Below, piece by piece: positions 1 to 64,000 of a DNA stretch of 64,000 nucleotides. Origin of the DNA: Anthoceros angustus (Eukaryota > Plantae > Anthocerotophyta); the NCBI GenBank assembly GCA_010909165.1, contig VJWM01000016.1, forward strand, positions 620,001 through 684,000, read 5' to 3'. A model generated the notes under the pieces. That model was not told the DNA's origin and ran no database searches. It saw only the letters and a list, made by a program, of their open reading frames with translations. Each line of letters starts with the position of its first letter. The stretch's first letter is position 1. The position numbers and the translations under genes were made by a program.

Positions 1-29
1 AAAATGTATTAGGGAACGGACGCGCGGAG

Positions 30-175
30 GGGCGTCACAGCCGAGAACGGTCGAGGCCGTGAGGCCGAGACCGTTCTAGGCCGGCGCCCGACGGCGTCCG
101 GCCTCAAGGCGAGGGAGCGGCCGAGTCCGGGGCCGAGGCAGCGCCTTTCATTGCGGGGCCGGGGCGGGAGCCGAG
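30..175. other. GC-rich block with GGCCGAG/GAGGCCG motifs and a stem-loop (AGAACGGTC 44-52 / GACCGTTCT 69-77); candidate element terminus
   Basis: Inverted repeat read directly; the loop holds GAGGCCG twice; abrupt switch to AT-rich DNA after ~230. Confidence 0.45.
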
Positions 176-565
176 GTCTGTGAACTTGTTTAGACTGGGT
201 GCCTATACCACCCGGCTTATATGTCATTTCTCTCTCTCTTACAGTAACTTGCCCTTCACTACGGTATCATTTTCGTTTTTTCAATCCTTTTACACAATAA
301 AAGGATTATCATTCGTCATTGTCGTAATTAGGCTCTAATCAAAATAGTTTTGGTTAAATCACACATATTCTATTGGAGTAGATGGAGTGTAATATGGTTC
401 TGGTTGTCCCGTCTCTTCAGAATAGTACTTTTTGAGCTGCTGATTGTATGGTCCAGATAAATGTATAATCATTTGAATATTTCATCAAGCGAGAATATTT
501 ACGCAATTTAAACCATTGTCGAATTCATATATAAAACTTATCTATTTTTTAACTTTAGTACTCAC

Positions 566-2122
566 CTCAAAGAGTGAAAACAACTCGTTTTGATTCTCCG
601 ATAACTACAAACAAAAAGTAAAAGTAATTAGTCATTTACCTCCATTTCAATTCGGAGAAGATCTTTCTTTGCATATACCTTTTCGACAAGCGTTAAACAC
701 GTCTTTGTGAAGATTCCCCACTGCGGAAATGTGATCGTATGTTACGAAGAAACATAAACATTAGAATTTTTTTGGAATGCAAGCGGATATTACCTTTCAA
801 GCGATGTACCTTTTGAATGTTTTTAGTTGTCTCCGGTTCTTCCATGAGAGACAACAAGTCTGTCGTTTTCAACTCCTTATTTTCAATTGCTGCCCCTATC
901 TCTGCATTGAATGCATACAGAATTATATAACATGAAATTATATGTAATGAAAATAACAGAGAGAGAGGAAGTTATCGCGGCTTACTTGCTTGGATCTGTC
1001 TGTACTGCTCGAATGTTGGGTTGGACCCATCTTCATTCAAAATGGGTTGTACTTGCTCTTTTAGACTATGCTCCCAAAGTGCAGCATACTTAGTTTTAAA
1101 GTCTTGAAAAAGTGGTGGATACTGAAAATTGCACATCCACTTTCCAAACTTGGTGAACTCAAGTGACGGCCCGTAAGTTGGACCATCCTCCTTGAAGTCA
1201 TCAATTTTTCTCTTTTTTGCCTGGTCAAAAACCAAAATGATTACTTTCTTAAACGAAAATCATATTAATCCAAATTATATACATTATACATTTTGTATAC
1301 GATTGGAGATGGCTGCGTTGTCAATGTTGTCAATGTTGTTGTCAATCTTATCGACTTTGTCCTTTATGTTTTTTGCGGCAAATTTTGTTTTCCAAAGATT
1401 CAGAATGCCATGTTATAAAAGAAGCATGTGAAGACAAAGAAGGTATGAATGTAATTTGATTACCTCGATTGCTGGATTGAACTTTGATATCCCTCCAACA
1501 TTGTTTGCATTGAAATCGTGTCCATTAAACCTTTCCACAAGTGTACGCTTCACCCAATTGAGTTGTTCAAGGTTCTTTTGATATCCCGCAGAGATAAATT
1601 TAGGGTTAAGATTTTGGATTTGAGCATAATTAGATCAAGTTTATGAATTAAAGAAAAGTGCTTACCTTCTTTATCTTATTCAATCAAGGTGCATCTCGCA
1701 AAGATGCTTGAGGTCTTGTTTGTCCATGACAGAGAACATTGTGTGCTCGCAGAGGACTGCAACCCACGGGTTTTGTTAGACTCTGACCAACGAGAACATA
1801 CATGACTAACTGCAATCATTTATCCTGAATACCTTTTTCTACAATTTTCCTTATCTCCAGCAGTGGTGGTTCAAACTCTGCGTTTGCGGCATATCCTGGA
1901 TCCCCATGGGTGGGAAGTAATTTGTCAGAGTTGCGCTCACAGGGTGGCGTCCTGTAGTTGCTGTCTGCAGGGGGTTGCGCAACAAGTATTAGTAAAAGTA
2001 AAAGTAAGGTAAGGAATCATAGTACGAATCAAAATACGAAAATATGTATAGCAATCAAGTACCTTCTTGGATTTGAAAATCGTTATTGCTGCCGTTCTCT
2101 GATTCCATCCTGATTCCGCCAA
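566..2122 (-). CDS. Multi-exon gene of unknown function (about 7-8 short exons, AT-rich introns)
   Basis: Open exons flanked by AG/GT on the minus strand, e.g. 604-566 (LSENQNELFSLFE), 720-640 (WGIFTKTCLTLVEKVYAKKDLLRIEME), ~903-794, ~1235-972, ~1630-1463, ~1960-1830. One junction needs a 1-bp indel correction. Start and stop are uncertain. Confidence 0.5.
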
Positions 2123-2320
2123 AAGGCCATTAGAATACCGTAGGGGACAGCTTCCGTCAAATCAGACTGAACATGAAATCGCGCGCGAAACAGCAACGGG
2201 TTGAGCAAGGGCAAATTACTTACGTTCACGATCAACGCTCCGGGTGCTTCACGCGAGCCAATTGTTTGTTCCTGCATCGTAATGTTAAAACTGTTCTTGA
2301 GCACCAATCGATTGAACTCA

Positions 2321-2380
2321 AGAATCGATACCTAAAGAATCGATACCTAAAGAATCGATACCTAAAGAATCGATACCTAA
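2321..2380. repeat. 15-bp tandem repeat AGAATCGATACCTAA x4, plus a degenerate fifth copy to 2395
   Basis: Read directly. Confidence 0.95.
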
Positions 2381-2481
2381 AGAACTGATACAAAAACAGA
2401 AACATGCATGGTTCACCGACGATAGCTGCAAGGTTCACCGACGATCGACAAGACAAATAAACATGAAAACTGGCATACAAA

Positions 2482-2505
2482 CCCTACTAGAAAAGGGCAC
2501 CCTAT
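2482..2505 (+). repeat. Left TIR CCCTACTAGAAAAGGGCACCCTAT
   Basis: Exact reverse complement of 22987-23010. Confidence 0.95.
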
Positions 2506-2760
2506 GTTACACTTTATGTTAAGATTTGGACCCCTGGATGTAACACTCATGTTGCAATTTTGGGGTCATGTAACACTTTTTGGGCCCCTTGTTACACTTT
2601 TGGCTTGGAAACCATACCACGGCCGTTGTTGCAATCATGTTGCAATGGTGTTGCAATTATGTTAAGATGAAGTGAGAGGTGGTTTTGCCTCTCTCAAAAT
2701 TGCAACATGATTGCAACATCTAAAGTGTTACAAGAGAGGTCTTGTAACACTTTTGGAGGC
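2504..2760. repeat. Left subterminal repeats (TGTTGCAA / TGTAACAC / TGTTACAC, both orientations)
   Basis: More than 10 copies; related motifs recur at the right end. This is typical CACTA subterminal architecture. Confidence 0.8.
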
Positions 2761-3269
2761 TTGGTACCGAACCTCCTCCCCATCCACTATTTTCCTTTTA
2801 CTTTTGCCCTTGCAATACCACGTTTTACTTGGTAGTTACCATGTCGCCCTTCAATACGACCATATATAAATACATGCAATACATCCTTATACTATACACA
2901 TGTAGTCTACGATAAATGTAATATATTATTCTAAGTGCTATAAGGCGTATTCAATTTCATATAAAATAAGTTTGTATACTATGCGTATTCCATACGTGCA
3001 TGTACATATTCATGATGCGGTACTATGTATTTACTATACGTGTAAATAGCGCGGCTCTTTCTACCCCTACTTTATAGCATGCCGCGGTTTGTCCTTCCAC
3101 GTCACCAATAGCGGCTTCCGCCATGGCCCCCATTGTCCCCACCTATCACCTTATTGTGACGCATCACTGAGGTTATGCCCCTACAAGATTGTCTTTGTGC
3201 GGAGGAGTTTTGGTATGCTCTGGCTTATGCTTTTCTGCCTCCATGTAAGGCACTTCCTACTCGTCATCG

Positions 3270-6230
3270 TATGCACCTACAGGAAACTTCCGCCCTCCGT
3301 TCGATTCCCAATTTTCTTCTTCCCCTCCCGCTTGCGTTCGGCGGAGGCAAGCTTTGCCACTTCTACCGCTTCCCTCCCTGCCTTCTGCTGGCACACGTTG
3401 CACATACAAACCAGCATGGCCATCATGAGTTACCCAACGTTAATGGGTGTACCAATCACCATAGCTGACCATTTGCCTTACCTTCCGTCCAGTCCCTCCT
3501 CGTATCTTCTGCCCTGCTTGGTGGACAGTTTCCTCGTCCGTCCTTCTTCCGGCTGTCGCAGCCCGTGCCCTTGTCACTCGCCCACCGCCGGCTGCCGCCT
3601 CTACTCCTCCTCCTCTTTTCCTCTTCGCCCGCCACCCTTTATCGCGGTGGCGTTGCCTCAACGGGCTCCACTATGTAGGTCCATGCTCTCGGCCGAGGCT
3701 GCAAGATATGTGTCTGCACGAAATTAGGCACATCGTCCTCTTGACTGCCTCTTGGATCGTCCATCTTGTCATACACTCCACCTCTTCTTCCCCTCCCTTT
3801 CCCCCCCTGCATCGTACGGCCTTTGCCCATATCAAAGGCGCCGCATGATGCCCTCTTGAACCTCCTTCATTCTCTCTCCCCGACATCGCCTCATGCTAGT
3901 GGCGCCTTTTGGCCCCGCCCGAGCATGGATGCTCTGGGTGATCCACTCTCGTCCGCCACCCGCTCCTCCTACTCCCCTGCGTTTTTGGCTGTCCACGTGC
4001 ACACAAGTGTGTTTCCTCCTGTGACGGATCGGTTGCCCCCTCGTGGTCCACCACCCGACTCCGCCTCCACACTCATTGTTCCGCCATTCAGCGTCGTCAA
4101 TCCATCGATCCCAACGGCCTCCACCCTCCAAAACATGGCGTCACCTTCCGGTCTCGGGCACTCCTCCACCTCTTCTCCAGGCTTGCTGCCCACGTGACCC
4201 TCGTCGCCTCCTCCAATCACACCATTCCCAGCATGGATCTTCTTTGGGTGATCCACTTTGTCAGTCCCCACCCGCTCCTCCTACTCCCCCTGCGTTTTTT
4301 TGGCTGTCCACCGTGCACACAAGTGTGTTTCCTCCTGGTGACGGATCAGTTGCCCCTCCGTGGTCCACCACCCGACTCCTGCCCTCCACACTCATTGTTC
4401 CTGCCATTCAACGGCGTCGTCAATCCATCTGATCCCAACGGCCTCCACCCTCCGCAAACATGGCCGTCACCTTCCGGTCTCGGGCACTCCTCCACCTCTT
4501 CTCCAACTGTTGCTTGCTGCCCACGTGACCCTCGCCTCCAATCACACCATTCCTGTGCATGGCTTCCACCAAACTGGCGATCGTGGTGTCGCGGCACCAC
4601 AATTTAAATCCTCTTGTCATCGTTTCCCCCTCTGCCTCCCTCACCTTGCGCCCTCGTGGCGTGGCCCGTCTCCACTTCACCGCTCTTGTTTCATCGTCGC
4701 CTTTCCCCCTTCCAATACCGTTGTGCCCGCCTCCTCTGTCCTCCTCCCCAAGCCCCTTCCTGCCATCGTATGCACCTACAGAAACTTCCGCCTCCTGCTC
4801 GATTCCCAATTTTCTTCTTCCTCCTCATGCGTCATGAGGCAAGCTTTGCCACTTCTACCGCTTCCTCCTCGCCTACACACGTTGCACATACAAACCAGCA
4901 TGGCCATCATGAGTTACCCAACGTTAATGGGTGTACCAATCACCATAGCTGACCATTTGCCTTACCTTCCGTCCAGTCCCTCCTCGTATCTTCTGCCCTG
5001 CTTGGTGGACAGTTTCCTCGTCCGTCCTTCTTCCGGCTGTCGCAGCCCGTGCCCTTGTCACTCGCCCACCGCCGGCTGCCGCCTCTACTCCTCCTCCTCT
5101 TTTCCTCTTTCGCCCGCCACCCTTTATCGCAGGTGGCGTTGCCTCAACTGGGGCTCCACTATGTAGGTCCATGCTCTCAGCATCGGAGGCTGCAAGATAT
5201 GTGTCTGGCACGAAATTAGGCACATCGTCCTCTTGACTGCCTCTTGGATCGTCCACATCGCCACCGCCCGCCTCCTCCTCCCACCCTGCATCGTACGGCC
5301 TTTGCCCATATCAAAGGCGCCGCATGATGCCCTCTTGAACCTCCTTCATTCTCTCTCCCCGACATCGCCTCATGCTAGTGGCGCCTTTTGGCCCCGCCCG
5401 AGCATGGATGCTCTGGGTGATCCACCGCCCGCCACCCGCTCCTCCTACTCCCCTGCGTTTTTGGCTGTCCACGTGCACACAAGTGTGTTTCCTCACAGTG
5501 ACGGATCGGTTGCCCCCTCGTGGTCCACCACCCGACTCCGCCTCCACACTCATTGTTCCGCCATTCAGCGTCGTCAATCCATCGATCCCAACGGCCTCCA
5601 CCCTCCAAAACATGGCGTCACCTTCCGGTCTCGGGCACTCCTCCACCTCTTCTCCAGGCTTGCTGCCCACGTGACCCTCGTCGCCTCCTCCAATCACACC
5701 ATTCCCAGCATGGATCTTCTTTGGGTGATCCACTTTGTCAGTCCCCACCCGCTCCTCCTACTCCCCTGCGTTTTTGGCTGTCCACCGTGCACACAAGTGT
5801 GTTTCCTCACAGTGACGGATCGGTTGCCCCTCCGTGGTCCACCACCCGACTCCGCCTCCACACTCATTGTTCACGCCATTCAGCGTCGTCAATCCATCGA
5901 TCCCAACGGCCTCCACCCTCCGCAAACATGGCCGTCACCTTCCGGTCTCGGGCACTCCTCCACCTCTTCTCCATGTTGCTTGCTGCCCACGTGACCCTCG
6001 CCTCCAATCACACCATTCCTGTGCATGGCTTCCACCAAACTGGCGATCGTGGTGTCGCGGCACCACAATTTAAATCCTCTTGTCATCGTTTCCCCCTCTG
6101 CCTCCCCTCACCTTGCGCCCTCGTGGCGTGGCCCGTCTCCACTTCACCGCTACTGTTTCATCGTCGCCTTTCCCCCCCTTCCAATACCGTTGTGCCCGCC
6201 TCCTCTGTCCTCCTCCCTCCCAAGCCCCCT
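3270..6230. repeat. ~1.5-kb tandem duplication (3270-4760 / 4770-6230), each half with two ~330-bp subunits
   Basis: Matching blocks at an offset of ~1470-1500; subunits at ~3900, 4240, 5400 and 5710. Confidence 0.85.
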
Positions 6231-9200
6231 TCCGTGCCATCTGCATTCCTTCCTAGCCTCTCCACGTCCACATCGCCACCACGTGCACCACTGCTGCCTC
6301 CCACCCCTTCCTTCCGTCGCCTCGGAAAGGCCACCATATCAGGATCCATCTCCAATTCAATGTCATTAAGCAAAATGGTCATTTCCCTTGTTCTCCTTGC
6401 AATGGCCTGAATCTCTGGTGTCTTGTCATACACTCGCCTTACCCTGTAGGAACTCGCAGAACCCCACTATCGCGGACCGCCCACAGGCTGCATGGAAATC
6501 GTCCTCTTCAACCTCCCATACTCTGCCTCTTCTTCCGTTGGAAACCGCCATCTTGATTCTCAAACCTCACCACCACCAGACGCCTCCCTTTCCCCATGGG
6601 TTTGGACCCATCCCCGTTTTGGCTAGCCTCTCTTTTCTGCGATTTCGTACTTGATGGCTCAAACTTCCGTTCCTCTTCAACTCCATCCGAGCCCATGCAA
6701 GTGCATCTTCCCACTCTTCGTCATCCACCATGCTCGGTTTCTTCCATGTCCTCCCCTCTACCATTTCCTCTAGCGCGCGCAGCTTCCACATCGAGTGCGT
6801 GTCGCGTCATCTGCGAAGTGTCGGCTTATCTGGACTTGACCACAGTGCAGGAATGCTTGACACGGATTTCACTAACCGTGCTTTCTCTTCTTTGAACGTC
6901 CGCCATCTTGCGGTGCAGTTCATTCACAACCTTCGTCCTCACGGTACCAGCGATTCTGCGTGCCTTGCTCGGCCGCCGAACAACACGAGTCCCTCCCCGC
7001 TTCATGTGGTTTGCATGGCCTCCTTGACCATTTCACCCCATGCTTGTTTATCAAGGCTTTAACGTGCATCGTTGTCCACCGCACTCACGCGCGGATCCGA
7101 GACCACCATCATCACCGCGGTTAGAACACCACCCCTTGCGAAATTGATTGCGCCATTCGAGATCAAGTGCTCGTCGGTCGGCAGCTGCCTCTGCCGGCTT
7201 GTCCGCCTTCCCCCTTCCACACCAGCCCCGCCTCCTCTGTCCTCCTCCCCAAGCCCCTTCCGTGCCATCTGCATTCCTTCCTAGCCTCTCCACGTCCACA
7301 TCGCCACCACGTGCACCACTGCCTCCCACCCCTTCCTTCCGCCGCCTCGGAAGGCCACCATATCGTGATCCATCTCCAATTCAATGTCATTAAGCAAAAT
7401 GGTCATTTCCTTGTTCTCCTTGCAATGGCTGAATCTCGTGTCTTGTCATACACTCGCCTTACCCTGTAGGAACTCGCAGAACCCCACTATCGCGGACCGC
7501 CCACAGGCTGCATGGAAATCCTCTTCAACCTCCCATACTCTGCCTCTTCTTCCGTTGGAAACCGCCCATGCCGATTCTCAAACCTCACCACCCACCAGAC
7601 GCCTCCCTTTCCCCATGGGTTTGGACCCATCCCCGTTTTGGCTAGCCTCTCTTTTGCTGCGATTTCGTACTTGATGGCTCAAACTTCCGTTCCTCTTCAA
7701 CTCCATCCGAGCCCATGCAAGTGCATCTTCCCACTCTTCGTCATCCACCATGCTCGGTTTCTTCCATGTCCTCCCCTCTACCATTTCCTCTAGCGCGCGC
7801 AGCTTCCACATCGAGTGCGTGTCGCGTCATCTGCGAAGTGTCGGCTTATCTGGACTTGACCACAGTGCAGGAATGCTTGAACACAGTTTCACTAACCGTG
7901 CTTTCTCTTCTTTGAACGTCCGCCATCTTGCGGTGCAGTTCATTCACAACCTTCGTCCTCACGGTACCAGCGATTCTGCGTGCCTTGCTCGGCCGCCGAA
8001 CAACACGAGTCCCTCCCCGCTTCATGTGGTTTGCATGGCCTCCTTGACCATTTCACCCCATGCTTGTTTATCAAGGCTTTAACGTGCATCGTTGTCCACC
8101 GCACTCACGCGCGGATCCGAGACCACCATCATCACCGCGGTTAGAACACCACCCCTTGCGAAATTGATTGCGCCATTCGAGATCAAGTGCTCGTCGGTCG
8201 GCAGCTGCCTCTGCCGGCTTGTCCGCCTTCCACACATCGAGTGCGTGTCCGCGTCATGCGAAGTGTCGGCTTATCTGGACTTGACCACTGCAGGAATGCT
8301 TGACACGGATTTCACTAACCGTGCTTTCTCTTCTAACGTCCGCCATCTTGCAGTACCCGAGTTCATTCACAACCTTCGTCCTCACGGTACCAGCGATTCT
8401 GCGTGCCTTGCTTCGCCCGAACAACACGGAGTCCCTCCCCGCTTCATGTGGTTGCATGGCCTCCTTGACCATTTCACCCCATGCTTGTTTATCAAGGCTT
8501 TAACGTGCATCGTTGTCCACCGCACTCACCGCGCGATCTGACCTGACATCATCACCGCGGTTAGAACACCACCCCTTGCAAATTGATTGCGCCATTCGAG
8601 ATCAAGTGCTGCGGCGTCGGCGCCGTCTGTCGCCTCGCCGCTTGTCCGCCCCTTCCACGATTCCCACTTTCCCTTCTTGCAATCGCTGCCCGCCCTCGAA
8701 GGTTGCCTCCCTTGTCCCCATGCTTAAACACCGCCGATGCCGTGCTCTGTGTTACCCGTTTGTCCACCATGCCCACTCACCCGGCGCAAACTTGAGCGTG
8801 TGCACACTTTGCCGATCACTTGCCGGCAAAGTGTGCACTTGGTGCACACTTTGCCGCATCACTTGCCGTTAAATCGACTCGCGACAACCAACCTCATCCG
8901 ACGTAAATAGCTCCTCCTCTATGTCGTTCAATTCTTGCGCAATGCTCCAACTCGCATCCGTCGGTGGGAGGTTCCATCTCGGCGTCGTCAAAATCAACTC
9001 CCTCGTGACCATCTCGCCTCGCCTCTTACCTTCGGCCGTCTTGATGAGGAGGCCGCTTCTTGGTCGCCGATGTCGAATGAAGACCGCACTGGTGCGGGGA
9101 TGAGCGACACCCGAGGCCGAGGCGGTTGCCCCCATCCTCCCCACCCGGATCGGTCCATCGTCGTCGGCGCGCCCCGTGTGGTGTTCGCGGCGCCCCGTGC

Positions 9201-9392
9201 GACTCGCCCGGCAAGCCTCAGCTGGCCATACTCTCCACCTTGTGAACCAGTTGTCCACCGCCTTCGTTCCATCAAGGCAATGGCTTCCTCTCGGGCGGGC
9301 GCGAGCCATGAGTCCCATGCATTCAAGACCATTTTGAAAAAGCTTGTTTGCAAAGGCCGGCGGTGGTCATTTCTATCGGCGGGACCGTGCAC
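6158..9392 (-). pseudogene. Fragmented second ORF region of the EnSpm element, possibly TnpA-like
   Basis: Protein-like minus-strand fragments (MYDKTPEIQAIARRTREMTILL; VDDEEWEDALAWARMELKR; NAWDSWLAPAREEAIALMERRRW) downstream of TnpD. No diagnostic motif was recognised. Confidence 0.3.
6200..8640. repeat. ~1.02-kb tandem duplication (6200-7220 / 7220-8230) plus a partial third copy (8230-8640)
   Basis: Identical ORF fragments at 6730/7750 and 7072/8092, offset 1020. Confidence 0.85.
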
Positions 9393-9690
9393 TTGCTACT
9401 TGCCCATAATCACAACATTTTTCGACCACAACCTCGACTGTGGAGCAATTTTCATGTCCCATTGGTTACGTATGCGTTACTCGTGATGTATGATATTGCC
9501 CAAATGGCGCGCTCTCAATGCCCCCATTACTCCATTTTAACGAATCATCGACTTCCTCGACCATTCCCACGTCACTTGGGTATTGGCACATTCCGCCATT
9601 GGATCATGCTTGTTTGTTTGGAAATACTTTAATGCCCACTTGGCATCGGTTTTGCCCCATCCGTCAGCTACTCAAACGACATGCCACAAT

Positions 9691-12600
9691 CTATGTGCCG
9701 GTAGCATGGGTTCCTCCTCTCCATCCCTCGCCGGAGTAGGCACGGCCAAGGCCCACCCTGTTCCATCCATCGCCTCCGGATGCATCATGCTGAGTTACCT
9801 GCGATGGCCACACAAATGGACCATCGATGGAGTGCACCCTGTACACGGAAACCTTCTCAGTATTCACAAGGTCAAACCCGTGTACGACTTCCGCAGCGAT
9901 GGCCTTGTCCCTCCTGGCCGACACTCGTACCATCGAACCTTCAACAGAACTGGATTATACTCCTCCGAGAACTGCATCCGCAGTATTTGCTCTATGTGGC
10001 CGTAGAAGACGCGCTCCTCTTCAGGCTCCCCGGCAGCCCCTGTCCCACCCATGATAAACTTTGCGCACACTGCACTATCTTTTGTGCTCCGCCGCCGTTT
10101 GTCTGCCTCCGCTGTTCTGAGGTGGCTGCCTTTGTTCCACATGTGACTATGTGCCAGTGCTTGCAACGCAGGGCCATCCATTATAGCCCTCACTTCGTGG
10201 GTCATAGCAGGATGCCCCTCCCAAGCGCTCACCGCCTTCTTCTGTGCACCCACCTCTTGAAACTTCGTCGTTCTTCATGTGCACCGTACATCCTCACCTC
10301 TTCGTCGTACATGTCCAAAAACGGCTGCATCACCTTCGTGTGATACAGACATAAGTATGGGCCTGGCGCACCTCAACGGCATCCATTGTGTGACCGACAC
10401 CCAACAGCTTTTCTCCCACACGGTCCTCAGGACTCCATGATCCACCGACGTGACCATAGTAACGCCGGAGGAATGACATGCCGAAATGCATACTCTCCTC
10501 TCTCATATACCCCACGGCTATACTGGACTCTGGTTTCGCGCACTCACGCACTGTCCACTTTCTGGATCCTAAGTATCTCTCCACCGGGTACATCCACCTG
10601 GTGTGCACTGGGCCCAATGCAGCCACCTCGTCCACTAAATGTATTATGAGGTGGGTTGATATATCAAAGACCTTTGGAGGGAATTGCTTTTCCAGAGAGC
10701 ACATCACCCGCACAGCCTCTTCTCGTTGTGCTTGAATTTCATGGCCCGGTATTGTCCGCTGGCAAATCCATCTGTACAGTCGACCCAATTTCACAACCGC
10801 CTTGTACACCTCTGGGTCTATGCACCCCCGAAGGACGATGGGGAAGATGATTTCCAGCATGATGTGCCAGTCATGGCACTTCAAGCTGCCCACTTTGCCC
10901 CCTCTAATTTCGCTCCTATGTTAGACCCATAGCCGGCGCTTTATGCGTTTAATTCTCTCTATGACTTGGAGGTCGTCTTTCGCCAAAACGTAAGACGCCT
11001 CGGGCAATGGCGATCCTCTCCTACCGCCACAACCACCTTTTCCCTCCATTGGCTTCCATGTCCATCCTTGATGCTAGGTCGTCTCGCCGTCAAAGTGTGC
11101 CATATGGCCTCTGCATTGTTCTTTTCCACGTGCATGACATCCTTTGGCGCCATCACAAGAAGGTGGCCATATGGGAGCACCCTAAGCAGAAGACATCGCG
11201 CGTTCCAAAATTTCCTCGCCGGATCTCGGCGGGTGGCGCACCTTCTCTGCGTACCATATCATCACCACATCATCAAGCGTTGGTGGCACGGGTGGGGACG
11301 GAGTTCCGCCGTCCATCGTACCATCCATGTCTTCCCACCGTCGCTATCGCTTGGGCAACCACCTCTGCCAACATAAACTGCTTTTTAATTGATGAGAATA
11401 GCGGGAATCCAGTCCGAATCCACACACGCCGGGTCCCTTTCACTTGCAATCCGATCGGTGCCCAACCACAGGTAGTCGGCAATGACGTTCGACCCGCGCA
11501 CCTAAAATGCCTCCTAGGATCGTTCACGGTATTGAAAAGTCTTCCATGTCCACCCCTCTCCACAACTCTTCCGGTTCTTCTACCAGGCGCCATATAAACA
11601 TCAAAATTTTTACCATGCCCGGTCCCGGTACAATGAGAGGCATGATGACATGGGCGTCCTTTGTGCAAGCCAGGAGGCATGTTGTGAGCGAATAGCATAA
11701 CCGGCCATATGGACGTGTTGATGACACTGTGACCAAAGGGGTTGAAGCCGTGCATAATGCCAACCTCAAGTTGCGAGGTTCATCCCGAACCCTTCAAGCG
11801 CATCAAATACTCTCCATGTTGGGGTGTCGCCATCATGGACATGTCCCCATTCTCGCTTTGCCTCCCGACGTACCAAGTCATCATCTGTGCTATTTCCGGC
11901 ATTCAACATGCGTTTCAATCGCGTCTTGAGGAAATGCGGAGGACCTTAGGAAACGATCTCGCTCATCAAACCCTTCCTTGTACGCGGGGGCAATGGGCGC
12001 TGCCAGCGTACTCACCACGAATAGAATACAATCTTTTCACAAGCATGGATTTTCACGTATCTTGGCCCAAACATGTGCAACACGACTTTCTACATGTCCT
12101 TGACTTGTTGGGCGCAAAATATCCACACTTAAGAGCTTTAAAAGTGCCGTCACGGCGTCCGATGTCATACATCGTTTGCCAAGACAACAACGATTTGCGC
12201 TTAGCCGCTTTCTTTCGATTGGACTTCCTCTTCAATGTGGTATAACGGCGTTTCGCCCGCTCGACAAGCTCTGGACTCCATCCCGCGCCTTTGCAACATC
12301 CGTGGCTTCCAACTCGTCCATGCGCCGGGCATATCATCACCTCCCGAACCCTCATCCATACTTTCGTCGTCGGAACTACTAGTGTGGTCGGTAGGATGGC
12401 CACCGCTCGTTCCCCTGTCAGACCCATCTGAGCCCGTATCCGAATCCGTCTGGGGTGCGGAGACGCCGTCAAGACGGCCGCGCTCTTCTATGCCAGCTCG
12501 TGTCTCGCCGACCTGCAAAAAAGCCACCTTAAAGCTAGAATTGGAGTGCATTTGCTGGCCATTGATGCGAGAGAACTCACGGCCACCGCGGGTGCCTGGA

Positions 12601-12760
12601 GCAGCTGGCGCAGACAGTGAATTCTTGAAATGTGTGCCGGAATACGAGCCTGCGAGCTCGCGACACACTGGCGGCAGGGACAATACATGTACACCGCATC
12701 TGCATTTCATGGCATCCTCCCCAGGGTCGTGATCTGGTAGGCACGGCAACCACAGCACAA
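9691..12760 (-). pseudogene. TnpD-type EnSpm transposase, frameshifted in this sequence
   Basis: Ordered motifs: MYCPCRQC (transposase-associated domain); GFNPFG...IWPVMLFAHNMPP (Transposase_21-like); LKCHDWH...FPPKVFDISTHLIIHLVDEVAALGPVHTRWMYPVERYL (DUF4218-like); FYGHIEQIL...VLLKVRWY (DUF4216-like). Confidence 0.9.
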
Positions 12761-13476
12761 CAAAGGTGGTACATCCGTTATCCGAACGCCACCGTCCCCA
12801 CAGTGTGCTATCATGACTTCATGACCCATAAACACAGACGACACATAGGAGCTGGAACGTGCTTGCAGAAACCATGGACGGAAGCACAAACGTCACCTTA
12901 TGGAGATCCCGCGTCCGTGATGACTCGGCGGTAAGTCGGACGATCGGGGCAAAGCGCTACGCCGAGGCGATGCACGCATCGAGCAGACATCGGGGACAAG
13001 AACCTCGCGCCTGGACATGAGCAGAATTTGCGCACCAGGAGCCACCACCGTCTTCCAATCCCAACTCGGGCGGCACTCCGTCGGCGCCCGGATGCGCAAT
13101 GTTCGCGACGTGCATGCGCAGCGGTGGAAGCTGCCGGCGTTATGTCAAGCGTGGTAGCCGACTCTTCCGACGGGCCGGAGATTGGGCGTAGTGTAGGGGT
13201 GACACCTGCAATGGAAAGGGAGGATGTGCGCGCTGGCTAGCTTGGTGGTCGGCACCAGTCGGGATGGTTGACACGCGTATCAGTCATTGCATTTGGGGAT
13301 GCGTGTTTTGATTTAAAGTTGATTACACACAATCCATAAAGTTCGACAACGGCCTTGATCGTCCTAAGCTTGCAAGCAAATGCGAACAAAGCGTTCGAGG
13401 AGGCGCCTTCCCCTTGGTGTAAACAACCTCCTTCATGTCCACTTCTCTGACAAGGAATAGTGTTGAGCTCATTGTC

Positions 13477-14016
13477 TCAAAGTCTCATGAGCTCCCATGT
13501 TGCGTCGCCATTCTCGTGAAAGGGCGAACCCGTGCCGCAGCGTTCCATCTTTGTCTCGTCCAACGCATCCCAATTCCATTCACGTGAAGTGTAGCTTGAG
13601 CCACGGCGCGCGGACGTGAAGCCCCCACATCGGCAGTTTGTTCTATCCAGAAACAGGCGACTCAATTTCTGCAGAACCTCCTCCTTGGATCGTGGCCTCT
13701 GCAGAAATTGTAGCTCCGGAATGCGGTTCGCCTCTTCTTCCCATGGAGGAAATGTGGCTTGGACTGCTGGCACTCCGTCGAGCGCTCCGGATGCCGTCGC
13801 CGCCACAGGCGATTGCTCCTCCACTTTCCTCTTGCCCTTCGCATCACCCGGGGCCGGATCGGTCCCTACGGGGAGGGTGGCGTGTACATCTGCCTTACCC
13901 TTCTCTCTCAATCTCCCTTTCGCCTTCAACTTCCGAGGCTTGCGAGCGGCCAATCCTTGCCAATTCTCTCCATCGAGGTATGCAATGGACCGGAATCTAG
14001 AGAATGCCTTGTGCAT
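13477..14016 (-). CDS. Unknown ORF or exon inside the EnSpm element, upstream of TnpD
   Basis: 179-codon open frame with protein-like composition and basic NLS-like patches (RKPRKLK, KGKRK). Confidence 0.3.
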   Translation of the reverse strand: MHKAFSRFRSIAYLDGENWQGLAARKPRKLKAKGRLREKGKADVHATLPVGTDPAPGDAKGKRKVEEQSPVAATASGALDGVPAVQATFPPWEEEANRIPELQFLQRPRSKEEVLQKLSRLFLDRTNCRCGGFTSARRGSSYTSREWNWDALDETKMERCGTGSPFHENGDATWELMRL

Positions 14017-15859
14017 CTAGGAGGAGAAGGCAAAGAGCTATAGCACCAATCACCATACTTTGTTTATTACGCGTGACTCGGAAGGGCGTGCAAGCGGTGA
14101 CTTGTCATGTCCGTCAACGGTATGAGCGGGCACCAAACCATACCCATCCATTCCGCCAGCAGATGGTCATCGAGTTTTATTGGGTGACATGAGAAGTACA
14201 CGTAGTGATCAAAGAAGGACTTTCCCATCCCAGTTTAATTACGGTAATCATATACCCCACATTGTGAGGTATAAACCGTCCCTAGTCACACGACGACGCC
14301 GTGATCGACGGCAGAGCCAAGGGCGGCGGCACTCCATACCGGTCCTTGATGGCCGACAAGAGGAGAGCAACCTCCGTCCATCATCCTTGATGGCCATCGT
14401 CATTGACGAGCTGCCCTCGTCCTTGATGGGCATCGTCGGTTTCGGCACCAGCAACAACGATGTGCAAACACTTCGCAATGATCCACAAGCAGGTGAGGGA
14501 GCGGAATGTTGCGGGTTCTCAAATCATTCCACAACACTTCTGCACAGCATGAACTTGCAGGTTGGAGAAAAGGGCCAAACAAAAGTGTTCACATGCGGCG
14601 CCTCCCGAGCACCAATCCATACCGTGCGGTCACACGAACACCATGCCCGCACCGGTAGAAGGGACCACCTCGCTAGAGAAGGAACCACCTCGCCACCGAG
14701 CGGCAAGGCGTGAGGGATAGCAAGAGGAGGCACTCCCGTGAAGGCGGGACACCGCCCAACATTCCCATATGATCCTTGATGGCCATCGGCGGTATTTCCG
14801 GTTAGGCATGAAGATGGAGACATGCACACGCGCCTCGTCTGCGAGCTACCGGTGGATACCCACGGTGGTTTCGGCGGAAGCTCGTTGCGGCATACTTGCA
14901 CATGTCCGGTCAGGCGGCACAAGGTAGAGCGGCGGCGAGGCGTGTTTCCTGGAAGACAAGCTCGCCCTCGGATGCGAAGATGACCAAACAAAGGTAGTAG
15001 CGTGAAGCGAGGGCAAGGTGGTGACATTTAAAGCGGAACACGACGACCTTAGGCAGCCTCTTGTCCTCCGTGCCACATCGGGTTGCGGATGAGAGGATCT
15101 TGAATTTCGTTCCTTACATGTGAGAAAAGGAGACATGGCGGTGGCATGGCGGGCGTCATCGATGGCGGTTGGCGGTAAATTCATGGAGGGGCGGTGGCGC
15201 GGGGCAAGCGCGGAACACGAAGGTAGATGTCATGTCTCCCAAGGTCCGGATATCCTTTGCGGCAGTGCGGCCGGTGACGTCGAGGCCGTCACTTGGCGTC
15301 TGCCGAAGGTGTGAATACATGACACGTTACGCCATGTGGCGCGTTTGATTGGTGGATACTGGCAGGAGTCTCGAGCGATGCACATCATTATATGGGAGCG
15401 AATTGGCATATATGGCAAATTCACATACGGTCCTTCATTCATGGCATAATGAATGGGGGCATTTAGTTTGCTTGAATGGCTCTCACGTGCCACCTACCGT
15501 CCTTGCACAATGGTGTAGAAGAAGCGAGATAGAACAGGCGCGTCGTCAATGCACGACCGACATGGCATGTTTTCTACCATGCCACAGCTTTTCAAATATT
15601 AAAATGGCTTCACCACACCTTTCTTGGACAACGGTGGAGAAGACAAGTTTATGCGAGAGATAGGAGCCATTGTCTTTGGTTCATGGGTTGTAAGGCCATG
15701 ACATTGTCATGGCCTTCAACATAGGGGACCATACATGGCATGCATGGAGGAATGGCATACGTTGACACGGAAGGGAGCATACAAGAAGTATCGCGCGGTG
15801 AAGGCGCCATGGCAAGCCAAGGTTGCAGGTAGCATGGCACGCCACGAAGTCTCCCTCCT

Positions 15860-18800
15860 CTCTCCTCTTTCCTCCCTCCCCCACCGCACCGCGCCGCCCC
15901 ACGCCGGCACCACCACTCCCCACACACCATGGCCACCGTCATACCGTCATCACGGGGTTCCCTGGAATGTGGTCGCGGACATCATTGCCTCGCGGGCTGG
16001 ATCGGTAGGCAATGTGGTATGCTAGAACGGGCAAAGCATAAAAATAGCAAATTAACACATGCATGGTCCGTGGAGCATGGCGGGTTCTAAGTGGTCTTGC
16101 CTTGAATGGCATGCCACATCGTGGGCATTACCAGACGAAATGGCATTGCGAACACTTGTCCTTGGGTCGCCGATGATTAAATGCAATTGTCTTATTGGAG
16201 GAAGGAATGTATCATTTGTCCTTGTGTCACTGGTCCACAAAGGGCAAATTGTCTTATTGGAGGAAGGCATTGCTCAGGAATCATTTGTCCTTGTGTCACA
16301 ATCCACAAAGGGCAAATTCCTTGGCTCTCCAAATGGTCATCCGAATGGCCAAAATTGACATGAGGCAAAGACATGGTCATGACGAATGAGGAACATTTGT
16401 CCTTGGGTCACGAATGATCATGCATGATGGGAATGTATTGTCCTTGGACCACGCATAGCGGTAATGAACAATGGCAAATTATTGTCATCGATCGAAAATG
16501 ATCTTCCATAATGGGAAACATTTGTCCTTGGCTTTCGAAATGGTCATCCAGAATGGCCAAAAATTGACCTGAGGCCAAGGCATGGTCATGACGAATGAGG
16601 AACATTTGTCCTTGGGTCACGAAATGACCATACATAATGGGAATGTTTTGTCCTTGGACCACAAAATGCGCATGAGCAAAGGGAAATTATTTTCCTTCGA
16701 TGCAGATATGGTAATCCATAATGGGCTAAATTTGTCCTTGGATGACGAAAATCGTATAAACACGGGATGCCTATATATGCCAAACATGCATGGATGCCAT
16801 ATGTGCAGAATGGTGTGGTGGACAATCGCGAAGTTGCTGTGTTTTAGGCATGTGAATGCCACATGTACACATATAGGTGGTGGGCAACTCGAGTTTGTGC
16901 CCGTAAATCGGCATGCATGGCACATGAGCCGGTGGCATGCCCTAGGACTTCGCCTCTCCTCTTCCTCCTCCCCACACCGCCCACGCCGCACCACCACTCA
17001 CACCATGGCCACCGCCATACCGCCACCACGGGCTCGGAATGTGGTCGCGACATCGCCGCATCGCTGGATCGGCAATGTGGTATGCGAGAACGGGCAAAGC
17101 ATAAAAATAGCAAATTAACACATGCATGGTCCGTGGAGCATGGCGTGGTCTTGCTTGAATGGCATGCCACATGGCATTACCGACGAAATGGCATGAACAC
17201 TTGTCCTTGGGTCATATGATTAAATGCAAATTGTCTTATTGGAGGAATGCTCACAGAATCATTTGTCCTTGTGTCACAATGGTAATCCACAAAGGGCAAA
17301 TTCCCTTGGCTCTCCAAATGGTCATCCGTAATGGCCAAAATTGACATGAGGCAAAGACATGGTCATGACGAATGAGGAACATTTGTCCTTGGGTCAAGTG
17401 ATCATGCATGATGGGAATGTATTGTCCTTGGACCACGAACGGTAATGAACAATGGCAAATTAGTCGATCGAAAATGATCTTCCATAATGGGAAACATTTG
17501 TCCTTGGCTTTCGAAAATGGTCATCCGAATGGCCAAAATTGACCGAGGCCAAGGCATGGTCATGACAATGAGGAACATTTGTCCTTGGGTCACGAAATGA
17601 CCATACATACGGAATGTTTTGTCCTTGGACCACGAAATGCGCATGAGCAAAGGGAAATTATTTTCCTTCGATGCGGATATGGTAATCCATAATGGGCTAA
17701 ATTTGTCCTTGGATGACGAAAATCGTATAAACACGGGATGCCTATATATGCCAAACATGCATGGATGCCATATGTGCAGAATGGTGTGGTGGACAATCGC
17801 GAAGTTGCTGTGTTTTAGGCATGTGAATGCCACATGTACACATATAGGTGGTGGGCAACTCGAGTTTGTGCCCGAAATCGGCATGCATGGCACATGAGCC
17901 GGTGGCATGCCCTAGGACTTCGCCTCTCCTCTTCCTCCTCCCCACCGCACCGCCCACGCCGGCACCACCACTCCCCACACACCATGGCCACCGTCACCAT
18001 ACCGGCCCCTCGGAATGTGGTCGCGACATCGCCGCATCGCGGCTGGATCGTAGGCAATGTGGTATGCTAGAACGGGCAAAGCATAAAAATAGCAAATTAA
18101 CACATGCATGGTCCGTGGAGCATGGCAGTTCTAAGTCGGTCTTGCCTTGAAATGGCATGCCACATGTGGCATTACCGACGAAATGGCATTGAACACTTGT
18201 CCTTGGGTCATCATTAAATGCAAATTGTCTTATTGGAGGAATGGCATTGTGAATCATTTGTCCTTGTGAAATGGTAATCCACAAAGGCTCCTGGCTCTCC
18301 AAATGGTCATCCGTAATGGCCAAAATTGACATGAGGCAAAGACATGGTCATGACGAATGAGGAACATTTGTCCTTGGGTCAAGTGATCATGCATGATGGG
18401 AATGTATTGTCCTTGGACCAAACGGTAATGAACAATGGCAAATTATTGTCCGTCGATCGAAAATGATCTTCCATAATGGGAAACATTTGTCCTTGGCTTT
18501 CGAAAATGGTCATCCGAATGGCCAAAATTGACCGAGGCCAAGGCATGGTCATGAATGAGGAACATTTGTCCTTGGGTCACGAAATGACCATACATAACGG
18601 GAATGTTTTGTCCTTGGACCACGAAATGCGCATGAGCAAAGGGAAATTATTTTCCTTCGATGCAGATATGGTAATCCATAATGGGCTAAATTTGTCCTTG
18701 GATGACGAAAATCGTATAAACACGGGATGCCTATATATGCCAAACATGCATGGATGCCATATGTGCACAGAATGGTGTGGTGGACAATCGCCGAAGTTGC

Positions 18801-18950
18801 GCGCGGTGTTTTAGGCATGTGAATGCCACATGTGCACATATAGGTGGTGGGCGCAAACTCCGAGTTTGTGCCCGGCGAAATCGGCATGAATGGCACATGA
18901 GCCAGCTGGCATGCCCTAGGACTTCCGCCTCTTCTCCTCTTGCCCCTCTT
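15860..18950. repeat. Three ~1-kb tandem units carrying about 25 copies of TTGTCCTTG
   Basis: Units start near 15860, 16960 and 17930; 8-9 motif copies per unit, counted by eye. Confidence 0.9.
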
Positions 18951-19939
18951 CCCCATCACCACAGGTTACCTCACCGCCTTGTCGGCCATCGTCGAGTTCT
19001 GTTCACTTTTGTTATCGGTTGTGCATGTGCAGTGACTCGGTTGGCCTTCCTCGACCATGGTTTGGGACGTTGACTTTGAGGATTTGGGTGATCGCTTAAG
19101 CACGGAACAACGCCGCCAATCCGGCCGGATGTCGGTGCCCATAACGCCGCCCGGAAGGAGGAGTTGGGGCCCATCGACGGCTTGCGCCATCGCCGAGAGG
19201 GAGAGGCCGAAGCCGGAAAATGGTCCACAAGGGGACTTGGCGCAGAGCGAGGCAGGCGGCCGGATGGAAGCACGGGATGGTGGAAGCGCGCAAGTGAGGT
19301 GGGCGCGGTCGTGGAAAGCCGATTCCACCAAGTGGAGGGTGGATGCCATGGCGTGGAGCGGAAGCGGCGAGAGGTGGAGGTGCCGGAGGAGCCTTCAGAG
19401 TGGAGTCTGCTGCCAAGAGGCGGGCGATGCTCGCGGCCGGAAGTGGAGTGGGTGTCTCCACAGTGGGGAGCTAACGCCACTGCTTCTGCAGGAGAGATTC
19501 CAAAGGCTGAGGAGGGATGCCAGGCGGCGACATCCGGAGGGAACGAGGACATTGGCCTTAGTCTGGAGCTTGAGGGCATGTCCAACTTGAGGAGCATGGT
19601 GGTGGTGCACAAGAGGGTGACCGTGGCCGAGAGAGATGGCATACGTTTGTGGACCTTCCGCCGGTGGCGGACAACCCCAACAACGTGGCGGAGGGAGCCT
19701 TTGGAGGAGGAGACTCCTGCGGTGGGAGTGGAGTGCTGGTGGGCCGTTGCGGAGGAGGGCCAAGGAGCGCATGCCTATGATGGTGAGGAGGCGGTGAGGA
19801 GGAGGACACCGGTAGAGGATGGGGAGGCGGGAGCGAGGAGGAAGATGTGGAGATGGCGGATGCCGAGGTCGAGGAAGACATGCCGACTACATTGCCAGAC
19901 ATGAAATTGGAGAATTGACGGAGCACTGGCCGGTAAGCC

Positions 19940-21270
19940 ATTAGACGATGTCATAGCCGTGTTGTGCAGCTACATGGCGTGGTGGCGTGTACATGGCGTG
20001 AGCCGGTTGCGATGGAGGGTGGATAGAGAATGAGGAGGAGGATGAAGAGTCGTCCGATGAGGAAGGACGAGTGAGGAAGGCCTTCCACCGGTGTGTTGGA
20101 GCTAGTGTGTGCAAAATGGAGTGATGGTGCCATGGTCGAGCCACGACGAAAGTTTGAGAAAAGGCGGTGAGGAAGGTAGAGTATGAGTTTGCAAGTATAG
20201 AGCGAGGATATTGTGGCGGTTTGCGGTGCATCGCGGACAAGGAACCACAATGTGGGCAAGAAGGTGCGCAAGTGCAATTACGTGGAGGGAGAAGGGAAGG
20301 ATGCAAAATGGTTGCATCCGCCTAATGTGAGCACGAAGGCATGGAGAAAGGGTGCGGCAAGCCGTGGTGACGTTGCAGCATGGGGTGTGTGGCCAACACC
20401 GCAAGCCGCGTCGGCAAGAATTGCAACGAGCATGGGACGAATCCCTTTGGTCCAAGAGGAGCAAAGGAGTTCGAGAAACGGTATGTCCAACGCGGGAGGG
20501 AGCGCAACTGGATGAGTTGAAGTGGGCAGCAAGGCATGGATTGGATCTTGAGATCGGAGTGGTAAAATAGTCGTTGATTAATGGAATGCTTGGTTGTGAT
20601 ATGTAGGTTTCGCTATGTGGGCGTGGTGGCGGCGTGTACATGGCGTGAGCCGTTATGCGATGGAGGGTGGATAGAGAATGAGGAGGAGGATGAAGAGTCG
20701 ATGAGGAAGGACGAGTGAGGAAGGCCTTCCACCGGTGTGTTGGAGCTAGTGTGTGCAAAATGGAGTGATGGTGCCATGGTCGAGCCACGACGAAAGTTTG
20801 CGAGAAAGACCGGTGAGGAAGGTAGAGTATGAGTTTGCAAGTATAGCGCGAGGATATTGTGGCGTTTGCGGTGCATCGCGGACAAGGAACCACAATGTGG
20901 GCAAGAAGGTGCGCAAGTGCAGTGTGGAGGAGAAGGGAAGGATGCAAAATGGTTGCATCCGCCTAATGTGAGCGAAGGCATGGAGAAAGGGTGCGGCAAG
21001 CCGTGGTGACGCGTTGCAGCATGGGGTGTGTGGCCAACACCACGGCCGCCGCAACGTCGGCAAGAATTGCGCACGAGCATGGGACGAATCCCTTTGGTCC
21101 AAGAGCAAAGGAGTTCGAGAAACGTATGTCCAACGCTGGGAGGGAGCGCAACCGGATGAGTTGAAGTGGGCAGCAAGGCATGGATTGGACAAAGATGCCG
21201 AGTAATCGAGTGGTAAAATAGTCGTTGACGTTAATGGAATGCTTGGTTGTGATATGTAGGTTTCGCTATG
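19940..21270. repeat. ~0.67-kb tandem duplication (19940-20620 / 20625-21270)
   Basis: Matching blocks that differ mainly by small indels. Confidence 0.85.
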
Positions 21271-22609
21271 TAGGACGTGAGTAAGTGATGCGTGTGCATG
21301 ATGCGGGGAAGAAGGGAAGGAAAAGCGTGGAAGGTGAAGGCCAGTCGTGAAGGAAGGCAGAACCCGGTGGAGAGAAGGAAGATGGAGGAAGGTGCCAAAC
21401 AGGGGAGCGTCACCGTCAAGTGATGCCGGAGGCAACGTGGATGGTGGGGATCATGGAGGTGTGATGGCAGTGCCACCGACAAGGCGTATCACACGATCCG
21501 TGTCAAAAGCGTGAGTAGGGTGGCAACCCATCGAGAGATTGAATGCTATTCGCTTGCTGCGTAATTGTGGAAGTGGTGATTTGGCAGCCTATGGGGCCGA
21601 GGAAGGGCTAGCCATTGAGGCTAGTGGGTCGAATGCCGCCACGAAGGTGGACCACACCAGACGAAACGAGGAGGTCCGAGCGAAGAGGGTCAAGCAAAAG
21701 ACAACGGTGTTGAAGGCGAGGAGTCGAGTCGGACGGTGGCGAAGGGGTGTAGGCGCAAGTGACATAGGAATGGTTGGTACCATCTATGGGTAGGGGCCGT
21801 TTGTGGAGGGGAATGTAAATGGTCGAGATGTTTTCTCGGACGATGGAGTCGCGCATGGGTGGACCGGTGATGGTCAATTAGCAACAAACAAGAGGGAATT
21901 GGTCCGCCCACCTTTGTAGCCCGGCATTGACATGGCCTCTTGTGAAAGTGGTTATAGAGGTCATTTGGATAGGTGTAGGAAGATGTGGAGGAACCACAGA
22001 AACCATTGGTGTTGGTCAAGAGTCACCAAGTGACGTCGCGTCGCCGATTCAGTTCAGAGGCACATGTTGGTGGTGCACGCCAGACGCATATGCCCATATC
22101 ACGTGGAGTTCGTATTGCATCGGGAAACAAAGGCAAGGGATAGAGGGGATTGAAGTGTCCAAAAATTTGATTTAAATTGTCAATAAAATCAAACACTTAG
22201 ATATGTAAGGTATGAGAGTGACGTAAGGGTTAGCACATATATATTATTATATAAACAAGTCTTGATGCCTATATACGTACGTATATACGTATACAAAGAG
22301 GCCTGTAAATACACTAATATAATAGAAGTATAACAGATGGATGTGTACATATAAACGTACACATACTTATGTCTTGAAGCCTACAAACATATATATGTAT
22401 ATTGAGTATATGCAAAGGAGGTAAAAGGAAGGAAGAACTAGAGAGAGGTGTAACAAGCAAGTTGAAAGAGGAATAGTGGAAGAGTATAAAATGGTGTGAT
22501 AGGGGAGGTCCTTCTCACCATGAAGGAGGAGGAGAAGTGAAAGAGTATAAAAGGGTGTGATAAGGGGCAATAAATAGGGGAGGGTGAGGGAGAGGAGAGA
22601 GACCAAGTA

Positions 22610-22986
22610 TTGTGTTAAGATGGGGTGAGAAGCTGGATAAGAAAAGGACACCTTGAACACCAAGCCACCATAAAGTGTTGCAATATTGAAGTGGTACATG
22701 AAGTGAGAGACCAAGCATTGTGTTAGGATGGTGGGAGAAGGAAGAGAAAGAATGGACCAACTTAACACCAAGCCATCAAACCATGCTGGAAGTTGGAAGT
22801 GGGAAATTATTAACAATGCTTGTGAGAGAGGGGGTGTACCCAGAAGGGGGAGGGGGGAAGAGATAGTGTCAGGTTCGTGTTAAGATGGCAGCACCAAACG
22901 GGGACAGAACTAACAAACTTAATACCAACCCTCCAAAACATGTTGCAATGTGGAAGTGTAACAAAAATTGCAACATCCATCAGAAT
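22610..22986. repeat. Right subterminal repeats (TGTTGCAA, GTGTTAAGAT, TGTAACA)
   Basis: Same motif family as the left end. Confidence 0.75.
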
Positions 22987-23010
22987 ATAGGGTGCCCTTT
23001 TCTAGTAGGG
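22987..23010 (-). repeat. Right TIR ATAGGGTGCCCTTTTCTAGTAGGG
   Basis: Exact reverse complement of 2482-2505, followed by the AAA TSD. Confidence 0.95.
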
Positions 23011-24002
23011 AAAGATGTAGCCACCGCAAACTTATCGGCAACAAGTTTTCGACCTTTCTTGCGTGTCGCAGAAACGCCTTCTGCAAACGTGCTCTGGAAA
23101 ACTGTGGGTAGTGCCACAGCGACGTTGATGCATGTACTTCAAAAAGCCGTCGAAGGGTCAAGGGGCCGCGAGGAAGGCGAGAAGAGGAAACACGCATCAC
23201 TACAAAGAAAGACAACAGCCTGGCAACTGAGAGCGCAGGAAAGTGAAAAGAACCTGGCGGCGAGTTGGGCAGTGGACTAGCGTAAGATATGGCTGGTGAA
23301 GGTAGAAGGACCAGTCAGCGCCGTGGTGGGTGGTGGGGCGTGGAACGAAACACGAGCTTGGCAGCGTGGTGGGCGGCAGGCGTAGGAGAGAACCAACAGA
23401 CACCAACCTGAGAGTGCAGTGTGGGTGTGTGATGGCGTCCTGTGGAGAAGAAGATGTCAGGACAAGGTCAGTGAGGGAAAATCAAGGGAAAAGGCAGCGA
23501 TGTTCAAAGTGATGAGAGCAAAACAAACCCAACCTGACCTTTCTTCTGGTCGCACGAAGCTCCTCTGCAACGTTGTCCCCTTTGTCACCTGAGGTGGTCA
23601 GTTATCAGCTGTGACGTGAAGAGAGCTCTCCGCTGAGGCATGGGAGCAGAGGAGACCATGACCTTCACGCCTGCATCCTTCACGCCCACGAGAGATTTAG
23701 GGAGAACACAATGCGTGTTGGGCGACATGAGCGGAGAGCCGCTATGTAGTCCGCTTTAGGGTTCCAAGGTTCGAGGGTCTCTCAGTGCTTTTGACCCGGC
23801 CCGCAGCTTCGCTTACGCTTAGAGCTTCGGATTTTAGGTTTGGACCGCATGGCTAGGTTTGGACTAGACCGATTAGGTTTGGTTGAGGGTGTGGCGGCGG
23901 CGGTCGAATGGCGAACCGCGGTTGGTTGATGTCGGCTCGGAAGCTTAGGTTCTCGCACTTTCAAATTAGGTCCGTAGAGAGAGAGTGGCGGCAGCAGAAC
24001 GG

Positions 24003-24024
24003 TAGGGTTTGGTGGCCTATATAA
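24003..24024 (+). promoter_or_regulatory. Telo-box (TAGGGTTT) and TATA box (TATATAA), likely promoter of the recombinase gene
   Basis: Motifs at 24003-24010 and 24018-24024, upstream of a T-rich, intron-like leader. Confidence 0.45.
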
Positions 24025-24229
24025 GGCGCTCGGTTGGCGATTGGAAGTCTTTTCGTCTTTGCATGCGGTTGGAGTCGAGCATGAGTCATGTGTGTTAGGT
24101 TTTGTCGCATGTGAATGTCATGTGTGTTAGGTTTTCCTCCGGTCATTCTGAAGTGATGGAGGCGAGGTGCGCTTGTGTTTCGTGCTTAGCGCTCAATGTG
24201 TAGGGAAGGCCAAATTGTGTGTGTTCTTT

Positions 24230-27160
24230 GAAGTTGTATTTCAAGGCCAAGGCTCTTTCATTTTCTTACGTCAAGTCCAAGGTTTTGAGGTACCGCTTTT
24301 GGCGCACTCATAGTGTAGACCGCCTGTGGTGTCGTTCCTGCGCTACTATTTGTTTTCGCGCCGCTTAAGGGCTTCTGTGGTCTCCAAGGCTTCGACGTGT
24401 TGAGTTCTAGTTTCGGTGCCATTGTTCTTTACGCCTGCTTCCAAGGCTAAGGCCTTCGTGCCGTGTCCTTCAAGGCCTAGGTGTTCGTGCCCGCTCGAAG
24501 GCTAAGTGTTTGTTCAAGTTTTCTGTGCTCGCCTGCCGACGGCCTTTGTTCAAGGTTCTTTCGTGCTCGCCCAAGGCATGCCTTTTCGTTGTTTTGTTCA
24601 AGGCCAAGGTCCGCCGAAAGTTCTTTCAAGGCCAAGGTCGTTTTGTCTTTGTTTTGGTTCTTCAAAGGCGGGGTTTCCATGTCCAAGATCAAGGTGTCTC
24701 TGCACCTAACGCCCGTGTTTTTGCGTCAAGGCCAAGGTGTTTTGGCACCGGCGCGTGTTCGCTTTAGGGTGAAGGCCCTTTGCTCAATTCGGTTTCTTTT
24801 GCGCTTTTATGTTGTTTTGTTCGCTTTCTTGTTCTTTCCATTGTTGTTTTGGCTTCGCTTTTGTGCGGTTTTGGTCTCGATTGTCCTGTGGCCGTATGTT
24901 TTGGCTCGCTCGGGTCTTTGTTTTCGCTTTGTTTTCGTATGTCGCCGTCATACGCGGCGTATGCCTTGTTCTTTTAGGGAATGACGCATGCATAGATGCG
25001 ATACGCTACGAATTCTTTGTTTTGTTCGCTTTAGGGTGAAGGCCAAGGTGTTTTTGTTTTTGTTGCGCTTGGCTTAGTTTGTAAGGTCACCGCATGCATA
25101 GATGTTTTCGCTTGTTTTCGTTTTTTGCGCCGGTTCGTTTTTATGAAAACGACCAGTAACTCTCTTCGACTTAGAGCTTTCGAGGTTTTGTGGTTGCAGC
25201 TTGGCTTAGTTTGTAAGGTCAGCTGCATGGTGTGATGATTTTACTCCTCTGTCAGCGTCTTCTTTGTTTCATTGTCTTCTTACCATCTTGCTTTTTTTGA
25301 TGCAGTCAAGTTCTCCCGAAAATTTGAACTCTTAGTTCGGCACCCAGCTTGGTACGTAATTGACAGAGCAGTACTGTTCATTTGTGTCCAGTTTCACCCA
25401 GCTTTGTACGCAATCGATGTAGTCTTGTTCATTGTCTTCTTACTATCTGTTCGCTCTGATGCAGTCAAGTTTTCCCGCCAAAGTTGGACTCTCAGTTCGG
25501 TTCCCAACCTGGTACGTTATTGACAACGTCACCGTTTGTTGAATTCTGTGGTTTTGGTTATTATTGTACGTGCATTGTCAGGCTTCAATCCGTTTCTGTC
25601 TCATTCTTATTCTAAGGTCCTTGCTTTGATGCAGACAATCTGCCTGGACGTATAAGGCGTTTTGTTCGGGTGTAACCCTGCATATGGTATGTGAACTGAT
25701 TTTAAACTTGATGATTTCTCCTCATTGATAATTACCTCGTTGTCTTTTAACGTAGCTGTGAGTTCTCTGTGAATAATCTAATTCTTTACCTGTGTGTGTA
25801 GGCTTTATTGTTCATCGTGTGAAGGGTTGACCGCCAACATTCTCGATTCTCGTGCTCGTCAAGGCTCATGCCTTTTGGTGTTTGTTCAAGGCCAAGGTCT
25901 CGAAAGTTCTTTCAAGGCCAAGGTCGCTTTGCCGCTTTGTTTTGGTTCTTCAAAGGCGGGGTTTCCATGTCCAAGATCAAGGTGTCTCTGCACCTAACGC
26001 CCGTGTTTTTGTCGGCCCGGGCCAAGGTGTTTTGGCACCGGCGGTGTGTGTTCGCTTTAGGGTGAAGGCCTTCGCTCAATTCGGTTTCTTTTCGCTTTTA
26101 TGTTGTTTCCGTTTTCGCTTGTTCTTTCCATTGTTGTTTTGGCTTCGCTTTTGTGCGGTTTTGGTCTCGATTGTCCTGTGGCCGTGTTTTGGCTCGCTCG
26201 GGTCTTTGTTTTGCACGCTTGTATGTCGTGTCAGATACGTTTCGCGCCTCTTGTCTTTTAGGGAATGACCGCATGCATAGATGTTTTCTCGATTCTTGTC
26301 TCATCGCTTTTGTTATTCTTGTTGCGTTGTTTCGAGTGTTCGTGTTTTTGTGGACGCTTGGTTCCGCCGCTTTTATGAAACGACCAGCAGAATTATTTTC
26401 TCCATAGCTTTGAACTTTTTAGGCTTAGATAAAGGTCACCGCATGTCGTGGTGATTGTGCTCTTGTATGCCAGACTGAGTGCATGTGATTCTAGTGAGTG
26501 TTTCTTGTTTTGACCAGGCCGGTTCGCTTTTATGAAACGACCAGTAACTCTCTCGACTTAAAGCTTCGAGGTTTTGTGGTTGCGCTTGGCTTAGTTTGTA
26601 AGGTCACCGCATGGTGTGATTTTACTCCTTAGCGTCTTCTTTGTTTCATTGTCTTCTTACCATCTTGCTTTTTGATGCGCCAAGTTCTCCAAAATTTGAA
26701 CTCTTAGTTCGCACCCAGTACGTAATCGTAAATAAGATCGTTCATTTGTGTCTAGTTTCACCTTTTTGTACGCAATCGATGTAGTCTTGTTCATTGTCTT
26801 CTTACTATCCGCTCGCCTGGTCAAGTTTTCCGCCAAAGTTGGACTCTCGAGTTCGGCACCAACCACGCGTTATTGACAACGCCACCGCTTTGTTGAATTG
26901 TGTGGTTTTGGTTATTATTACGTGCATTGTCGGCTTCAATCGTCTCATTCTTATTCTAAGGTTCTTGCTTTGATGCATACCGGACGATATAGCTTTTGTT
27001 CGGTGTAACCTCGCATATGGTATGTGAACTTTTAAACTTGATGATTTCTCCTCATTGATAATTACCTCGTTGTCTTTTAACGTAGTGAGTTCTCTGTGAA
27101 TAATCTAATTCTTTACCCGTGTAGGCTTTATTGTTCATCGTGTGAAGGGTTGACCAACAT
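24230..27160 (+). repeat. T-rich leader with more than 20 CAAGG / CAAGGCCAAGG motifs and a ~1.35-kb duplication (24500-25830 / 25850-27160)
   Basis: Read directly. Confidence 0.8.
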
Positions 27161-27617
27161 TACGTCTGCATGTGAATCAGGATAACCATTTCGCCTGAAT
27201 TTGAAGTCATGATTAAATCTCGTAGTTTGCGTTGTCTGTTGCGCTGTTTGTGTACTGCGGATAACCTTATTTTTGTTTGTTTTTTTCCTCTTAAATCTAA
27301 CTTGCCGACAAAGTCTTCTATTACAGGAAGTATGTGGGTGTTGTTTGAAAAGGAGTTATCTGTTCTCACTAACCAAAAGTGGAGGGGATTTCAATATTTA
27401 ACAATGTGTATATTCAATGAATGTGTCGTGCCATATCCCCCCCATCCCTATCCTCGTCCTCGATTGTTTTATAATCAATTGTTAGACCCTTCAGCAGGTT
27501 CCTATCTGGAAGTTCTGAACACCATGTAAGTGCTTTCTTTATTTTGTCTTTTTGTCAACTTCCTGCAGGATGTTTGTGTTGTCAAGTTCCTTGACCACTC
27601 AATTCTCGCTTTTGCAG

Positions 27618-30600
27618 ATGGCTCCTAAAAGAAAACCCACTGGGCCTGCTGGGCCGGGAAGAAAACAAGGATCCCTGGCTGAAGTTATGGCCAAGCCATA
27701 TACTAGACAGCGTGTCAACCATGTTCAGATATCGCAACTCATCCGCAGGATGATGGTAAAGTTGATGGTGTCTTGGTGCACTGAAGGAACGACTTAGTTC
27801 CCAAAAGACTTGCCCAAACCGCCAAGGCGATTTTCATCCAAGAAGGACGCTCGGCACCGAGTTTGTTCAAGAGGAGAAGGGTGGACACTCGACCTGTGGC
27901 TTTGGTTGAAGGTCCTCTTGCAGAGATTACTAACTATGTCCCAGTGTCCGAGAGAGGGGTCCAGGTTTGTGGGGAGAATGATTTCTTGATAACTGACGAT
28001 CCCATGGTTGTGAGTGCTGCCAAAACCTGTCTGGAGTCTAGAGATTTGTGCTGCCGTTGAACAGAATGCTTTACAAGGGCGCTTCCATGCCTGTGGTTCC
28101 CGACCGAGTCATCCCTGATCAAGAAGTGCTTGATATGTTTGAGAGGCTAAAGTGTGATGATCCCGAAGATAACTTTGCCATGGGTATGGAGGAAATTGAT
28201 GATGAAGCAATTTTCAGAGAGCAGGGATTTGATCCAATAGTCCCAGAGGGAGCTGTGAATGATGCGTTGAGTGGTGGGGAGGATAGGTCCAAACGGCGTA
28301 ATAACCGTGTCAAGTCGCCTGTGGCCTTTATGAAAGTGAGTGGGGTCAGGGGATGGGATACTCCTGTTGAGGATATTCCTTACAAGGATCTAAATCTTAT
28401 TCTGATACCCTTTTTCCATCAAGTTCGAATCAAGGACAACAGGAGATTTTCTCCGAAGCGTAAGTAGTGATGTTTTTGACTTGTTGATTTTGATAGTTCG
28501 ACTTTCATTCACATGACCGATTTCGATTCTCTCTTGCGTTGATGTCTTTCTTTCGTGGTTTTAACCGAATTTTAACAAGGAAGTGCATCTTGAACCAAAG
28601 CCGGCTTGGTTCGATGTTCGATGATCAACATGTTTCATGGAATTTTCCATGGGTCCTAGGCAGCGTTGGTTGCGTCCATGAAAATCAGCAAGGATCTCGG
28701 AATTGTGTCATGTCGAAAAGAGGTGAAGTTGATTTCTGACGATGATGAGCGACGGATTCTTTCACACAGAGATCATCAATGCTCATTTGGGGGCTCAAAA
28801 AGGTAATATTGTTGGTTTAGGGGTGCACTTTGATTGTTCATTTATGGTTTTAAACCTGGAGGTCTGTCTCTATTGTTTGCGGTGTGCATATTTTTGCATG
28901 ACCAGTTTGGAGTTCGAGGTGGTGAAGAGTTACATAACCGCTCATCGTGACTTCGCTCGCAGATTCAGGAGGACCTTTTGTTCAAGATGTTTTGGTTGTT
29001 TTGTTCATTGTATCTTTGACGACGGTATGTTTTGTTGTTTTGATGTCGTATTAAGCTCGCTTTTATTTGCGGTGTATCAAGAACGGCTTTCAAAAATTAT
29101 AAAGTGGACATGAAGAATTACCAGAGTGAGCATTTCCAAAAGGTCAAGATTTACGAGGATGTTATCGAAACTTTTAGAGTCATATTGAACACTCTCCCAA
29201 GTGGTCTGCAAACGACAAAAATCATCAATTCGGGGTTTTGTTCAATTCAACAATTGATAACCCAAGATCAAATGTAAGTTTTGTTAAGTTTTGTTGTTAT
29301 TGGGCTTAAGTTTTGTGGTTTGTATTTACTAACTGCTTGTTTTTGGCTAGGCTTGGTATGCAAAACTCCGTGTTTCAAAAGGAATGTTGTCAAGGTTCAT
29401 GAAGACCATGGTGAAGCGGTGGGCTCGTTGGCTATTACACCAATAAGAGCTGCCGTGTAACAATGATTACACGCTTGACGATGGCTCGTGCCTTCGATGC
29501 CGGGAGAAGTGTGACCGCCATAAAATGATTTGGATTCTCAAGGTAATATGTCGATGTTCCTGATCAACATGTTTCATGGAATTTTCCATGGGTCCTGTGC
29601 GTTGGTTGCGCCCATGAAAATCGCAAGGATCCTTGGAATTGTGTCATGTCGAAAAGAGGTGAAGTTGATTTCTGACGATGATGAGCGACGGATTCTTTCA
29701 CACAGAGATCATCAATGCTCATTTGGGCGGGGGGCTCAAAAAAGGTAATATTGTTGGTTTAGGGGTGCACTTTGATTGTTCATTTATGGTTTTAAACCTG
29801 GAGGTCTGTCTCTATTGTTTGCAGGTGTGCATATTTTTGCATGACCAGGTTTGGAGTTCGAGGTGGTGAAGAGTTACATAACCTGCTCATCGGGACTTCT
29901 CGTTCTCAGCAGATTCAGGAGGACCTTTTGTTCAGTATGTTTTGGTTGTTTTGTTCATTGTATCTTTGACGTACTGGTATGTTTTGGTTGTTTTGATGTA
30001 TCAAAGCTCGCTTTTATTTGCGGTGTATCAAGAACGGCTTTCAAAAATTATAAAGTGGACATGAAGAATTACCAGAGTGAGCATTTCAAAAAGGTCAAGA
30101 TTTACGAGGATGTTATCGAAACTTTTAGAGTCATATTGAACACTCTCCCAAGTGGTCTGCAAACGACAAAAATCATCAATTCGGGGTTTTGTTCAATTCA
30201 ACAATTGATAACCCAAGATCAAATGTAAGTTTTGTTGTTATTGGGCTTAAGTTTTGTTGTTATTGGGCTTAAGTTTTGTGGTTTGTATTTACTAAGCTTG
30301 TTTTTTTGGCTAGGCTTGGTATGCAAAACTCCGTGTTTCAAAAGGAATGTTGTCAAGGTTCATGAAGACCATGGTCAAGCAAATGGGCTCGTTGGCTATT
30401 ACACCAATAAGAGCCGCCGTAACAATGATTACACGCTTGACGATGGCTCGTGCCTGGCCGGGAGAAGTGTGACCGCCATAAAGATGCTGGATTCTCAAGG
30501 TAATATGTTTTGAAAGCTTGTGACATTTGAGTCCTTTGTATGTTCCTTCCTCGATGTTCTTATATGGTTTGCGATATGACCCGTCAAGCAAAACAGTACA

Positions 30601-32020
30601 GAAGAGTCCTTGTTCTCGGTGAACGCGATCCTATCGGAGCTTTTGAACGAAGAATCAATCGGATGCGGATGATTTAAGGGTGTTCTTCCGTCAACTGCCC
30701 TCAATGTGACTCAAATTGTATTTTCTAGTCACCAAGATCGCACTTGCGAGTGCAACAGTTAACAATGTAAGTGTTTGAGATTTGTTGCAAGTTTTGTAGG
30801 GACTTGTTTTTGTGTGTTAGGTCTCGTAGCAACTCGTTGTTCATCATGAAAGCACCTTTGAACAATGTCGACCGAATCGAGTTTTCCGCACCATTTGGTC
30901 CACTGTCTCAAGTTCGTTGGTATTGTCGTTCCTTGCTGCACCGCCATGTTGGATCTGTTTAATCATACCGGTCTCTGTTGTTATGGGTGTGGGAGACGTG
31001 TTTTGGTTGCAAACATACCTCGAAAGCGGGCCAAGGCATCGATGGATAATGCAACAACATCGGGTGTTCTAGTGAAAATTCCATATGTTGACAAGGTTGA
31101 TTCTTTGTCCTTGTTTTGTTTTCACTTCTTTTGGAGTTTCGATTATGTTTATCTTGGCGTTGTGAATCCTGCGACTAGTGGAAGTTTCATCGTCCCTCAT
31201 TTCAACATTGATACACAGGGAAGTGGATGCGTGGTCCCTCCGTTGGAGGGCATTGTGCATAGTGAGTGTGATCACCATCCGGGTTAACCAGATGTAAATG
31301 TGTGGTAGCACCTCGATATTGTATTGCACTGGGATCGCAAATGGAAATGGAAGTGGCTTTGAGCGCTTGCGAGATTGCGCGAGTACGGAATTGGAGTATG
31401 ATAGATGTAAACAGAATTGGAGTTTCAACAAAAAAGGATTTGGAGGCTCTTATAGAGAGACAGAGGCGAAAGCGCTTGAATTACGAGTCTCTAAGCAAAG
31501 AGAGAAAGCCCTTGAGATCGAGGGAGAAATGTGGAGAGGAGACAAGAGCACATTAAGCATCAAGAGAAATCAAGCAAGCAGATAGAGCAAGCAAGAGGTT
31601 CAAGACGCAGTGAAAAGAGAACAGAGCGTAAGAATGTGTCTCGAGATATTTGCACCGCTATCTCGCGAAAATCCGTCGATTGGTAAGTTTTCTTATGCTC
31701 TTTATTAATCGCAGACATTGAAAATCAATGGTTGTATTTTATTAGGTTGTCACCTTGCGTGAAGCGGACAATTTCGCCCAAGTCCTCGCCTTCATCAATT
31801 GGTTGCCAAGAATGATGTACAACCGCCAATCAAGCCAAGTGGTCGTGAAAATTACGCTTTCAATCAGTATAATTGTACAATCAATTTCCTAAATAAGGTG
31901 AGTATCATTTCCTAAGTATTTGCTATGATTATTTCAGGTTTTCTAGTATCGCCTAATCACGGTTTGTGTGTTGCTTTGTTTTGTAGGTTCCATTGTTGTT
32001 GAAGTAGAGTTCAATCTAGC
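27618..32020 (+). pseudogene. Intron-containing Crypton/DUF3504-type tyrosine recombinase, frameshifted and internally duplicated in this sequence
   Basis: ATG after TTTTGCAG (MAPKRKP). Then DLNLILIPFFHQVRIKDNRRFSP (~28390); FHGS.AALVASMKISKDLG...ISDDDERRIL; QFGVRGGEELHNL (catalytic R, 28915 and 29859); FKNYKVD; AWYAKLRVSKGMLSRFMKTM; GYYTNKSCRVTMITRL (29436); VT(G)HKDAGFSR, intron, then YD (~30470-30580). Some motifs need 1-bp indel correction. The 3' end is approximate. Confidence 0.85.
28600..30505. repeat. ~0.95-kb tandem duplication of the recombinase catalytic exons (28600-29545 / 29545-30505)
   Basis: Both copies carry the RGG and NKSCR boxes with different indels. Confidence 0.88.
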
Positions 32021-34200
32021 GAGTTCAATCTATTCGTATTTACTCTTCATTAGTTGAATTTGTATTTCATGCCATTCGGATATACAGAAACTCGCAAAGA
32101 AAAGGTTTCTTTGTTGGTTTTTGTATATCCCGGATCCGCATGAATATTATTTAATGAAAATGTTTTTGTCGATTAGCGATTTTGGTGGGATTTCTAGAAT
32201 GAGCTTCTAGACCCACCGGTATTCACTTGGTCGCCATGTTTTCTACTCTAGTGCTCTATTTTCTACCTTGATGGTAGATGATTTTACCCCACTTGTATGG
32301 TTCATTGTTTTGTACCTTGATGGTAGATGATTTTCTACTATAATCAGAATGAATTTTACTGGTAAAATAATGACCAAAAGGTCAATTTTCTCTCTAAAAA
32401 TTTACCGCACTCAAAAACTAGGCGCTGGCCGAGGCCCCGTGACGAGGTCAGACCTTACGACCTATGCAGTCGAGAAGCATTGGATTATGCTCGATGGACA
32501 TCTGCAATGATAGCCGCCAGAGCTCCAAGCAGTGGCACCAATCTTTCCATCGCGAGGGAAGAGTCGGGGAGAGAGGTGTGCGAGGTCTGCAGCAGAATGA
32601 GCTGGGGAGACTGTGTGCTCAAGTGTCACCGGGCAACCTACAAGTTCCCGTGCTTTTTCTTGCAGGCACAGGTGAATGTGCCTAAACCAATAAGCTGGCT
32701 TTTTCCGGAACCGGAACCGGGCACATGCGAAATCGATCTTAGACCCTCGGTCCGTTGAAGACCGAAGTGGACCCACGAGCGCTGGACTGGTCTGTTGAGA
32801 TGGGGGGATCTGGGGAGGGAGATATGCTCCGCTAAGGGGAGGCTTGCCAGAGTAAGTCCCTTGAAGTATGCCTCGGCGGAGTTGGTCCATCGAGGAGTGG
32901 CTTGGCGGGATTGTTCGACCGGGCGAGGTTCTAATGAATCTTGCTGGGGTGTACGGGGCGGTGGAAGAAGGTCACCGGAATGATGAGTTACGACATGGCA
33001 GTTGCGGTGGCCTAGGGCTAGTAGTAGGCAGCAACAAGCCAGGCGCCATCATAAATGGTGGCGTGAGTTGCAGATTTTGCGATATGGCTTGCACAGATAT
33101 AGGCTGGTTAGATTAGGGTGAGTTGGCAGGCCCAGCCAATTTTGCTAGCGAGATATAAGCCTTAGTGGGGCTATATAACGAGGCCTTGGTGTCCAAAACC
33201 AGGAAACTATACCTTGTGCCAATTTCGCGCTCTATGTGCTCGTGCAGTCTTGCGGTCGAGGAGCTGAGTGTGTTCCTGCATGCGTCATGTTGTAAGATTG
33301 ATTAGTGGTAGGGGAATGCGTCGAGAGCTCTGGTGACGAGCTCCTCTAACACGTTTGATGGGTGCAAACTAGGATCAGTCCTGAGCTCAGGTAGCACTAT
33401 GGGGGCAACCTTCGGCGTGGAGCCATCCTTGGTGGTGGCTGGGGCAGAGGCCATGGGGTTATAGGCTAAGAAGCCACTACCTCACGGAACGCGAAGCAGT
33501 CGGAAGGAGCAAAGGCAATCCTGTGTTAATACGTCGGCGTGTTGGTATTTCTGGTACTAATTGTATGTGAGTAAGGGAGAAGGAAGGAAGGTTTGTGGGC
33601 CTGTGCATTGCATGGGAGTTACTGTTGAGCGGAGTCGAGATTTGTGAAGTGGAAGATGTAAAGCTAAGGAGGTATGTGCGTAGAGGCACTAGTGTATGAG
33701 GAACGCGTTGCTAAACCTGTTCCTGTCCGCGGGACCTTAAATGGTGTTTTGAGACACCATTTGTATGTGCCACATGCATATGCATATGAACAATGAGAGT
33801 AGTATGTAAGTCGCGGCGGCATGGCAAGAGATAACATAGTAATAAAACTGGCGACCGGGTCTCGAGACACAGGTTGTCGACCGGGTTCGTTTTCGTGTAG
33901 GTTGTAGTCCCTAGGTAATTTTCCAGAGGAGAATTGTCCAGATGGGGATTTTCGGTTAGGATAGCCCAAAGGCCTGAGGAAGCTTGTGTTTGTACATATG
34001 CTTTGAGTAATGAGAAGTATGCCACTATTTTTATAGATTGTCGACCTGACCGGACCGCGTCGCGGGTAAGTCGACAGGGGGAAGTCTAGGCCAGACCTGA
34101 CCCGCCTTCGCATTGTCCAATTCTCACATAGACTGACTTGGCTTAGTCTCTGCACTTCAACGCGAGCATTAGACGCTGCTGAGGCTGACTCCTCGGTTCC

Positions 34201-34208
34201 TATATAAT
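34201..34208 (+). promoter_or_regulatory. TATA box (TATATAAT) of secreted-peptide-like gene 1
   Basis: Conserved in the paralog at 36176-36183, within an aligned upstream block. Confidence 0.55.
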
Positions 34209-34469
34209 GAGTCATTCGCATCCCCAGTCTCATCACCAACAATTCTGCACTGCTCCAGTGAGCAAGCAAGCAAGCGTCCGCCCGGATCCGATACGACTTA
34301 CACACACAACAATCGGATCGACACCGCAACGGCCAGCAGTCTAAGTGCCTCTCCGTCGCGACGCTGAGAGGAAGTGGCAGTTTTTCCAGTTTAGCGGGAC
34401 AGTGTCACCGGCTTGCAAACCATCCTAGTTTTGGAGTCGTGAAGATTGTGGTTTGTATACTTCGAGAAG

Positions 34470-34802
34470 ATGGCACGCAAGAGCAATAGAGCATGCGCGC
34501 TTCTGCTCTGCCTGCTGCTGGCGGGATTCTGGCAGCAGGGGATGGCCGGAAGAGGCATGTCAGGTCCAGGGAGGAACGTAAGTGTGTCCGTGAGGAAGTG
34601 GAAAGGGCCCGACGCCGTACCCGAGTCGCCTCCCGCCATGCCTTGGAGCAACATCGGGGAGCCACTGGTGGACGGACGCGTGCGGGAAGCAGCCAAGCAG
34701 CCTGCCCGCTACTCCAAGAAGCTTGCCACTCCGTCGCCGTCTCCTCCCACCAACCCGAGGTCTTGCGGCCCGAGTACCGTGCCCGGGACTTGCAAGCGTT
34801 AG
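34470..34802 (+). CDS. 110-aa putative secreted peptide precursor
   Basis: MARKSNRACALLLCLLLAGFWQQGMA looks like a signal peptide; basic sites (RKWK, SKK); Pro-rich C-terminus ending SCGPSTVPGTCKR. Confidence 0.65.
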   Translation: MARKSNRACALLLCLLLAGFWQQGMAGRGMSGPGRNVSVSVRKWKGPDAVPESPPAMPWSNIGEPLVDGRVREAAKQPARYSKKLATPSPSPPTNPRSCGPSTVPGTCKR

Positions 34803-36429
34803 TGACCTGATGATCACCTGCAGCCATCGGATGCCTCGGCACCCCATTTCTCCAACGTACACTGCATTTGCCGACTGCGGACATGCATGTGTATAACATC
34901 TCAGCCTCCAATTGTCATATGCAGACAGCAATTGCGTCCACGACATGAACGGAGTGCAGGTAGGCAGCGCTGGGAGTAACCATCACCTCCGGAGCTTCCA
35001 CGCGTCTGCTGCTGCAATGCGGCCATAATATTGTTGAACCAGCTTTACCCTTCGTCTCATCAGAATATAGTTACACCCGTGCATTCTCGTGTAGGTGACA
35101 CATTGTCACGGTTACCGTTAGAGTAGGAAGGATCCAGACATTGTGCACTTGACCAGGCCAGTGTCCTGATCTGAATCAGTACCGTCCACAAGCCGAAACG
35201 GGAATATCTTTCAATGTGTACCGAGACGCCGTCCAGATTCCAAAGGTTGTCAAATTTCAGATACATACACCAAGTTGTAACCTGCGTAGATTTTCAGTAT
35301 GCCGGAATCACTCCAATCATATCCCAGCGTGTACTATCGCACAAGACGGTTCTCATCAACTGCTGTCATTCTGGGAGCAGATTGTCGAGCTTGAACAGCC
35401 TCCTGCAAATTTGGGGCTCAGCGGCTTTAAACCCCCCACGACTGCTCTACAGGGCTGGATTTAAGTATTCAATTCTGCTACGCCCCTGCGGGTGGAGCAT
35501 TCCTCTTCACAGCCAAGCGGCTCCTTTCAGAATCTCCAGCTAACTACCGTACCTCTACGCCTACTGCGTCCATTCCCCTAGGGCCGCATCCACACAATGA
35601 CAGAAACGTGTCCGCCAAGTCCACATGCCATAACATAGTTATAAAACTGGGTACTCGGGTGTGGTAGGTTCGTCGACTGGACCGGACCGCGTTCTGGAGG
35701 ACGGAGACCTCCGCGTTCTCCATGTCGCACACAGGCTGTCTTGCTCTTGCTTAAAACAACAACTTTTTTATTCATGTCCATGAAGTGCGGCTCGTGGGAA
35801 AGAACCGTCGTATCAACTTAGTTTCTATGAGCATTATTCGACTTATTCGCTTACACGTTTCAGTTATGAATAACAAGTGACCAGGTGTTTTGATAAGGAA
35901 TGAGAGTTTTTAGAGTGAGAGCTAGCCCGGGATTGGCTCTCTCCCTGTTACGGCCTTGGGATAGCATAGATTCATGGATCTGTAGCATTCATCAATCCAG
36001 AAAATTCGATTGAGTAGGGTGCATTTTGCGTCGTTCTCAAGTATCCTGGGGTTTAGCTAAAGTTTAGAAACAATCTGGATTGTAAAGGGTCAAAACGCGT
36101 GCATGGAAAGTGGCCCTCAGTCCCTACGCTGGAACGCGAGCATTAGACGCTGCTTGAAGCTGACTCCTCTTTTCCTATATAATGAATGCGCCACAATCGC
36201 CAAGCCTCGCCATTCTCATCGCCAACAACTGCACAGCAATTGCAAGCAGCAAGCGTACATGGCCGGATCCGATAAGACTTGCACACACACAACAATCGAA
36301 CCGACACCGCAGCTGCCAGCACCCAGGGCCTCGGATCGTCGGCACTCTCTCATAGCTAGGAGGAAGTGGCAGTTTTTTCAGTTTAACAGGCTTGCAACAC
36401 ATCCCAGTTTTGGAGTCGTCGAGATTTGG

Positions 36430-36851
36430 AGTTTACAAATCTGAATACAGAGCAAGTGCAGTGGAGCATATTGCGTGCTTCTGCTCTGCCTGCTCCTGGC
36501 GGGATTCTGCGAGCAGGGGATGGCCGGAAGGCGGGGCATGCCAGCTGCTGCAGCGAAGGAGCCCTCGGTCGTGGTCCCGGTCGGGGACCCGAGGGATGCC
36601 GCTCAACGCTGGACCGCGACCGGGGGGACTCGGCCGGGCCGGTAGCTAAGGTGATTTCCGTGAGGAAGTGGAAACGACCCGAGTCCCCTCCTTCCATGCC
36701 GTGGAGCGACATCGGGGAGCTGCTGGTGGACGGACGCGTACGGGAAGCAGCCAAGCAGCCTGCCCGGTACTCCAAGAAGCCTGCCACTCCGTCGCTGACT
36801 CCTCCCTCCCACCCGGGCACTTGCACCAGTACCGTGCCCGGGACTTGCTGA
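36430..36851 (+). pseudogene. Paralog of 34470-34802 with no clear ATG and one frameshift
   Basis: CVLLLCLLLAGFCEQGMAGRR in one frame and SVRKWKRPESPPSMPWSDIGELLVDGRVREAAKQPARYSKK...CTSTVPGTC in another; TATA at 36176. Confidence 0.6.
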
Positions 36852-36930
36852 TCATCTGCATCCATGGGATGCGTCTCAGCATCCCATGCAAGTGATGAGC
36901 AAAGTGCAGGTTTGCAGCAATGGGAGAAAC

Positions 36931-37137
36931 TGTTAACGCATATAGCATACTAGCCCTTAGGGCACGCTTCAGAATATTAAGTTAAGCAGAACTGAACGGG
37001 CATACCTAGTATGAACCGACACGGACAGTTACGAGATAGAAACGCTTGGGCAAAGCCCATAATGTAATACGCACATTTGCTCAAGCTTAATGCAATCCAC
37101 GATGCAGCAATCTCATGATTGTCTCCATCCATATTCA
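36931..37137 (+). repeat. 5' LTR
   Basis: TGTTAACGCA...CCATATTCA; matches 43191-43391. Confidence 0.92.
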
Positions 37138-37139
37138 CA

Positions 37140-37151
37140 TGGTATCAGAGC
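37140..37151 (+). promoter_or_regulatory. Primer binding site TGGTATCAGAGC (tRNA-iMet)
   Basis: Canonical sequence 2 nt after the LTR. Confidence 0.92.
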
Positions 37152-37206
37152 AGGCGCCCCATTACCCTGAATACCTGCACCCCAAAATGGCAGGACATAA
37201 AAATAC

Positions 37207-40200
37207 ATGATCATGCCAGGCTCTCGTAAGAAAGAATGCCTGAGCCGACGAACCAACAGGCTCGCCCAGGATCTAGAATCACAAAGGTTCCACAGAGAAC
37301 AAAGTTACCTAAAAGAGGCACAAGAGAATCTATGGCACTACGCCTGGATCAGGACATGCTCAATGCTCCTTGTAATCGCTGAAGAATTGCACCTCCGAGG
37401 CTTCGTCGACCCAAGCGACTACGACTGGGCATACGTAGATTTCTCCTTCCTATTCACAGATTAAGAAATACAAAACAATCCACAATGGTCAGGCACTTCA
37501 CAACCATAGTCAGTGTGCACAGCCCATTCAACCCAACAGAATTGAAAGAATCCATCATCTGCAGCCTACATAATCTCTGCAGACAGAACTGCCTCCTGAT
37601 AGTACCTGGTTCACCGGACAACCTATATGTGCTGCCCCCAGCAATCGAAATCGAGGGCATGGCCCCCTCTTCCATCAGTCTGTCAAAGGAAGATCGTTTT
37701 GACGGCCAGCAACACAACTTCGCAGTATGGAAGTTTCGCATCACCGAAATTCAAGGAACGAAACTCGGACTTTTGTGGGAGGCGTCGCAACCCTCCCGCT
37801 GCCACCCCACGACCGAGCCAACGCCACGCAGCAGAAAGAGGATTGGGAAGATCGAATCAACAAGCTAAAAACATTCTCATGCAATCCATGAGATCGTGCC
37901 ATGTCCAACAAATCGCGGGGAGGCGGGCGCAGCCGGCTGGCGGCAACTACATGACATTTATGCCTCAGACATCATGCACACTGCACACCATTAAAATTTC
38001 TTGGACTTAGAATGTCCGACCAGTGGATCAACACACCATTAATTTGTGGATGACGGTTCACAGCCCCGCCCTCAAGAGGACCTCTCTGCAGCTCTCCTCT
38101 TATCCACCTTACAGGTCTCACAGGTAAGCGTGGTGCAATCCCCGCAAGGCGTCCAACCGCTCACCCTTAACAAGGTCATCGGTAATCTTGTTGAAGAGGC
38201 TAGAAGGAAACTACACGCCTACTCATTTACGGAGAATCTTCCTCACGGGCCTTCTTCACGGGGCCGCGATCCAGGGGCGAGGTCGTGGAAATTTCGAGGC
38301 GAACAGAGGCGAGGCACTTACCCCAACAGAGGCGTGGTAATTATAATCCCTCATGGAAACTAGTATGTGGATCTTGCCAAAATCCCGCCATACCTACGAA
38401 GAATGTAGGAAGCGGTTGGCGTAGGCAACCCAAGGCACCAACAATCGGGGCAACTTGCCTCACCATGAAGAGACACTCAAGGGCTTTTCTCACACAAGTG
38501 AGTCACCTACCGGTCCAACCAGCCCTTTAGCCCTCGTAGCCTCTTGTCTCTCAGCCCATGACCAACACACAGTACATAGATTGAGCCTCCCGGATATGAC
38601 CCCACACCACGAATATTTTAGCCACGTCAATACCAAAGACACCCCACTCTTTGTCGTGCCAGGGCGACACCAAGCACCCTATCTCGAGTCACGGCACAGC
38701 CGACCTACGTCAAGCCAATTCAACCTTACAAATCTCTGGAGGTCACTGTAGCCTAACGAAGAACCTCTTCTCGATCGGAAAGTGGATCGATCCGTATATA
38801 CGCTTTGGAGGAGGCCATTGCATAATCGAGACCCCACAAGGGGACCTCCAGCCAGGGGACTGCAGGCGATGATCTCTATCACCTCAACGTTACTACCTCC
38901 CTGCGCCCACCCTCCTCCTTATCTCGCAGCAACCAACACGAGTGCATCTTATTTATGGCACGCACGCCTTGGACACATGCATACTCAGCGGATGAAGGAC
39001 ATGTTAAAACTCGAGCGCAGCGCACCACCACTCACGGGGTTGAAGACTTTGGTATATGTGATGCCTCACTAGGCAAAAGCCATCGCTCCCCATTTCCAAA
39101 AGGACCCTCGGCGAGGCGAGCGAAGACTCCAACTTGTACACACCGACTTATGTGGCCCTTTCCAACGATCACTCTTTGGATACCTTTATTTTATGCCTGT
39201 GATAGACGACTACTCTCGCTTCAGGTGCTCTACCCATCAACACAAGGCACGATCACTCACTTGCCTCCAGGACTACAAAACCTGGGCCGAAAAGCAAACT
39301 GGAGAACACCTACTTACCATTCGTACAGACGGAGGTGGTGAATTCAACTCCAACCAGTTCGCAGTGCATGCAGATCACGGGATCGGCGGGCGGTCACTAC
39401 TCCACACCTCTCGGAGCAGGGGTAGCGAGCGGATGAGCAGAACCATACAGGACTGCGGTCTATCCATGCTGATTCATGCAGGCCTTCCCAAAAGCTACTG
39501 GCCTGAAGCCATGTCTCACGCAGTGTACATTCTGAACCGGAGCCTTACCTCCTCCCTGCCCCAACTTACCCCTTTTGAAGCCTGGACAGGGTCAAAGCCC
39601 GACCTCTCGACACTCAGAATATTCGGCTCAACTGTATATGTTCATACACCCAAGGCTACCCGGACAAAGCTCGACAATCGAGCACAGAAGTACATTTTCA
39701 TCGGATTTTCCGACGGCGTGAAGGGATACAAGCTTATCCATCCACAGACCCACAGGATCACTCACTCACGAGATGTCCTGTTCATGGAAGACATGCAGCG
39801 CCCTTCTTCAGTGGGAGCATCGAACCCCCAGGTTCCCCAATCTGCACACACGGAGGACAGCGATGAGGACGACATCGACCTCTCCGGCCCCCCACCCCAC
39901 GGCACTCCTCCACCCGTCCCTCACCAACCGCTCCCTCCACCCCTGCCCGTGCAGCCTCCCCCCACACCCCTACCTGCACAATCAGCTCCGGGCGCTCGGC
40001 CACAATCAGACATCCTCTTTGGGGACTTCGACATTCCAGAATTGGCAGTCCCAGGCTCACCTGCATCAACGCCCTCGGACTCCAGCAGGCGCCATCGCCT
40101 CGGGCGGCGGGGACAGCGAGCTCGGCAGCGGCCCACAGGGCGAGGCTCGCATCACGGCCTCGCGCGCGCTCCCACGCGCCGCAGCATGACCCGCGCGCCG

Positions 40201-43130
40201 CCCGGCCCCTCGCAGCTCCATGGCGGCAGTGCACCCGCCGCCTCCCGGCGCCGCGACACCTTCCAGCCCCCACGCCTCGGGCGCTCACCACGCCTGGATC
40301 GAGCCGCCACCATGGCGCACTCAGGCGCCAAGACAGCGCATCGCGACCGGCCTCTCGATCCTCCACCAGAACTCGCCTCCTCGGCTCTCCTTCTCGACCC
40401 GACACGGTTCTTCACCGTATAATACTTCAAGCAATTTTATTATCCGGCACTCCAAAGGCAAGTAGAAATATTTATGGCGCTTATCCTATTTCGGATATTC
40501 CAAATATACGATAATGCGGATCGACCTCGACACTCAGTATCTACCAACTCATATGTTCATACACCCAAGGCTAGGGCTCGACAATCGAGCATGTACATTT
40601 TCATCGGATTTTCCGGCGGCGTGAAGGATACAAGCTTATCCATCCACGGACCCACGGATCACTCACTCACGAGATGTCCTGCTCATGGAAGACATGCGGC
40701 GCCCTTCTTGATGGGAGCATCGAACCCCGGTTCCCAATGCACACACGGAGGGCTGATGAGGACGACATCGACCTCTCCCCCCACCCCACGGCACTCCTCC
40801 ACCCGTCCCTCACCAACCGCTCCCTCCACCCCTGCGGCCTCCCCCACACCCCCACCCCTACACTCCTCGGGCGCTCGCCACAATCGACATCCTCTTTGGG
40901 GACTTGACATTCAGGCGGCCCCAGGCTCACCTGCATCAACGCCCTCGGACTCCAGCAGGCGCCATCGCCTCGAGCGACGGGCGGGGACCAGGCGACAGCG
41001 GCCCACAGGGCGAGGCTCGCATCGGCGCCTCCGGGCGCGCTCCCACGCGCCAACGGCCGCATGAGGCGGACCCATGGCCGCCGGCCTCCGACGCAGCTCC
41101 ATGGCAGCAGGTGCACCCGCGCCCTCGGCGCGACACCTTGGCAGCCCCCACGCCTCGGGATCGAGCCGCCACCATGGCCGCCGCCTCAGGATCAGGCCGC
41201 CACCATGGCCGCACTCCAGGCGCCAGCACCAGCGCGCATCGCGACCAGGCGCCTCTCTACGATCCTCCACCAGCAACTCGCTTCCTCGGCTCTCCTTCTC
41301 GACCCGACACGGGTTCTTCACCGTATAATACTTCAAACGAATTTCGGCATTATCCCGGCACTCCAAAGGCAAGTAGAAATATTTATGACGCTTATCCTAT
41401 TTCGGATATTCCAAATATACCAGATAATGCCGGATCTGAAGACCTCGACTTCGATGACACCATGGACGATATGCCACAACAACCTGATAGCACTAACGAC
41501 ACTAGGGGAAGACGCTCTCAGCGCACCAATGCTGGTAAAATACGGAGGTACTCCCCTACTAACTGGAGAGACCCTAAAAACACTTTAGCTTATTGCCTTA
41601 CCGCAGCTATAGATCAGTTTGTTCCAGCTACCTATCAGGATGCCATCACTTGCCCAGAAAAGGAGAACTGGAAGAAGGCCATCAGGTCAGAATTAGATTA
41701 ATTAAGAGCTAATAAAACTTGGAAACTAACCACATTACCTAAGGGTAGGAAGTTAGTTGGCTCTAAGTGGAACTTTAAGATTAAACTAAACGCAGATGGC
41801 AGCATAGAGAGATACAAAGCCAGATTAGTCGCCAAAGGGTACTCAGAAAACACGGTTCCTACGAGACTTTTAGCCCGGTACTCAAAATTACCTCCTTAAG
41901 GATCCTAATGGCCTTAGCTGCTCACCATGATTATGAGTTGATGCAGCTAGATATTAAAACAGCATTTCTCTACGGCGATCTCAAACACAAGATCTTCATG
42001 GAAATGAAGGTATACAAGTTAATAACAATGAGTTTAATGCCTGTGAATTATTAAAGGCACTTTACGGACTCAGACAAAGTGCTCTTGAATGGTATGACAA
42101 ATTAGACACTACCCTTCAGGACCTAGGCTTCACCAGGTTAAGCTCAGATAGTAATATCTATATCAATAGGCAAAATGGTCACTTCATTGTTCTAGGAGTC
42201 TACGTCGACGACATCGTCCTAATGTCTAACTCAAAGCAAGTCCTAGAAAACACTCGCAAGATGCTCGCTGAGCGGTTCTCAATGACCACATGCCGTGAGC
42301 TTTCCTTTTGTCTAGGGATTCAAATTGTTAGAGATAGAAAGGCTAGAAGTCTATTTATTCATCAATCTAAATATATACAAGAGATTTTAGTTAAGTACAA
42401 AATGATAGATTCTAAGCCTATAGCCACTCCTATGGAGACTAACCAAAAGCTAGCGAGGATGATGATGATGATCAACATGAGGCAAAATGACTACGGCAGG
42501 CGGTGCCCTACTCTTCCGCTCTCGGGCGTGATGTATTTGATGGTCCGCACTGCACGGACCTTGCATTTTCGGTGGGAGCTTTATCTAAGTTCTTATCCGC
42601 TCCTACTCAAGCTCATTGGAAGGCACTAAAGAGGATCTTTAGGTACTTAAGAGCAACCTCAGATACGGGACTGCTCTACCACTCTCAGATCCAAGAGGAC
42701 CAACATCTACAACTCGAGGCGTTGACGGCCTTGGTGGGCAACAGAGACAACAGAAAGAGCATAAGCAGCTATGTTTTCTTACTTGGCGGAACGCAACAAG
42801 CTGGAGCAAGCGACAACAAGCAGTTGCACTCGGCTCCAGGCCGTATTGCTCTTTAACCCACGCGTGCAAGGAAGGACTTTGGCGCTTTATGAGCTAGCCG
42901 AACTAGGAGAAATTCAACAAATACCAAGACCTTGCATGCGACAACCAGGTGCCATCTCGCTAACATACTCCAAGTTCCATGCTCGAACTAAGCATGTGGA
43001 GGTACAATTTCACTTTATAAGACAAGTAGTTAGCGATGGCAAATTCTCCGTGCTTCTTGCCAAAGCGGATGAGACGTGCTCACCAAGGCACTCAGCAAAG
43101 TGAAACACCAGGAACACTCCTTTAACATGG
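37207..43130 (+). pseudogene. Copia gag-pol, frameshifted in this sequence
   Basis: DRFDGQQHNFAVWKFR (gag); degenerate CCHC near 38365; LWHARLGH; IRTDGGGEF and YWPEAM...YILNR (integrase); RYKARLVAKG, LYGLRQ and YVDD (RT); KHVEVQFHFIR (RNase H). Confidence 0.92.
39650..41420. repeat. ~0.9-kb tandem duplication of the integrase C-terminus and linker (39650-40520 / 40540-41420)
   Basis: Matching blocks with indel differences. Confidence 0.85.
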
Positions 43131-43181
43131 GGCTAAGAAGCACATATATTCAATAGCTATAGCACCTAAGAGCTAGACGCT

Positions 43182-43190
43182 AAGTGGGAG
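43182..43190 (+). promoter_or_regulatory. Polypurine tract AAGTGGGAG
   Basis: Immediately 5' of the 3' LTR. Confidence 0.85.
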
Positions 43191-43391
43191 TGTTAACGCA
43201 TATAGCATACTAGCCCTTAGGGCACGCTTGAATATTAAGTTAAGTAGGCGAACGGGCATACCTAGTATGAACCGACACGGACGATTACGAGATAGAAACG
43301 CTTGGGCAAAGCCCATAATGTAACGCACATTTGCTCAAGCTTAATGCAATCCACGATGCAGCAATCTCATGATTGTCTCCATCCATATTCA
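43191..43391 (+). repeat. 3' LTR
   Basis: Matches the 5' LTR apart from a few substitutions and indels. Confidence 0.92.
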
Positions 43392-43521
43392 CGTAAACTT
43401 GACATCCCATGCAAGTGATGAGCAAAGTGCGAGTTAGCGAATGGGAGAAACTGTGTCGCCCGGATCGGGGAGCTCCCCGCAGCGTAATGCTGGCGGCCAT
43501 GCAATATCATTCTTGTGACCT

Positions 43522-44160
43522 GCTAAGCCTTCAATCGTTTGATACCGTGACTTCGATTGCTGCGCTCTGCTAAGCCTTCAATCCTATGATAGCGTGACTT
43601 GGAATGCTGCACTCTGCTAAGCCTTCCTTCAATTGGATTGCTGCGCTCGGCTAAGCCTTCCTTCAACTGGATTGCTGCGCTCGACTAAGCCTTCCTTGAG
43701 TTGGATTGCTGCGCTCGGCTAAGCCTTCCTTGAGTTGGATTGCTGCGCTCGGCTAAGCCTTCCTTCAATTGGATTGCTGCGCTCGGCTAAGCCTTCCTTC
43801 AATTGGATTGCCGCGCTCGGCTAAGCCTTCCTTCAGTTGGATTGCCGCGCTCGGCTAAGCCTTTCTTCAATTGGATTGCTGCGCTCGGCTAAGCCTTCCT
43901 TCAACTGGATTGCTGCGCTTGACTAAGCCTTTCTTGAGTTGGATTGCTGCGCTCGGCTAAGCCTTCCTTCAATTGGATTGCTGCGCTCGGCCAAGCCTTC
44001 CTTCAATTGGATTGCTGCGCTCAGCCAAGCCTTCCTTCAATTGGATTGCTGCGCTCGGCCAAGTCTTCCTTCAATTGGATTGCTGCGCTCGGCCAAGCCT
44101 TCCTTCAATTGGATTGTTGCGCTCGGCTAAGCCCTCAATCGTGTGATAACGTGACTCATG
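43522..44160. repeat. Minisatellite: 15 x 34-bp GCTAAGCCTTCCTTCAATTGGATTGCTGCGCTCG (43616-44125), flanked by ~47-bp variant units
   Basis: Units counted at an exact 34-bp period. Confidence 0.95.
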
Positions 44161-44294
44161 GCGCAGCAAGCTCATTATGCTCAGGGGGTGTGAGGCACGA
44201 TAGTCTGGCGAATAATCCCATGCTGCCGATAATGATTGCCAAAGGCAGTAGAATCCAACTCCCCGCCGTCGCTCCGGAGAATCTTTAACTTGCT

Positions 44295-45370
44295 GCCGAA
44301 TTGGGTTTCCACCCCAGATTGCTAAGAAAAGTGGAAAAGGTGTCGGACAAGAAATATATCCAACCAAAGCTATCATCAATGAAGCTAACTTGATATAGGG
44401 AGCCCTAAAAGAGAGGGGCCTTGCATAGGGCCAAGCATATATGTGTGGACTAGACCAAGGGGTTAGGGCTTCTATGTGAGCTGACGAGGAACTTCTTATG
44501 CTATCGCTTGTCAATGGCACAGTTATGACAGAAAGAGAGGTCCGAGATAAATTTCAGAGGAAGGCCCTAGACATAACTATCTTGCAATAAGGCTTTCATC
44601 CTTTGCAATCCTGCATGACCTAACCTAAGGTGCCATAAGTCCGCTAATGGAGAAGACACAACGGCTACATGGCTTGGAAGGAGCGGGGTATCTACCTTGT
44701 CACAATGGTCTCGGTGACACATGCACTTGTTCGTGGCGACCAAGTTTCAGTGGCGGATGTGGTGGTTACCGATCCTACACGTGACACCATCTCCGGTCAT
44801 CAACTGAGGCTCTTGCCGAATTGGGTTTCCACCCCCAGTTGCTAAGAAAAGTGGAAAAGGTGCTCGACAAGAAATATATCCAACCAAAGCTATCATCAAT
44901 GAAGCTAACTTGATATAGGGAGCCCTAAAGAGAGGGGCCACATTGCATAGGGCCAAGCATATGTGTGGACTAGACCAAGGGTTAGGGCTTCTATGTGAGC
45001 TCGATTTAGGAACTTCTTATGCTATCGCTTGTCAATGGCACAGTTATGACAGAAAGAGAGGTCCGAGATAAATTTCAGAGGAAGGCCCTAGACATAACTA
45101 TCTTGCAATAAGGCTTTCATCCTTTGCAATCCTGCATGACCTAACCTAAGGTGCCATAAGTCCGCTAATGGAGAAGACACAACGGCTACATGGCTTGGAA
45201 GGAGCGGGGTGACTTGGAAGGAGCGGGTATACCGTCCGCACAGTCGTCTGGTCGTGTAGCCAGGGACCAGCATCTTCATGTTACCTTGTTAAATGAGCCA
45301 AGTTTCAGTATGCGGCGGATGTGGTGGTTACCGATCCTACACGTGACACCATCTCCGCCTGTGTCATCAC
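44295..45370 (-). pseudogene. Degenerate copia GAG-pre-integrase/integrase fragment, in two tandem ~0.5-kb copies
   Basis: LADLWHLRLGHAG followed by FCHNC on the minus strand, in both copies. Confidence 0.75.
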
Positions 45371-46340
45371 CTGGTCGTCAACGGTAGCCGAGCACCGGCT
45401 CTCAAGGTCCGCAAATATAGGAGGATGCAAGCGGCCACCTCTTTATTCACTTGCACTAGAACGTATGGGGCAATGGTGAGGACTTTGACAAATTTGTCAA
45501 GTCCTGTGCGCTTACCATCTTGTATGCAGAACCTGGTCTTGAAATTTGTCCCCTCTCGTACTTGACATACTTGACAACGGGTTTCAATTACCCTTCAACA
45601 GGTGCTCTAAATGGCAATCCTCCACAACGCGGCGATAGTAGGTGACGCATCTTCCTCTACCTCCGTGGTGTGCAGGCCATTTATTCTTCCTGCATATGAC
45701 ATTGTGGGAGCAGTAGGTGACTTTAGGTAGGGTGCTTAGTTGCTCCTCTCCACCTCGACCCCCTGGTCGGCTTTGGTTGTCCCCTCCTGGATGGGCTCTT
45801 CCCATCATTTTTTCACCTCAATAAAAACTTTTTCATTATATTATACATTATATAATATTTATATAATATGTAAATATTTTACTCTCAAGACTCTCTAAGA
45901 CTTGGAAGGCTGTCGAGACCCTCAAGACTCTTGGGTAAAGAAACAACCCATGTCATTCAAAAGGTGTGAAAGGTTTTGAATAACACGGAACGGGTAGACA
46001 GTGTAGGTCAAGTTGTCGTGGCTTCTACGAGACTAGGATTGAAAATAGATAATTGATGCTACAAAATAAAATCTGTGCTGGTTTGTCGTTTGTCCGGGCG
46101 CGAGTCCAGGCTCTGGTTCCGTGGAAGGGGGATGACGAGTTGTCAACGACAATGGCGACAGGCGACAAGAGGGGCGAGAGCAGAACGGAACGGGAATAGT
46201 ATGTTTGCTTCCGTGGAAGGGATAAAGTTGTCAACGACATATAAGCGACAAGAGGAGCGGGGTGCGGAACGGAACGGGAAAATGTGAGTGCTGACGGCAT
46301 AACCGGCCGGGCCGGCTGACGCGGATCCGCCCTCGCGACT

Positions 46341-46438
46341 ACTTGCCTGCCTGCCTGCTTGCCTGCCTACCTGCATGCTTGTCTGCCTGCCTGCCTCCCT
46401 GTCTGCCTGCCTGGCTGTCTGCCCTGCTTGCCTGGCTT
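46341..46438. repeat. Imperfect (GCCT)n microsatellite
   Basis: Read directly. Confidence 0.9.
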
Positions 46439-46651
46439 CGCGCGGTTATGACATCAACTACCCCGCTCCTGCGGGAATGCCGAAAGCCAAGGGCGCGACG
46501 AGAAAAAAAAGGGCAATCCCTGCTCCACGCGCTACTCGCCATCACCGCCAGAGCCTTCGATGCTGTATGGAGAATGTTGGAAATTCGTTCGTGCGTCCAT
46601 CAATGGAAATAGCTGCGGCAGAAATTTCTACAAATTTGTGCTGACGTTCAG

Positions 46652-48508
46652 GAATTCGCAAGCAAGGCCGAAGGCGAGGGCCAGGGCCAGGGCCAGGGTG
46701 AAGGCGAGGGCGAGGGCGAAGGCGAAGGCGAAAGCGAAAGCGAAGGCGAAGGCGAAGGCTTGCAAATGGAGAGCACTCGATCCTGTGTGCGCTAGGCCGG
46801 ACATTGGTAGCGGCGCTAGTGCTGGGGCAGGCTAGGCCGGGGCCAGGAAATGGATCAGGTGATGAGAAAGCATCAGGGCAGTATTGTGAGGCTCAAATCG
46901 TTGAAGCCCAAACCCGATAACAATTTCAACCACCAGCGCAAGAAGACGTTTCTGTTCCAGGAGGAGCCGTTCGACCAGCGCTTCCACACCCCATACTTCG
47001 GCAGGAAGGCAACGTCGGTCACTGAATTCTACCAGGGAAAGCCTCCTCCCCACTCCTACAGCCCCGAACTGATCCATGCGCCCGTGCCCTGCTTCAACAG
47101 GAAGGCCAGCTCCGTCACCGACTTCTTCGAGAACTTCGGCAGGCCCCAGAAGAAGGGCACTTTGCCGGGCGGCTGGTTCGGCAGAACTGCCACGGATGTG
47201 AGTGAGCAGCAGCGCATCATCCCTTGCCCCCACTACGGCAGGAACACGGATGGTCCTACTCCGTATTTTGGGAGGCTGGCCACGTTTGTGACGGATCCGA
47301 TGAGGTATCCCGGGGACCCCACTTGGAGGTCCATTCTGCACCACTGGGCGGAGGATAAGCGGAATCCCAAGTACCCTGGGTCGGCGGACGAGTACGCTGT
47401 GAATCCCAACCACGTCAGTCCCAGGGATCTGGTGGCAGCTGCTGCCAAGAAGCGGAGCCAGATGGTTGTGGGGAAGGCCTGGATGAGCAGCCTGGACCGG
47501 GACAGGATGGTTAAGGCCCGCGGTGGCGGGAACGGTCCTGGTGTGGGCACTCCGCCCACCCCTCCCTATGCGGTGCAAACCAAGACTGCTGCTGCGCATG
47601 CGGCTGCCAAGTCTGCCAGCTCTGATGCTAGGTCGGATGACAAGCTTGCCGAGAATGGGAGTCAGAAGTCTCATGGCAATGGAAGCCTCAAGGTTGGTGC
47701 GGAGAATAATGGCAGTCACAGGTCGCACGGCAATGGGAGCCACAAGGCGGGTGAGAACGCGGGGGGCAAGCCAGAAGAATGTCACGAGAATGGGAGCGCT
47801 AGCCAGAAGGCTGACAGCCTGGCCAAGTCTGGAGGTAGTCACAGATCGGAGCCCAAGCTTGCAGGCCTAGGGAGCCACAAGTCTGACGGGAAATGCAACG
47901 ATGGGCGTAACTGTCCGCCCAGCTTGCCTCCGTCCGGAGCTTCCTGTGCAAGCGAGGGCGCGGGCAGTGGCGATGCAGCAGGCTGCAGGTCTCCCAGGTC
48001 TGAGCTGCTGTCTCCAAGATCCGACAAGAGCGACCGATCTGGAGCCAGTCGCCCAGGTTCGCCAAAATCTGTGTTAAGCAGCAAGAGCTATGCCAGTTCT
48101 GGGTCAGGAACGTCGTCGCATTCAGGGCACACTTCTTCAAAGCAAACATCCTCTAAACCTAGTGGCCAGCATAAGCATCAGGGGGAGCTGCGTGGCAGTA
48201 ATAGTAGTAGTTCGAGCAGCACGGAAACAGGTGATAGCAAGAGCAAGAGCAAGAGCAAGAACAGCAAGAGCAGCAAGAGCAAGAGCAAGGGCAGCGGCAG
48301 CGGCAGGCAGATGCCATCGGATCCGGAGCTTATGACCTGCGACGAGCTGCATGACTACAACCCGGATATGTGCGCCACCTTCAGCGCATGGGGAGGTAGG
48401 TTCAAGGACAAGGAGAGGAACCAGCCCTGGCCAGTGCCATATGAGCACCCTCATGAGAGACACACGCATCGGAAGACGTCCATTACTAGGGCACCCATCG
48501 TGAATTAG
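46652..48508 (+). CDS. Unknown protein with FGRxATxVT repeats and a Ser/Gly/Lys-rich C-terminus; exon 46652-46786 ((EG)n tract), 60-nt intron, then exon 46847-48508
   Basis: Clean 552-codon ORF from 46850. The in-frame upstream exon follows CTGAC...CAG and has a GTGCGC donor; the hexamer tract varies mostly at third codon positions in the EG frame. The true start is probably further upstream. Confidence 0.75.
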
Positions 48509-50595
48509 TAGCTGGGATTCTTGTTTCGTGGTTGGGTTGATTTGGTTTGGTAGCAGTAGCGGTAGCAGTAGCGCAAGTGTCTCCTGCAGGAGGGAGTAGT
48601 AGAGCATTTGGTGCACATGCTGAGCAGCCTGGACCTCCTATGCTTCTTCACAACGCCTACACATGTTCATGCCGCCCTTCAGGTGAGAATCCTAAGCCTT
48701 CCACCATTTTCATGTCTGGTAGTCTGCAATTACTTTTCCACCACTCGAATTTCCTTTGGATGAAGCTCTTAACCAGTCTCTACTGTGTGCCATGATGTTG
48801 CACCTGTAGGGCCGTGCTTTCCTGACGGCAGCCACGAGGGGCTGTCATGATGTTCTAAATTACGTACTCCACGAGGATCGATTGGCCCAGGCGCCCACCA
48901 TTCCGCATGCTGCCCCGGTCAACAGCTGCTGCCACCGCATGTTCGCATATCCTGACAAGCACCATAGCATGTCAGTCTTGGGCGGATGATGAGCTCAGCA
49001 GCTGTTTTGGACTTTCCCGAAATTTATCCGGGCAGACTCTGTAGTCCATGGCCATTGCCTCTACGTCAGTGTACACTTGTAATCCATGTACAGTATGGAC
49101 ATCTCAATCAGTCCCTTTTTGCATCAGTCGACTATTCGCATAGGTCGAGATGGTTTCGGTCGAGGTACTTCGTGGATGTTGGATTCTCCGCTCTCTCCAA
49201 AGTTCCAGCTAACCAGCGTGCCCTGAACAAGAACTGCTATTACAGCAGCCTACTCAAGTAGAGACCTGAATGAAAAGTAGCACAAACTCGGTTCAGGATC
49301 ATCCTGAGCGTTGCATCTACTTGAGAGATCACCAAGTATTACCTAGCCTTGTGACCGGGGGAGTACAGTTCCTGAAGGTCTAGATTAATATTAACAACAT
49401 GTCTGATGACTACTACTTTAAGGTTGAGGGGATTTATACGCCTAGGATGCAGTCTTCCATCTGAGAGGCAACCCTGCGCTTCTCACTAGTATACATGCCA
49501 GCCATGACTGCATGATAATCGTTTTCACACATTGAGAAAAAAAGACTAAATTTAGAAGGGAGCTACTGAAACATGTCCAATTGTATCATGCAGAGGATAA
49601 AATGTGCACTGTTCAGCAAACTCTTCTCTATCGTACGTTCTTATTCTTCTCCCAGATGTATAATAGCGCTCATACAGTAATGCATGATGGAGATGAGCAA
49701 TTTCTCCCATTCTGAGGGGCTACGACGTAGCATGAACTTGTCACTGCTGTTGCTGGGCAGTGCACGGGGGACCATCAACAGTCTGCCATGAGAAGGTTCC
49801 AAACTGGAAGGGTATGAAACGTGACAATCCTGGCCCAATCATGAAACGTCCACAGTTCAGTCGGAATGCCTTTGCTCTGAACAAATGATTCCAGCCGTTT
49901 GCAATTCCCCTATATACGGCAATCCTTTGACCTGCTCAGGAACGATCTAATGTCCTAACATCACCATTGTCCAGGACTCCAGATGGTGCAGCGATCCCCC
50001 ACATGCGTACAGCCATGGACCACATTTTGCAAATCTCAGCGCAGCTAATGAGCATTCCCCCCTACTGCTCTGCACTCCAGATCCAGCAGGTGCTAGATTC
50101 AAAATTTATCATGATTTAGTCCACAATCAGACGTCTGTACGCCTGTCCTCCTGTGTCTGTGCCCAACTCTGGCAGAGGGGCAGCAACTCTGCTGCCGACT
50201 TCGGCTCTGCTCTTGGCGAGTCCTCGAAGGATCACAGTATAGCGCGCGCCCAAGCACTCGACTCTACCTTCGAACTGGAGGCATTGACATCCACGAGCAG
50301 TGCAGGTACGCAGGTCGAGAGGAATTTACATCATTTCAAGCCAGTTCCTGGAGCAATATCCAAAGGCCCTTGTAGGTGCTCACTTGCTCGTCAGCTGGCT
50401 ACAAGCTGAATCGGGCCAATAGTGTTCTGTTTGGGAATCCACTGACGTTTCAACGGCCAGAGACTTCATGCAGAGGATGATGCCACAGAGGTGGTCGACA
50501 GCACAGCAGAGCCTTGCGGCCAATTGGTTTGAGAGGGGAGTTCTAATGTCGGGTCTAGTTGTACAATTTAACGAAACAGAATGCAGGCTGGAGGG

Positions 50596-50928
50596 TTACG
50601 ACGGACGAGATCGTAATTCAGCTTTTGCTGAACCAGGGCCTGCCTGCCTGTTGGCCTTCAGATGCGCAGGGACTGAAGGACTATTTGGCCCACTTCTGAG
50701 CTGTTGCAGCGGTGATCTCTCAGATGCCCCCCTAGTCCAGGATGTCTCAGACTCTGAGAAAGTCATCATCTTGGCTTCCTCCATGCTTTTCATAGCCACT
50801 GGTGGTAAGCGATTCTCTCCTGAAACAGGTCCTTTCTTCCTATCTTGCGTGTTCCCTTCAGCTTCAAGAGGTGCACAGGCAATCTGCTTCAAGCTTTCGA
50901 GCTCTCTTTGCAAACCCCTGTTTTTCCT
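50596..50928 (-). CDS. Probable downstream exon of the giant coiled-coil gene
   Basis: AAACAG acceptor followed by KNRGLQRELESLKQ...; a GTAAGC donor candidate lies near 51230. Confidence 0.45.
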   Translation of the reverse strand, partial: RKNRGLQRELESLKQIACAPLEAEGNTQDRKKGPVSGENRLPPVAMKSMEEAKMMTFSESETSWTRGASERSPLQQLRSGPNSPSVPAHLKANRQAGPGSAKAELRSRPS

Positions 50929-51095
50929 GTTTACAAACAACCGGACCATGGGTCAGCCATATGCTCGGACCCTTACCAGTAACCCAAACAACACAAACAA
51001 CGAAAGAACTGCCTAGTTTCCACAATACCTCTCCATCGCTTCCACTTTTTTTTCAAGGGCAATGTTTTTCCTGTATTGAACAAATCAAAGAAATG

Positions 51096-54000
51096 TCACC
51101 ACATGGCTACTGTTGCAAATGAGGGGGTGTGCACAGGAGAACATGCCACGCAATATCTAGAAGGACTGTGCCAGACATACCTTACAAGTGAGTCGCAGAG
51201 TTCCAAGTGATGACTGAACACTTCAGGGCTTACATTTCTCCCTGTCAAGTCCGTATCGCTTTCAACCTTAGTCCCACCCACGGGCAGCACATGCTGCAAG
51301 TCAGATCTTAGATTCAAAATCTCCTCGCGAAGCTCAGTTATAGTTCGTCTCTGAACACTCATATGCACCACAGCTGTTTCCATATCTGTGACCACAGGTT
51401 CCTCTGCATTCGATATTTGATACCCTCTTTCTTCAGATACTCGCTGGCTCCCACTAGGACCTGCAGTGGCCGGGCAGATGATCTTTTCTGCCTCTGTTTC
51501 GACTGCATCCGACAGACTTTCACTGCTTGAGGACAGATCATCTATTCTCCGCATTTTCTTCCTTATCCGCACAACATTGTGATCATCACCACCTGTCCTG
51601 GCTTCACCATGGACAGCACTTATGTCATTCAAAACCCGCTTATGAGTCACCGCCATCTGCATATGAAGAGAAGTGTTTGTTTTCCGGTTCTGCTCAAGCT
51701 GTTCAAGAACTTGCACGAGCTTGTCTTTTCTTGCCAGATTTTGCTCCCTTCCCTTAGCAACCTCCAGCTGCAACCTTTGATTCACCTCCTCTAGAGACTT
51801 CTCCCGTTCTTTGCTTGCAGCAACTTCACGAAGCAGCTCATCCAAGTCAATCCTTGCTTTCTCCTGACCTTCTTCTGCTCTCGACTCGAACGCCAAAAGC
51901 CTTTCGTTGACAGCCTCCAGTTCCTTTTGTTTCCTCGCAATGGTCTGTTGTGCTTCTTCTACGGACGAGATGAATTGTAGGACCTTCTGCCTGTTTTCCT
52001 TCAAGTCACATTCCGTGTTCCGGAGGAGATCCTGCATTGCCAGCATTTGTTCTTTCGCTTCTGCCGCTTTTCTCTCAGCCGAGCGAAGGCTTGTCGATAA
52101 TGTATCCACCTCCACCTGCTTCTCTAGAAGCAAACCTTGTACTGCCTGCAGAGATGACACTTGAGCATCGGCCTTTCCCGTCTCCTGTACTATCCGAGAG
52201 TTGGCCTTCGCTAGCAACTCCTGTACACTGAAGAGCCTTGTGTGCGTCTCCGCCACTTCTCCCTGGGCTTCTAATAGCTTTTTTGTTACCAACGAATTCC
52301 TCCCCGTCTGCTCTGCTAGCTCATTCATAGTTTCAATCAGAGCCAGTTGCATGGCATGGAGTTTCTCATGGGACTCGGTCGCTCCTGACTCAACATCTGA
52401 AGACTTCAGCAGGAGGAACGCAGCCTTCTCTGTCGCTTCGTTCACCTCGTTCTCTGCCTTACGCAACAACTCCTGCAATGCAAGGACTTGCTGGCAAGCA
52501 TCACCCCTATCCTGCTCAGCACGTGCCAGTTTTTCAGAAAGCACAGAAACCTTCCCTGTCTCTTCCTTCAGCTGAGAATCAGCATTTCGACTCTTCTCCT
52601 CCAGTTCTATCACTAGGGCTTCAAGCTCTCCTACCTTGCGCTGAAAGGTCTGATCCCGCTCCACCAACCGGTTATTAATCTCTCTGAGAGCTTCATCCGT
52701 TTCAACAACCGATTTTTGTAATGTCGAAACAAGCGCCTTTGCCTTCTCCAACTCATCCTGCAGAGCCAGCAGCTCACCTACTCGATCTTCCATCACCAAC
52801 ATCTGTTGACTAACTTCGTCCCGATCCTGGTTAGCAATTGACAACTTCTGCAAGAGTATTTTTACTTGTGCTTTCTCTTCCTTCAACTCCCCATCAACCT
52901 TTCGGACGGTTCCCCGCAAATCCTCGGCCATGGACTCCATCTTTTCTCTCTTCCCCTCGAATATCTGCTCGAGCTGCATTAGCCTGCTCTGAAGGTCTTT
53001 GAGCTGCTCTGCGGCTGAGGCGGCCTCCTGCTTTGCAGCTTCTAGATCATCACATAAGCGCTCCATCTCCCGTTCTTTCTGGGCGTAAGCACTCTCTCCA
53101 TCTGCCAGCTGCACCCTCAAGCTTGAAATTGCCCCTTCCATCGCTTCCTGCACTTCGGCCTTTAGTTTCAGCTTCTGTTCAAATTCAGCCAAAATGGCAT
53201 CCTTCTCCTCCACAGCAGCTTCAAGAACATCAACGCGACTGTCCAGTTCAGATTCTCTCCTCTGCCAACCAGCTGATTCCTTGTGAAGCTTGTGCATTTT
53301 TTGTGATAGGTCGTCAACCTCTGCTTTCCTGTGAGTATTTTTTGCAATCTGCTCTTGAAGAAAGCATTCCAGTTCAATCATCTCTCCCTCTTTGCTTCTC
53401 AACTGCATTGCCAATTCCTCAAGCTGCTGCTGCAGGTTAGCTTCCTTTTTATCTCTCTGCAGCAAGGTGCTCTTTGCTTTGGATATTTCACTAGCTAAAT
53501 GCTGCACCGTCCACTCTGAAGCAGCCAAACTGTCTTCCTTGTCCCTAACCTGCTGATCAGCTTCCTCCAGTTTCTCCTGCAGATCTCGGATCTCCACTTC
53601 AGCTTCTCTCAACCGTGCACTCACTCGGTCTCCATTTTCAATTTTCACAAGGAGATCTTGCACCTGCACTTCTTTCAACGCCGCCTTCGTTTCTGCAGCA
53701 TCAAAATTTTGGCGAAGCAGCTCCATGCTCGCTCTGCTGCTGTCTGATTCCTCAACGGCGGCGGTCAGTTTCGCCTGCAAATTTTGCACTGAGAACTCAG
53801 CCATGTCTTTTGCAGCCAGCAACTGCCTGTTTTCGTTTCCCATCTGATTCAACTCGGCTTCTCTGTTCTCCAGATCCCGCAGCAAAGTAGCTCTCTCAAT
53901 CGAAACCGTATCAAGCTGAGAAGCAGTTTCGACGAGCTGCCGGTTGACAGCACCGAGATTCTGCTCCCAGGCCCGCGAAAGCCGATCCTGCTCCGAGGTC

Positions 54001-57000
54001 AAGCAGCGAATTTCCTCTGCCAATTTGGCTACTTCTTCCCCAAGGCCATCCCGGCAGGTCGTGGCCTCCTGAAGCTCACCTGCAGTTTCCTCGAGTTTCC
54101 TCTTCACATTTTCCAACTGCTGATCAGCCAAGCCTCCTCTTTCTTCTTGTTCTCGCAGTTGTTCCTCCAGTTGGGCATTGAGTTCAGATAATTGACGTGA
54201 TGCTGTGTCCCTTTCCTCCATCTCTGACCTGCTTCTCTCCGCATCATCGAGAAGTCTACTTAATCTAATCTGTAGAGATTCTACAATGGATGCCAGGGAT
54301 TCTTTCGCCGACAGTAGCTGCGTATTCTGCTGCTTTAACTCATCCACTTCCAGTTCTTTGATTTCCAGGTCCCTCAGCAGCGCATCCTTCTCCTGAAGAA
54401 GGGAATCCAGCGCTTTTGCTCCTTCGCCGGCTCTTTGCTGGAAGCTAGAGACTCTGTGTTCCCAGGCTTGCCACTGCTTCTCCTCCTCCATCTTCATAAG
54501 ATGAATGCTCTCCCGCAACGTCTCAACCTCGGAGAGAAGCTCATCTCGATACGAAACAGTAGTTTGCAGTTCTACGGCAGTTTCCTCAAGCTTAACCTTC
54601 AGGTCTTGAATTTTCTGCTCGGCTAAGCATTGCCGTTCTCCTTGCTGTTTCAAGCGGTTATCCAGATCACGGTTCTCTTCAGTTAACCTGTCTGCCTCCC
54701 TGCCGCCGTCGACAAGTTCCACCTTCATTCTCTCTGATTCTTCGACTAACCGTTCAAGCTTAGACTGCAAAGAAATCACTAAAGACTCTGCCGTTTCTTT
54801 TGAAGCCGTCAATCTCCTGTTCTCATCGGCCATCCTCAGCAATTCGGTCTCCTTACTTTCGAGGTCTCCCAATATTGCACCTCTTTCAGTCCGAAGCTGA
54901 TGAGTGGTTTCCTCAAGCTTCACCTTCAGGTCTTGAATTATCTGATCGGCTAGGCATTGCCGTTCTCCTTGCTGTGCTAGGCGATTATCAAGATCACGTT
55001 TCTCTTCAGTCAACCTGTCTGTCTCCCTGCCCCTTTCCTCAAGTTCCACCTTCATTCTCTCTGATTCTTCGACTAACCGTTCAAGCTTAGACTGCAAAGA
55101 AATCACTAAAGACTCTGCCGTTTCTTTTGAAGCCGTCAATCTCCTGTTCTCATCGGCCATCCTCAGCAATTCGGTCTCCTTACTTTCGAGGTCTCCCAAT
55201 ATTGCACCTCTTTCAGTCCGAAGCTGATGAGTGGTTTCCTCAAGCTTCACCTTCAGGTCCTGAATTATCTGATCGGCTAGGCATTGCCGTTCTCCTTGCT
55301 GTGCTAGGCGATTATCAAGATCACGTTTCTCTTCAGTCAACCTGTCTGTCTCCCTGCCCCTTTCCTCAAGTTCTGCCTTCATTCTCTCTGATTCTTCGAC
55401 TAGCCGTTCAAGCTTAGACTGCAAAGAAATCACTAAAGACTCTGCCGTTTCTTTTGAAGCCGTCAATCTCCTGTTCTCATCGGCCATCCTCAGCAATTCG
55501 GTCTCCTTGCTTTCGAGGTCTCCCAATATTGCACCTCTTTCAGTCCGAAGCTGATGAGTGGTTTCCTCAAGCTTCACCTTCAGGTCCTGAATTACCTGAT
55601 CGGCTGGGCATTGCCGTTCTCCTTGCTGTGCTAGGCGATTATCAAGATCACGTTTCTCTTCAGTCAACCTGTCTGTCTCCCTGCCCCTTTCCTCAAGTTC
55701 TGCCTTCATTCTCTGCTTCTTCGACTAATCGTTCAAGCTTAGACTGCAAAGAAATCACTAAAGACTCTGCCGTTTCTTTTGAAGCCGTCAATCTCCTGTT
55801 CTCATCGGCCATCCTCAGCAATTCGGTCTCCTTACTTTCGAGGTCTCCCAATATTGCACCTCTTTCAGTCTGAAGCTGATGAGTGGTTTCCTCAAGCTTC
55901 ACTTTCAGATCCTGAATTATTTGATCGGCTAGGCATTGCCGTTCTCCTTGCTGTGCTAGGCGATTATCAAGATCACGTTTCTCTTCAGTCAACCTGTCTG
56001 TCTCCCTGCCCCTTTCCTCAAGTTCTGCCTTCATTCTCGCTGATTCTTCGACTAGCCGTTCAAGCTTAGACTGCAAAGAAATCACTAAAGACTCTGCCGT
56101 TTCTTTTGAAGCCGTCAATCTCCTGTTCTCATCGGCCATCCTCAGCAATTCGGTCTCCTTACTTTCGAGGTCTCCCAATATTGCACCTCTTTCAGTCCGA
56201 AGCTGATGAGTGGTTTCCTCAAGCTTCACCTTCAGGTCCTGAATTACCTGATCGGCTAGGCATTGCCGTTCTCCTTGCTGTGCTAGGCGATTATCAAGAT
56301 CACGTTTCTCTTCAGTCAACCTGTCTGTCTCCCTGCCCCTTTCCTCAAGTTCTGCCTTCATTCTCTCTGCTTCTTCGACTAATCGTTCAAGCTTAGACTG
56401 CAAAGAAATCACTAAAGACTCTGCCGTTTCTTTTGAAGCCGTCAATCTCCTGTTCTCATCGGCCATCCTCAGCAATTCGGTCTCCTTACTTTCGAGGTCT
56501 CCCAATATTGCACCTCTTTCAGTCTGAAGCTGATGAGTGGTTTCCTCAAGCTTCACTTTCAGATCCTGAATTATTTGATCGGCTAGGCATTGCCGTTCTC
56601 CTTGCTGTGCTAGGCGATTATCAAGATCACGTTTCTCTTCAGTCAACCTGTCTGTCTCCCTGCCCCTTTCCTCAAGTTCTGCCTTCATTCTCGCTGCTTC
56701 TGCAGCTGATTGTTCAAGCTTGGACTGCAACGACTCCACAGAAAACTCAGCCATCTCTTTCACCGCCGTCAATCGCTTGATCTCATCCGCCATCCTTAGC
56801 AGTTCGGTCCCTCTACTTTCAAGGTCTCCCAGCATTGCACCCCGTTCGGTCTGGAGTTGCTTGGCGTTTTCCTCAAGCTTCATCGTCAGGTCCTGAATCC
56901 TCTGCTCGGCTAAGCATTGACGCTCGCCTTGCTGTGTCAAGCGGTCATCCAAATCACCCTTTTCTCGAGTCAACCTATTCATCTCCCTTCCCCGCTCCTC

Positions 57001-58854
57001 AAGTCCTGCCTTCATTTTCTCTGCTTCTACAGCTTGCTGCTCCAGCTCAGCCTTCAAAGACTTCACTGCAAACCCAGCCAGTTCATTTGCAGCCGCCATT
57101 CGCTTGTTCTCATCCGCCAATCTCAGCACTTCAGCCTCCTTACTCTCAAGATCTGCCAACATCGTATCTCGTTCTGTCTGAATCGACTGAAGGCGAGTTG
57201 AATTCTCCTTCAGCCGTTGTTCAAGTTGAGACAGCCTCTCATTCCAAGACTCCGACAGCCGCTTGTGTTCCGACGTCAACGTACTCTCCTGTTCGCGAAG
57301 TTGTTGGACCTCTGCCTCAAGGTCATCCCTGCCACCGATGGCTGTCCGCAACGCCTCCGTGGTTTCCTCCAGGGACGCCGTCAAAGAATTCAGACGCTGC
57401 TCCGCAACGGCCCCCCGTTGCGCAAACTCTTTGAGCTGCGTTTCTTGCTCGGCAATCCGCTCCGTCAGCTTACCAATCATTCTATCCTTTCCTTCCATCT
57501 CCGACCTGGTGCTATCTGTTTCTTGAACAAGTCGAGCCAACTTAGCCTGCAATGCCTGCATAGAACAATCAACCCCATCCTTCGAAGCCATCAGACGTCT
57601 ATTTTCCTCCTTCAGCCCGTTCATCTCAGCCTCCCTCGTTTCCAAGTCCTTCCATAGCGCAGTTCTCTCCTTGTTAAGCGAATCAATCTGGCTCGAACGT
57701 TCCTCAACCTTCGCCTCAAGCACAGAAACCGTCTGTTTCCACGCTTGCGCTTTCTTCAATTGCTGCTTCACGCTATACACTTCTTCCTGCAACCTATCTA
57801 CATCAGCAACAAGAACATCCCTAGCGACATTGGCCGCCTCCAACTCACCTGTAGCTTCTTCAACCTTCCTACTCATAACAAGCACCTGCTGCTCAGCGAC
57901 GGACTCACGGTGCCCTTGCTCCCGCACCTGCCCCGCCATTTCAGACTTCTGTTCAGCAGACCAGCGAGCTCTCTCCCTTTCCTCCATCTCCGACCTGCTC
58001 CTCTCCGCCTCATCAGTCAGCCGCGCCACCTTAGCCTGCAAAGCCTTCACCGCACCCTCACACATCTCTTTGGCCGCCAGAAGTCTCTTGTTCTCGTCCT
58101 TCATCCCCTGCACCTCAACATCCCGGCCTTCCAACAAACTCCACAGCTCACTCCTCTCCCTCCTTAACGCATCCACCTCCACCGCACCTTGTTCAACCTT
58201 CCGCTGCAGACTGGCAACCCTCCCTTCCCATCCCTGCGCTCTCTGCCTCTCCTTCAAACCATCCACCTCCTCTCGCAACCTCTCCACCTCCGACGCAAGG
58301 CCATCCCGAGCATCCACAGCCGCGCGCAACTCCCCGGCACTCTCCTCCAACTTCCTCTTCCACCCGAGCACCCCCTGCTCCGCATTAGCATCCCGTTCCG
58401 CCAGCTCCCTCACCCGCCTCTCCAAGCCTTCATTCCGCTCACTCAGCACCTCCGCCTCCCTCTCCTTCCCCGCAATCACGGCTTCCTTCACCTCCAATTC
58501 CTCCACCAGCTTCGCCACCTTCCCTTGCAACGTCTCCACAGTGAATGCAAACCTCTCCTTCCCTGCATTCAAGCCTTCATTCTCCTGCTTGGCAACAACC
58601 AACGCAGCCTCCCTGCTCTCCAAGTCCCTCAACATAGCCATCCTCTCCACTCTGGAAGCATCCAACTCTCCCGCGCCCGCGCTAAGCTGCCCCTGCAGCG
58701 CAGACACGGTCTGCCCCAAGCTCCTGATCTTCTGCTCGTACGCCATCCTCACCTCCAGCATCCTCTCCTCCACATCCTTCCCCCCCTTGACAACGCCGCC
58801 GCCCCCGAGGCCATCCTCCAATTCCTCCATCCCCATTCCCTTCCCCAAACCCAC
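51096..58854 (-). CDS. Giant coiled-coil repeat protein, about 2,590 aa in one exon-like stretch, split by a 2-bp deletion at ~55706-55716
   Basis: The 1053-aa and 1537-aa ORFs join if one CT is restored in a (CT)n run as in sibling repeats; the repeat period is 325 bp here versus 327 bp elsewhere. E/L/K/R/Q-rich with almost no Pro. Confidence 0.88.
54873..57159 (-). repeat. Seven 327-bp (109-aa) coding tandem units
   Basis: LGDLE anchors recur every 327 bp (one interval of 325). Confidence 0.95.
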
Positions 58855-59238
58855 TCACATTCCTTGCTCCTTCCCCTCCATTCCAGCGTCTCACGCAGAC
58901 TTCTCGGCCGCGGCCCTCGCGTCTTCCAAGCTTTTCAAAACTCGCCCACAGGACCCCTCCCGCTCCCCAGCCCCCGGCCGTAACGGACACTTTTAACAGA
59001 GCTTTGAATTCCCGCACACCGTGTCAATGCACCGCACGTAGGCGTGTACGTACATTGACAGGTATGTATATTTGTAGATACATATGACAAGAATTGGAGA
59101 CTTCATTAAAAAGAAGAGATGGGAAACCTAACCTATCTACCTCAAACCCAAGGGGCAACCCACTAAAAGGCCAAGAGCTAGGGCTAGCCCTCACAAATGC
59201 CAACTCCAAAGTTAAATACCACCCCAATTATGTCAGTG

Positions 59239-59507
59239 GTTCGAGATCAGGAAAGGTCTACCTACAATTGGTGCCAATCACGTCACGTTTCATACGCTCG
59301 TTGCCGCCTTATAAATAGTGTTGGCCAGTTCGAGATCAGGAAAGGTCTACCTACAATTGGTGCCAATCACGTCACGTTTCATACGCTCGTTGCCGCCTTA
59401 TAAATAGTGTTGGCCAGTTCGAGATCAGGAAAGGTCTACCTACAATTGGTGCCAATCACGTCACGTCTCATACGCTCGTTGCCGCCTTATAAATAGTGTT
59501 GGCCAGT
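59239..59507 (+). promoter_or_regulatory. 89-bp unit x3, each with CCAAT, ACGTCACG and TATAAATA; likely triplicated LTR-type promoter
   Basis: Units start at 59239, 59328 and 59417, upstream of a plus-strand gag. Confidence 0.75.
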
Positions 59508-59596
59508 CCCTCTGCAGGGCGATGGATACCCGATGTCGAAAGAAAGCCACCACCGAGAAAGAGGGAGATAACTAGTTGACTATTGAACTACAGCGA

Positions 59597-59662
59597 GGCA
59601 TGTTATTATCAACTATTTGGCATGTTATTATCAACTATCGAGTTGATAATAACATGCCAAAT
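59597..59662. repeat. Perfect 22-bp hairpin (59615-59636 / 59641-59662, loop ATCG) plus an upstream direct copy of the arm
   Basis: GGCATGTTATTATCAACT occurs twice direct and once inverted. Confidence 0.92.
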
Positions 59663-59728
59663 TAGCTGCCCTAGATTGCCGTAGATGAACTTTGTCCTAG
59701 TTCTAACCATTTTAATGGTGCTTTTCTT

Positions 59729-60106
59729 ATGCTTTTTGACCCCGCTGATGATAGTGATGGTACTCAAGCATCAAGTACTTTGTTTGGAAGTTTATTTGAT
59801 ACTCAAGAGGCAGAAACTCATGTTGAAGAGTATTCCATATGGGATTTTTCTCCTCAAGCCATACAATTTAGATTAAATATAATGTGGGCACATTCTCATT
59901 CCCCTCCTATTCCTTTTACTCCTGTTAAGATAGAATTTAAGGATAGAGATAGATTTAATGGGTCCGATTACACCATATGGGCAATGAGAGTGTCGCAGAT
60001 TTTAGAAGAAAACGAATTCATTGGGGTTGTAGATGGGTCTGAACCTGCTCCTGCTACAAGAGCCGCCCCTGATGTCGTTTTGGATTGGCTACGGAAGGAC
60101 AAGTGA
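59729..60106 (+). pseudogene. Truncated copia gag N-terminus
   Basis: DRFNGSDYTIWAMRVSQILEENEFIGVVDGSEPAP. Confidence 0.8.
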
Positions 60107-61330
60107 TCCAAATATACGCAAGTGCCCTATGCAGGGCTTGTGTCCTATCCATCTCTCATAAGGAGTAGTCAAACCAAGCTCCATAGAAGGTAGTCGGTTG
60201 AGAACATAGTTAGCAACCATCAATGCCTCAGCCCAATATCCACGAGAGAGACTAGCAAAAGTGAGAGATGCCAAAGTAGCCTCCTGGAGTGTCCGGTTTT
60301 CCTCTCGGCAAGAGTTAGGCGGGAGTATACGCACGGTAAGCTGGTGATGGATCCCTTCCGAAGAGCAAAATTCACGAAAGCATTGTTGATGTACTCGCCA
60401 CCATTGTCATCACAGAAAATTTTAACCTTGTGACCTGTCTGCCGGGTTGCAAAATGCACATAGGTTTGAAAACACAGAAGAGCCTCGCTTTTATGTCTTA
60501 ACACATAAACAATACAATAGCGGCTCTATTCATCTATGAATGTAATAAGATAAACAGCTCCTCCAAATGAACTGGTGAACATAGTACCACAAATGTCACT
60601 ATGAATAGTATCCAAAAGGGCAAAGGCCCTTGTTGAGTGGAGATCCGTATATGGCTTAGAAAATGCTTTACTGAGTTAACAGGAGTTACAGAATGGGTGA
60701 CCAAAAGGGAGATAGGTAAGTGGATCTCTAAAACTATCACCCTTTGTTAGAGATGTTAGACGTTGAAAATTGACGTGGGCAAGACGACAATGCCAGAGTT
60801 GCATTGAAGCTTGTCTTTGAATGGCATTAACAAACTCAGTGGGCTGAGGTTGCACTATCGATTTGACATCTAATAAATACAAATCATGAAAAGGGGTGCC
60901 TATGAAAAGGTCCTAACTTGATGGAACATGCATTACAGTGCAACCAGATTGATCAAAGCAGACTCGGCAAGAGTGTTCTTGTGACAACTTAATCACTGAC
61001 ATCAAATTTTTGGTCATAGAAGGGACAAATAAAACACCAGAAAGTGTAAGTGAAGACTTGTCTGGGAGCTGTATGACCACTGAGCCCAAGCCTTTGATGG
61101 AAAGCCCACTGTCATCACCCAAAAGCACAAACTGATCGGCATCATATGTGGGTGAGAAAGTTTTAAATGAGTGTCTGTCAAAACAAATATGACTAGTGGC
61201 TCCTGAATCTAAAAACCAAGTTTCTACTTGAGAATGGACAGATGAAAGACAAATAGCTATGAGTGTGGGTGACTTAAACAGTGTCTAGGGAAAAACGGCT
61301 TAGACCACAAAGCCCTTTAAGGCTATGGGG
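60107..61330 (-). pseudogene. Degenerate copia pol (zinc knuckle, protease, GAG-pre-integrase, integrase), opposite orientation
   Basis: WFLDSGATSHIC; GVLFVPSMTKNLMSV; LWHCRLAHVN; CDDNGGEY; YWAEALMVANYVLNRLP. Confidence 0.88.
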
Positions 61331-61379
61331 GATACACTTTGCGCACCCTCCCCAAAGGTGACATTATGCCCATCTTAAG

Positions 61380-61960
61380 TTTTAAATGTTTGGGTGCTGG
61401 GAGCTCGAGGAATCCCATCAAAATATTAAACTTAATGATCGTAACAAGAAGATTGTTTATGAGTGCGCCGGTATACGCACTAACTTTCGACTCATTCCAA
61501 GTTCGGCATGTCTCCACCTCCGATCATGCTGTGATCATCACGAAGCAGCCAAGGAGAGAGCCGCAGATAATATACCATGGTCTGCCCTCCTCCGGTATGA
61601 GAGGCAACCGACGTACCATGCTTCCACTGCAGTGGCGTGGATGAACCAGTTGTTCATGTTAATCGCAGAGCGGATGCCGAATGTTGAATCGTATCACCTT
61701 CCTGACTCTTATACCAAAGGAGAAATATTTCAAGAGTACAAGCAACAAATGCAATGTGCAGCGTACAATATTTCACCTCCTACTTTTGCCGATTGTGGCG
61801 AATCACTTCCCAGTAATCCCAAAAATAATCGTTTTGCGGCTTGTGCTACATCGACTACCTTAAGCGGAAGATCGGAGGCGAGAAAGAGCGGAGCGAGAAA
61901 GATCGGGAGGCGATGTGGCGCGACTTTCGGCGACCGGTAGGCGCACAATCCGTGTCGTTG
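61380..61960 (+). pseudogene. Fragment resembling the N-terminal region of a Chapaev / non-plant EnSpm (DUF7869-like) CMC transposase
   Basis: TAVAWMNQLF..IAERMP...YHLPDSYTKGEIFQEY...ISPPTF...PKNNRFAAC resembles the AW..MP..HLP..TK..Y..F..RF..CxxC pattern, from memory. Confidence 0.55.
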
Positions 61961-63799
61961 TAGTAAGGAGTCCGTTCGAGAGAATGAAGCTGGTTTCGCG
62001 TTTAAAGATCCTTACTTTGCGTCCGCTCAACTTTAACACACGCAATCGTCGTTTTGCGTCTAACTACTCATAACGTTCACCGAACAGGCCCGGTGTGGCC
62101 AAACGTTTAAGGACCCGTTTGCGTCCGTATCGTTTCCGCACGTCACTCGTCCCTTAAGTCCGTTCCTCTCATCACTCTCACTACGCTCATCAACCTTGGA
62201 AAAGAACGCAAGTGGCTACACAGTCCGGACCTCCTCCGTTGCTCAACCGGGCCTCTCCGTCCGGGCTCTGCACGCCCTCCCGGAGTTCCTCCGGCTCCGG
62301 TCCCGTCGCTGGCCAGGCTGCTGCGAACACGGGTCCCGGTCGCTCTTCCTGCACACACCACGTTAGGGTCCGTCACGGGACCTTGATCGATCTCCGGGAG
62401 TTGCACGTGACTCGGGACTCACGTTAACAAGAAGACACACAAGGTGCAAGCGGCATCAACACCAAGAGAAGATGATTTATTCCGAGCAGCCTCAGCCCTC
62501 TTATACTACGCCCAAGTCGGCGTCTTTATTACACCTATGGTGGTGGCCACCAAGACGCTGTCGGCCGCCTACCATCCTATTCCTCCCCTCCTATCTCCTT
62601 CGTCGGCGGTGGGCACAGGAAGGTCACAGGTTCCGTCTATTGGTGGTCCAATCTCCCGTCACGGCAGTTGCAGGCGCGCAATCGGATGATCCGCGAGGCG
62701 GACCTTCCTCTTCCGGGAATCACAGCCGGGTTGGGCTCGGCGGTCGGCGACACCGTTACCACAACACCTTGGTGAGCAAGTTCCGATGGACAATGATCCC
62801 TCTGACCCTCACTCTGTCCGGCTCGAATGTCAGCACTACGTGAAGTGCATGGCAAGTCTTGCTTACAAACGCTTGCGCGGGATGCCGGAGAACTCTATTT
62901 GCATGTGAGAGCTAGCCGCTATGTACTCATTCTTGATTTGAACTTTCCAAGGATTCCAAGGGACTTAGCGATGCGAAATCTTAAGCTTCCCTCTTAGAGT
63001 ATATGTAACTACAATTCTTTCAAGGTTACTTCTGTCCATACTTGCATGCTAGCAGCTGGGAAATAACGTCATTGGGATCCAGTGGAAAGCCAAGACCAGT
63101 TGCACTAAGCACAAACCATTATTTTCTGCTCTTCCAGCAGTTGCAAGCGGACTTGAGGCTTGCAAGAACTAGACTTGAGGGGTGGGAGTTGAGCAATAAG
63201 CGGGCAAGCTTCCTCATCCGCATGTCGAGCAGCGAAGACTTGGGTCTTTCGTTTCCACCCTTGCCGTAAAAAACAACGGAGGTCAAAAGCGTGAAGCAAC
63301 GCTCACACTGCGGTCAAATCGTCCTGCGGTGAAGATGTGAACAGACTGGCAGACATTCCTCCTCCGTCCGTTTGAAGCAATGATTGCTCTCTCGACTTTG
63401 ACACAGGTGAAACATTTCCGTCGGGCCAGCCCGCTATTCAAGGTCACCATGTTCTCCACCCCAGGCGCTAATGGTCACTGTGCTCTTAATGCAAGCACGG
63501 AAACCGAAGCGCCAACTCACCATGGTGAGCATGTCACATCGCAGTGGTCATGCCATCGCTCTCATCCACTCTCCCGTTCGGCGCGACGGCATTTCGCGCG
63601 CCCATCGCTGCTTCACTAACCCTAATATAACGTATAATATAGCTATATCGTATGTACTCTATATTGTACCCATATGTCTACGTATTCCTGAACCCGTCTT
63701 TAGTTTGAAGAAGTGCAAACTCACGAAAGTGCCTATCCCCGCCATCGCGAGGCAGCTCAGGCGGCCGTGACAGAGCAAATAGAGAAGACAATCCCATAG

Positions 63800-64000
63800 A
63801 ACGTCGTCCCCCCCTGGCCCCCCAGTGGGTCCCCTCCCGGTAGGGCCACCGACTGACTGCTCCCCCAGCGTAAGTCGGAGGGGACTCCTCCTTGCTTCCT
63901 GAGTCCGGACCTCGGGGTCCGGTCTCGACTCCGGAGTCTGAACTTCGGGAGTCTGCCTTATTCCCTGAGTCCGGTCTGCCGGGTCCGGTCTCATCTCTGG
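63800..64000. repeat. GC-rich cluster of GTCCGG(A/T)CT / GGAGTCTG motifs, possibly subterminal repeats of an element running out of the window
   Basis: Five or more copies in 200 bp. Confidence 0.5.

Follow-up and report, generated by a model that had tools for sequence, protein, structure and literature searches.

A probable non-functional copy of a multi-copy, Crypton-like tyrosine recombinase gene with lysine in its HxxR box in the land plant Anthoceros angustus

Introduction

Does a frame-broken, intron-containing locus of the non-seed land plant Anthoceros angustus derive from a Crypton-type tyrosine recombinase, and does the lysine in its HxxR box belong to a working enzyme? The window, the whole stretch of DNA analysed here, comprises 64,000 nucleotides (assembly GCA_010909165.1, contig VJWM01000016.1, positions 620,001 to 684,000, forward strand), and all positions below refer to it. 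A preliminary description had read 27618-32020 as a plant-lineage Crypton family with a variant active site. In the literature we found Cryptons described for fungi, animals, stramenopiles and Chlamydomonas, a green alga, and found no description from a land plant.

Results

On the + strand of 27618-31700, the motifs FFHQVRIKD, MK..ISDDDE, FGVRGGEELHN, ERLSK/NYK, WYAKL..MK and YYTNKS(C/R)R occur in that order (Table 1), on pieces that end at GT donors and are separated by T-rich spacers and AG acceptors. The N-terminal and catalytic motifs thus stand in the same order as F[FY]..VR.KD, G.RGG.E, ER.SK, W[FY]...MK and YTN.S.R.T, which we take to be typical of Crypton DUF3504-type recombinases. 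At the motif level, the box I Arg is present in a G-x-R-x-x-E context (GVRGGEE at 28909 and 29853). In the tyrosine recombinase superfamily, the general-acid Lys lies about 28-35 residues after Arg I; the candidate here, the ERLSK Lys, lies ~33 residues past the box I Arg in the spliced reading, with a frame slip directly after it. Four motif patterns, defined post hoc from the data themselves, are collinear on one strand within 1.05 kb, and their expected numbers per 64 kb in six frames were 0.01, 0.16, 2.3 and 0.003 (300 composition-preserving shuffles of the window). The observed order is far beyond chance expectation, and at the sequence level the motifs are ordered and spaced in a way that fits a tyrosine recombinase of the Crypton/DUF3504 type. 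The complete DUF3504/Crypton series had been claimed for this locus; most of its motifs are present, in the right order and on the + strand, whereas TGH is missing and there is no more than a candidate for the catalytic Tyr.

Table 1. Positions of the gene, its motifs and its surroundings in the window
Feature	Positions	Strand	Remarks
T-rich tandem repeat (upstream context)	24400..27100		~1.33 kb, two copies
First long coding exon	27618..28460	+	~280 codons; ATG after ttttgcag acceptor; GTAAGT donor at 28461; basic N-terminus (MAPKRKP..), acidic stretch, then FFHQVRIKD (28411-28437)
Three ORF segments of first exon	f0 27618-27794, f2 27785-28057, f1 28042-28464	+	
Tandem unit 1	28611..29551	+	Exons MK..ISDDDE (in-frame TAG at 28657-28659), FGVRGGEELHN (AG acceptor lost), ERLSK/NYK, WY..YYTNKSCR
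Tandem unit 2	29551..30508	+	Four exons of unit 1 repeated; MK exon without in-frame stop; FGVRGGEELHNL with TTTGCAG acceptor; YYTNKSRR, then deletions of 2 nt and 4 nt; last residues of box-II exon ..AIKMLDSQ (Q 30496-30498), at G/GTAATA
MK..G..ISDDDE	about 28680 and 29620	+	
FGVRGGEELHN	28905 and 29849	+	
ERLSK	29081 and 30032	+	NYKVDMKNY next, past 1-nt frame slip
WYAKLRVSKGMLSRFMK	29354 and 30317	+	
Lys codon (AAG) of YYTNKSCR, unit 1	29445-29447	+	Arg 29454-29456
Lys codon (AAG) of YYTNKSRR, unit 2	30409-30411	+	
T-rich stretch	30500..31297	+	Putative long intron and/or lost exons
Purine-rich block	31298..31683	+	64% A+G; overlapping open frames; GTAAGT donor at 31684
f2 ORF	31298-31582	+	Contains ..CTGI..STELEYDR; candidate catalytic Tyr (LEYDR) at 31397-31399
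Further exon-like pieces	31684..32020	+	Consensus splice signals (acceptor 31714, GTGAGT donor 31898)

The two tandem units constitute one tandem duplication of 0.94 kb inside the gene and are 92.8% identical. As assembled, the gene contains an in-frame TAG, at least 6 frame changes and clashing splice phases, and the longest open segment of the region, 141 codons, lies in the first exon. Splicing and indel correction, from which the full motif order had been obtained earlier, recovers most motifs in order and at the same time hides the stop, the frame changes and the misfitting phases. Some of the breaks fall in homopolymer runs common to both units (e.g., A5 at 29093 and 30044), and a variant with +T after 27790, at 39% of read depth, brings the first and second segments into one frame; assembly error may explain some of the frameshifts, and "dead" could be overstated for the locus.

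The HxxR box reads KSCR in unit 1 and KSRR in unit 2, with the Arg retained. In both units the Lys codon is two base changes away from any His codon (CAY), and the best-supported short-read contig differences include no variant at either codon. From the presence of Lys in two copies it had been argued that a single base error was unlikely; random base-call error is indeed excluded, but the two readings are not independent evidence, because the box-II copies are the halves of one tandem duplication. Lys at the first-His position is really a feature of the assembled copy; most paralogues probably carry it, and to judge from sequence it may be family-wide. We infer that an active enzyme may have used it.

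Tyrosine recombinases carry a second His or Trp, with the Tyr nucleophile 9 residues later. TGH does not occur in any + frame of 27000-33500. For the candidate Tyr at 31397, the residue 9 positions before it would be Gln 30496 or Arg 31370, according to splice, and its use requires a poor acceptor or an unexplained spacing. A convincing His-II/Tyr box was not found in 30500..31297. At 30933-30968 there is an H-x8-Y string interrupted by a stop (LLHRHVGSV*SY), and by our estimate ~1 H-x8-Y is expected by chance in as much sequence. The basic/coiled-coil C-terminal extension proposed for 31300-31680, in the purine-rich block, found no support: K, R, E and D account for 32-46% of the residues whichever of the three frames is read, as purine-rich DNA gives charged peptides in each of them.

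Copy number was assessed from short-read contigs, whose summed depth over 27.7-32.2 kb is 300-1000, with many sequence variants, versus ~10 per single contig, which suggests roughly 30-100 paralogues at at least 85% identity. Contig depth and variants support repeated copies; dispersal is a separate point that contig depth does not make visible. One copy lies in the 64,000-nt window. One short-read contig links 28611 straight to 29552, consistent with a paralogue that has only one unit. At 28165 and 28403, 77-97% of depth shows deletions that would disrupt the 141-codon exon; therefore, most paralogues are dead. Read depth is ~18 at 27400-27560 versus 500-1000 within the gene and is still high past 32200; the sole hint of a boundary is the change in depth at about 27.6-27.7 kb. 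No contig from one RNA run maps to the locus; because there is no RNA, the studied copy does nothing now, and it is inactive with no likely biological role.

Homology searches were performed with the gene pieces separately (37-141 aa), which are too short for significance in such large databases and give low power. Pfam returned nothing on 10 pieces, and DUF3504 (PF12012) gave no match even at E-values up to 10 for pieces spanning ERLSK to box II; with up to ten pieces per library, PHROGs and NCBIfam gave no meaningful match. The DUF3504/Phage_integrase profile check proposed in the preliminary description, run on these short pieces, thus recognised none of them. A phmmer search of the pieces against PDB found nothing, and phmmer matched the 141-aa exon to none of 1.84 billion representatives (a catalytic exon would have served better as query). 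The ERLSK/NYK and box-II pieces found nothing in word-indexed searches, in which a length filter leaves out full-length relatives, and two metagenome scans yielded no confirmed relative. Smith-Waterman alignment to Cre was at shuffle level, and hhalign against the Cre family (Cre + 46 relatives) was not significant (probability 0.5%); this non-significant alignment sets EELHNL.HRDFSFSAD on Cre 175-190, directly past Arg173. Because no piece matched Pfam, PDB, PHROGs, NCBIfam or the large databases, it is only the motifs that place the gene, putatively, in DUF3504 and the tyrosine recombinases.

In the protein atlas, the NYK exon gave weak leads (0.88-0.90) to eukaryotic fragments, commonest in Mucoromycota and Mollusca. 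For the first exon, N-terminal fragments of piggyBac were returned at 0.88 and were rejected on account of low recognition, few common features and the absence of a DDE domain. Among 20 open segments of at least 100 aa in 22.5-35 kb, no enzyme domain or Pfam family reached its curated cut-off, a search that broken domains could escape. A DIRS/Ngaro-type retroelement was rejected, as there is no reverse transcriptase nearby (~5 kb). Neither reverse transcriptase nor DDE transposase accompanies the recombinase within ~5 kb, as in a Crypton, which is weak evidence.

Discussion

We consider it probable that the locus represents a defunct copy of an intron-containing, multi-copy Crypton/DUF3504-like tyrosine recombinase gene in a non-seed land plant. 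The recombinase would be the sole enzyme of a cut-and-rejoin DNA transposon. The product of an intact relative would bind to the ends of the element and a Tyr nucleophile would cleave, aided by Arg (GVRGG), Lys (ERLSK) and Arg (KSCR); the element would then be excised as a circle and reinserted at a short matching target. The studied copy differs from such a relative by the internal duplication over four exons, the in-frame stop and many small indels. What was proposed as a Crypton family with a variant active site agrees with the motif order and spacing, the multiple copies, the lack of another enzyme domain and the reality of the Lys, but the copy is broken, yields no RNA and matches no profile.

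Cryptons with DUF3504-type recombinases (CryptonA/S/I, Glomhopper) are alike in that the recombinase is the sole enzyme (Kojima & Jurka 2011, PMC3212892; PMC13465315), and Glomhoppers, like the A. angustus family, exist in multiple copies, many of which are truncated or contain introns. Unlike the DUF3504-type Cryptons, the gene described here has Lys for the first His, no recognisable TGH and no PF12012 match for any piece. CryptonF-1_cRei of Chlamydomonas reinhardtii, likewise a tyrosine-recombinase transposon in the green lineage, is active, with insertions, excisions and a CAYCG target observed, and so demonstrates that Crypton activity is possible within Viridiplantae (PMC9977147). A plant-lineage Crypton is therefore no novelty for green plants broadly defined; the A. 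angustus copy, in contrast, is dead and known from its sequence, and the likeness is one of element type.

Three other explanations were weighed. An unlikely alternative to an autonomous Crypton is a family of host genes derived from a recombinase, or a single gene within a larger composite repeat, with copies spread by segmental duplication or as cargo of another element. It is unusual for an autonomous DNA transposon to have so many introns, the high depth continues past the gene, and most paralogues have identical frame-breaking deletions, from which it follows that they multiplied after inactivation; yet dead copies spreading non-autonomously are ordinary for transposons, no further gene or domain turned up within 5 kb, and the broken copies and lack of expression argue against a domesticated function. 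About as unlikely is a gene largely intact in the real genome, its frameshifts mostly assembly indel errors, from a still-active land-plant Crypton natively using KxxR. The +T variant and the homopolymer breaks common to both units favour such a gene, but homopolymer errors do not account for the in-frame TAG, a 0.94-kb duplication whose units diverge by 7%, the missing AG acceptor or the conflicting splice phases, RNA contigs are lacking at the locus, and the longest exon has frame-breaking deletions across most paralogue depth. That the motifs are a coincidence in an unrelated decayed multi-exon gene is very improbable: all profile and database searches were negative and the patterns were set after the sequence had been seen, but the searched pieces were short, and four rare motifs that share a strand and keep the canonical order and spacing far exceed what the shuffles predict.

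Returning to the decayed Crypton-like gene, the addition specific to this locus is Lys at the first-His position. The preliminary description was correct that topoisomerase IB has Lys there: type IB topoisomerases carry it where recombinases have the first His, beside the second Arg, as KxxR (PMC2747268). These are relaxing enzymes, and the likeness is one residue, with no sequence similarity beyond the active-site pattern. Starship captains, likewise tyrosine recombinases of eukaryotic transposons, include whole clades with another residue in place of the first His of HxxR (clades 1 and 3 have YxxR; PMC11162782); they differ in being fungal, of DUF3435 type, in giant cargo-carrying elements, and in having Tyr, not Lys. 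It is possible, if rather unlikely, that a land-plant Crypton lineage had a working recombinase natively with a topoisomerase-IB-like KxxR and without the usual second His, possibly still mobile in better-preserved copies; if true, its active site would be a variant new to the recombinases of eukaryotic transposons.

A multi-copy Crypton family in a non-seed plant would extend the range of Cryptons. If family-wide and functional, the Lys would be a second natural replacement of the first His in eukaryotic transposon recombinases, after the YxxR of Starships, and the Lys box would be a link to the topoisomerase IB active site.

Motif order and chance expectation

Read from 27618 to about 31700 on the + strand, the gene consists of short open pieces in series which carry recombinase motifs in order and end at splice donors (table), separated by T-rich spacers with AG acceptors. 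Chance occurrence was assessed by 300 block shuffles of the window in six frames, using four motif patterns composed after data inspection (expectation per 64 kb: 0.01, 0.16, 2.3 and 0.003, respectively). Against these expectations, the collinearity of all four patterns on one strand within 1.05 kb is not due to chance, and the order FFxxVR, MK..ISDDDE, WY and TNKSCR claimed in the preliminary description was confirmed. Within 27500-27617, a GTAAGT donor (about 27527) and the ttttgcag acceptor immediately 5' of the ATG at 27618 point to a 91-nt 5' intron preceded by a non-coding exon.

Motifs and splice donors of the recombinase gene copy
Feature	Position	Strand	Remark
FFHQVRIKD	28411	+	
MK..G..ISDDDE	about 28680 and 29620	+	
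FGVRGGEELHN	28905 and 29849	+	
ERLSK	29081 and 30032	+	one-base slip, then NYKVDMKNY
WYAKLRVSKGMLSRFMK	29354 and 30317	+	
YYTNKSCR	29433	+	
YYTNKSRR	30397	+	
GTAAGT donors	28461, 29275/30226, 31684	+	end open pieces
GTAATA donors	28803/29745, 30500	+	end open pieces

Homology searches and surroundings

Searches of the gene pieces against PHROGs, NCBIfam and PDB (phmmer), two word-indexed searches and two metagenome scans gave no significant match, nor did a phmmer query of 1.84 billion representatives with the 141-codon exon (the longest open segment, which lies in the first exon); a protein atlas gave leads only. Pfam, with the DUF3504 and Phage_integrase profiles proposed earlier, matched none of ten gene pieces, and nothing on flanking open segments and tail ORFs. 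The spliced reading, with X at each break, was also compared with P1 Cre and 46 relatives: local alignment to Cre was at shuffle level, and hhalign returned a probability of 0.5%, with the sole aligned stretch immediately after Cre Arg173, the expected place of box I. These negatives have little power because the query pieces are 37-141 aa, and recombinase membership therefore rests on the motifs.

Within about 5 kb of the gene there was neither a reverse transcriptase nor any other enzyme domain, which argues against a DIRS/Ngaro-type retroelement. Directly upstream (24400-27100) a T-rich unit of about 1.33 kb occurs twice in tandem (39% T, strong negative AT skew; 40-77-nt blocks, 95-100% identical, at a spacing of 1288-1385 nt). 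This neighbour is not necessarily part of the element, and its open frames had no Pfam match. Short tandem arrays at 32258-32338 (23-nt unit x3.4) and 22597-22802 (108-nt unit x1.9) lie on both sides of the low-GC block containing the gene; at about 32400, GC increases from roughly 0.34 to 0.55.

Internal duplication and damage

Four exons, MK through box II, are doubled by a tandem duplication within the gene (units 28611-29551 and 29551-30508, 92.8% identical), with differences that are mainly 1-12-nt indels. A 22-nt unit (TAAGTTTTGTTGTTATTGGGCT) is repeated x2.6 in the unit 2 intron (30226-30283), with fewer repeats in unit 1, which shows that the units went on diverging through small duplications.

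No splicing of the gene in its assembled form yields an open frame. Within the first exon (27618-28460) the frame shifts near 27790 and again near 28050; in unit 1 an in-frame TAG interrupts the reading at 28657 and the FGVRG exon has no AG acceptor; both units slip at three sites (past LHN(L/R), within the A5 run that follows ERLSK, and from ..TMVK to GLVGYY); additional 2-nt and 4-nt deletions lie past the box II Arg in unit 2; and the donor after ..ITQDQ mismatches in phase the acceptor before WYAKL. Some of the frame slips may be small assembly indel errors, but such errors explain neither the TAG stop nor the acceptor loss nor the duplication. The locus is best explained as one dead copy, with an internal duplication, of a multi-copy Crypton-like recombinase gene.

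Candidate catalytic tyrosine and C-terminal block

The TGH reported earlier occurs in no + frame of 27000-33500; a CTGI upstream of the candidate Tyr may have been taken for it. The box II exon ends in ..MARAFDAGRSVTAIKMLDSQ at a phase-1 donor, and IKMLDSQ corresponds by position to I-M-x-x-T-G-H. In a brute-force scan, one acceptor set a Tyr nine residues past the Gln of IKMLDSQ (30499->31374 splice, Q-DCASTELEY-DR; Tyr at 31397-31399). This acceptor is poor, and the unspliced frame 2 ORF has an Arg nine residues before the same Tyr; the claimed catalytic Tyr is therefore only a candidate, and the second His is absent or replaced.

The block at 31291-31690 is 64% purine and reads as K/R/E/D-rich peptides (32-46%) in all three + frames (open segments of 56-95 codons), so its charge follows from base composition whichever frame is read. 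The basic/coiled-coil extension described earlier is thus a possibly coding block that follows the candidate Tyr in frame, with a consensus donor at its end and further splice-like signals to about 31900.

Reads and paralogues

One RNA run gave nothing at the gene locus. A DNA run yielded about 1,200 short contigs that match with at least 85% identity. Their summed depth is 300-1000 over 27.7-32.2 kb, compared with about 18 at 27400-27560, and a single contig has a depth of about 10; on a rough reading this corresponds to 30-100 paralogues. An extra T after 27790, present in 39% of depth, brings the first two ORF segments into one frame, indicating that some members of the family have a genuine long N-terminal exon. 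At 28165 (77% of depth) and 28403 (97% of depth), one-base deletions would disrupt the 141-codon exon (28042-28464, frame 1), open in this copy; it follows that most paralogues are dead and that they multiplied once inactivated. A contig connecting 28611 directly to 29552 is as expected of a single-unit paralogue. A contig of depth about 111 omits 124 nt from the acidic region of the first exon (28205-28330); the gap ends AG..TT and is not an intron, and this deletion is carried by a sizeable subfamily. Summed depth climbs to about 2100 at 32069-32200, two to three times the gene level, and a more abundant repeat adjoins or overlaps the 3' side.

The box II lysine

The Lys at the first-His position of box II (normally HxxR) is real in the assembly. 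Its codon is AAG in both units (29445-29447 and 30409-30411), two base changes from either His codon, which excludes random base-call error, as had been argued from the duplicate copies; these units however share one ancestor, and the two readings are a single observation. No variant at either codon was among the best-supported contig differences listed, partial evidence that Lys is common to the family. The preliminary description is partly confirmed: its motif order and its Lys stand, whereas TGH and the independence of the two copies do not.

Published Cryptons come from fungi, animals, stramenopiles and Chlamydomonas (PMC3212892; PMC9977147), in the last of which CryptonF is active (PMC9977147); we found no description of land-plant Cryptons in the literature searched. 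A function of Lys in box II is only putative, and variation at the first-His position has precedent: Starship recombinases also replace this His, with YxxR (PMC11162782) rather than the Lys of the Anthoceros copy, and type IB topoisomerases, as correctly stated before, have Lys at the same position (PMC2747268).

Follow-up and report, generated by a model that had tools for sequence, protein, structure and literature searches.

The locus holds one gene on the minus strand of the window, by which we mean the whole 64,000-nucleotide stretch of Anthoceros angustus DNA that was analysed (contig VJWM01000016.1, positions 620,001 to 684,000). Its product is rod-shaped and roughly 2,700 residues long (~2,676 codons with a frame break read through). 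The parts of the gene, in window coordinates, are as follows.

50596 to 58836, minus strand: complete coding span in three exons (from the ORFs, a start-ATG reading and the exon-intron structure)
51181 to 58836, minus strand: exon 1, ~7.66 kb, holding every module, the conserved core and the larger part of the tail (from translations)
57160 to 58632, minus strand: long modules 1-3, of 163, 163 and 165 aa (from anchor spacing, alignment and HMM E-values of 1e-57 to 1e-62)
54873 to 57159, minus strand: seven short units of 109 aa (327 bp) (from Tandem Repeats Finder, pairwise differences and a 56-aa gap)
about 55710 to 55714, minus strand: frame break in short unit 8, with AG lost from an AG run (from unit length and motif)
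53883 to 54872, minus strand: long modules 11 and 12, of 165 and 165 aa (from anchors, alignment and HMM)
52830 to 53882, minus strand: partial 13th module and conserved core (from alignment A3 of ten orthologs)
51071 to 51180, minus strand: intron 1, 110 nt, GT..AG (from sequence and RNA contigs)
51029 to 51070, minus strand: exon 2, 42 nt, encoding KNIALEKKVEAME (from sequence, RNA contigs and ortholog match)
50927 to 51028, minus strand: intron 2, 102 nt, GT..AG (from sequence and RNA contigs)
50596 to 50926, minus strand: exon 3, 109 codons and a TAA stop at 50596-50598, starting KNRGLQRELESL (from translation)

The preliminary description had presented 51096-58854 as a single stretch. This does not hold: there are two ORFs, at 55693-58854 and 51096-55709, and the gene extends to 50596. 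Translation starts at an ATG at 58836 and reaches its stop beyond two introns. The GT donor of intron 1 lies at 51180, directly after exon 1, and RNA contigs join 51181 to 51070; the intron is absent from RNA contigs of two related species and present in a DNA contig. For intron 2, a loose end at 50928 in a 100%-identical run (X1) reads exon-2 letters. Both predicted introns are spliced in the RNA contigs of the two related species and in the 100%-identical run, so the gene is transcribed and spliced. Transcripts of relatives are assembled at full length in many runs of unspecified tissue, and for this reason expression may extend beyond sperm. No match to the DUO1 consensus (RRCSGTT) was found in the 1.4 kb upstream; the window average is 0.8 per kb, and we grade this result as uninformative.

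Anchors of the L/W-x-x-L-E type were located at residues 74, 237, 400, 565, 674, 783, 892, 1001, 1110, 1219, 1328, 1493 and 1658 of the read-through protein. Their spacings reproduce the module series claimed earlier (163, 163, 165, seven times 109, 165, 165), with the counts valid only when the break is read through and an X is placed there. The anchors had been described as LxDLE; the broader type holds, but two of them read WSLLE and WKDLE. Alignment of the modules shows one contiguous 56-residue block missing from each 109-residue unit, in agreement with the proposal that 109 is 165 minus 56, and this block carries the conserved A/S-W segment that had been placed in it. A Cys at a fixed position in each short unit was also found as claimed, in a common alignment column and a QQGERQC motif; the same column and motif of long module 11 also hold a Cys. 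Tandem Repeats Finder reports a period of 327 bp with 7.9 copies, 92% matches and a score of 4059. Module HMM E-values range from 1e-25 to 1e-62; since the profile was built from ten of the long modules, only the short units provide an independent HMM test. The module pattern is confirmed as real and lies far beyond chance.

The decomposition of 165 into 22x7+11 agrees with the sequence, which has strong heptad periodicity (power 2.45 at period 3.5 in the modules) and a single stutter: the phase drifts once, by about +60 degrees, around columns 130-165. AlphaFold2 predicted modules 11 and 12 (330 aa) as one unbroken helix spanning residues 2-329, with a mean pLDDT of 84, and predicted the region of the partial 13th module and core as two long helices, interrupted immediately after the motif LAASEWTVQHLA. 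Using a rise of 0.1485 nm per residue, 165, 109 and 56 residues correspond to about 24.5, 16.2 and 8.3 nm.

Units 6-10, which are five of the seven short units, differ from one another at only 1-10 of 327 bases. This near identity indicates that the array is recent and lineage-specific. Its copy number is probably variable, and a young, probably copy-variable array argues against a fixed total length of the protein. Unit 8 is 325 bp long instead of the normal 327 and has the motif GAGAATG where GAGAGAATG is expected; this 2-bp loss aside, it differs from unit 6 at one base. Unless the break is read through, a stop at 55693-55695 terminates the upstream ORF. The assembly contains both the deletion and the premature stop, and if the deletion is real the gene would be a fresh pseudogene in this genome, with a protein truncated after ~1,050 residues. 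We consider this somewhat unlikely: the 1,537 codons past the break are still open, the locus is transcribed and spliced, and the loss of one AG from an AG run in near-identical repeats is a typical assembly or polishing error.

Among 1.84e9 representatives, an exhaustive phmmer search with 1,081 residues of the protein as query reached E<=0.001 for only 11 proteins. Long plant matches came from Marchantia polymorpha, M. paleacea, Calypogeia, Diphasiastrum, Ginkgo, Selaginella and Ceratopteris, with E-values between 2.6e-57 and 1.8e-10 across these genera. A word-index search with an ortholog profile added Riccia and one more Logan protein, while a word-index protein search with the C-terminal tail gave zero matches; word searches were swamped by coiled-coil words. 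Exons and ORF pieces served as separate queries rather than as a joined three-exon query.

The orthologs share three features with the gene. The first is a core with the blocks LAASEW[AT]VQQLA, KEGEL.EMECYL, MEGAIESLK and RLCEDLERAK, all of them found here; the core motif LAASEWTVQHLA lies at 53493-53528 on the minus strand, and columns A161, S162 and V166 are invariant in the ten-ortholog alignment. The second is an intron-split C-terminal block, HY[LV]ELCDSLVR followed by KN..LEK...RKN.GL. In the gene, exon 1 closes with HHLELCDSLVR, exon 2 supplies KNIALEKKVEAME and exon 3 opens with KNRGLQRELESL; exon 2 matches the CDSLVR-KN..LEK block of the Marchantia, Calypogeia, Diphasiastrum and Ginkgo orthologs, and the liverwort orthologs have an RKNRGLQ block to which the opening of exon 3 aligns. 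The third is an N-terminal rod with a 165-residue super-repeat (modules of 163, 163, 165, 165 and 165 residues in this gene). As judged from these sequence features, the gene is a member of an unnamed land-plant family whose Marchantia member, single-copy in that plant, is MARPO_0094s0016 (alias Mp2g17480).

The family matches no named protein in the resources searched. Pfam returned only sub-threshold, generic coiled-coil matches for both ORFs and four orthologs, and no family was assigned; a golgin, an NMCP or a myosin tail, the identities that the preliminary description had named as fatal to its proposal, were not recognisable, as these scans gave no GRIP/GRAB domain, NMCP signature or Myosin_tail_1 domain above threshold. 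A PDB profile search yielded unrelated coiled coils only (phage tail needle, sigma-1, keratin) and no informative solved structure, and an ESM Atlas feature search yielded generic coiled-coil clusters with low recognition. No paper text was found containing Mp2g17480, Mapoly0094s0016, Gb_15766, LOC9633810 or KP509_17G084600, nor was Mp2g17480 among the genes of the supplementary tables searched. A core-region gene tree did not place the unnamed Logan proteins.

Module sequences have diverged between lineages beyond BLAST recognition, and hornwort-type modules could not be aligned to the N-terminal ones of distant orthologs; the modules of the hornwort lineage have been re-homogenised. The length of the module is conserved. 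Ahead of the core, Marchantia, M. paleacea, Riccia, Calypogeia, Diphasiastrum and Ginkgo all have their strongest BLOSUM autocorrelation at exactly 165 residues (z 4.2-4.8), and in most of these six 330 is one of the peaks that follow. Selaginella (z 3.3) and Ceratopteris (z 2.9) show a weaker signal, which ranks second or third. Adjacent modules align without gaps at an offset of 165, and the best diagonals are at 165, 329/330 and 494. The distance from an N-terminal motif to the core is exactly 615 residues in four liverworts and 615+165 in Diphasiastrum. The lineages that share this period diverged more than 400 million years ago.

If length were indexed in steps of ~55 residues, as the preliminary description had suggested, module length differences should be multiples of that number. 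Those between and within orthologs (+165, -57, -56 and +51 to +63) are near such multiples, but inexact; on balance this favours the proposal. The 216-228-residue modules of Selaginella and a difference of 57 residues in Ginkgo match multiples of 55 only roughly, and two annotated Diphasiastrum isoforms differ by 50 residues, a poorer fit. In four orthologs the charge periodogram peaks most strongly at 54-55.5 residues: 4.6 in Marchantia, 3.5 in Calypogeia, 4.8 in Diphasiastrum and 3.0 in Ginkgo. A pre-specified 54-56 band gave p 0.001-0.036 in 6 of 8 orthologs, which are not independent of one another. Taken as global maxima, the peaks at 55 fall short of significance (p about 0.1 or higher). 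Since 165 has 55 as its third harmonic, a fair prior for such a peak is about 1 in 11. Within the short-unit array of the gene itself, the 54.5-residue charge signal is weak (power 0.9). We also considered the 165-residue module as three 55-residue sequence repeats and rejected this, as autocorrelation is not raised at 54-55; the third harmonic of 165 is visible in the charge pattern only.

The expectation that homologs would be limited to flagellated lineages was favoured, with family members found only in lineages with motile sperm among the 1.84e9 representatives. The family is present in liverworts, lycophytes, a fern, Ginkgo and the hornwort lineage itself; the exhaustive phmmer search of the same representatives gave no match in angiosperms, conifers, algae or animals, yet it gave none in mosses, cycads or charophytes either. 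Mosses possess a spline and a multilayered structure.

We propose that the protein is a very long, two-part, rod-forming coiled coil. Its N-terminal half is a continuous heptad coiled coil of 165-residue (~24.5 nm) modules with one stutter each, followed by the core (LAASEW[AT]VQQLA ... KEGEL.EMECYL ... RLCEDLERAK), a variable coiled coil and the C-terminal block (HY[LV]ELCDSLVRKN..LEK). In this lineage, a single in-frame deletion of 56 residues, or eight heptads, may have made the 109-residue unit from one module, and unequal crossing-over may then have amplified it to seven copies. The rod would act as a periodic structural scaffold of the swimming-sperm apparatus, putatively near its spline microtubules, at the lamellar strip of its multilayered structure or around its basal bodies. 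The lamellar strip consists of striated electron-dense protein plates beneath the spline microtubules (bioRxiv 10.1101/2020.12.21.423647), and no named component of it was found in the literature searched. Module length may have stayed constant because register with a periodic partner must hold; the leading candidate partner would be the 8.2-nm tubulin-dimer lattice, of which 165, 109 and 56 residues would span approximately three, two and one dimers. The exact retention of the 165-residue length across land plants makes the protein a candidate scaffold for the sperm microtubule apparatus. The analysis demonstrates the gene structure, transcription and splicing, module anatomy, conserved period and taxonomic distribution, and from it we infer the role in sperm and the microtubule as partner. 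A periodic scaffold linked to sperm is likely; the full reading, in which a rod-forming family supplies a sperm-apparatus scaffold with the tubulin lattice as leading candidate partner, is our best explanation and is offered tentatively. Counted against this reading were the moss absence, the lack of a DUO1 site, the many runs with transcripts of relatives, the absence of Mp2g17480 from the supplementary tables searched, the charge peaks at 55 that are not significant globally, the weak 55 signal in the array, the inexact multiples of 55, the young array and the frame-broken gene.

The protein could instead be a long general-purpose coiled-coil spacer or tether that has nothing in particular to do with sperm or microtubules. 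Its lengths would then come from unequal crossing-over of an old tandem repeat, selection would act solely on the heptad frame, and the 8/16/24 nm match and taxon pattern would be coincidences of gene loss. A young short-unit array, the lack of a match in mosses, transcripts in many runs of unspecified tissue, the lack of upstream DUO1 sites and the weak, generic Pfam matches all fit such a protein, as does the gain of a whole module in Diphasiastrum, which is ordinary tandem-repeat behaviour. However, an exact period of 165, which is not a multiple of 7, has been kept despite divergence of the sequences beyond BLAST recognition, and a family present in Ginkgo but absent from angiosperms, which are well sampled, shows the classic pattern for genes of motile sperm. 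We regard a general tether as unlikely.

Returning to the scaffold reading, its most specific form is a ruler of land-plant sperm: a component of the spline and lamellar-strip complex whose 165-residue modules, with a charge sub-period of 55, would each match three dimers in register, the hornwort-type 109-residue unit being a natural 'two-dimer' variant that would preserve this register. The microtubule-ruler idea of the preliminary description is partly supported, by the taxonomic range, the conserved 165 period and the 54-55.5 charge period, while the moss absence, the weak 55 signal in the short-unit array and the youth of that array speak against it; in this specific form we consider it quite doubtful. 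Slightly more doubtful still, and distinctly unlikely, is a self-assembling striated fibre protein, in which the module and its ~55 sub-period would determine the axial offset of neighbouring rods, in the manner of the 28-residue charge repeat of myosin rods, and would give a fibre or plate of ~8 or 24.5 nm without reading the tubulin lattice. The lamellar strip would be an example of such a plate, and its striated, protein-dense nature (bioRxiv 10.1101/2020.12.21.423647) agrees with this, as do the continuous and periodic rod, the charge period near 55 and confinement to plants with motile sperm; however, seven 109-residue units would break a 165-based stagger unless only the ~55 sub-period counts, and that sub-period is weak within the short units.

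Several known systems bear comparison with the proposed scaffold. CCDC39/CCDC40 (FAP59/FAP172) form the 96-nm axonemal ruler, in which coiled-coil length sets a multiple of the 8-nm tubulin repeat, and the mechanism suggested here would be of the same kind. In contrast to the Mp2g17480-like family, which is land-plant only, they are found in almost every ciliated eukaryote and are not known to carry a 165-residue super-repeat; membership was rejected, as no such Pfam match was found and hits are confined to land plants. Tropomyosin is an unbroken coiled coil whose charge and sequence period fits the subunit repeat of the polymer on which it lies. It serves as the working analogy for the 55 and 165 periods, but it is small, binds actin and has a ~39-residue period; its Pfam match scored 18.4 bits against a cut-off of 38.6. 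MpBLD10 is likewise a fast-evolving long coiled coil with a conserved block near the C-terminus; it occurs in flagellated streptophytes and is required for basal bodies and spermatozoid shaping (bioRxiv 10.1101/2021.07.25.453666). Identity with BLD10/CEP135 was rejected because MpBLD10 is Mapoly0001s0460, a separate locus from MARPO_0094s0016. BLD10 also has moss and Chlamydomonas orthologs, whereas exhaustive phmmer shows none for the Mp2g17480-like family, nor any animal hit. SF-assemblin and rootletin, flagellar-root coiled coils that form cross-striated fibres beside microtubules, may be analogous, but they have other repeat lengths, are not restricted to land plants and showed no sequence relationship in the Pfam and PDB profile searches.

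Electron microscopy has revealed the multilayered structure and spline of plant spermatozoids since the 1960s, and no protein specific to either was found in the literature searched. The Mp2g17480-like family joins restriction to lineages with swimming sperm, structural size, a constant period and a single-copy Marchantia ortholog, and the period has been held at exactly 165 residues (~24.5 nm) since land plants began to diverge. These four joined traits offer a concrete handle for tagging, knockout and cryo-tomography in the tractable Marchantia. If the tubulin register is true, the family would be a second, independently evolved coiled-coil microtubule ruler after CCDC39/40, and the 165/109-residue pair would be a natural experiment on change of ruler length.

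The stretch 51096-58854, which the preliminary description gave as a giant coiled coil, is not one open reading frame but holds two frames that overlap by 17 bases and both translate as uninterrupted coiled-coil sequence:

55693-58854, minus strand, ORF 1, 1,053 codons
51096-55709, minus strand, ORF 2, 1,537 codons

ORF 1 ends in ...EEAENEGRT and a stop where all neighbouring repeats read ...EEAERMKAELEERGRET, and ORF 2 starts with MKAELEERGRET. Unit 8 of the short-unit array is 325 bp long rather than 327 bp and has GAGAATG in place of the GAGAGAATG of neighbouring units. Because this unit is 2 bp short and its motif differs, we treat the stretch as a single gene whose frame is broken by 2 bp, and residues were counted by reading through with an X at the break. 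A real 2-bp loss, making the gene a fresh pseudogene in this assembly only, remains a rival explanation. However, the loss resembles a polishing error in near-identical repeats more than a true mutation, the 1,537 codons past the break remain open, and the locus is transcribed.

The first ATG lies at 58836. The long exon ends at 51181 with the residues ...CDSLV-R, directly followed by GTATGT, and two further exons complete the gene:

51029-51070, minus strand, second exon, 42 nt, KNIALEKKVEAME
50596-50926, minus strand, last exon, starting KNRGLQRELESL and ending in TAA

Database searches were made with gene pieces queried separately. In public reads, two related species have RNA contigs, 90-95% identical, from which precisely 51071-51180 and 50927-51028 are missing; these intervals have GT..AG ends on the minus strand, and a DNA contig from one of the species retains both as introns. 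In a 100%-identical run of low depth, a loose end at 50928 continues in letters of exon 2. The public reads confirm the three-exon structure, and together these contigs show that the gene is transcribed and spliced. At 51412-51423, RNA and DNA contigs of the two related species have 100 letters compared to 10 here, which amounts to a ~30-residue indel in the C-terminal tail, a non-coiled part. In a related species, one short contig of low depth leaves out 311 nt (54055-54365) with GT..AG on the plus strand, antisense to the gene; with 24 letters on one side, this weakly supported skip may reflect antisense splicing or a repeat artefact.

Some 400-670 bp before the start codon, an 89-bp unit is repeated in tandem as three near-perfect copies (59239-59507), each with a TATTTATAAGG box, ACGTGACGTG and CCAAT; the repeats could be a promoter/enhancer module or a transposable-element derivative. 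Just upstream of them is a partly palindromic 22-bp unit (GGCATGTTATTATCAACTA...) in ~2 copies (59594-59642). Retrotransposon remnants were also seen, as a frame resembling a copia-type integrase directly upstream of the gene (60100-60400, minus strand) and an ORF with a retroviral polymerase SH3-like domain (39193-40422, plus strand; Pfam E 2.8e-28). Another ORF (10330-10893, minus strand) carries DUF4218 (Pfam E 2.3e-25), a domain that occurs in plant transposases; the surrounding 3-24 kb of the window is repetitive, with strong strand skew in composition.

Recounting the anchor spacings gave the values first described (163, 163, 165, 7 x 109, 165, 165), and the module alignment agreed that the 109-residue unit is the 165-residue module minus one contiguous 56-residue block and that the short units share a fixed Cys column. 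The module pattern is thus confirmed. The missing block contains the conserved A/S-W segment. Within a module the heptad coiled coil is continuous and contains one stutter, and AlphaFold2 gave a single helix for two modules (residues 2-329, pLDDT 84). The fixed Cys adjoins a core Leu, and in a parallel dimer it could link the two chains by a disulfide. At this Cys of the short units (array at 54873-57159) the heptad is locally irregular, with core spacing of 73, 82 and 87.

Comparison of units 6-10 with one another shows just 1-10 differences in 327 DNA positions, so most of the short-unit array is very young; relative to these units, unit 5 differs at ~11% of positions and unit 4 at ~25%. The near-identity of units 6 and 8 suggests that two units were duplicated as a block. 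Contigs of the related species end ~209 nt beyond 54570, at the start of the near-identical units, and an array is therefore probable in these species as well. By word-index search a single relative emerged, P0001, encoded on a genomic Logan contig. Its introns are at matching positions, and it has long modules only, five in number (163, 162, 165, 165, 165), with no 109-residue units, so the short-unit array is specific to the close lineage of Anthoceros angustus.

The C-terminal 1,081 residues of exon 1, used as the query of an exhaustive phmmer search against 1.84 billion representatives, matched only 11 proteins. Besides P0001, the long matches are uncharacterised proteins of 2,100-2,400 residues. 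Family members are:

Marchantia polymorpha, Mp2g17480 (MARPO_0094s0016), phmmer
M. paleacea, phmmer
Calypogeia fissa, phmmer
Diphasiastrum complanatum, phmmer
Ginkgo biloba, phmmer, 5e-20
Selaginella moellendorffii, phmmer
Ceratopteris richardii, phmmer
Riccia, profile word search

Whether homologs are limited to flagellated lineages was one of the checks proposed, and every lineage found does make flagellated sperm; this search returned no angiosperm, conifer, moss, alga or animal match. Given Ginkgo at 5e-20, the search should have picked up an ortholog if angiosperms had kept one. The missing moss match is a real gap in the motile-sperm pattern. In the Selaginella protein P0007 (XP_024539934) the C-terminal half (residues ~1100-2418) resembles an LRR receptor kinase and has 24-residue repeats, and this RefSeq model is probably two genes fused by annotation.

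Autocorrelation of the region upstream of the conserved core revealed a period shared by these orthologs, which is a new result. The top value is exactly 165 residues, a non-multiple of 7, in Marchantia, M. paleacea, Riccia, Calypogeia, Diphasiastrum and Ginkgo (z 4.2-4.8), and for most of the six 330 is one of the peaks that follow; the 165-residue peak is weaker but present in Selaginella and Ceratopteris. Adjacent modules align ungapped at offset 165, and the best diagonals are 165, 329/330 and 494. N-terminal modules of the Anthoceros angustus protein can no longer be aligned with liverwort or lycophyte modules. The distance from N-terminal motif to core is exactly 615 residues in four liverworts, 780 in Diphasiastrum (one module more) and 558 in Ginkgo (57 fewer), and some Selaginella modules have 216-228 residues. 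Length changes that do occur are of a whole module or roughly 51-63 residues. From the shared period and these distances, module length has been held since early land-plant divergence. The Ceratopteris protein P0008 has a 109-residue tandem duplication (residues 1080-1264, 59% identity) that lies outside the 165-residue region, in the C-terminal coiled coil. The match in length to the short unit is possibly a coincidence.

A period of ~55 residues, equal to 8 nm, was set beforehand by the earlier tubulin-dimer proposal. Marchantia, Calypogeia, Diphasiastrum and Ginkgo have their charge-periodogram peak at 54-55.5 residues, and for Riccia, Selaginella and P0001 this period is the second- or third-ranked one. 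Against shuffled 7-residue blocks, the pre-specified 54-56 band gave p 0.001-0.036 in 6 of 8 orthologs, which are related and not independent, and global periodogram maxima were not significant (p ~0.1 or higher). Furthermore, 55 is one of ~11 harmonics of 165. In Anthoceros angustus a 54.5-residue peak, partly forced by arithmetic, tops the periodogram over the whole mixed region only, and is weak within the array. The charge sub-period is suggestive of the 8-nm hypothesis, no more. Triplication within the 165-residue module was rejected, as none was seen at the sequence level.

The giant coiled-coil protein and four orthologs had no Pfam matches above threshold, and a PDB profile search and the ESM Atlas returned generic coiled coils only. 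An identity with BLD10/CEP135, a fast-evolving coiled coil (bioRxiv 10.1101/2021.07.25.453666) and the only one of its kind characterised from plant sperm, was rejected, as MpBLD10 is Mapoly0001s0460, a locus other than Mp2g17480. AlphaFold2 on the conserved core (within 52830-53882, which also holds a partial 13th module; ten-ortholog alignment) predicted two long helices with a low-confidence break just past LAASEWTVQHLA, which may be a hinge or docking site.

Read most economically, the protein would be a rod-shaped, periodic scaffold linked to the apparatus of motile sperm, with module length constrained by a periodic partner. The leading candidate for this partner would be the microtubule lattice, since modules of 165 and 109 residues would be 24.5 and 16.2 nm long and the 56-residue block 8.3 nm. 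The putative microtubule-indexed scaffold of the preliminary description is partly supported: of the checks proposed with it, those on taxon range and on module-length differences were run, and both results were favourable to it. Lying on microtubules, the spline and lamellar-strip complex is striated and made of protein (bioRxiv 10.1101/2020.12.21.423647), and the literature searched named no components of it. A self-staggering striated fibre remains a rival to the lattice-indexed rod, as does a generic tether with coincidental module numbers. The literature searched mentions no ortholog by name, and the Mp2g17480-like family is undescribed; its Marchantia ortholog makes it a good experimental target.
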